A program made the position numbers and the translations under genes. 34,592 bases of DNA from a virus (taxonomy: Duplodnaviria; Caudoviricetes), in IMG/VR virus record IMGVR_UViG_3300011335_000743, positions 1 through 34,592 of that record; one strand, 5' to 3'. Of the stretch, positions 1 through 34,592 are shown piece by piece. The notes under the pieces are model-generated. The model worked only from the letters and a program-made list of their open reading frames with translations, did not search any database and was not told the origin of the DNA. Position 1 is the stretch's first letter. Each line of letters starts with the position of its first letter.

Positions 1-127
1 ATTAAAAATGATAAGGATTATAAATGGACACACGTTTTGCCATAAGCAACACAGTAAAATACCTTCTAGACCCATCCATAATTTTCACCATTACTGAAAT
101 TCTTATTGATGACACTGGCATTTATTA
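1..127. repeat. Terminal direct repeat, copy 1 (circular assembly overlap)
   Basis: 1-127 is identical to 34466-34592. 127 nt is a common assembler k-mer length, so the genome is probably complete and circularly assembled (34,465 bp). Confidence 0.95.
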
Positions 128-197
128 TACTGGGATTGACCAGGACAAGATTCAGCTAGGTTATTACCGCCAAAACTTCCTAGAGCTTTATGAATAG
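24..197 (+). CDS. Small hypothetical protein, 57 aa (MDTRFAISNTVKYLLD...FLELYE); absent from the ORF track
   Basis: Translated by hand. AAGGA RBS upstream of ATG 24; first gene after the rightward promoter; stop overlaps the start of the 190 ORF. Confidence 0.65.
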   Translation: MDTRFAISNTVKYLLDPSIIFTITEILIDDTGIYYTGIDQDKIQLGYYRQNFLELYE

Positions 198-414
198 TGA
201 ATTAATCACTTGCCCCACTTGTAGGCATGAATCTGAGTACTACTATCAAGATGATCAATTAAAGCACTGGGAATTATGCCTCTGTGCGAAACAGTATAAA
301 CAAACCAAGTTAGATCAGTTTGACTTACAAATCAGGAGTTTTTTAAATGAAATTACAAAAAAACCAAAACCAGTACGAAGAACAAAAGCAAGAAATATGG
401 AAAGAAATACATAA
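190..414 (+). CDS. Hypothetical protein with possible Zn-binding cysteines
   Basis: CPTC and CLC motifs; overlaps neighbours in an operon-like way. Confidence 0.55.
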   Translation: MNSELITCPTCRHESEYYYQDDQLKHWELCLCAKQYKQTKLDQFDLQIRSFLNEITKKPKPVRRTKARNMERNT

Positions 415-883
415 TTCAACTGGCTATTTTGTAAGCAACTTTGGAAGGGTAAAAAACAAAAAAAGAATAACAAAAGGAGGTAAAATAAAATCATATCTAA
501 GGGTATGTGTTAAATATAAAGATGGAAAATATCTTGATAAAAAAGTTCATAGACTAGTCGCAGAAGCATTTATAGACAATCCTAGCAATTTAGAAACTGT
601 TAACCATAAAGATTATAATGGATTTAATAATCATTTTAGTAACCTTGAGTGGATGTCATTAAAAGATAATATTTTGCATGGAAAAAAACAGGGTAAGTGT
701 ATGCCAAATGGTTTAAGTGTTGAAAAAGTTTTAACTATTTACACGTTTCATTTAGCTAAATACCCTGGAAGGTATTCTTTATGTACAAAATCTTTCAAAA
801 TCAGTTCAGCTGCTTACGATAGTTATGTAAGTGGAAAAACAAGAAAATATTTTTATAAAGAAATCTTCGGAGGTATTAAATGA
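347..883 (+). CDS. NUMOD4 + HNH (I-HmuI-like) homing endonuclease
   Basis: EIWKEI...YFVSNFGRVK (NUMOD4) and VHRLVAEAFI...VNHKD.N..NN..SNLEW (HNH); AGGAG RBS. Confidence 0.9.
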   Translation: MKLQKNQNQYEEQKQEIWKEIHNSTGYFVSNFGRVKNKKRITKGGKIKSYLRVCVKYKDGKYLDKKVHRLVAEAFIDNPSNLETVNHKDYNGFNNHFSNLEWMSLKDNILHGKKQGKCMPNGLSVEKVLTIYTFHLAKYPGRYSLCTKSFKISSAAYDSYVSGKTRKYFYKEIFGGIK

Positions 884-1566
884 AAAATTTATTTCAAAAA
901 ATAAACGAAATTCAGAAACAAGTTCGATCTGTTAATAAAGGGTCAACGGTAAAAATTAATGACAGGGCATCTTATACGGCTGTCTCACATGATGATGTTA
1001 CTTCTCTTTTGCATGACCCTATTGCTAACGCAGGAATTGTTGCAATGCCAAGAATGGAAACTTGCGAATTAGAGATATTTGACCAGGTAAAATCATATCA
1101 AGGGCAACAAACAATAACTAAGAATTACCTGGTTAAAGTCTGGGCATCCGTAACCTTTATAAATTCAGACAATATTACAGAACAATACCAAACCCAGTGT
1201 TTTGCCTATGCTATTGATTCTGGAGATAAAGCAACTGGTAAAGCATATTCTATGGCGATTAAGTATTGCTACTTAAAAACCTTCATGCTCGAGTCTTTGG
1301 ATGATGAAGAATCTAGGGATTGGGAAAATAATGTTGTTCAATCTAAGTCATTGCCTGTCAAAAGTCCGACACCTAAGCCGACATTCATTGTTGAACCTAG
1401 CCAAGATCCAAAACCAGTGCAGATTAAAAACCCCATGGATAAGGCATCGGATGCCCAAAAAGGTGCACTCACTAAAATGGGAATTTATTTTTCTAATGAC
1501 ATAACCAAATCAGAAGCAAGCGCATTGATAGAAAAAGCAAACATGGAAAGGAAGTCTAGCAGATGA
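880..1566 (+). CDS. erf: ERF-family single-strand annealing recombinase
   Basis: DSGDKATGKAYSMAIKYCYLKTF ERF-type motif; Pro-rich linker and small C-terminal ASDAQK...ITKSEASALI domain; upstream of SSB. Confidence 0.85.
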   Translation: MKNLFQKINEIQKQVRSVNKGSTVKINDRASYTAVSHDDVTSLLHDPIANAGIVAMPRMETCELEIFDQVKSYQGQQTITKNYLVKVWASVTFINSDNITEQYQTQCFAYAIDSGDKATGKAYSMAIKYCYLKTFMLESLDDEESRDWENNVVQSKSLPVKSPTPKPTFIVEPSQDPKPVQIKNPMDKASDAQKGALTKMGIYFSNDITKSEASALIEKANMERKSSR

Positions 1567-1859
1567 GTTTCAATAAAGTGTTCTTAATGGGATCAATTAA
1601 AAACAAGCAGCCAGTACAAGCAAAATCAGGAAACCTTATTTTAAAGTTTACTGTTAAGACTTGGGACAAGGAAGGTAAGGAGTATGTTGATTGTGTAGGT
1701 TATGGAAAGTTAGCTGAGATCATTCAAACTGACTTTTTAGAAGGTGACACCATTTTTATTGAGGGTAAAGCACATACTTGGTTAGACGGTGAAATTAAGA
1801 AGACAACAGTTATATGCGAACGCTTTAGGTCTTACTCACTTAAAAACGTAGAGTTTTAA
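1563..1859 (+). CDS. ssb: Single-stranded DNA-binding protein (OB fold only, 98 aa)
   Basis: FNKVFLMG, EYVDCVGYGKLAE and GDTIFIEGK SSB motifs; ATGA coupling to erf. Confidence 0.85.
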   Translation: MSFNKVFLMGSIKNKQPVQAKSGNLILKFTVKTWDKEGKEYVDCVGYGKLAEIIQTDFLEGDTIFIEGKAHTWLDGEIKKTTVICERFRSYSLKNVEF

Positions 1860-1949
1860 ATGAAGTTACTATTTGAAATAATTTGCAAATTATTCCCATG
1901 GATTTTTGGGCTTTATATTTTACATTATTATTTTGGTGTTGCCACATGA
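1860..1949 (+). CDS. Small hydrophobic peptide, 29 aa (MKLLFEIICKLFPWIFGLYILHYYFGVAT)
   Basis: ATG immediately after the ssb stop; its TGA overlaps ATG 1946 (ATGA). Confidence 0.55.
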   Translation: MKLLFEIICKLFPWIFGLYILHYYFGVAT

Positions 1950-2140
1950 GAGTAAATTCTGATCCTTGTCCAAAAACTTTAGCAGACATAGATAAGCCTG
2001 GGACTGTATTTGTTCTTTCCTTCGATAAGTCAGACTGGGTTTATCATGACCGCATTGGCGACATTGCAGTTTGTCGCCCTCTGCAAGACGTAACATTAGT
2101 TAACCTTCCATTGGATGCAGGTATTGAAAATGCGTTTTAA
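1946..2140 (+). CDS. Hypothetical protein; probable start 1946 rather than 1883
   Basis: ATGA overlap with the preceding peptide; MRVNSDPCPKTLADIDKPGTVFVL. Confidence 0.6.
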   Translation: MRVNSDPCPKTLADIDKPGTVFVLSFDKSDWVYHDRIGDIAVCRPLQDVTLVNLPLDAGIENAF

Positions 2141-2297
2141 ATTAGTCTATGATTTATTATTTTCTGCTCTTTTACTTTTTGTTGGTTTCTATTTTGGTAG
2201 GTTTACAGGTTTTAAAGAAGCAGCGGAACTTGAGAGGCATTACGCTTATAGTATGAAACAGAGTTTAAAAAATTGTATTGAGGTAATTTCCAAATGA
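2130..2297 (+). CDS. Small membrane-anchored protein
   Basis: N-terminal TM stretch LVYDLLFSALLLFVGFYFG; start probably MRFKL at 2130. Confidence 0.6.
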   Translation: MRFKLVYDLLFSALLLFVGFYFGRFTGFKEAAELERHYAYSMKQSLKNCIEVISK

Positions 2298-2650
2298 AAA
2301 TAAAGTGCATTTTATACCCAGAGTTAGAGATTGATGAAAACGCAAGAGTTTACTATGTCCCTACAGGGAAGGAGATTTTTCCAATCAATGACCACTCTTT
2401 AAGTATAAATGGTCCTGTGGTTTATTATCGTCACAACGGAAAAATCAAAAATCTCTCTCTGCGATCCCTTTTTTATTCTGCTCACATTAAAGGTTGCAAG
2501 ATTAGTCGTGGCGACACAACAGAACCAAAAAATGGTGATTATTACGATTTAAGTCCAAATAATTTTTACACAAAAAGACCTGATAAAGTTATTAAGTGTG
2601 AAGAATCTTATTCATGTTGGCTTAATGGTAATGTGGAGCTTTTTTGTTAG
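2294..2650 (+). CDS. Degenerate NUMOD4/HNH-like protein (catalytic His absent)
   Basis: Aligns by eye with ORF 347-883: LEIDENARV~YFVSNFGRV, NGKIKNLSLRSLFYSAHI~DGKYLDKKVHRLVAEAFI, TTEPKNGDYYDLSPNNF~TVNHKDYNGFNNHFSNL. Confidence 0.6.
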   Translation: MKIKCILYPELEIDENARVYYVPTGKEIFPINDHSLSINGPVVYYRHNGKIKNLSLRSLFYSAHIKGCKISRGDTTEPKNGDYYDLSPNNFYTKRPDKVIKCEESYSCWLNGNVELFC

Positions 2651-2934
2651 TAGGTCATACAATAACAAAAAAAGATAGTGGACCAATTAAACTAACTGTA
2701 GGCGAAGAAGTAGCTGAGATTGAAGTCTCTTGGCATAAAACCTCAGCATCTAAGGTATGCCTTACAGTAAAAGCATCTAAGGAAGTTGATGTTTTATTTC
2801 CAAAAACAATGAATAAATTTTTAGAGCGCATTAGGTTTTTAGAGAATGAACTAAAACTTGCAGAAGAATTTGTAGACAAACAAAAGCAAATATTTTTAGA
2901 AGAGTTTAAAAAGCTAAAGGATTTAAATGAGTGA
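2644..2934 (+). CDS. Divergent CsrA/RsmA-like protein with C-terminal coiled coil
   Basis: TITKK...IKLTVGEEVAEIEV...SKVCLTVKASKEVDV parallels CsrA LTRR..ETLMIGDEVTVTV...NQVRIGVNAPKEVSV; TTG start. Confidence 0.5.
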   Translation: MLVGHTITKKDSGPIKLTVGEEVAEIEVSWHKTSASKVCLTVKASKEVDVLFPKTMNKFLERIRFLENELKLAEEFVDKQKQIFLEEFKKLKDLNE

Positions 2935-3013
2935 CAAAATCATGGCAGTTTATTTTGTAATGGTTGTAATATTATCTGCAGTGGTTGCTTATAACACTCC
3001 TATAGGATGGTAA
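2927..3013 (+). CDS. Small single-TM peptide, 28 aa (MSDKIMAVYFVMVVILSAVVAYNTPIGW)
   Basis: AAGGA RBS; fills the gap between flanking genes; hydrophobic core. Confidence 0.55.
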   Translation: MSDKIMAVYFVMVVILSAVVAYNTPIGW

Positions 3014-3015
3014 AA

Positions 3016-3447
3016 ATGAGATTTAGAAACTGCATCATCGGCAAAGAGTTGTCACATCCAATCCAGATAGCCGAGTCACTTTTAACACCTTACTCAATTA
3101 TGACCAAAGAGCTTCAGAAAAATGCAGAAATATTTAAATACGACACTCCTAGTAATTTTTTAGAATTGCTACTTAAAAAGAAGGAACCCATCAGTGTGTT
3201 TACTTACCGTTCCAAAAATCCATGGTCTAAAGTTGTTGGTTATTACGCAGACGGGAAAATTTATTTTAATATTAGAAAGCTGCCAACTATGGATAAGCTA
3301 GATCTAATTGGTTTCTTACTCCACGAATATGCTCATTACTCTGGGCTTCATCATGGAACTGGACCTTTAAAAAATTATATTACAGAAGACAAACTTAAAT
3401 ACTCAGTGCCATACTACCTATCTGAAAATGTCAAAAAATGGATTTAA
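3016..3447 (+). CDS. Zinc metalloprotease-like protein (HExxHxxGxxH)
   Basis: LLHEYAHYSGLHHG motif preceded by VVGYY...IYFN strands; start likely 3016 (track gives 3007). Confidence 0.75.
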   Translation: MRFRNCIIGKELSHPIQIAESLLTPYSIMTKELQKNAEIFKYDTPSNFLELLLKKKEPISVFTYRSKNPWSKVVGYYADGKIYFNIRKLPTMDKLDLIGFLLHEYAHYSGLHHGTGPLKNYITEDKLKYSVPYYLSENVKKWI

Positions 3448-3448
3448 A

Positions 3449-3571
3449 ATGGAATTTATTATCATTGGATCTGTGTTCATAATACTGGGTGCAGTAATCA
3501 TCTACAATCAAGTCAAAATTATGACAGAGCAAAAAGAGCAGAAGAAAAAATTGAACAGGATGAAGATTTAA
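3449..3571 (+). CDS. Small single-TM peptide, 40 aa (MEFIIIGSVFIILGAVIIYNQVK...NRMKI)
   Basis: ATG 1 nt after the previous stop; N-terminal TM helix and basic tail. Confidence 0.6.
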   Translation: MEFIIIGSVFIILGAVIIYNQVKIMTEQKEQKKKLNRMKI

Positions 3572-3640
3572 AGCGGTAACGTGGTCACATCCATGTTTGC
3601 ACGTCACCGCCTGAGGATTTATGGGCAAGCGAGCGCCTGC
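3570..3640 (-). ncRNA. Candidate small structured RNA (or 3' hairpin of the late transcript)
   Basis: GC-rich intergenic island. Minus-strand 11-bp stem GCGGUGACGUG/CACGUUACCGC and 6-bp stem GCAGGC/GCUUGC each need a G-U pair, so they are perfect only on the minus strand; apex reads ACAUGGAUGU. Confidence 0.5.
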
Positions 3641-3674
3641 AATTATAGTTTCAACCCTTTAATAAGTTGAGTCA

Positions 3675-4076
3675 ATGCTAACTACACCCACAGAAAAACA
3701 AATTGAGAACCAGATTTTAACCTATTTAAGAAACAGAAGGGTTTTTGTCTGGAAAAATCAATCTGTCGGTGTCTTTGATCAGAAGAAAAACATTTTCAGA
3801 CGGTCTAATAACCCACATCACATTGATGGTGTATCCGACATTCTCGGTCTGTATGAAGGAAGGTTTCTTGCTATTGAGGTAAAGCGTCCAACTGTTTCAA
3901 AAAAGACAGGCAGGTTTATTCACAGAACGCAAGAGGAATTACTTGAGAAAGCGAGTCCTGGGCAAGTTACCTTTATAGACCAAATTAATAAATCAGGTGG
4001 ATGCGCTTTCCTTGCAGATAGCTTGGAAGTAGTTAAAGAGCAGATGATTCTTTACTTTCCTTCGTTCCAAAATTGA
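3675..4076 (+). CDS. VRR-NUC / PD-(D/E)XK nuclease, probable Holliday junction resolvase
   Basis: TEKQIENQI...GVSDILG...FLAIEVK...Q..F...I...GG motifs. Confidence 0.9.
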   Translation: MLTTPTEKQIENQILTYLRNRRVFVWKNQSVGVFDQKKNIFRRSNNPHHIDGVSDILGLYEGRFLAIEVKRPTVSKKTGRFIHRTQEELLEKASPGQVTFIDQINKSGGCAFLADSLEVVKEQMILYFPSFQN

Positions 4077-4483
4077 GCAAGGGTAAAGTTTGGGCAAGTT
4101 TTTCCTGGATCTAATGTTCTGTGCAGAATCACATCACTTTTAGTCAGATTATATTTTTTCAATAAATCGATGATTAACTTTCTGCCAGTGATAAACTGAT
4201 CGGTATGGAAATCTTTAAAAGTTCTTCCAGAAAAACAGATCCCTATGCTAAAGCGATTATGGTTCTTAATGTGGGCTCCGACATATTGCTCGTCTCGCCC
4301 TTTATGCAAAATACCCTTTTTATCTATGAACCAGTGGTAGCCAACATCGTCTTGATTTCCTTTTATGCCATCGGGACCAGTGAAACCTCTCAACGTATGC
4401 CATTCTCTGATTGTGTTGATGTTATCGTGTAATGGCTGATCTGAATCAGAACAATGCAAAGCGATAAACTTTATCTTTCTCAT
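4052..4483 (-). CDS. Endolysin, N-acetylmuramoyl-L-alanine amidase (T7 lysozyme-like)
   Basis: IALHCSDS, DVGYHWFI, GAHIKNHN..SIGIC and HRTLDPGKTCPNF zinc-amidase motifs. Confidence 0.95.
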   Translation of the reverse strand: MRKIKFIALHCSDSDQPLHDNINTIREWHTLRGFTGPDGIKGNQDDVGYHWFIDKKGILHKGRDEQYVGAHIKNHNRFSIGICFSGRTFKDFHTDQFITGRKLIIDLLKKYNLTKSDVILHRTLDPGKTCPNFTLAQFWNEGK

Positions 4484-4662
4484 TTCTTTGCCTCTAATAG
4501 GGTAATTATTTTTTGAATCAACAAAGCTGTTTTAGTGTCATTGTTTTGCAATGCTTGGAACTTTTGAGCAACTAACCTAGTTAGTGTGTCAGATTTATGG
4601 CAACTCTCTTTTTTTAAAGATAAATCCTGCTTCGTAGAATCTTCTGATTTTTTCTTTTTCAT
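4480..4662 (-). CDS. Hypothetical 60-aa protein coupled to the endolysin
   Basis: ATGA overlap with the amidase start; SD-like AAGGATGTGAT ends 8 nt upstream of the ATG. Confidence 0.5.
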   Translation of the reverse strand: MKKKKSEDSTKQDLSLKKESCHKSDTLTRLVAQKFQALQNNDTKTALLIQKIITLLEAKK

Positions 4663-4900
4663 GAAACTTAATCACATCCTTGTTGATTATTATTTCATAT
4701 TCTTTACACCATACCAGTATTTTTCTCTTACAAGCACCGATAGTAGCCCACTGGTATTCTAAGCCGTCTAAAGTTTCACTTATCCTGTAAGTTCTGAGTT
4801 CGAATGAAGGAGGTGTAATCGTGGAGGTAGTTGCGCAGCTCAAATTGGATATGATCAAGAACAGCATCAGAACGAACGGACGGATCTTTGTTGTATTCAT
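4595..4900 (-). CDS. Lipoprotein in lysis cassette (possible o-spanin-like)
   Basis: Basic n-region, hydrophobic FVLMLFLII, lipobox-like NLS-C; overlaps both neighbours. Confidence 0.65.
   Translation of the reverse strand: MNTTKIRPFVLMLFLIISNLSCATTSTITPPSFELRTYRISETLDGLEYQWATIGACKRKILVWCKEYEIIINKDVIKFHEKEKIRRFYEAGFIFKKRELP
4669..4689 (-). promoter_or_regulatory. CsrA/Rsm-type binding hairpin over the RBS of the 60-aa lysis-cassette ORF
   Basis: UAAUC-A-AC-[AAGGAU]-GU-GAUUA; matches the (A/U)CANGGANG(U/A) consensus with GGA in a hexaloop. Confidence 0.5.
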
Positions 4901-5033
4901 TGTAAAAATCTTTTTTTAGCTGACTAAGTTTTTCAATCATCTGAAGTGATTTTCTGACTGTAAAGTTCTCTTCTTTTTTAAGAAGCAGCGAAAGACTTGC
5001 TTCCGCCGCCTCGATAATTGCCTGGATAAGCAC
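4776..5033 (-). CDS. Hypothetical helical protein in lysis cassette
   Basis: GTG start abuts the holin-like stop; helical composition; no clear TM segment. Confidence 0.6.
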   Translation of the reverse strand: MLIQAIIEAAEASLSLLLKKEENFTVRKSLQMIEKLSQLKKDFYNEYNKDPSVRSDAVLDHIQFELRNYLHDYTSFIRTQNLQDK

Positions 5034-5174
5034 TTATTTTTTCAACTTCTTTAGTTGAAAGTAAACTAATTGAAACAATCCATTGGCCTTAACACTTGGA
5101 ATAAGTGCAAGGGCTTCCGAGATTGCAAAAGCTAGTAGAATAAAAGTGTCTTTATGCTCGATAATCATTTCCAT
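5034..5174 (-). CDS. Small holin-like membrane protein, 46 aa; absent from the ORF track
   Basis: MEMIIEHKDTFILLAFAISEALALIPSVKANGLFQLVYFQLKKLKK; GGAG RBS; hydrophobic core, basic C-terminus, heads the lysis cassette. Confidence 0.7.
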   Translation of the reverse strand: MEMIIEHKDTFILLAFAISEALALIPSVKANGLFQLVYFQLKKLKK

Positions 5175-5183
5175 ATAATCTCC

Positions 5184-6551
5184 TTATAAAGAAATTGTAG
5201 CACCATTAACACCATTTGTTTGAGAGTAGATGCAAACAGTAGCTTTCAATGGATTGGTGTTATTAATATTGCAAGTGTGCATTAACAAATTATTTTTAAA
5301 TGATTTATACAGATTTCCCACTCTTTCAATTTTAATAACGTCACCAACAACTAGTGAATTATTTTGAAGTGAAGATCCGTTGTATGCGCCAATATTTGTA
5401 ATCTCCCAACCACCGCCTGCATTGTATCCACCGTAAATAGTGTTTGTATAAGATCCGTTTGGTTCATTAGTCTCAGCTAATCCAAATACTACGTTTGTAT
5501 GACTCCAAATAAACTCAACGTAACCATCACCTGTGATTGTTTCATTTGATAGTACGTTTACGTTATAGCCAGAACCACCTGTAGCTTTAGTAATGAGTCC
5601 ATTAACACCAGTGGTAACTGTGCCTACGCCTGTTTTACTTGCTACGTTCCAAGTTACTGCTTGAACGGAAGGTGCTTCTGGTATTATTAATTGAGCGTCA
5701 GTAACTTCCCAAGATCCAACTTGCAAACACCCTACAATGTATAATGTGTTAGATGTTGTTAAAGTTTGAGGAAATGTTTTATTTCCAATTTTGTAACTTA
5801 CTATTCCAGACGTTCTTTTTATTTCTATATTGTAAGTGCCTCCAGTAGCCCATTCTTCATAGTCAGCAGCTCCAACAACATCTGCTCCGTAAACGTATGC
5901 CCATCTAGGAGAATTTACAAAGTGAATACCCCAATGTGTAGTCTTTGCAGCAAATCCCGTTGGTGGTAAGGAATCATTTAATCCAAACACTGCTTGCACA
6001 GTTGTTTCTGACGATAAACCTGCTTTTACGGTTGCTGTAAATGTAAAATTTCCTGTAATCGGACTAGACATCCAGAAGTTAGAAAGTCCTGAGTTATTTA
6101 CATTTTGACTCGGTTGAAGTCTTATTGCGCTACTTGATGTTGGGAATGAAATGTAATTAGAGTTAGCAGCACCGTCAAAAGCAGGAAGTTCAGGTGCAAC
6201 ATAACCAAAATCAATATCAAATTCAGCAACCGTTAATTCAGCTCTTGGAATTAAAAGAATTGCACCATCTTTATCAATGATTGTTATTTTTTCCACTTCA
6301 AAAATATCTTCTGCAGTAGCACTGACAAAAAATTGACCTTCAGGAGAAGCAAGATTTGCATTAAACTCAACTGATTCAAATTGACCTAATGTTTCTGATT
6401 TATATTTTACAATAATTTTTTCCCAGACGTTTGGTGAAGAGAAGTGTGCGTTCGCAACAACTAAAGGATGTAATGCAAGAGCAGTTTTATCTAGAGAAAA
6501 AATACCTGTAGCATCTTTTTCCAATGGTGAAGGTTTAGTTATAATTGGCAT
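5184..6551 (-). CDS. Putative virion accessory / receptor-binding protein with two lectin-like beta-sandwich repeats
   Basis: Two similar blocks (ITGNFTF...VFGL...IEIKRTSG and ITGDGYV...VFGL...IKIERVG); G/N/T-rich; AAGGAG RBS. Confidence 0.55.
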   Translation of the reverse strand: MPIITKPSPLEKDATGIFSLDKTALALHPLVVANAHFSSPNVWEKIIVKYKSETLGQFESVEFNANLASPEGQFFVSATAEDIFEVEKITIIDKDGAILLIPRAELTVAEFDIDFGYVAPELPAFDGAANSNYISFPTSSSAIRLQPSQNVNNSGLSNFWMSSPITGNFTFTATVKAGLSSETTVQAVFGLNDSLPPTGFAAKTTHWGIHFVNSPRWAYVYGADVVGAADYEEWATGGTYNIEIKRTSGIVSYKIGNKTFPQTLTTSNTLYIVGCLQVGSWEVTDAQLIIPEAPSVQAVTWNVASKTGVGTVTTGVNGLITKATGGSGYNVNVLSNETITGDGYVEFIWSHTNVVFGLAETNEPNGSYTNTIYGGYNAGGGWEITNIGAYNGSSLQNNSLVVGDVIKIERVGNLYKSFKNNLLMHTCNINNTNPLKATVCIYSQTNGVNGATISL

Positions 6552-6570
6552 TTTGATTGCTCCTTAAAAT

Positions 6571-6595
6571 AAAAAAGGGAGGGTTACCCCTCCCT
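6571..6595 (-). terminator. Rho-independent terminator
   Basis: AGGGAGGG-GTAA-CCCTCCCT followed by a T-run on the minus strand, just after the 497-aa gene. Confidence 0.85.
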
Positions 6596-6604
6596 GTAAG
6601 TGAA

Positions 6605-8098
6605 TTAGGCGTTATAAAGGTAAGAGATAAAGATCTTGTCACCTGAAGATATTGGAGAAGCACCGCCAGAGGCAAGTTCACCAATCCAAGTTAACTTAGT
6701 CTTAGGGCTTGGAATTCCGTTAACCATAGTCATTTCAGTTCCTACAGTGTAGTCAACATTCTTAAACACGTTAAGACGACCGACACAAACTTTATAGATC
6801 CCAGCTGCCATGTGAGGAAGTGTTACAGAGTTAACACCAACAGAGTTAACACCAACTTCAAACATAAGATCTTCAGAAAGAGTTTTCCCTTCTAAGAAGA
6901 GAACTCTCATGCTTAGCATACCTTCGGCAGCCTCAGCTCTGGTTTTCTCAGTAAGAACTTCTGCATCAGTGTATGATTCAGCAGAAGAAAGAGTAGCAAC
7001 ATCTTGAGCGTCAACATAAGTCTTAGTTGTTGGATCGGCTTCAAGAACATCTAAGCGAGCGTCAAGAGCATTGTCAGCAGAAATACGTGCAGACTCTTCT
7101 GCGCTAACTGCAGAAGCCCTATCTAGTAGTTCCTGTGCAAGACCGTCAGCAATTTCTTTCATCTTAACATCTAACTTCTTGTCAGCATCGTGTAAGCTAG
7201 AAGCAGAACCAATATAGTTAACACCAGTGTTTGGAGAGTAAGATCCGTTAGATCCAAGACCTGCACCTGACTGAGTAGCGTCAACTTCTGACTGAAGAGC
7301 AGCAACAGCAGCATCATTAGAAAGAACATATCCTGCAAAAGCAGAATCATTTTCAGTATCAACAGAATTAATCAAAGAAACAATTTCAGCAAATGAATCT
7401 TTGTCTGCTGTAGAAGCAGAAAGTATTGCATCAATTCTGCCTTTTTCTGTGTCAATATTTCCCTGAAGAATTGCATCTTGAGAATCAACGTATGACTTAG
7501 AAACTTCGTCAGCTTCTAATGAATCTAAACGTAAAGACAATGCAGAATCAGCAGACATACGAGCAGTTTCTTCTGCAGAAAGATCTGAATCTAACTGTGA
7601 GATTTGTCCGTTAAGGTTAGTTTCAAGGTTAGAAATTTGACCTTCAAGATCAGTTTCAAGAGCGTCAAGTTGACCTTTATTGATAGCATCACCAGAAACT
7701 GTACCGTTAGCAAGTGATCCAATCTTGAATGAACCCATGTTTATTGCACCAGTCATGGTACGAGAACCATCTTTCTTAAACATAGTAAGATCTTCAGCTT
7801 CCCTAAGACCTTTTTCTTCTAATACTTCAGCGTCAGTATATGATTGAGCAGAAGATAGAGTAGAGGCATCACCTGCAATTCTGAGAGCTGCTTCAGAAGC
7901 AACTTCAGAGTTAACGAATGATTCAGAAGCAACAACACCTTGAGGAACAACAGCATCACCAGAAGCATCAATCTTAATGATTTCTACTTCGTTTCCATTA
8001 ACATCTAAACCTTTAAGTGCTTGACCATAGAGAATCTTTACTTTCTCTCCGTCAACAGCTTCCTCTCCGATCCACTTTTTTTCAATTTGCAAACTCAT
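6605..8098 (-). CDS. Coiled-coil fibre-like structural protein with internal repeats
   Basis: Repeats AEETARMSADSALSLRLDSLEAD / AEESARISADNALDARLDVLEAD and TLSSAQSYTDAEVL / TLSSAESYTDAEVL; C-terminal beta domain. Confidence 0.7.
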   Translation of the reverse strand: MSLQIEKKWIGEEAVDGEKVKILYGQALKGLDVNGNEVEIIKIDASGDAVVPQGVVASESFVNSEVASEAALRIAGDASTLSSAQSYTDAEVLEEKGLREAEDLTMFKKDGSRTMTGAINMGSFKIGSLANGTVSGDAINKGQLDALETDLEGQISNLETNLNGQISQLDSDLSAEETARMSADSALSLRLDSLEADEVSKSYVDSQDAILQGNIDTEKGRIDAILSASTADKDSFAEIVSLINSVDTENDSAFAGYVLSNDAAVAALQSEVDATQSGAGLGSNGSYSPNTGVNYIGSASSLHDADKKLDVKMKEIADGLAQELLDRASAVSAEESARISADNALDARLDVLEADPTTKTYVDAQDVATLSSAESYTDAEVLTEKTRAEAAEGMLSMRVLFLEGKTLSEDLMFEVGVNSVGVNSVTLPHMAAGIYKVCVGRLNVFKNVDYTVGTEMTMVNGIPSPKTKLTWIGELASGGASPISSGDKIFISYLYNA

Positions 8099-8123
8099 CT
8101 TTTTCCTTCCTTGTAAAAGTTAA

Positions 8124-8504
8124 TTAGTGATAAAAATAACTGTAGGTAATCTCGACCCAATCGTCTTTTTCCAAAAGACCATCTAAGCCTAGACCATCCC
8201 ACGAGATTGAATTTTCGCCTTCAATAAAAATAAAATCAAGAGTTATTATGACGCATGGTGCACCTCTTGGCTGAAACTTAATAAATCCGCCTTGTGGTGC
8301 AAACTCTCCTGACAAATATACTTTTTTCTCATCAATATCTGACTGAGTAAGTTGATAAGCATACTGATTTATTTTTGTAATTGGTGCCTGGAAACCACGA
8401 ACCTGCACATCTAAAACAGAAGGTGCAGTTTGGTATGCCTCTATGTTTGAGACTTGTTGAGTAACTGACAAGTTGAATGATTGTTCGTTCAACTGTAACT
8501 GCAT
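8124..8504 (-). CDS. Tail-module protein
   Basis: Position; C-terminal pattern resembles the C-terminus of the 497-aa protein. Confidence 0.55.
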   Translation of the reverse strand: MQLQLNEQSFNLSVTQQVSNIEAYQTAPSVLDVQVRGFQAPITKINQYAYQLTQSDIDEKKVYLSGEFAPQGGFIKFQPRGAPCVIITLDFIFIEGENSISWDGLGLDGLLEKDDWVEITYSYFYH

Positions 8505-8878
8505 TACTTAGTCACTTCAGGCGAGATCAACGCCAACCCTTGAACCCATCTTGTTACAAACCCTGATGGTGACACAGACTCTATGTCATAAATCATTTTA
8601 ATGACATTCCTGGACGTTCCACGAGCGTTTGTTTGTATGGATGCAGTTACCTCAGGAGTAAGTATTACTTCAACCATGCCCTTGGTTGATTCGTTTTCTT
8701 GATTTAATATTGTGAACGTAAAGTTTGCCTGAGTTGTAACATCACTCAGGTCTTTTTTGATCTTGCCTCTAAACACATGACCAGATAAATCTATTTTTTC
8801 GTTAGCTTCATCTTTAATTGTAAGGTACATACTAAAAGAAGCACCTTGATCTATTGAAATGTCATGTACAGCTGCCAT
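8504..8878 (-). CDS. Tail-associated Ig-like (BppU N-terminal-like) protein
   Basis: IDQGASF...IDLSG...YDIE...TRWVQG...SPEVT pattern typical of small phage tail proteins. Confidence 0.65.
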   Translation of the reverse strand: MAAVHDISIDQGASFSMYLTIKDEANEKIDLSGHVFRGKIKKDLSDVTTQANFTFTILNQENESTKGMVEVILTPEVTASIQTNARGTSRNVIKMIYDIESVSPSGFVTRWVQGLALISPEVTK

Positions 8879-8890
8879 AAATAATCCTGT

Positions 8891-9061
8891 TTAGAAAATC
8901 TTACTCCAAATATACGAAGACAACGAACCTAATACTGCACTAAATGCTGCTACTTTAACTTTTAAAGTTATTAATTCCTGCTTAACAATAGTCAGGTCTT
9001 TCCTAATCTCTTTGATCTCGCTAAATAAATGTGAGCGCCATTCTTGATCATTATTCATCAT
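8891..9061 (-). CDS. Small coiled-coil plus C-terminal TM protein (XhlA/holin-like), 56 aa; absent from the ORF track
   Basis: MMNNDQEWRSHLFSEIKEIRKDL...VAAFSAVLGSLSSYIWSKIF; TAATG coupling to the upstream gene. Confidence 0.65.
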   Translation of the reverse strand: MMNNDQEWRSHLFSEIKEIRKDLTIVKQELITLKVKVAAFSAVLGSLSSYIWSKIF

Positions 9062-9456
9062 TAATCCATAAACTCAGGTAACGGTTGCTCTTCAATAATT
9101 TCTGTTTCAGTAACTGGAAATAAAACTACTGACTCAATAAGCGTATTTTCTTTTGGTTGTGGCTTAGGATATTTAGCTTTAACTGAAAGTCTCTTAAGTT
9201 CAAGATCGTGTATTGACTGAGTTCCACCATCAAACCAAGCATTCATAAACTCTTCAGGGCTAGGATATTCAGATTTTCTTTTATCAAAACATTCTTTTAG
9301 TTCATCTTCGTATAAGATTGCATGATATTCAACAATAGCATCTTGTGGGTAAGATGATTTATTACCATCTAACCACCATGCTAATTTTTCTTTTGATTCT
9401 TCGTAATGAGATTGGTCAATAATAAGGTTGTTTGATTTTATAATTATTTTAATCAT
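9061..9456 (-). CDS. Tail-fibre assembly chaperone-like protein
   Basis: KRKSEYPS...VKAKYPKP motif, typical of small proteins that follow tail fibres. Confidence 0.6.
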   Translation of the reverse strand: MIKIIIKSNNLIIDQSHYEESKEKLAWWLDGNKSSYPQDAIVEYHAILYEDELKECFDKRKSEYPSPEEFMNAWFDGGTQSIHDLELKRLSVKAKYPKPQPKENTLIESVVLFPVTETEIIEEQPLPEFMD

Positions 9457-11237
9457 GGCGCAGTTCCTTCACATTTAATTTGCAAGTATGCTGTGGCTTG
9501 TGTTCCTGCTGAGTTTGTAGACAATAAGTTAAAATTCAAACCACCCGTTGAGTTAGATGCCCAACCAGTATTCCCATTAAAATACGGATCACATTGGCGG
9601 TCTTGCCCTGAAGTAAGATCCCATGCAACACATGAACAAGTTACTAGTGAACTATTTGCAAAAGTACCTGAAGCAAAAGTCATGTTTTGATAAAGAGCCG
9701 TGGTTGCCCATGTTGGTGCGGATCCAGTTCCACAAGTATCAACTACCTCAACACAAGTTCCTGTTGTACATTCTGTCGGGCTTGCAAGAGTTGCAGAAGC
9801 ACCACCGAAAGCATAATAACAAGTTTTAGGCTTAGATATTCCTGGAGTTGTCATTACTTCGTTAAATGTTCCTGTGATTGTTTTACTAGCTACAAAATCT
9901 GCACCTTGTTTTTGGCACATAACTTGAATATTGTAATTGTTTGCAACTGAATTATAAGTTGTAAACCCTGTTGATGTTGCTAGGATTTTACAATCGCCTA
10001 CACTCACTTGGTTAGAAATATTGCATAAACAGTTTGGAGTTGTGGTAAAAATTCCAGAGTTAAAAGTACAAGATGACTCACCCGGGTCTGTATCTGTGCA
10101 AGTCGCAGGAAGCCAATCTGCATTTTCTTCTGTTACCGCATCACCATTGTTGTTTATTTTTGCACTAAACACATCAATATTATTAATACCTGCAGTTGTT
10201 GTATAGGTAGAATTAGATCCGTAATATTCAAGAATAAATCTAGATGAGATTCTAGGTGAGGCGGATGTGTCACTTGAAATAGTAATAGTGTTAGCAGTAG
10301 ATCCTGCATAAAGTTCAAAAACTCTATTTCCTGCAGAAGTATAATTAAAAGTACATTCAACCATTAATCCAGTGTATTGACCTATGCCACCTGTTTGTCC
10401 GTATTGAGGTTCACAGGTAGTTGTTCCATCATTAATAGCAAAACCAGAGTTTCCACTTGTAGCAAGAAATGTTCTCACCATGAATTTAGCTTTATAAGTT
10501 CCTGCAGGTAAGTTGTTTACAGTTATTCTAGGAAGGTCTGAGTCAGTAGTTTGCCAAGCACCTAGATTTTGCCTTACGATTGTTGGTCCGGGACAAGCTG
10601 CTACAGTGCCAAATGCTCCTACCGTAGTAGAAGTTCTAGTCCAGTTACAACTTGTCGTACCTGCAAAATATGCTTCACCTGCTAATTTAGCTTCAGAACT
10701 AGAATTTAAAATATTAGAAACACCAACATAAGATTCATCAACATAAACTGTACCCGTAATTGATGTAGAGTTTGAGTTAATTGAAATACCTTGAGAAGTT
10801 GCACCTGTGACAAATGGAATTTGATATAGACCCCATTTATCATTACCCTGCACACTTACACACAGGCTTGTGATAAGAACACCTGCTTGCCTAGGGCATA
10901 CTCTAACACCTGCTACGTTTGATTTGATCTTTACAGTTAAGATTGCCTGCATACCGTCAGCAAGTTGAGAGGCAAATATTGTCGAATCTTGATAAAAGTC
11001 CATAGCTTGAGAGGATAAGACCACCTTTCCAGATGCTTTACCTTGGACAAAAACAGAATAATCTGCAGTAAATGTTCCTGTGCTGTTTGTCCACTTACCA
11101 ATTCCTGATTCAAAACCCGGATTAAGTAATAAATTGTTGTCTTGTAGGTATTGTCCTGTAACAGATGATACTTGTGCTTTTGACATTGTAGTCAAAAATG
11201 CAACAGCCCAAAAAAGTAAAAATAAGTTTTTAATCAT
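9453..11237 (-). CDS. Cys-rich tail-fibre/adhesin-like protein with signal peptide and CBM-like N-terminal domain
   Basis: MIKNLFLLFWAVAFLTTMSKA signal-like N-terminus; NLLLNPGFE CBM-type start; T/G/S-rich; 20 Cys by my count. Confidence 0.7.
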   Translation of the reverse strand: MIKNLFLLFWAVAFLTTMSKAQVSSVTGQYLQDNNLLLNPGFESGIGKWTNSTGTFTADYSVFVQGKASGKVVLSSQAMDFYQDSTIFASQLADGMQAILTVKIKSNVAGVRVCPRQAGVLITSLCVSVQGNDKWGLYQIPFVTGATSQGISINSNSTSITGTVYVDESYVGVSNILNSSSEAKLAGEAYFAGTTSCNWTRTSTTVGAFGTVAACPGPTIVRQNLGAWQTTDSDLPRITVNNLPAGTYKAKFMVRTFLATSGNSGFAINDGTTTCEPQYGQTGGIGQYTGLMVECTFNYTSAGNRVFELYAGSTANTITISSDTSASPRISSRFILEYYGSNSTYTTTAGINNIDVFSAKINNNGDAVTEENADWLPATCTDTDPGESSCTFNSGIFTTTPNCLCNISNQVSVGDCKILATSTGFTTYNSVANNYNIQVMCQKQGADFVASKTITGTFNEVMTTPGISKPKTCYYAFGGASATLASPTECTTGTCVEVVDTCGTGSAPTWATTALYQNMTFASGTFANSSLVTCSCVAWDLTSGQDRQCDPYFNGNTGWASNSTGGLNFNLLSTNSAGTQATAYLQIKCEGTAP

Positions 11238-11240
11238 GTC

Positions 11241-12206
11241 CTATCCAAATGTTAGTTCTAAACTATCTAATAATAACCTAGCATCTTGTGTTGCTCCACC
11301 TGCAACACGATATAATTTAACTCTAATCTTATCTCCTGCCTGTACTGCTACAGCATTAATCTGACCACTTGCGTTTGTAAGATCGATGTTACCAATACTT
11401 GTAATCAAGTTTGTAGTTGCTGACAATGTTACTGCAGCATTAGTACTTGTATAAGTATTGCTGTAAGTCCCGAGAACCGTAGAGGCATTAATAAGTGCAG
11501 ATACAGCTTGAAATTGAACCGTACTAGGTGAAACACCTGCACAGAAGAACTTGCCTTGCTTTAAGAAGATTTGAGTTCCTGCCACATAAGTAGGAGGTAC
11601 GTTTACTACGACATAAATTTCTTGAACGGATACGTTATCAAATGACTCAAAAAGAAAACCGTCTATAAACTCAGATATTGGCCCTAACGTGTCTTTGACC
11701 CAGTTTAAAGCAGGAGTAGCAATATTGACTGCCTTAATATCGATCTCAGTTGTGGTTGAAGTAAGAGATATGTTTGCACCATCAGTTAGGCTTTTAAATT
11801 CTAAATTCTGTGCAACTTTTTGAGCAAAGATTCCAGTGCCTGCACCTAGATTTAACCCATCATCAACGTCACCATAAACAAGGTTTGAAATGTTACTAAC
11901 CCAAGATGATGTAGCCGCATTATATCTTTTGATTGCATATTGTGCGTTTATGTCACAAGCAAGATCACCGTCAATAGGTGAAGTAATAGTTGCTAAGTTT
12001 ACAGGATCAAGATTAATCTCTGGACCTATTTTTATGTCTGCATTACTTCCTGAAGGGTTAGAGACTTTGAAAACTGTCCCTTGGAAGTCCATTGTGTCAG
12101 CACTGACTACAGGTGTTCCGTTATCTTCAACTGCTATTCCAAAAACTTGATCATTGATAAGGTCAAAATTACCAGTAAGCGGATTAAATACTTGTTTAGT
12201 AGGCAT
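11241..12206 (-). CDS. Tail/fibre structural protein
   Basis: FNPLTGNFD N-terminus; NLGAGTGIFAQK...LEFKSL..G.NI fibre-type motif. Confidence 0.65.
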   Translation of the reverse strand: MPTKQVFNPLTGNFDLINDQVFGIAVEDNGTPVVSADTMDFQGTVFKVSNPSGSNADIKIGPEINLDPVNLATITSPIDGDLACDINAQYAIKRYNAATSSWVSNISNLVYGDVDDGLNLGAGTGIFAQKVAQNLEFKSLTDGANISLTSTTTEIDIKAVNIATPALNWVKDTLGPISEFIDGFLFESFDNVSVQEIYVVVNVPPTYVAGTQIFLKQGKFFCAGVSPSTVQFQAVSALINASTVLGTYSNTYTSTNAAVTLSATTNLITSIGNIDLTNASGQINAVAVQAGDKIRVKLYRVAGGATQDARLLLDSLELTFG

Positions 12207-13264
12207 TATGTCCTCACTACACCGATCAATCGGCTAGATCCATCATAAGATAAAGTCACTGTGGCAACTGTGACAGTAGCAAGTTTATAAACTACGGTTG
12301 AAATATCTGTTGTCGCACCTACGTATGAAATAACAAGTTCATCATATTTTACAGGAACTAAAGCACCGCCTAGTCTCTGGTTTAATGCTGTAATGTCTGC
12401 ATTAGAAACTGGAACCGCTACCTGGTTAGATGAAATTACTACTCTTTGAGTAGAAGCATCCGTATTACCTGCACCGTAAGTCACAGGTAAAGTCAGTACA
12501 TCAACGTCACCGATATTTGCCGTACCTGCAGTTAGTTGAGTTTCTGTGGTTAAAGCACCTGAAGGGTTAACTTTTACGTCAACAAACCCTCCGCCACCGC
12601 CTGTAGTTTTACCGATGATAACGGTCTTTCCTAACTCAGCAAACATTGAACCAGTTACTGTCTGATCTAGAGTATAAAGAGAAGATTTAACTAATGTAGT
12701 TTTAAAAATTGTTTGAAGTCTAAAAAATGCTTGTGCAGAAGCACCGTTGGTATATACAACACGAGCATATTTAAACTCAGCATTGAATATATATCCAACA
12801 CCTGTGGTTCCAGAATATGTAGTTGAGTGAGAATGATCCCAGTTTGTTCCATCAGGAGAAAACTCAACTTTTACACCATTGGTAGCACTAGCAACGTCAG
12901 CTTTAACGTTTACGTTTATTGCAGCATAAGAGGTAATATCAAACGCAGTGCCTGTAAAAACACCACCTGCACCCAATGCAACAGTGCTTGAGTTTCCTGG
13001 ATCAAGTGTTCCTGTTAATAGCGTAGTAGACCCAGACCCAATGATCTCAACAGGTACAGGAACTGTATTGGCAGGAGTTACAGTATCTTTTTTAATGGGG
13101 ACTTGATTACCGTCAACGTATATGAACTGAAGTGAAGGCAGTGCCTTGTTATTTGCAGCGTTAGCTGTGTCTTGCTCAACAACTTGCTGTGCACCATTGT
13201 ACTGGAAGAATAAATCTTGTGCAGCAACTGTCAGAATACTTGGTGGGTATTGATATATTTTCAT
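12206..13264 (-). CDS. Tail structural protein
   Basis: T/V/G-rich beta protein; VEFSPDGTNWD motif; within the tail module. Confidence 0.6.
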   Translation of the reverse strand: MKIYQYPPSILTVAAQDLFFQYNGAQQVVEQDTANAANNKALPSLQFIYVDGNQVPIKKDTVTPANTVPVPVEIIGSGSTTLLTGTLDPGNSSTVALGAGGVFTGTAFDITSYAAINVNVKADVASATNGVKVEFSPDGTNWDHSHSTTYSGTTGVGYIFNAEFKYARVVYTNGASAQAFFRLQTIFKTTLVKSSLYTLDQTVTGSMFAELGKTVIIGKTTGGGGGFVDVKVNPSGALTTETQLTAGTANIGDVDVLTLPVTYGAGNTDASTQRVVISSNQVAVPVSNADITALNQRLGGALVPVKYDELVISYVGATTDISTVVYKLATVTVATVTLSYDGSSRLIGVVRT

Positions 13265-13623
13265 TATGCCCCCAAATTATTCCCAGTGATCCAAGCATTA
13301 ATTAAGCCTGTACCACTGTTTGAAACTGCATTTAGTCTCATCTTATAAGCTGAATGTTTTTCTATTTGTAATGTGTATTCTGTATCAATAGAACCGTCTA
13401 AAACTATCGGTGTATTAAAGTCTAATTCGTACCAAACAGGATTTTGTGAATTCTTATCACCAGAAAACTCAACTTTAATGATGCAATCAACAGTAGGATC
13501 TATTTTTATAATGTAGTTAATCACGTCAAGTTGATCAACTGTGCTTTCTTGAGAAGCCGTAATAGATGCAGAATTTAGATTACTCCAAACCTGATATTTG
13601 TTAAGTACGTTCCGTCGTGACAT
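13264..13623 (-). CDS. Small virion protein (beta-sandwich)
   Basis: First gene of the tail block; GAGGGG RBS. Confidence 0.55.
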   Translation of the reverse strand: MSRRNVLNKYQVWSNLNSASITASQESTVDQLDVINYIIKIDPTVDCIIKVEFSGDKNSQNPVWYELDFNTPIVLDGSIDTEYTLQIEKHSAYKMRLNAVSNSGTGLINAWITGNNLGA

Positions 13624-13676
13624 TTTTTAATCCCCTCGTGGGTTAATTGCCTGTTTAGCAAAAAGACAATTAAAGT

Positions 13677-16550
13677 TTAAGTTCGATAAAGAACTTTATC
13701 AAGTCCCGATTGCTCTCGGCTTGATGATTTTATATTTTTTGCCCCTACAGAAGAAACTCTTCTCTGTGGTTGCATATTTTGGACTTCTTTTTTGATTTGC
13801 ATCCCACTAAATTGCTGTAGGATATTAAACCCTGTCGGCGTAAACGCTTTCCTAGTATCAAGTCCAAGAATTACAGATAAATTTGCTTTTTGTTTCTCAG
13901 TTAGTTTTTTATTAAACTCAGGCAATCTCTCTGCGAATTCTTTTTGTATTTCTTCTGCCATTCTAGGGTAAACCGCCCTAAATGCTTCCATGTATTCAGG
14001 AGCAATGTACCCCGATGCAATACTGTTCATGACCTTATAAGGCTTCTCAACGGCATCAACATAGTTTTTAAATTTCATTAACTCAGATCTTGATATTGTT
14101 CCATCATCAAAAGGTGTAATTTGCTTTTTAGGAACCTTAGTAGATAGAAATGCAGCTGCATCCATTATCTTAGCACCTAAAGCACCTGCAGTTTTAGGAG
14201 CAGATTCATAAAGTGCTTTATTGTTTTTGTTGTAAACCTGAATGATCTCTTGTGGGTCCTGTTGATAATATTCAACCTTTTTTTCAATCTCTTTTACATC
14301 ATCATCGGACAAGTCTTGACCTGTAATGGTTCTATTGATTGCCTTAGTTGATAATGATGCAGACTTTTTGAAGAAGTTTTCTACTGAATCAGATATATTA
14401 AACTTTCCTTTATTAACTGCTTTCTCAAGAGCTGCGTTTGTAGGGATATACTTAGTCATCTGACCAAGCATACCTTTTGGGCCTGATCTGTAAACCATAT
14501 ACCTAAACATCTCTCTGGATTGATATGCAAGTTGAAACATATTCTGAAAACTCATGTTAACAGAAGTGTTAGATGGGTTCATATCAGGAGGTAAGTTGTC
14601 CACTATCTTAGAATAGTCAGCAATTAGTTTTTTCGGATCTGTTAAATGAGGAGCTAGTAGCTTTAATTGTGATTCTTCTAATTTATTTAGCTCTGTTTTA
14701 AATATTTTAGGACTGAATTTTCCAGTTTTAGATGCTTTTTTCTTTATGTCGTTAAGCAATCTTGCTCTAACTAAGTCTGCTACTTCAGGAAAATATAATT
14801 GTAATTTTTCAATATCTTCTATTTTTTTAAGATTAAGAAGTTTGTCAGCTATTTCAGTAGGTTTAACATCATTTAATCTGTTCATTAAATTTGTTAAATT
14901 TTCTGTTTTGAACCCTAGGTAATCACCTAGAAATTTGTATTTTTCGTGTGTAGAACGCCATATACCGTCTGCAGTGTTTAAAGCTGTAAACAAGTCATCG
15001 ATTTGTTTTCCCTTAGCAACAAAAGGTTCTGCCTTAAAATTAAACTCTATTGCATTTCTTCTTAACGTATCGAGTCTGTCATATAAAGTTTTAAAAAATG
15101 TAGTACCGTTTTTATCTCCTGCTCTTTGTGCCTTAGATAATTCATTCCCGATAATTGTTCTATATTCTTTAATTTTATTATAGGAATCTTGCTTACTAAT
15201 AATCTCAATATATTTTTTAGCGTTTGGAACTATATCAATTAAAGGTAATTTTTTTAATTCTGTCTGAAATCTTTTTCTGAGAGATTCGGTTATAGGTAAA
15301 TCTCCTGCTTTTTCATCAATAACTTGATACAAAAAAGATCCAGGCTCTAATTCTTCTGATATTTTTGCCTTTATCCCATCAATTGCATTAATTCCTATAG
15401 TGGACTTATCAACATCTGCAGCGTCTTTTATTATTAAATTGGTCACATTATCTAAAGCATCATGAGTTTTTTGTACTTCCTTTCTAGTGAGTATACCGCC
15501 AATGCTCGATTCTTCTTTAGCTAATGATCCTTCTAGTTTTGCAAACGCCCCACCTTCTTTCATACCAGGAGTAAGTGGAACACCTAAAGCACCTGCAGCT
15601 TTTTCCAATTCAATCTTGTCTGCAATTTCATCTGGACTTGCACCAAGTTTGGTCATTATTTCTTCAACGGACTCCTCATTAGATAGCCGAGTTAAAACAT
15701 CTTTTTGGATTTGCTTGTCTTCAATACCAGAGAAGACCTTTTTCATTGTTTCGGTGTATTGCTTTTTAATAGCCTTAGCACCTTCTCCAACCATTCCAAA
15801 CGTTCCGCCTGCTACAGAGCCAAAGATGCCACCAATCAACGCACCTTGACCCATACCTGCCAGAGCAGTCTCAGCATTAAACTCAGCATCTCCCAGTGCA
15901 TCCTCAGATATAACATCGCCCACACCAAAGAAAGCACCTTCAACCGCAGACCCCGTTCCAATCTTTACCGCCTTATCAACAACCTCTTTAGTTATGTTTG
16001 ATGCAGTTTTAGATAATACCTTCCCAGTAATAGAAGGAGCTAACTTAGCAGCAGCGGCAACACCTGCACGTTCTGCTAGTGCTGCAGGAGTAGCAGCAAG
16101 TAATCTTGCACCTACACTTGTACCGCCTGTAAAAAAAGCAGGAGCAATCGCACCTGTAATTTCAGAAGCACCTGAGATGATCGGATTCGCTTCTTCTAAC
16201 GCTTTTAACTTCTCAGCGCTTGTGATCCCAGTGCTCGTAAGGATCTGATCTGTTAAGCCTAATGTAAGACCTCTCAACCCAGAAACTGCAGCTGCTTTAA
16301 AAGGCTCGTCTTCTGCTTCTGCAAACAATTCTTCTTTTTGAATTTGTTTTTGTGAAACGTGCTTAAACCCTGCGTCTATTGCATCAAAAACTTGATCTGA
16401 AGGAACCAGTCTTCTTTGACCTTCATTGTCTTCAAACTCTAATTCTTGACCTTTGAGAATAGAATACTCGCCAGAATTTAAAAGATTGGGCAATCCGCCA
16501 TCTTCAATCTTTTCTAACTTACCTGTGCGATTATTTCTAACCTGGATCAT
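13677..16550 (-). CDS. Large internal virion / DNA-ejection protein
   Basis: 957 aa; Gly/Ala-rich hydrophobic N-terminal third, helical remainder; podoviral ejectosome position. Confidence 0.65.
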   Translation of the reverse strand: MIQVRNNRTGKLEKIEDGGLPNLLNSGEYSILKGQELEFEDNEGQRRLVPSDQVFDAIDAGFKHVSQKQIQKEELFAEAEDEPFKAAAVSGLRGLTLGLTDQILTSTGITSAEKLKALEEANPIISGASEITGAIAPAFFTGGTSVGARLLAATPAALAERAGVAAAAKLAPSITGKVLSKTASNITKEVVDKAVKIGTGSAVEGAFFGVGDVISEDALGDAEFNAETALAGMGQGALIGGIFGSVAGGTFGMVGEGAKAIKKQYTETMKKVFSGIEDKQIQKDVLTRLSNEESVEEIMTKLGASPDEIADKIELEKAAGALGVPLTPGMKEGGAFAKLEGSLAKEESSIGGILTRKEVQKTHDALDNVTNLIIKDAADVDKSTIGINAIDGIKAKISEELEPGSFLYQVIDEKAGDLPITESLRKRFQTELKKLPLIDIVPNAKKYIEIISKQDSYNKIKEYRTIIGNELSKAQRAGDKNGTTFFKTLYDRLDTLRRNAIEFNFKAEPFVAKGKQIDDLFTALNTADGIWRSTHEKYKFLGDYLGFKTENLTNLMNRLNDVKPTEIADKLLNLKKIEDIEKLQLYFPEVADLVRARLLNDIKKKASKTGKFSPKIFKTELNKLEESQLKLLAPHLTDPKKLIADYSKIVDNLPPDMNPSNTSVNMSFQNMFQLAYQSREMFRYMVYRSGPKGMLGQMTKYIPTNAALEKAVNKGKFNISDSVENFFKKSASLSTKAINRTITGQDLSDDDVKEIEKKVEYYQQDPQEIIQVYNKNNKALYESAPKTAGALGAKIMDAAAFLSTKVPKKQITPFDDGTISRSELMKFKNYVDAVEKPYKVMNSIASGYIAPEYMEAFRAVYPRMAEEIQKEFAERLPEFNKKLTEKQKANLSVILGLDTRKAFTPTGFNILQQFSGMQIKKEVQNMQPQRRVSSVGAKNIKSSSREQSGLDKVLYRT

Positions 16551-17962
16551 TTAAGCCTACCAATATTTGAACCTGTTGGAACTAGACCGTAAGTTGTCTC
16601 TTGTGCCTTTAATGCTTTATTAGCAAGATCTTTCATGCCTCTAATCTGTTCAAGCATAATAGCGTCAGATTTAAAAATAGAAGGTTTACTAATGTAATCC
16701 TCTAATCTTTTGGCATCATCACCCGACAACACACCTAGTTTTTTAATTTCTTTCATCTGTAATTGTGCATCTTGTACAAGTTGTTTAGCTCTAACATTTT
16801 TAGTAGTAAAAGGGATAGCTTCACCAGTGCCTTTAACCAATGTTTCCAAATCTGCTAAAGTGGCATCAAGTGTCTTTTTACCTGCCAATGTTTGACTAAA
16901 TTTTTCCTTAGCAGTCTTATCTGTAATAGTGTTTTCATACCCAGGAATAACATTAGCTTTCTGTGCAGTAGCAAGATTGACCATGGTTGCTTGATTTTTC
17001 ACTATCTCAGAATTAACAAGGTCTATCCCTTGTAATGCTTTAGCAGCAACTATTTTAGATTGGGCATTGTCTGACAATACTTTTAGCCTATTGCTAACGG
17101 CATTTAATTGCATATTGGTAAGTTGTAATGATGCCATGTCTTCGTCGCCAAATCTTTTAACAAGATCACCATACAATGATTGGTACTCTTTCTTTTGCTC
17201 TTTAAGTAGAGCATATCTTTCTTTTTGTTGAGCTAGGTCACGTGCCATAGTATTAGAAACAGTGTCCTGGAATGTTTTAGCACCTTGTGGCGATAGAGAA
17301 GATAAAAATCCAGTAATAGCTAACATTACCTTTTGACCTGTTGATGATTTTTCCCATAATGATCTGTTATCCCAGGTAAAATCTTTTTGCTTTTGATCAA
17401 TCTCAGCAACTTTTGCTTTCATCTCGTTTTCTGCATCAATTCTGGATTTCTGCAATCGAGCCTGATTAATCTCATATTGCTTCATAATCTGATCAGTAGC
17501 GTCTAATGATTTCTGAGAGGCTGCATCCTGTGCGCTAATGCCTGACTTGATTAAGTTTTGATATGAACCAGTGGGTGCAACTGGTTGAGTGACTAATTGA
17601 TTTGGCTGCATTTCACTAGGAACCGCAACACCTCCACGAGACACAACGTCTGCATCGCTGATTTGAGTTGAAGGCATTGACGCAGGCATGGCTTGTGCAG
17701 CAGGAGGTTTTAAACCTAGTGCAGCTAACTCAGACTGTGTTTTATTTTTTGCTTCTATCTCGGCAAGTTTTTGTGCTTCTTTTTGTGCGTCAATAGCAGC
17801 AATATTTTCTTGTTGACCAATAGCTTGCTTAGAAAACTTAAGCAATTCATCATCAGACAATGGTTGTCTTAATATTCCCGACGGTGTTTGAGATGCAGCA
17901 ATAAGTTCTGCTTGTCTTCTTAGTTGATCAGGACCCATGTTGATAGGCTGTGTAGGTTCCAT
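16547..17962 (-). CDS. Internal virion / ejection protein (Q/A/K-rich helical)
   Basis: Coiled-coil composition; between the pilot-like and large ejection genes. Confidence 0.6.
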   Translation of the reverse strand: MEPTQPINMGPDQLRRQAELIAASQTPSGILRQPLSDDELLKFSKQAIGQQENIAAIDAQKEAQKLAEIEAKNKTQSELAALGLKPPAAQAMPASMPSTQISDADVVSRGGVAVPSEMQPNQLVTQPVAPTGSYQNLIKSGISAQDAASQKSLDATDQIMKQYEINQARLQKSRIDAENEMKAKVAEIDQKQKDFTWDNRSLWEKSSTGQKVMLAITGFLSSLSPQGAKTFQDTVSNTMARDLAQQKERYALLKEQKKEYQSLYGDLVKRFGDEDMASLQLTNMQLNAVSNRLKVLSDNAQSKIVAAKALQGIDLVNSEIVKNQATMVNLATAQKANVIPGYENTITDKTAKEKFSQTLAGKKTLDATLADLETLVKGTGEAIPFTTKNVRAKQLVQDAQLQMKEIKKLGVLSGDDAKRLEDYISKPSIFKSDAIMLEQIRGMKDLANKALKAQETTYGLVPTGSNIGRLK

Positions 17963-17963
17963 G

Positions 17964-18821
17964 TTAACCTTTCTTCTCTAATTTTTTAGTTCTTTGGTTT
18001 AACTCAGCAATAGCAGCAAACAATGGTGCCATGCCTTGACCGTAGTTTACCATCTTACCTTCTGGACCATCAGTGACCATCTGTTTACCCAGTTTAGACT
18101 TCTCAAGATCCTGTGCCATAACAGAAGTAACTTTACCCTCTGGATTTTTTTGTCCGTTATTTTCTTTATCTTTGTAATTGTATGTGTAGCTTTTAAGGGC
18201 ATCTAAAAACTCTTCAACCATTTCGGAACCAGACTTCTCTGTTTGATTCATATTTTCTTTCAATGATACGTCAGAGTTTGGAGATTGACCGCCTCCTCCT
18301 CCGCCTTGAGATGCTTGCGCCCCGCTGCCTGCTAGGCTTGCAATAAACCCTGACCTTATTTCTGAACCTCTCAACCCTGCATCTAAGTTTGACTGTGCTG
18401 CACCTAGAGCAACACCTCTTTGTGCAGCCGCCTGTCTCATTAATTGTTCACTGGCAGCCCTGATTTCTTGTTCTTTAGCAATAGCAGATTGTGCACCTAA
18501 ATCAATGCCTGCTTCTTTGCCTGCCTGCATTGCTTCCCTCTGTGCAAGCCCTGCGTTTGACATACCTCTGGCAGAAGCTGCAGACGCTAGTTGTTGCTTG
18601 GAAAGGTCTTGCATGGCTTTTTGAAATTGCATTTCAGTGACAGAAGGAGATTTTCCAGAAGCAATATCACGAAACCTTTGAAGCGCTTCTCTTTCACCTT
18701 CCTGAGCTTCTTTCGTAAGTTTAAATTGCCCCATGCCTTCAAGTTTGGTTTCTGGGTTAATACCTAAAAAAGTACCAACTCCTTGAAAACCTTTTTCTAC
18801 AAATTTTCCTGCGTCACCCAT
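17964..18821 (-). CDS. Pilot/ejection-like protein with C-terminal peptidase S74 chaperone domain
   Basis: A/Q/G-rich N-terminus, Gly linker, then SDVSLKEN...YTYNYK...VMAQDLEK...VNY...LFAAIAELNQR. Confidence 0.8.
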   Translation of the reverse strand: MGDAGKFVEKGFQGVGTFLGINPETKLEGMGQFKLTKEAQEGEREALQRFRDIASGKSPSVTEMQFQKAMQDLSKQQLASAASARGMSNAGLAQREAMQAGKEAGIDLGAQSAIAKEQEIRAASEQLMRQAAAQRGVALGAAQSNLDAGLRGSEIRSGFIASLAGSGAQASQGGGGGGQSPNSDVSLKENMNQTEKSGSEMVEEFLDALKSYTYNYKDKENNGQKNPEGKVTSVMAQDLEKSKLGKQMVTDGPEGKMVNYGQGMAPLFAAIAELNQRTKKLEKKG

Positions 18822-19162
18822 ACAATTTCCTTAGCTAATTTAATTTCTTTCTCGTCAGCTCCAACTATTTTAAACCCTTTTAACATTTGAGCAAGAAGTG
18901 CTTCATGCAATCCATTGCTATTTATTTGAACTGCACTAAGAACATATTTAATCTTTTTTGCCCACGCTATAATCTCAACCTCTTTTAATAATTTAGATCC
19001 TATACCTTTACGTCTGTGATCTTTATCAATGTACATATCATGTATATAAACATGATCGGATAACAGAGAATATGAAACAAACCCATAATCATGTTCAATA
19101 AGTTCAATGTTAGCTTTTTCTTTAATGTAGTTTGCATACTTAGTAAGACTTGTTTGGTGCAA
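18797..19162 (-). CDS. GNAT-family acetyltransferase
   Basis: YIHDMYIDKDHRRKGIGSKLL acetyl-CoA-binding motif A. Confidence 0.85.
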   Translation of the reverse strand: MHQTSLTKYANYIKEKANIELIEHDYGFVSYSLLSDHVYIHDMYIDKDHRRKGIGSKLLKEVEIIAWAKKIKYVLSAVQINSNGLHEALLAQMLKGFKIVGADEKEIKLAKEIVWVTQENL

Positions 19163-22100
19163 GTTTATACCCTCCTGCTTTAATACCTAGCTCTATTTGA
19201 ATGTTAGATAAATCATAAGATTCACCAGTGCCTGCCTGATCTGTATCAAAGATTTCAAACTTCATACTCTCAACTTTTTGACGAGGTAATGAAATTTGAA
19301 ATTGATATTGTGGTGAACTAGACGAGTTATACACTAAAGAATACTCTTCAAATACAGTATCATCATAGTCAAAATAAACTTTACACTTAAGAGTATGCAC
19401 AGACTTGTAATCACCAATAATCCATAACTGATATGCTCTAACATATCCCTGGACTAAGTTAACTTTCAACCATGGGCTAATAAACTTCATGGCATAAAAA
19501 CTTGTACCATCTTTAAAAACTGACTCCGATTCAGAGAAAATCTTATTAGATTTAATTAATGAAACAGTGTTTTTATAAGTCTCTGCATCAACACTTGTCT
19601 GGTTAGTGCTAACAGACCATACCTGAAACAAATAGTTATATGTAAGGCAGTTCATGCCAGAGGTATAAAATCTAACCTCGTTAAATTTAGGAGCAAGCAT
19701 AGAGGCAATAATTGATTCTGAGTTATAATCCTCTATCGCTGCACCTATATACGACACCTGCATTGCTCTTGATAAAAGATAAATGCCTTTCTTAGACTTA
19801 AACATTAAACCATCGGGCATACTGATCACTGATTTTGAGTCAGAACATCCAACGTCAGATTGTATGATCTCTGGTTCACTAAACCCATTAACAGGCAAGC
19901 CTGTTTCGGTAGGACCATCACCTTGTATGAAATAAATTGACTCCTCTCTAAAGACTATTAACTTACCATCCATGTAACCCAATGCAGATATTTTAGTTTT
20001 ATCTGAGTTTGTTCCAGAGGCAATTCTTATTCTAAAGAAGTCTGAGAAGAAAATTGATTCAGAGAATAGCTGCTTTTTAGAGTAAGCAACTTCATCCTTC
20101 TCTTCTAATCCTCCCAGGAATATTCTATTACCGCCCGACACCATAAATTTAGATGATGGTGCTTGGTCATTTTGTAGAATACCGCCTTGCGTGTACAGAA
20201 GCTGATTGTCTACAATGTCTGCATCCGCAGCAATATCAGTCAGTGATATTAATGAACCATCATTAGGTATGAAATATCCTGTAGACTGCAGCTTATAAAA
20301 TGTAGCCCCATTGTTAGTCGTTCTAAATAGAGTAATCATTATCCCTGAGTAATTATCAGAGTTAATTTTGAGTGATCCAAAAGGACTGTTTATAAAAATA
20401 CGAATTGATTCTGTGCTTGCAGATGTTGGTCCTATGGTCACGATCGGAGAAGCTGCAGAGAAACTTAGCTGTCCGTTAGCATCAAAATACTCGTAAATTG
20501 CAACATAAGAAAATGTCTTACTAGCAACCGCGGGGGTAGGAAACGCAGATGTCACTGTCTCAGCTATGACCGCAGGAGGTGACTGCCAGAACCCATTCTC
20601 GTAAAACCCTCTGCCATCAAACTCTAATAATGATCCAGAGTTGTAATAAATCGATGCACCTAGTTTTGCTTTCATCCCAGAGTCAGATGCTTGATTAATG
20701 AAAGTTCTTTTTGTACCTATAAAATTTAATGGCGCTTCAGTAACTTCTCTTACGGCAACAGTATAAACTGAAGGGTAGAATATTGATGATATTGATGCAG
20801 TTACCTGTGGGCTATTTGACACCTGAAAATTAGGCAATGTAAAAAGATCCTGCGCATAGGTAGCGTTTATTGAAAACTTTTGCTTTACATACCCAGTCAA
20901 AAACTCAACCACGTAACCATTATTTTGATTTTCTTCCTGTAAGTGAATAACCCCGTAAGGAATTGAGTTAATAAATATAGGTTTTGATAAAATCTTAGGT
21001 CTATAAATTAGCTTAGTGTTATCTGGAATTGCAGAAGTTGTATAGCTAACCCTGTTCATCTCTACTGCTACAGCTTTTTTAGTCACAAACCCAGGATAAG
21101 GTTCTTCTAATGCTTCTGAGATAACATAAGCATAGCTTGCATCACATATTAATGAAACTTTCCTTTGCTTTACTATGTCGGAAACAGTTTTACGTGCCAT
21201 CACAAGAGTAAATGAAGTGTCAAAAGAGACTAATGATGTTTGTCCTGCAGTAGCACCATTGCCGTCTATATAGGCTAAAACAACGTGGTTAGCAGTAGCA
21301 TATAGATCAATACCGCAAGGTGACCCAGAGACAAGATAATTACCGCCCACTAAAGTATAAGATCCAGTCAAAGTAGGAGTGGTTCCGCCTGCTAACGTAA
21401 ACTTATAAAGCGCAACACTTGCAGTAGAGATAGTGGCTACATAAATTGTAGATCCATTCCTATATGCACAAAATCCTGCGTTATCAAAATTTAGTACACC
21501 TATTACTGCAGTAGACGTTAGTGTCAAATCCTTGTCGTATATATTGACCTGGAAACCATTACCGCCTGCAGCGGATTGTGGAACGAATACAAAAAATGAT
21601 GGATTGGTAGAAGTTCCTACAACAAATACCCTAGCATTGTTTCGCTTTGCTATTGCGCTAGATATAAAAATGGCTAATGATTTTTCTTTTCTAGTATTGG
21701 AAACATAATCTTCATAAATTAATGATGCTTGATAAGGTTCCGCAGTAGGGTCACCCACTTTATAGCATATAGATGCAAACACATTATTTTGAAAGTCTGC
21801 ATCTGGACCAATCTCTTGAAATGAGCTCTTAGAAAAAAACTCCGAATCAACACTAATGGCATTTTTAAAGTCAGAGATTTTCTTCCAAGCATTTTCCTGG
21901 TTGAATAACGTATAAACACCATCAGAAGTTACAGCTGCAATCTTATCTTCATCTGAAGCGATAGCACTGACTGTGTATAATGAAAGGTTTCCTCCATTAA
22001 TTGAGTCGGATAATTGAACAAACCCATAACGCTTAGATAGCTTTCCAGTCTTTTGGAAACGCACGTTTTGGAGCAGTAATGCTCTGCCTGCCATAACTTG

Positions 22101-22181
22101 CTTACTATCTGTTTTGGTGTCCATTCCTTCAGATATTGGAATAGAAACAGTTTGCCTCTGTAGTGCCATTAAAATATCCAA
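19140..22181 (-). CDS. Tail nozzle / tail tubular protein B-like; start probably MALQRQ at 22169
   Basis: About 1010 aa beta-rich; GMDTKTD...NVRFQKTGKLSKRYG N-terminus; follows the adaptor. Confidence 0.75.
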   Translation of the reverse strand: MDILMALQRQTVSIPISEGMDTKTDSKQVMAGRALLLQNVRFQKTGKLSKRYGFVQLSDSINGGNLSLYTVSAIASDEDKIAAVTSDGVYTLFNQENAWKKISDFKNAISVDSEFFSKSSFQEIGPDADFQNNVFASICYKVGDPTAEPYQASLIYEDYVSNTRKEKSLAIFISSAIAKRNNARVFVVGTSTNPSFFVFVPQSAAGGNGFQVNIYDKDLTLTSTAVIGVLNFDNAGFCAYRNGSTIYVATISTASVALYKFTLAGGTTPTLTGSYTLVGGNYLVSGSPCGIDLYATANHVVLAYIDGNGATAGQTSLVSFDTSFTLVMARKTVSDIVKQRKVSLICDASYAYVISEALEEPYPGFVTKKAVAVEMNRVSYTTSAIPDNTKLIYRPKILSKPIFINSIPYGVIHLQEENQNNGYVVEFLTGYVKQKFSINATYAQDLFTLPNFQVSNSPQVTASISSIFYPSVYTVAVREVTEAPLNFIGTKRTFINQASDSGMKAKLGASIYYNSGSLLEFDGRGFYENGFWQSPPAVIAETVTSAFPTPAVASKTFSYVAIYEYFDANGQLSFSAASPIVTIGPTSASTESIRIFINSPFGSLKINSDNYSGIMITLFRTTNNGATFYKLQSTGYFIPNDGSLISLTDIAADADIVDNQLLYTQGGILQNDQAPSSKFMVSGGNRIFLGGLEEKDEVAYSKKQLFSESIFFSDFFRIRIASGTNSDKTKISALGYMDGKLIVFREESIYFIQGDGPTETGLPVNGFSEPEIIQSDVGCSDSKSVISMPDGLMFKSKKGIYLLSRAMQVSYIGAAIEDYNSESIIASMLAPKFNEVRFYTSGMNCLTYNYLFQVWSVSTNQTSVDAETYKNTVSLIKSNKIFSESESVFKDGTSFYAMKFISPWLKVNLVQGYVRAYQLWIIGDYKSVHTLKCKVYFDYDDTVFEEYSLVYNSSSSPQYQFQISLPRQKVESMKFEIFDTDQAGTGESYDLSNIQIELGIKAGGYKLAPNKSY

Positions 22182-22468
22182 ACCTTAATATTAACTGTAG
22201 CAGACGAGTCAAACGTAATGGTCTTATCGTCCGATGATGTTTTCCAAATGTTTGCACCTGCATCTTGGTCTAAAACTATCCAACCAAGAGGAACGCTACC
22301 TAATCCGTGGTTAATTGTAGCAGTAGACGGTGTAATTGTTGCAGTAAAAACATTCCCGACAAGGAATGGATTGTTTATAAACTGCTTATTAAACTCTTCT
22401 GTGAATTGAACTGTTTTAGAAAGATTGTACTCAAGACCTGTTAGTTTTTTATATGGTTTTAGTTCCAT
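22169..22468 (-). CDS. Small tail protein
   Basis: INHGLGSVPLGWIV motif; between adaptor and nozzle. Confidence 0.6.
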   Translation of the reverse strand: MELKPYKKLTGLEYNLSKTVQFTEEFNKQFINNPFLVGNVFTATITPSTATINHGLGSVPLGWIVLDQDAGANIWKTSSDDKTITFDSSATVNIKVWIF

Positions 22469-23136
22469 AAGTTTCTAAAGCCTGCATAGTTGGAATCAGT
22501 ATCAACCACTCTAGCAGGTTCGCCCGAATCTCTGCCTGCAGATGCAGATAGTATTCTTTGACGCATATTCTCTTTAGCAAGCAAGAGTTCTTCAACAGGT
22601 GATTCTTCTTTGACTCTCATTTTAATAGCTGCATCAATAACAACATACTCTTCATAACCATTGATGCCATTAAATGAGTCTGTGTCTAGTGTTAGCTCTT
22701 GAGGTAGTGGAATGTACCATAGCCTAATTAGCTGTGCACCGTTAGGTGTAGGAATAAACACTAAGTCATCGCCTCTTACCTGGTACATGAGATTGTAATT
22801 TCGGACGTTATAGAACGGTTCACGAAATCTATTTCTTTCCTGCCAACGAAATGCTTTTAAGGTTATTGCTTGGGTTGATGATGTTACAAAATCAACGCCC
22901 ATCAGTTTATAAAAGTCTGCAGGCAATGCGTATGTGTCTTGGTTGATACTTGTCGTGAAGTTATAGCTAAGAACGAAATAATTTTCACCACGAGAGGCAA
23001 TCAAGAGGTCGTATAGTTCTGCATTGGAAGCATTAATGTAGGTGTTTAATTCGGCATCAGTAACAAACTTAGAATTGACCATGTCAGCACGTTGTCGTGA
23101 TCTATTTCTCAGTTCTAAAAGTGTTACTGATGCCAT
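22459..23136 (-). CDS. Head-tail adaptor (tail tubular protein A-like)
   Basis: TLLELRNRSRQRADM...DAELNTYIN...YALPADFYKL pattern; position after the capsid genes. Confidence 0.75.
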   Translation of the reverse strand: MASVTLLELRNRSRQRADMVNSKFVTDAELNTYINASNAELYDLLIASRGENYFVLSYNFTTSINQDTYALPADFYKLMGVDFVTSSTQAITLKAFRWQERNRFREPFYNVRNYNLMYQVRGDDLVFIPTPNGAQLIRLWYIPLPQELTLDTDSFNGINGYEEYVVIDAAIKMRVKEESPVEELLLAKENMRQRILSASAGRDSGEPARVVDTDSNYAGFRNLWN

Positions 23137-23149
23137 AATTAATTAACCT

Positions 23150-23422
23150 TTACAAAGAAATTTCAATCTCAGGACCTTCTTCTTCCTCTTCAGGATAAAG
23201 TGATTCGGAGATTTCGTCTACTTCATGATCAAGGGCAATAAAAGCTGAGATGATCCTGTTTGGATCTTTGCTTTCAACTGCCTTTAAAAATTCCATAGCG
23301 CACATTTTAGCAGAATCAGGGTACATTGCAGGAGCAGTTGAGTAGGCTTTTTTACCTTTAACTATCCCTTCAATTAGCCCGTCCGAAATTTTCTTCTTAT
23401 CAACACCCATCATCAAAGGCAT
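23150..23422 (-). CDS. Hypothetical acidic-tailed protein
   Basis: AGGAG RBS; head module. Confidence 0.6.
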   Translation of the reverse strand: MPLMMGVDKKKISDGLIEGIVKGKKAYSTAPAMYPDSAKMCAMEFLKAVESKDPNRIISAFIALDHEVDEISESLYPEEEEEGPEIEISL

Positions 23423-23433
23423 AAAATACTCCT

Positions 23434-23826
23434 TTATTCGTCAAATGGACCGTAAGAAGATTTTCTGAACACGACAACCACGGAAACAACAGTTCCTGCA
23501 GATGGATCGGCTGCAGCTCCTGAAAAATCTAATGCTTCCATTTTAAATTTTTTGTCGGCTTTTACATCCGCCTGTAGAGCAGATGGGTTTTCTTTAATGT
23601 ATGCTTGTGCAATGTTTGGTGCAGTAGCACTTACAATACCTGCAGAAACGTGGAGAAGTCTTGACCATGAATCTTCAAATTCAAATTCATACAAACCAGT
23701 TCCTACTTTTGTAACTCCTGCAATACCGCCGCCCTTAACAATAGCAACTGCGCCCGCAGCTCCAATAACAACAGACCCAAAGAGAGTGACTGTGTCCTTC
23801 TCAAGGGTATATTGGAATTGTGACAT
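23434..23826 (-). CDS. Putative capsid decoration / minor head protein (start may be ATA at 23841)
   Basis: Directly downstream of the MCP; small G/A/V-rich beta protein. Confidence 0.6.
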   Translation of the reverse strand: MSQFQYTLEKDTVTLFGSVVIGAAGAVAIVKGGGIAGVTKVGTGLYEFEFEDSWSRLLHVSAGIVSATAPNIAQAYIKENPSALQADVKADKKFKMEALDFSGAAADPSAGTVVSVVVVFRKSSYGPFDE

Positions 23827-23860
23827 ATATCTATTTCCTATATAGTTACCCTTCCTTTTT

Positions 23861-23933
23861 TAACAAGTGTAAACTTGCTACCTTAGTTTTAACCGCTAAG
23901 TCGGTTTATCAGGGAGAGTTTTTACACTCTCCC
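23861..23933 (-). promoter_or_regulatory. Structured intergenic RNA: hairpin, H-type pseudoknot, hairpin
   Basis: GGGAGAGU/ACUCUCCC (23912-23933); AACCG-A-CUUAG-CGGUU-AAAA-CUAAG (23882-23906); UAGCAAGU/ACUUGUUA (23861-23880). Confidence 0.6.
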
Positions 23934-23943
23934 CTAGTTGTTA

Positions 23944-25155
23944 TTAGATAGTGAAAGAACCAGATGATCCTGGCCAGTATGAAACGATCTGTGCGTAGTA
24001 ACCTACTCTGATTTCAGCTGCATCATCGTTTGATACTCGAAGCATTTTAAGCCCATCCATATCTAGGATCATTGGCATACCTTCAAGAGAGTGAAGTTTC
24101 CACATATCGAGTTGAAGCATTTGCATTTTGTCATCTGGACAGTTTCTGTCTGGGATAACAGTAGCAATTGATTTACCAAGATTTACTTTTACACCTTGGA
24201 AACCAATGTTTGCATCTTTTGCAATTACATCAACAAACTGAACTTTAGAGCCAAGGGCTTTAGTAAGATCAGCATATTTTTGGAATGACATAAATACGTG
24301 ATCAACTTTACCGCCATCTCGCCCAATCTTCATTCCGCCCTGGATAAGAGCTTCTTCGATAGGAAGAGCAGAGAGGTTACCACGGAAACCTGCAAGACGA
24401 GTAACGTCTACAGAACGGTCAACACCAAACCAGTTGTCACCTGTTGTAGGAGCAACGGCAGGTAGCCATCCTGAGAGACCTTTCATTTTCTTATCGTAGT
24501 CACCTTCGATAGAGATGAAGTCGTTTACAGTAGCAGCAGGAATTGAAGTAGAGATGTTTGCGTCTACAGTTACTTGACCAAGTTCACGATCAACAGCAAC
24601 TACAGTCATAACACCTGTACGAACAGATCCACCGCCATTTGTAGCAGATAGTTTTAGTCTGTAATCAACTTCGAAGAATACAACATCTTCTGGGTTTCTT
24701 AGCTTGATAAGCTTAGAAGCGAGTGTAGTCGTAGCATCAAGTTGACCAATTACACCTGAACCGTTTCCATAAAGTGCTTGTGCAGCTGAGTTAGTAACGT
24801 TCAATTGTGCAGAATCAATTTCTTGCTTAAGAGCAGAAACGAAAGCACCAGAGTTATTCTTTGATGCAAGAATAAGTTCGTTAGTAATACGAGCGACAGC
24901 GTAGTCAGATGCTCTTGTATAACGGAAAGCAACGTTCTTTACGTTTGTAGAGTTAGACTGTGCAGTAGCGAATGTAGATGAACGTCCTGCGTTTGGAGCA
25001 TACTTTAGTGGTGCCTTAGCATCTTCACCATAAAAGTCTGTAGCTTTTGGCATAAGAGCTAGTAGAGGGTTGTCCTTATAAGTAGCATCTTTTGGTAGAC
25101 CTGAAGGGTATAGCGTCTTAAGAATAGCCGCCATGTTAATGGTAGTAGCAGTCAT
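23944..25155 (-). CDS. Major capsid protein
   Basis: 403 aa directly after the scaffold; AILKTLY...NPLLALMPK N-terminus; followed by a strong hairpin. Confidence 0.85.
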   Translation of the reverse strand: MTATTINMAAILKTLYPSGLPKDATYKDNPLLALMPKATDFYGEDAKAPLKYAPNAGRSSTFATAQSNSTNVKNVAFRYTRASDYAVARITNELILASKNNSGAFVSALKQEIDSAQLNVTNSAAQALYGNGSGVIGQLDATTTLASKLIKLRNPEDVVFFEVDYRLKLSATNGGGSVRTGVMTVVAVDRELGQVTVDANISTSIPAATVNDFISIEGDYDKKMKGLSGWLPAVAPTTGDNWFGVDRSVDVTRLAGFRGNLSALPIEEALIQGGMKIGRDGGKVDHVFMSFQKYADLTKALGSKVQFVDVIAKDANIGFQGVKVNLGKSIATVIPDRNCPDDKMQMLQLDMWKLHSLEGMPMILDMDGLKMLRVSNDDAAEIRVGYYAQIVSYWPGSSGSFTI

Positions 25156-25166
25156 GAGTGATCCTT

Positions 25167-26066
25167 TTAGAAAGATTTAAGTTGTTGTTCAAAGAGTTTT
25201 GCCGCTGCTCTCAATCTTTCTTCTTCGGTTTTCAGCTCTGGACTGTTTGCTGATGATTGCGAGAACGAGTCATCGATAGTTTTTTGCCCTGATACTAACT
25301 GGGATAGAAAATCATCTTCACCGTTACCGAGTCCGAAGATCTTCTTAACTTTATTTGATTTTGACATACCATGCACTGTTTCCTCAAGTTTTTTCTCGTA
25401 GAGTTCGCACGCCTCGTCAAATGTCATAAGTTTTGGTGCACCACGTTCTGAAGTCTTAAGATAAACTTGCTTGATAACATTAAACACTTCGTCCGCTGCT
25501 TCAAATGTTTGGATGAGGTCATACTTCTCGCCTGAGTTAGCGATATGTTTTTTTAACTCAGCATTATAATACTTAGATTGCTCTTCAATCTCAGTTTCTT
25601 TCTTCTTAGCATCCTGCTCTGCAAGTTTATCATCTAATAACTTCTTGTACTCTTCATCCTTAGAAGCAAGTTGAGTTTTTAGCTCTTTTAATTGCTTCTG
25701 AATTGGATCCATTTCCTCATCTGTTAACGATGCGAGCATTTTCTCTTGTAAGTTTTCGTAGCTAATGCCCTTCTTTTTAAAAAACTCATAAGGGTTTTCT
25801 TGGGCAAGTTTTTCCATGCCTTCCCACTCAGCTAACTTTTTTTCCTTCTCTTCAATCTCTCTCTGTCTCTGCGTCCATGACTTTTGCTTCTCAAGTAAAC
25901 CCTTCTCTTTTTTTGCCAGGATAGCTAACCTTTGAGAGAAGTCTGTGTCTTGACCAAATTGCGATGATTCTGATTTTTGTTCATTACCATCTAAATGAAT
26001 TGCATCATGTGCTGCAGGGTTGACTGCATTGGTAACAATTGAGTCTGTGATTGCTGTTGTGTCCAT
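25167..26066 (-). CDS. Capsid scaffolding protein
   Basis: E/K-rich coiled coil between portal and MCP. Confidence 0.75.
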   Translation of the reverse strand: MDTTAITDSIVTNAVNPAAHDAIHLDGNEQKSESSQFGQDTDFSQRLAILAKKEKGLLEKQKSWTQRQREIEEKEKKLAEWEGMEKLAQENPYEFFKKKGISYENLQEKMLASLTDEEMDPIQKQLKELKTQLASKDEEYKKLLDDKLAEQDAKKKETEIEEQSKYYNAELKKHIANSGEKYDLIQTFEAADEVFNVIKQVYLKTSERGAPKLMTFDEACELYEKKLEETVHGMSKSNKVKKIFGLGNGEDDFLSQLVSGQKTIDDSFSQSSANSPELKTEEERLRAAAKLFEQQLKSF

Positions 26067-26074
26067 TTTTACCT

Positions 26075-27898
26075 CTATTGAACTTGTTTGTTTGAAACTT
26101 CTGCTTGTGCTAACTCAGCTGCCATATCTTCAGGCAACATTTCTGGACCTGCAGGCATTGGTGGCATCATCTGCTCTTTAAGTGATAGGGCGTCATTGAT
26201 CCACTTCTGCAATAGATCCAACCTTTCAACAGGTAAGCCCCTGGACTTCATTCTTAAGTAAGTTGAGTTCATGTATTGGATGCCGTAATCAAGGTTCTGA
26301 TATGGTTCTGGTGGATTATAAACACCGTCTTCAATGATAGTGTAAACAGTCCACTTAATGTCATCTGTACCTGCGTTCTTATTCTCAGTAATCTCAGAAA
26401 CATCAGGAAACTCTAATAGACTTAATCCTTCTTGTGGTTCCAATAATCCTGCTGCAAGCATTTCCTGGACGTAAGCAAGTCTACCTGCAGGAGTTTTAGG
26501 CAACATTGAAGTTGGATAAACCTGCATCACATACTCAGAGTTCTTTAGTTTGATCTTTTTGAAGTCAATTTTCTGCGCACCATACTTATCAGGCGAAAGG
26601 ACAACTACATCACCACCTTCTTCAGCTATCTGTTTTGAGTGATCAATAATAGCGTCTGCAATATCAAGGTGAAACTGCTCCCATGCTTGTGCAAGCTCTG
26701 CAAATCTCTCTGTCTCAATATCATTGTACTCTCTTAGTGCTTTACCAGAGTCTAATCCACTTGGCTTTTTAGACTGTGCAGTAAGCTGAGATAGTCCAAT
26801 CTCTTCAAATGCTTTTTGGTAAACAGTAAGAAACCAGTCAATTGCTACAGGATTAATACCCATAGGAAAGTTATAAGCAGGAGGTGCACCTTTGTACTTA
26901 ATGATCGTCCCTACTTCGTTATTGAAATGTGTATCAATAATCTCACTCATATAATCGACCAAGATGTTTGGTGAGCTCATGATATTCATGGACCTTGATA
27001 TACGTCTAAGCATCCTGTTTAGTTCTATTTGATGCCCTGTAATGATCTCGGCAACTCCTTTACCGTAATAACCAACAGCGTTTGGCACGTACTGAATTCT
27101 GGTGTAAGGGATCTTCTCTCTTTTAAAGTCTTCGTAAACAAATGTAGCGGTAGAAATACCGATGAAGTGCTTACCAGGATGAAGGATCTCTTTACCTTCT
27201 TTATCGACGGTCTTATGTGCAACTCTGTACGCTTCAACAACAACGGCAAGTTGATGGTTTGACTCAAACGAATCTATGAAGAATGGAATATCTGAGATTG
27301 ATGCTTCATCGATCTCTTGTTTAAAGTCAGGGTACTTCTCTTTTAAAGTTCCCTTATCAACTACTCTTACCTCATAAATAGTTTTAGGTTCCTGTGCATA
27401 CATGACTTCTGCTTGGTTAACGATAAGAGACGGTTTAAAAACTCTCTTTACGTTTATGTTACCTTGCGAGTCATGCCAGTGCTTAACGAAACCATCTCCG
27501 AATATACAGGCATCTCTTAATGCTTTCTTAGTTTCTTCATACACTTTAGATTTATAGAACTGGCCGTAAGTGTACTTAGTTAACTTCTTAGCTTGTTGCT
27601 GCATACCCCAGTCACCATCATCGGTAAGAAAGGTAGGACGGACTTTATTTTTAGCAATCTTAGAAACAAGTGTGTTAGTCGCAGACTGAACCACGTTCAT
27701 CGTGAACTTAGCATCCAAAGTGTCAAACGTAAGATTAAAAGTAAAAGCAGAATAAAGAGGTAACCCAGAATATAATCTAAAATGCCTTTCATCTAAATCT
27801 TCCTGTGCAGTTTGATTGCGTCTAATATTACCTGCAGTCTCAAATACTCTTTTATGTGGTTCTGAATCTTGTTCCCACCAAGTTGTTTTATATTCCAT
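26075..27898 (-). CDS. Portal protein
   Basis: 607 aa downstream of TerL; DACIFGDGFVK and SGKAL portal-type motifs; P/M/Q-rich tail. Confidence 0.85.
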   Translation of the reverse strand: MEYKTTWWEQDSEPHKRVFETAGNIRRNQTAQEDLDERHFRLYSGLPLYSAFTFNLTFDTLDAKFTMNVVQSATNTLVSKIAKNKVRPTFLTDDGDWGMQQQAKKLTKYTYGQFYKSKVYEETKKALRDACIFGDGFVKHWHDSQGNINVKRVFKPSLIVNQAEVMYAQEPKTIYEVRVVDKGTLKEKYPDFKQEIDEASISDIPFFIDSFESNHQLAVVVEAYRVAHKTVDKEGKEILHPGKHFIGISTATFVYEDFKREKIPYTRIQYVPNAVGYYGKGVAEIITGHQIELNRMLRRISRSMNIMSSPNILVDYMSEIIDTHFNNEVGTIIKYKGAPPAYNFPMGINPVAIDWFLTVYQKAFEEIGLSQLTAQSKKPSGLDSGKALREYNDIETERFAELAQAWEQFHLDIADAIIDHSKQIAEEGGDVVVLSPDKYGAQKIDFKKIKLKNSEYVMQVYPTSMLPKTPAGRLAYVQEMLAAGLLEPQEGLSLLEFPDVSEITENKNAGTDDIKWTVYTIIEDGVYNPPEPYQNLDYGIQYMNSTYLRMKSRGLPVERLDLLQKWINDALSLKEQMMPPMPAGPEMLPEDMAAELAQAEVSNKQVQ

Positions 27899-28113
27899 TA
27901 CAGTGCCTTATGTTTAAGTGACGTTGAACTATAGTAGAGATCATCTTCAGTTATTTTTTCAGGCTTAATGTTAGATGACAATGCTTCGCTATTATCTGCA
28001 ATGTATTTAACAGGACTAATCTTTACCTCGAGATCACCTAGCTTAAAGTTTTCAACATGGTGACTTTTAATCACATGAAGCAATTTATCGATCTCTTCAA
28101 TACTGTAGCTCAT
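27898..28113 (-). CDS. Small hypothetical protein between TerL and portal
   Basis: Overlaps both neighbours. Confidence 0.65.
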   Translation of the reverse strand: MSYSIEEIDKLLHVIKSHHVENFKLGDLEVKISPVKYIADNSEALSSNIKPEKITEDDLYYSSTSLKHKAL

Positions 28114-29476
28114 TTTGTTTTCTCCTAATGTCGGTTAATCTTTTTGCAAACTGATCCATATATTCGTTTGAGTTCATATCTAATGGCGGGGCTTCTTCTT
28201 TCCATAAATAGTTACGTGCTTCCCTCCAAGCATACAAGAATGAATCATTTTGATCATTGGGTATTCTTGGATCTTCATCCTGTTTAGTAGGATCTTTCCA
28301 CTGTAGTTGATCTTGTTCTTCAATGAGTGAGTCACACTTACCTTGAAAATATTTAACCCTTCCTCTGGTTATATCGTCAGCAAGAATCTTAAGGAATGAT
28401 GCCTTATCGGTCTTCTGCGCAGGCATCAATGGAATGAAATGCCTGTTCTTCATCTCTTCAACACCTTGCTTGTTAGCACCATCAATGATGACTCTTCCTA
28501 CTGGGTATGATCTTAGATAATGCTTTATCTTGTTTGCTGTGTCGGTAAGGTCCATTTCACGCTCTTTATATGACTCAACAACGTAAAGATCAGGTGACTT
28601 GTTATGAAACCCAACTAACGTAAAAGCTGTAGCATCATTAAAGCCAATATCAACACCGAGAATATAAGTAGGATTAACAAGATCAATGGCAGGAATGACT
28701 GTGTCCTTGTTGATGCGGATAATAAGTAGCCTATCATCTGCACACCACTCATTTAGGTAATGTGTTTTATATTCTGATGTGAGTTTAAATGTTGGATTAT
28801 ACTTCTCAATCCAGTCAATATGCTCCTTCCACTTATCTGCAATGTAGGGATTATCAAAAGCAGTCCATTTATGAACGGACCATCCAGGCTCAAGTCCACT
28901 TGTGACAGCTTCAAAATAAGTTTTAGGTATATTTTCTGCAGTCCCGAGTAGAGTTAATCGCCCATTCATATCAGTCAATGCGGGCAAGATCATCTGAAGG
29001 CATATTTTCTTTAAATCCTGGGTAATAGAACCTGCTTCATCGATCTTAACGGTTTTATACTTACCACCCAGGATCTTTCGCATCTCTTTATAAGACGAAT
29101 CTAATCCAAACAGTCTTATTTCAGATTTGTTTGCTAACTTAATAATGCCTTGTTGTTCGTTGGATCTAAATTGAATTTTCTTTAACTCTAGCTCGCTTAA
29201 AAACATATCCCATATAATATTTTTAGCTGATCCAAGGGTAAGAGCACCATATAGGTGTTTAGTCTCTGGGTTCTCAAATGCAGACTGTAGTGTCTCTTTG
29301 GCTTCACCTGTGGACTTGCCTGCTCTTCGTGTACATTGGATTGCTTTTAATATGGACTTGTCTTTAGCTGCTTGGAACTGTTTAGTGAACTTATCATCTA
29401 GGAAGTTGATCTTTACACCAACACCACGTCTTTCTAACTCTTCTAATATCTCTTTTAAGAGTTTTATTTTATCCAT
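28097..29476 (-). CDS. terL: Terminase large subunit
   Basis: Walker A TRRAGKS, Walker B VKIDEA, RNase H-like GVDIGFND and DQND. Confidence 0.95.
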   Translation of the reverse strand: MDKIKLLKEILEELERRGVGVKINFLDDKFTKQFQAAKDKSILKAIQCTRRAGKSTGEAKETLQSAFENPETKHLYGALTLGSAKNIIWDMFLSELELKKIQFRSNEQQGIIKLANKSEIRLFGLDSSYKEMRKILGGKYKTVKIDEAGSITQDLKKICLQMILPALTDMNGRLTLLGTAENIPKTYFEAVTSGLEPGWSVHKWTAFDNPYIADKWKEHIDWIEKYNPTFKLTSEYKTHYLNEWCADDRLLIIRINKDTVIPAIDLVNPTYILGVDIGFNDATAFTLVGFHNKSPDLYVVESYKEREMDLTDTANKIKHYLRSYPVGRVIIDGANKQGVEEMKNRHFIPLMPAQKTDKASFLKILADDITRGRVKYFQGKCDSLIEEQDQLQWKDPTKQDEDPRIPNDQNDSFLYAWREARNYLWKEEAPPLDMNSNEYMDQFAKRLTDIRRKQNELQY

Positions 29477-30257
29477 TTAGAATATTTTTAAATATGTGGG
29501 CAATAACGTCAACAGTCCAACCATTACCTAGCATTTTATATGCCTGAGTATTTGATACATTTATCTTGTAATCATCTGGAACGGTTTGAAGTCTTTTGCA
29601 CTCAAGTAAAGTTAGTTTTCTAATTATTGATTTATCTGATTTCTTAAATACAACTTGTCGTCTTTTTTTAGCAAGGTATTGCTCTAAATTTGTTCCCTTG
29701 AAATAATTTGCATCAATGCAATAAGATTTGTCCCTGTCTACCAATCCATGCTCAATTATATCTGACAATACAATGCCCTTATCTGTGTATTCTGATATGG
29801 GGATGTTGGTCCAATATAATCTGGTCCTTTTTTGAGCAGAAAAATCAGAGCTTTCTATTTTTACTGGTCCAACTCCTAAATGATCGCTAATCACATTTTC
29901 AGACTCTTTTTTCATCCTGACATTTTCAAGTAAAAACCATTTCGGCTTTAATTCTTTTAATGCTCTTACATACTCAAAAAATAATGCGGATCTTGGATCA
30001 TTAAAGTTAAGCTGCTTGCCTGCAAATGAAAATCCTTGGCATGGAGATCCACCAATTAAAAGATCAATTTTTGGAAGTGTTTTAAAGTCTATCTTGGTTA
30101 CATCACCCAAGTGAACTGTGTTAGGAAAGTTATCTTTAGTTACTTGGATTGCATACTTATCAATTTCAGAAGCAAAATAGTTGTCGTATTTAATTCCTGC
30201 CTTATTTAAGGCAATTTGACCGCAAGACATTCCATCAAACAAAGATAATACGTTCAT
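29469..30257 (-). CDS. DNA (cytosine-5)-methyltransferase
   Basis: SLFDG (I), GGSPCQGFS (IV), LENV (VI), QKRTR (VIII), LGNGW (X). Confidence 0.95.
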   Translation of the reverse strand: MNVLSLFDGMSCGQIALNKAGIKYDNYFASEIDKYAIQVTKDNFPNTVHLGDVTKIDFKTLPKIDLLIGGSPCQGFSFAGKQLNFNDPRSALFFEYVRALKELKPKWFLLENVRMKKESENVISDHLGVGPVKIESSDFSAQKRTRLYWTNIPISEYTDKGIVLSDIIEHGLVDRDKSYCIDANYFKGTNLEQYLAKKRRQVVFKKSDKSIIRKLTLLECKRLQTVPDDYKINVSNTQAYKMLGNGWTVDVIAHIFKNILNG

Positions 30258-30266
30258 TTATTTTAT

Positions 30267-30354
30267 TGGCGGAGAGAGTAGGATTTGAACCCACGGATCC
30301 TTTCAGACCTTCGGTTTTCAAAACCGACGCAATAGACCACTCTGCCATCTCTCC
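30267..30354 (-). tRNA. trnS: tRNA-Ser (anticodon TGA), CCA encoded
   Basis: Acceptor GGAGAGA/TCTCTCC plus GCCA; anticodon arm TCGGT-TTTGAAA-ACCGA; long variable arm GGTCT-GAAA-GGATC; T-loop TTCAAAT. Confidence 0.95.
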
Positions 30355-30356
30355 GA

Positions 30357-31088
30357 TTATTTTTCCTCACAAAAAATACCACACTCAATAGCTTTTTTGC
30401 TCGATTTATATTTAACATTGTCAGGAACTTCATCTAAGAATAATCTTTTACCTTTATGCTTAACCAGTCTAACGCCTATACGTTTTGATTGCTCATCACG
30501 CTGATCCCAAACATCTTTAAAGGTACTTTTAACTAGGTTCCAATATCCTGGACTAGATGACTTCACACATCCAATACAGTTTGCATTAGGAAAACCTAGT
30601 GAATAAATTTTTGGTAATTCAATCCCACTCTCTTTTATAATATTAAAGCAATCTGCCTTGGTTATTTTTAAGTCAATTAATACAGGTAAAACGTTTGATC
30701 TTTCAGTTAAAACAAATCTTTCATGCCTTTTAACTTCATCAAACGTAAACCCTAAAACATGATGATCTGGTTTATTCAACAATTCCCATTCTTGCCTAGC
30801 TTTCTTTTTTAGCTCTTGAGTGCATGGCGCACCACGGACGCCTGACATATACTTCTTTTTTTCCCAAACATCATAAGCACTGGCACTTGGGTATTTAGAA
30901 TTGTGTGCAAACTCTATTTTTACACCTAACCAGATTTCAACATTTTTTAAAAATCTAAGATTGTCTTCATGTTCTTCTTTTACAGGATTGTTAATGATCC
31001 TTATCTCATGATCTTTGCCATATAACTCAATAGTTTTCTTGGCAGCAACTGCAGACGCAGCACCACATGAGAACCAGACAGCTATCAT
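30357..31088 (-). CDS. PAPS-reductase-like adenine nucleotide alpha-hydrolase, Cys-rich
   Basis: PP-loop-like WFSCGAAS; APCTQELKK, NANCIGCVK and C-terminal ECGIFC. Confidence 0.8.
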   Translation of the reverse strand: MIAVWFSCGAASAVAAKKTIELYGKDHEIRIINNPVKEEHEDNLRFLKNVEIWLGVKIEFAHNSKYPSASAYDVWEKKKYMSGVRGAPCTQELKKKARQEWELLNKPDHHVLGFTFDEVKRHERFVLTERSNVLPVLIDLKITKADCFNIIKESGIELPKIYSLGFPNANCIGCVKSSSPGYWNLVKSTFKDVWDQRDEQSKRIGVRLVKHKGKRLFLDEVPDNVKYKSSKKAIECGIFCEEK

Positions 31089-31297
31089 TTCTCAACTTTA
31101 TCTTCTGCTTTAACAAGATATGCAATGTTGGTGTTGAAAACTATGACCTGCTTGTTAATATCCTTCATTTTTACAAGTACAGCACTTAGGTTTTTATCCC
31201 ATGATAGTTCTGTGTAAGCATCTGCAGCGATAAATGTTTCATTCTTATTATTAGGAAGTCTAACTGCCTGTGCAAAACAAACTGACAATACTTTCAT
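31085..31297 (-). CDS. Small hypothetical beta-rich protein
   Basis: GAGG RBS; ATGA coupling to the downstream gene. Confidence 0.6.
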   Translation of the reverse strand: MKVLSVCFAQAVRLPNNKNETFIAADAYTELSWDKNLSAVLVKMKDINKQVIVFNTNIAYLVKAEDKVEK

Positions 31298-31305
31298 GTT
31301 AACCT

Positions 31306-31716
31306 CTATGAATAAAATTTAAATCGATTGTATTCTACTTCGTAGTTCTTCTTAATGTAATTTATAAACTTAGTGTAATGAGACACCGTGATTGCTTTCT
31401 TAGACTTATAAAAATGATTCAGCAGTGCCTTGCAAATACCCACATTCCTAAATGCAGTCTTCGTAAAACAATAATGAAGTGTGTAATCAATGCCAAACAC
31501 GGCATATCCTAGGATAAAGTCATCATCATTGTTCGTATAAGCTATGTAACACTGGATCTCTTCGTCTTTTAGCTTTTTATCAAACAGGTCTTTTATCCCA
31601 TCATGATAAATTGAGAACTTCTCCATTTTACCAGACGAGTATTCGTAGGCTGACTTGGACCAGGACGAGACTATGAAGTTATAATCATCTTCCCGGTAAG
31701 GTCTTACCTGAATCAT
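31306..31716 (-). CDS. GNAT-like acetyltransferase
   Basis: IQVRPYREDD, ILGYAVF and LHYCFTKTAFRNVGICKALL motif A-like segment. Confidence 0.7.
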   Translation of the reverse strand: MIQVRPYREDDYNFIVSSWSKSAYEYSSGKMEKFSIYHDGIKDLFDKKLKDEEIQCYIAYTNNDDDFILGYAVFGIDYTLHYCFTKTAFRNVGICKALLNHFYKSKKAITVSHYTKFINYIKKNYEVEYNRFKFYS

Positions 31717-32081
31717 TGACGTATTTCTTCCAAGATCTCTTCTGCTCTTGCAACTAAGTCTTCGGTGTCTTTCTTGCTAACCTCAATAGTTGTTGATTCA
31801 ACTCTGTCAGTCCATTTACACTTATTTTTCATCTGAAAGACCCATGAAGTAGCGTTAAAGTTTGGTATTAATCCCTTCATTGCATCTATGCCAGTCTTCT
31901 CATAAAACATAAGCATCTTAGCGAACCCTATGTTTTTACTGTATAAAAACGCTTCATGTCGTTTCTCCCACTTATACAAACAATCCCTAGTCACTCCTAA
32001 CTTACCTGCAAATGACTCATAGCTATAACCCTCTGCCATGTGCTCAACTAGCATCTGACAATACTCTTCTTTCCACTTCAT
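31713..32081 (-). CDS. terS: Terminase small subunit (HTH); probable start 32081
   Basis: EEYCQMLVEHMAEGYSYESFAGKLGVTRDCLYKW HTH and FQMKNKCKWTDR; AGGA RBS before ATG 32081. Confidence 0.8.
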   Translation of the reverse strand: MKWKEEYCQMLVEHMAEGYSYESFAGKLGVTRDCLYKWEKRHEAFLYSKNIGFAKMLMFYEKTGIDAMKGLIPNFNATSWVFQMKNKCKWTDRVESTTIEVSKKDTEDLVARAEEILEEIRQ

Positions 32082-32085
32082 AAAT

Positions 32086-32280
32086 TTATTCCTGGGATTT
32101 TGACATTGATACAAACGCAACTTGCAACAACCGTTCGTTGCTTGCAAAACACTTAAATAGATTTGTAATGAGAATGGCCTGATCTGGATTTATTTCTAAA
32201 CTGACTTTAATTGAACCGTCTAACTTGGTGGAAATGCTTGATAATACTGCTTCTGTTGATCCAATTTCTTTTAATTCCAT
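32086..32280 (-). CDS. Hypothetical protein
   Basis: First ORF after the candidate late promoter. Confidence 0.6.
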   Translation of the reverse strand: MELKEIGSTEAVLSSISTKLDGSIKVSLEINPDQAILITNLFKCFASNERLLQVAFVSMSKSQE

Positions 32281-32307
32281 CGCAACTCTCTTTAATGGTA
32301 ATGCTCT

Positions 32308-32335
32308 ATGCTAACCATTTAAATCAAGTTTGCAA
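32308..32335 (-). promoter_or_regulatory. Candidate sigma70-type promoter for the packaging/structural operon
   Basis: TTGCAA-16 bp-TAGCAT in the intergenic gap upstream of terS. Confidence 0.4.
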
Positions 32336-32344
32336 ATATTTTAA

Positions 32345-32590
32345 TTAATCCTTTAAATCCCATGCCTCTAAATAACCCTTAAACTTCTCAATCTCTTGAT
32401 TAAGTTTGGTATTTTCAGACTCTAATTCATCAATCTCTTTTTGCTTATATTCACAAGCGGATTGCCATGCTTCTTCAGTGTGCCTGAGTTTATGAATGAA
32501 AGTGTGTTTAAATTCTTCAACCAGTTCAGGTGCAATATTAAATTTTTCTGTACACCACTTCTCAAACGCTTCTTTGTCTTGGTCGTTCAT
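32345..32590 (-). CDS. Hypothetical protein
   Basis: EAFEKW...EAWQSAC plus coiled coil, common phage accessory pattern. Confidence 0.6.
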   Translation of the reverse strand: MNDQDKEAFEKWCTEKFNIAPELVEEFKHTFIHKLRHTEEAWQSACEYKQKEIDELESENTKLNQEIEKFKGYLEAWDLKD

Positions 32591-32961
32591 TTTTTCTCCA
32601 ATTCTTTTAATACTTGTCTGGCACTTTTGCCGCCACTTAATTCACCTACCATGTGACAGCAAGTGTCTTTTGTATCGGTGTCTTGACAAGCGGCCCACAC
32701 TTGTCCATCTTCATCAGCATAAAAAATTACACAGTCTCTTAGCTTGGCATTTTCAAGTTCTAATCTTTCATTCTCTGCTTTTAATCCATCTAAATGTTTT
32801 TGGTAAAGTTTATGCTCATGCTTAAGTTGATCAATCCATTTTTGCTCATTACCTTTAACTTGGCAGTAACAGTAAATCTTAGTCTCTGGTCCTGGGATTA
32901 CTACATGCGGATCTGACTCGGTTAAGAATTGAGATTGGCATATTTCACAAGTAAGTATCAT
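32587..32961 (-). CDS. Hypothetical Zn-ribbon / coiled-coil protein
   Basis: CEIC...CYC; GGAG RBS. Confidence 0.6.
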   Translation of the reverse strand: MILTCEICQSQFLTESDPHVVIPGPETKIYCYCQVKGNEQKWIDQLKHEHKLYQKHLDGLKAENERLELENAKLRDCVIFYADEDGQVWAACQDTDTKDTCCHMVGELSGGKSARQVLKELEKK

Positions 32962-32969
32962 TTAAACTC

Positions 32970-33353
32970 CTATTGCTCCGCTCTGTAATTACCATCTTGT
33001 CTTATGTCATTACAAGATTTGCATATTCTGGAAGTAGGTTTTTCATAAACCTTAGAATATTCTTTGTTTATTATTCCCTTGCTCCATAGTCTACATAAAG
33101 TGTCTTTACCGTCCCATAAATGACAAACGGTATTTGTTACTTTTAAATATCCAGAGCTATTTAAAGGCAATCTTTTATTTGTAAACGTATTAGAATTTTT
33201 ATTAGATATATATCGTTCGGTTATATTGCAAGCACTTGTAAAACCTAAAATTAAGTTTTTTTCTAATTCTGGATATTTTTTTATAATATTAATAATTTCG
33301 TAATTAACATTCATCCAGTCATCAAAAATTTGTTTTAATTCTTGATTATTCAT
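32970..33353 (-). CDS. Hypothetical protein with C-terminal His/Cys motif; probable start 33353
   Basis: ATG overlaps the HNH 3' end; HLWDGKDTLC...ICKSC. Confidence 0.55.
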   Translation of the reverse strand: MNNQELKQIFDDWMNVNYEIINIIKKYPELEKNLILGFTSACNITERYISNKNSNTFTNKRLPLNSSGYLKVTNTVCHLWDGKDTLCRLWSKGIINKEYSKVYEKPTSRICKSCNDIRQDGNYRAEQ

Positions 33354-33906
33354 TGATTGCCCTAAAGTCTGTAAAGTCAGTGTTAGACTTGCCTTTATTG
33401 CAGTTATCACAAAGAATTTGAAGGTTATCAAAATTAAATCTTAATTCCCAAAATAGTGATATTGGCTTTATGTGATCAACGCATATTTTGTCTGTTTTAT
33501 TAGTTGCACCACATAGCTGACATTTTGGGCCATATTCTTTTAACGCTTTTAACCTAAGTGCTTGCCATTCCCAAGATTCATAAAACTTTATTTTTATTGC
33601 CCTAGCAACTTTTTTACTTTTTGATTTATTAGATTCTTTTTTCTTCTTAGCAACTGGTAAATATTTTTGTACATCTGCAACACGAAGGTCATACATCAGT
33701 TTTAAACTTAGAATATTGTCTTTTTTCACCATCTGTTGCTTAACAATTTGTCCGTTAATTATCATTTCAGTATCAATAAAATCCTCAGGCTTACATATAC
33801 ACCTACAGAACTTGTTTACTCTAAGACCAGTGGATTGCCTTAAACACAGAGGACATTCTGGAAAGTTTCTTTTAAATTTTAGTGCCTTCTTCTCAGCTTT
33901 AGACAT
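33346..33906 (-). CDS. HNH endonuclease (McrA-like) with extra N-terminal Cys cluster
   Basis: CQLCG...VDHIKP...NLQILCDNCNKGKSN; N-terminal CPLC...CRCIC. Confidence 0.9.
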   Translation of the reverse strand: MSKAEKKALKFKRNFPECPLCLRQSTGLRVNKFCRCICKPEDFIDTEMIINGQIVKQQMVKKDNILSLKLMYDLRVADVQKYLPVAKKKKESNKSKSKKVARAIKIKFYESWEWQALRLKALKEYGPKCQLCGATNKTDKICVDHIKPISLFWELRFNFDNLQILCDNCNKGKSNTDFTDFRAINE

Positions 33907-33909
33907 AGT

Positions 33910-34350
33910 TCAACCATTCCTTGCATATGTATTAACTCATATTTTGTGCAGGTATATCACTTCCTAGCTATCACATGACTTCGTTGTGTAGTTTTTACAT
34001 AGTGCAATTCTCAGGTTTGTAGGAGTATCCGAGTTAAACCTTTATCAGGAAAATTCGCACAACGATCGTCACTTCTTCGCTAGTATATCTTTAGTGTCTT
34101 AGTACGTTTGAATGGGAACAACTTGCTGTGATTCTAACCTACTCAGCTAAGTTCCTTGCTGTCCCATAAATCTGAATGTCCACTATCTGGTAGAGAATAC
34201 CAATTTCTGCTCAGGTTTGTTTTTAGCATGACTAACGCTGCATAAAAGTCATTTGAGAATTGTTTATATTTTTGTTCTTAAGCTGTAAAGAGATAGGGAG
34301 GCAATAGCATGGGTGCTGCAACTCCCTAAAGGATGTGATACTCGCCCATT
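33910..34350 (-). ncRNA. Candidate ~440-nt structured leader / non-coding RNA
   Basis: No long ORF on the transcribed strand; many complementary segment pairs; bounded by a promoter and the HNH RBS. Confidence 0.55.
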
Positions 34351-34356
34351 TTTCTT

Positions 34357-34385
34357 ATAGTATAATAAATTCAAATAGTTGTAAA
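34357..34385 (-). promoter_or_regulatory. Leftward sigma70-type promoter
   Basis: TTTACA (34385-34380), 17 bp, TACTAT (34362-34357); start site about 34350. Confidence 0.6.
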
Positions 34386-34428
34386 CAGTTTCTAATGTGT
34401 AGTTATTGCATTATGCTAAGTTTCTGGC

Positions 34429-34457
34429 TTTACATTCCTTTCAGGTTAAATTAAGTT
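34429..34457 (+). promoter_or_regulatory. Rightward sigma70-type promoter
   Basis: TTTACA (34429-34434), 17 bp, TAAGTT (34452-34457); divergent from the leftward promoter with the same -35; reads into the ORF at 24. Confidence 0.5.
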
Positions 34458-34465
34458 CTAGGTCT

Positions 34466-34592
34466 ATTAAAAATGATAAGGATTATAAATGGACACACGT
34501 TTTGCCATAAGCAACACAGTAAAATACCTTCTAGACCCATCCATAATTTTCACCATTACTGAAATTCTTATTGATGACACTGGCATTTATTA
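34466..34592. repeat. Terminal direct repeat, copy 2 (assembly overlap)
   Basis: Identical to 1-127. Confidence 0.95.

Follow-up and report, generated by a model that had tools for sequence, protein, structure and literature searches.

Phage-encoded homologues of CsrA and RsmA have already been reported (PMC8450108, PMC7366521), and 88 phage records in GenBank carry such homologues. Although csrA genes are frequent in phages, for most of them no target has been explained, and the published surveys of them rest on Pfam or PSI-BLAST matches. Control of a lysis gene by CsrA has been described for cel of ColE7, which according to the cited account is repressed via a stem-loop and the Shine-Dalgarno (SD) sequence (PMC2896534), and a preprint on TldR describes a CAAGGAUG stem-loop at chromosomal loci as bound by a CsrA (10.1101/2025.07.22.666180). 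The R44A change is reported to abolish regulation by E. coli CsrA (PMC7652899, PMC6692469), and engineered dimers with one R44A pocket are described as not fully repressing glgC (PMC7652899); mixed dimers between natural paralogues are given as not yet demonstrated as of PMC7366521.

The window analysed here is a whole phage record of 34,592 nucleotides (34.6 kb) with terminal repeats. Its plus-strand recombination and small genes reach position 4076, the genes for head, tail and lysis occupy the minus strand as far down as position 4052, and a CsrA-like gene together with GGA hairpins spans the meeting point of the two gene directions. A preliminary description had proposed a CsrA circuit at this place; its observation is confirmed and its interpretation is partly supported, and on the points open to computation the CsrA fold, the conservation of the hairpins and the 60-aa gene all hold. 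The late messages are likely under the putative control of a CsrA-type protein. The reading we prefer, tentatively and with somewhat less than even confidence, is that a putative host CsrA binds the GGA hairpins, while an R44-less phage subunit pairs with host CsrA and weakens its grip.

The CsrA-like gene (positions 2644 to 2934, plus strand) encodes 96 amino acids and starts with TTG, with GGAG 5 nt upstream. Among four close genomes its variable positions are distributed 14/7/52 over the codon positions, 52 of 73 being third positions, and this bias indicates a coding gene. Judging from its codon pattern and alignment, it is a genuine gene. The phage family to which it belongs is small: the working alignment contains 18 sequences, and cluster members bring the number of distinct ones to 30. 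All members whose DNA was inspected lie in phage-like contigs. The CsrA-like strand pattern ascribed to it is readily found, ASKEVDV-LF aligning to APKEVSV-HR of CsrA, and the loss of the His-Arg pair extends to the whole family: at the R44 position, as assigned via sequence alignment, the 30 distinct sequences have Ile (22), Phe (6), Thr (1) or Ser (1), and Arg in none (0/30). Profile searches hardly detect the relationship. Searches of Pfam, PHROGs and NCBIfam with the ORF 2644 protein gave no CsrA match, and PHROGs, the PDB sequence search and the ESM Atlas gave no usable match of any kind. From the side of the family, the curated score of Pfam CsrA (PF02599) is not reached, two of the 18 aligned members matching weakly (E 0.03-0.04; member P0007 scores 14.2 bits vs 27), nor is the NCBIfam CsrA cut-off (14.5 vs 73, with a match in one of three members scanned). 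Profile iteration from ORF 2644, a word-limited search, never left the family and brought up no Pfam-annotated CsrA among the matches listed. Alignment of the family with 70 CsrA sequences by hhalign gave a probability of 21% and a score of 22.9 over 22 columns only; this score exceeds those of all 200 column shuffles (maximum 17.8).

The predicted structure is more telling. Residues 1-65, modelled from an alignment that contained no CsrA sequence, form five strands and a helix in the CsrA fold (pLDDT 82), and the helix runs on as a long predicted helix over residues 54-95. Because this long helix swamped searches with the full-length model, the domain was refolded alone. With the model of residues 1-65, the first eight Foldseek rows are all CsrA, RsmA or RsmE (probability 0.66-0.96, E 0.11-0.55), and VIA realignment to CsrA gives Z 6.5 and an rmsd of 1.9 over 58 residues, the next unrelated match having 3.0. 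Compared with 48,161 representative solved chains, the model scores highest against two CsrA entries (Z 6.1 and 4.9), the best unrelated chain reaching 2.5; the better of the two aligns with an rmsd of 1.9 over 56 residues, so that the CsrA fold claimed for ORF 2644 is borne out at the level of a model. The match has a Z score under 8, yet it spans the whole small domain and is clear of other matches. In the monomer model the two outer strands stay extended, as in single chains of CsrA, a strand-swapped homodimer; a homodimer prediction for the phage protein scored 0.21, which is evidence neither way. Thus the protein is predicted to be built like CsrA, but it departs from that family in two respects, its profile score and R44.

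The phage protein itself could be the reader of the hairpins, its homodimer binding GGA loops through a remodelled pocket and restraining leaky late translation. The CsrA-like gene and both hairpins co-occur in five of the five near or intermediate relatives whose DNA covers them (L001, L003, L093, L176 and L177), basic residues are still present in strand 1, and base recognition by RsmE is described as relying on backbone groups (PMC7652899), by which specificity could outlast the loss of R44. In addition, in L176, where the protein has 48% identity, the loops have departed from the strict consensus as the protein has diverged. Against this stand the abolished regulation of the R44A variant of E. 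coli CsrA, considering that the family is hydrophobic at the R44 position and has an invariant Asp three positions before it; the presence of the family in G003 and G004 without these hairpin sites; and the survey of ANGGANG stem apices in the window, which noted no GGA hairpin at the start of ORF 2644 itself. We consider it unlikely that the phage protein reads the hairpins.

The two hairpins are located on the minus strand, and their motif sites fold with -22.4 kcal/mol (z -3.9) and -8.9 kcal/mol (z -3.1), both motifs being at stem apices. Hairpin A (positions 3573 to 3610) is an intergenic 11-bp stem with GGA at 3592-3590 in its apical loop, and the motif described at 3587-3596 is indeed present at the apex. 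A small 6-bp hairpin (positions 3625 to 3640, minus strand) lies 5' of it within the same conserved element. In four close genomes, all three variable stem pairs of hairpin A stay paired on the minus strand, G-U included, and so do the two variable pairs of the small hairpin. On the plus strand, each of these five pairs is disrupted in at least one genome; the genomes are related and the changes one-sided. The intermediate relatives L176 and L177, a single lineage with the gene order of the window and 73-74% DNA identity in the lysis genes, are more informative. In L176 hairpin A is a different helix of 19 pairs (z -4.7 on the late strand vs -0.9 on the other), and when compared with the window only 7 of 33 arm bases are identical vs 6 of 7 in the loop core, at an unchanged distance to a conserved anchor. 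Since the arms are rewritten and the loop is kept, the loop sequence of hairpin A is likely under selection. In L176 and L177 the loop closes with U-G, and the strict ACA..UGU flanks are not kept.

There is no start codon within 30 nt of hairpin A, and its position suggests a relation to the end of the late transcript. The end of the amidase gene overlaps a VRR-NUC-like nuclease gene (positions 3675 to 4076, plus strand), so the gap that holds hairpin A is the first one that late read-through would meet; such read-through would run antisense across the nuclease gene as far as hairpin A, and the late transcript would then have its 3' end close to the hairpin. Hairpin A lacks the conserved U run of an intrinsic terminator, the run being broken in L001 and L003, and the terminator scan does not call it. 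The decoy role proposed for it, in the sense of CsrB, is not supported either: the intergenic element offers a single GGA site, the surroundings hold no excess (5 GGA in 483 nt, equal to the strand average of 11.9 per kb), and an Rfam search of the element gave no match. A minus-strand TATAAT at 3647-3642 is accompanied by no matching -35 and is not called by the promoter scan, which leaves a separate small RNA unproven. A third exact match to the pattern of hairpin A, in L099, was set aside as a chance occurrence, since that contig is GC-rich and unrelated.

Hairpin B (positions 4660 to 4699, minus strand) has GGA at 4679-4677 in its loop and pairs the start codon of the 60-aa gene (positions 4480 to 4662, minus strand) at its base. 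The motif at 4674-4683 had been described as lying in a stem over the SD of this gene; it is found at the apex of a minus-strand stem, but its GGA precedes the ATG by 14 nt, more than the roughly 5-10 nt of clear SD-like sites, and it is the ATG itself that is paired. The same bases lie inside an ORF overlooked before, which encodes a 101-aa lipoprotein-like protein (positions 4595 to 4900, minus strand) and reads them as the codons N-K-D-V; its signal and LSC box were read by eye, a spanin-like role is conceivable, and the Pfam, PHROGs and NCBIfam families contain no significant match for it. For the 60-aa ORF, the changes by codon position (2/1/19 in close genomes) and the homologues in L009 and L010 (43-58% identity) indicate that it is a real gene, for whose product a Pfam search gave no match and the ESM Atlas only matches under 0.8. 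A UVR-like look of the protein was not borne out by Pfam.

Among close relatives, hairpin B varies less than the bases just upstream. In three close loci and four contigs with complete or partial coverage of the region, 1 of 37 bases varies in the hairpin vs 18 of 76 upstream (p 0.006); for third positions the counts are 1 of 12 and 13 of 24 (p 0.011). The sole variable base changes U-G to U-A. With L176 and L177 added, 70 of 70 cells are paired and 2 of 14 pairs are changed on both sides, a covariation for which the control is modest (15 of 500 shuffles) and in which L176 and L177 count as one lineage. In these two the loop has 9 nt and keeps AAGGAAG, the strict ACA..UGU consensus being lost. 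Codon identity with L176 is no better in the hairpin (6 of 8) than upstream (4 of 4). AAG makes up 135 of 326 Lys codons, and the reason why hairpin B has kept its GGA may be a role within an SD or the coding of Lys-Asp/Glu. Taken together, the ANGGAN loop that marks CsrA operator hairpins of the hcnA type is present in hairpins A and B of the window, of three close and of two intermediate relatives, where the stems are rewritten or covary, and by folding and conservation both hairpins are established as conserved late-strand structures with an A-N-G-G-A-N-G apex.

It is this conservation across relatives, and not the counts in the window, that carries the case for the hairpins. The loose motif WCANGGANGW is not enriched genome-wide, being seen twice vs 3.45 expected, and 86 of 100 shuffles reach two. 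The stricter ACANGGATGT is also seen twice, vs 0.26 expected (3 of 100 shuffles); this form was picked after the sites had been seen, and it is close to the published SELEX consensus. Two motifs that both stand atop stems of 13 or more pairs occur in 12 of 300 shuffles. The motif evidence from the window alone is marginal. Stem apices with ANGGANG number 4 in the window vs 1.8 expected (2 of 30 shuffles), 5 vs 1.9 in G002 (1 of 30), 7 vs 4.0 in G003 (3 of 30), 5 vs 2.6 in G004 (5 of 30), 2 vs 0.7 in L176 (4 of 30) and 1 vs 1.3 in L181; there is no broad genome-wide GGA regulon. The same survey yielded a new candidate, hairpin C (positions 13965 to 14013, minus strand), a 19-pair stem with a C-AUGGAA-G loop inside a gene of 957 amino acids on the late strand. 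In the three genomes that cover it, all share an invariant core of 35 nt and 56 of 57 cells are paired (z -3.0), with one compensatory pair and one break; the plus strand folds almost as well as the minus strand.

These structures could also exist with no role of CsrA at all. Hairpin B would then be a start-occluding stem opened by the ribosomes that translate the lipoprotein gene, with GGA as the SD, hairpin A would be a stem for stability or processing of the 3' end, and the CsrA-fold protein would be unrelated. The loop and 3' arm of hairpin B do fit an extended SD at 10 of 11 positions, hairpin A stands in the first gap reached by late read-through, a different structured element is found just after the amidase in L009 and L010, and the loose motif is not enriched. 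What this explanation leaves aside is that hairpin A, far from minus-strand starts, has kept its loop and not its arms, and that hairpin C is located within a coding region; the distance between GGA and ATG in hairpin B does not suit it either. It appears to us a rather improbable account.

The amidase endolysin gene (positions 4052 to 4483, minus strand) has an ATGA overlap with the 60-aa gene, from which gating of the endolysin had been proposed. The close relatives share the overlap, as does L176, but the amidase has an SD-like site of its own (AGAGG at 4495-4491), in L176 as in the window, and in three more distant phages (L009, L010 and L181) the two genes do not adjoin: a phosphoesterase-like gene separates them in L009 and L010, and L181 encodes its 60-aa homologue on the opposite strand. 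The claim of gating is thereby weakened. At the start of the 60-aa homologue, L009 and L010 have a plain SD-like site and no stable hairpin (z about +0.5), and ACANGGATGT was found in neither genome among the matches listed; both still carry the CsrA-fold gene. The SD-like site of the amidase and the separation in L009 and L010 point to the 60-aa gene as the probable direct target of hairpin B; the endolysin would be affected only indirectly, and an effect on lysis time is unproven. The full circuit first envisaged, in which CsrA at hairpin B gates the endolysin via translational coupling, hairpin A is a titrating decoy and lysis time is thereby set, has the conserved ATGA overlap and the reported ColE7 precedent (PMC2896534) on its side, but with an amidase that has its own SD-like site, genes set apart in distant phages and one site in hairpin A, it is very doubtful.

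To return to the reading in which host CsrA is the partner, the hairpins have kept the canonical loop core and the phage protein has lost R44, which points to a reader of the canonical kind; this is likely the CsrA of the host, and the phage subunit would be its antagonist. That the CsrA-fold protein persists in phages without hairpins would follow if it acted on another target, for instance host CsrA. A putative CsrA at hairpin B would clamp the stem in which the start codon of the 60-aa gene is buried, and so lower translation of that gene, and hairpin A, near the 3' end of an abundant late transcript, would serve as a single binding or stability site and not as a sponge. As the phage subunit accumulates, mixed dimers would lose one RNA pocket and repression would ease, resulting in a delay of the late genes. 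In this scheme host CsrA is assumed; GTDB genomes contained no member of the ORF 2644 family, and a host search via the amidase gave relatives of only 27-48% identity. Also counting against it are the modest scores of the fold assignment (Foldseek E 0.11 or worse, hhalign 21%, Z under 8), the loss of the strict consensus in L176 and L177, the lack of a regulon and the absence of the hairpin from L009 and L010. A bolder version, which we put forward as speculation and do not expect to hold as a whole, is that in phages of this group a CsrA mimic with a dead pocket poisons host CsrA via mixed dimers and that the conserved GGA hairpins on the late transcript form a timer releasing the late and lysis genes; the virus would then supply a global regulator of RNA with a dominant-negative subunit, unseen by profile searches.

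What makes the locus worth pursuing is that the phage supplies a natural, predicted CsrA-fold protein without R44, of a family that escapes surveys based on Pfam or PSI-BLAST, and three short candidate RNAs. If the proposal is true, it would give an example from nature either of CsrA dimers with unlike subunits or of GGA recognition that dispenses with R44, and the late genes of phages would be seen to have a translational layer of control. Among the open-access papers listed, we found neither a phage CsrA without R44 nor a phage endolysin under the control of CsrA. What is new is the link between an R44-less CsrA-fold family and hairpins with conserved loops; the supplementary tables of phage csrA alleles in PMC7366521 and PMC8450108 may bear on its novelty.

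The comparison with known systems shows likeness and difference at each level. Like the sponge RNAs CsrB and RsmZ, hairpin A presents GGA in a loop outside coding regions; unlike them, it has one site and not many repeats, no Rfam match and no promoter found. With ColE7 cel, as described in PMC2896534, the locus shares a GGA stem-loop and a site that, here, may overlap the SD, both in the lysis module of a mobile element. For cel, however, binding has been demonstrated and acts directly on the lysis gene; here the predicted site precedes the 60-aa gene and falls within coding sequence, and 1.1 kb separates hairpins A and B. On the one hand, the protein resembles CsrA, RsmA and RsmE (PF02599; PDB 1vpz, 2bti and 2jpp) in its predicted five strands followed by a helix, with 53-58 aligned residues at an rmsd of about 2, in Ala at the A36 position in 28 of 30 family sequences and in hydrophobic residues at the V40 and V42 positions. 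On the other hand, the family has about 16% identity to them, scores below the Pfam and NCBIfam cut-offs, replaces H43-R44-E45-E46 with L-(I/F)-P-(S/K/N), has invariant Trp, Asp, Pro and Thr residues, and extends the helix by 20-40 residues. As with the phage-encoded CsrA/RsmA homologues, a CsrA-type gene is found among non-structural phage genes; those homologues, however, are detectable by Pfam and, among the matches listed, 48-100% identical to bacterial CsrA, whereas the ORF 2644 family is neither and has no R44.

Directly 3′ of the amidase stop on the minus strand, two of the more distant phages share a multi-stem element (13250-13120 in L009 and 13215-13085 in L010), in which the arms apparently covary and short motifs are kept. 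The folding z of this element is near 0, and a search of Rfam with it gave no match; it could be an unknown RNA that belongs to the late 3′ end. L009 also carries a long stable hairpin on the minus strand (13075-13005, folding z -5.8), located at the point of convergence, and its loop contains no GGA.

A frame of 13 codons, which is opened by GAGG plus an ATG and is in frame with the nuclease gene, lies upstream of that gene on the plus strand of the window (3621-3674). It is open throughout in the close relative L001 and contains a stop in the window and in two other close relatives, L003 and L093; possibly it is a leader. On the minus strand, seven consecutive A residues (window 4609-4615) are found close to the end of the lipoprotein-like gene, where one might speculate that a +1 slip leads into the 60-aa frame.

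Elsewhere in the window, at 30270-30354 and 30357-31088, a tRNA identified by Rfam adjoins two genes, one PAPS-reductase-like and the other for a DNA methyltransferase. The intermediate relative L176 has a highly repetitive stretch (10748-11179) with frames open on both strands.

A 146-aa protein (window 3007-3447), for which a family search gave no match, contains a HEYAH motif, which is zinc-protease-like. In L009, L010 and L176 a similar gene is found close to that of the CsrA-fold protein.
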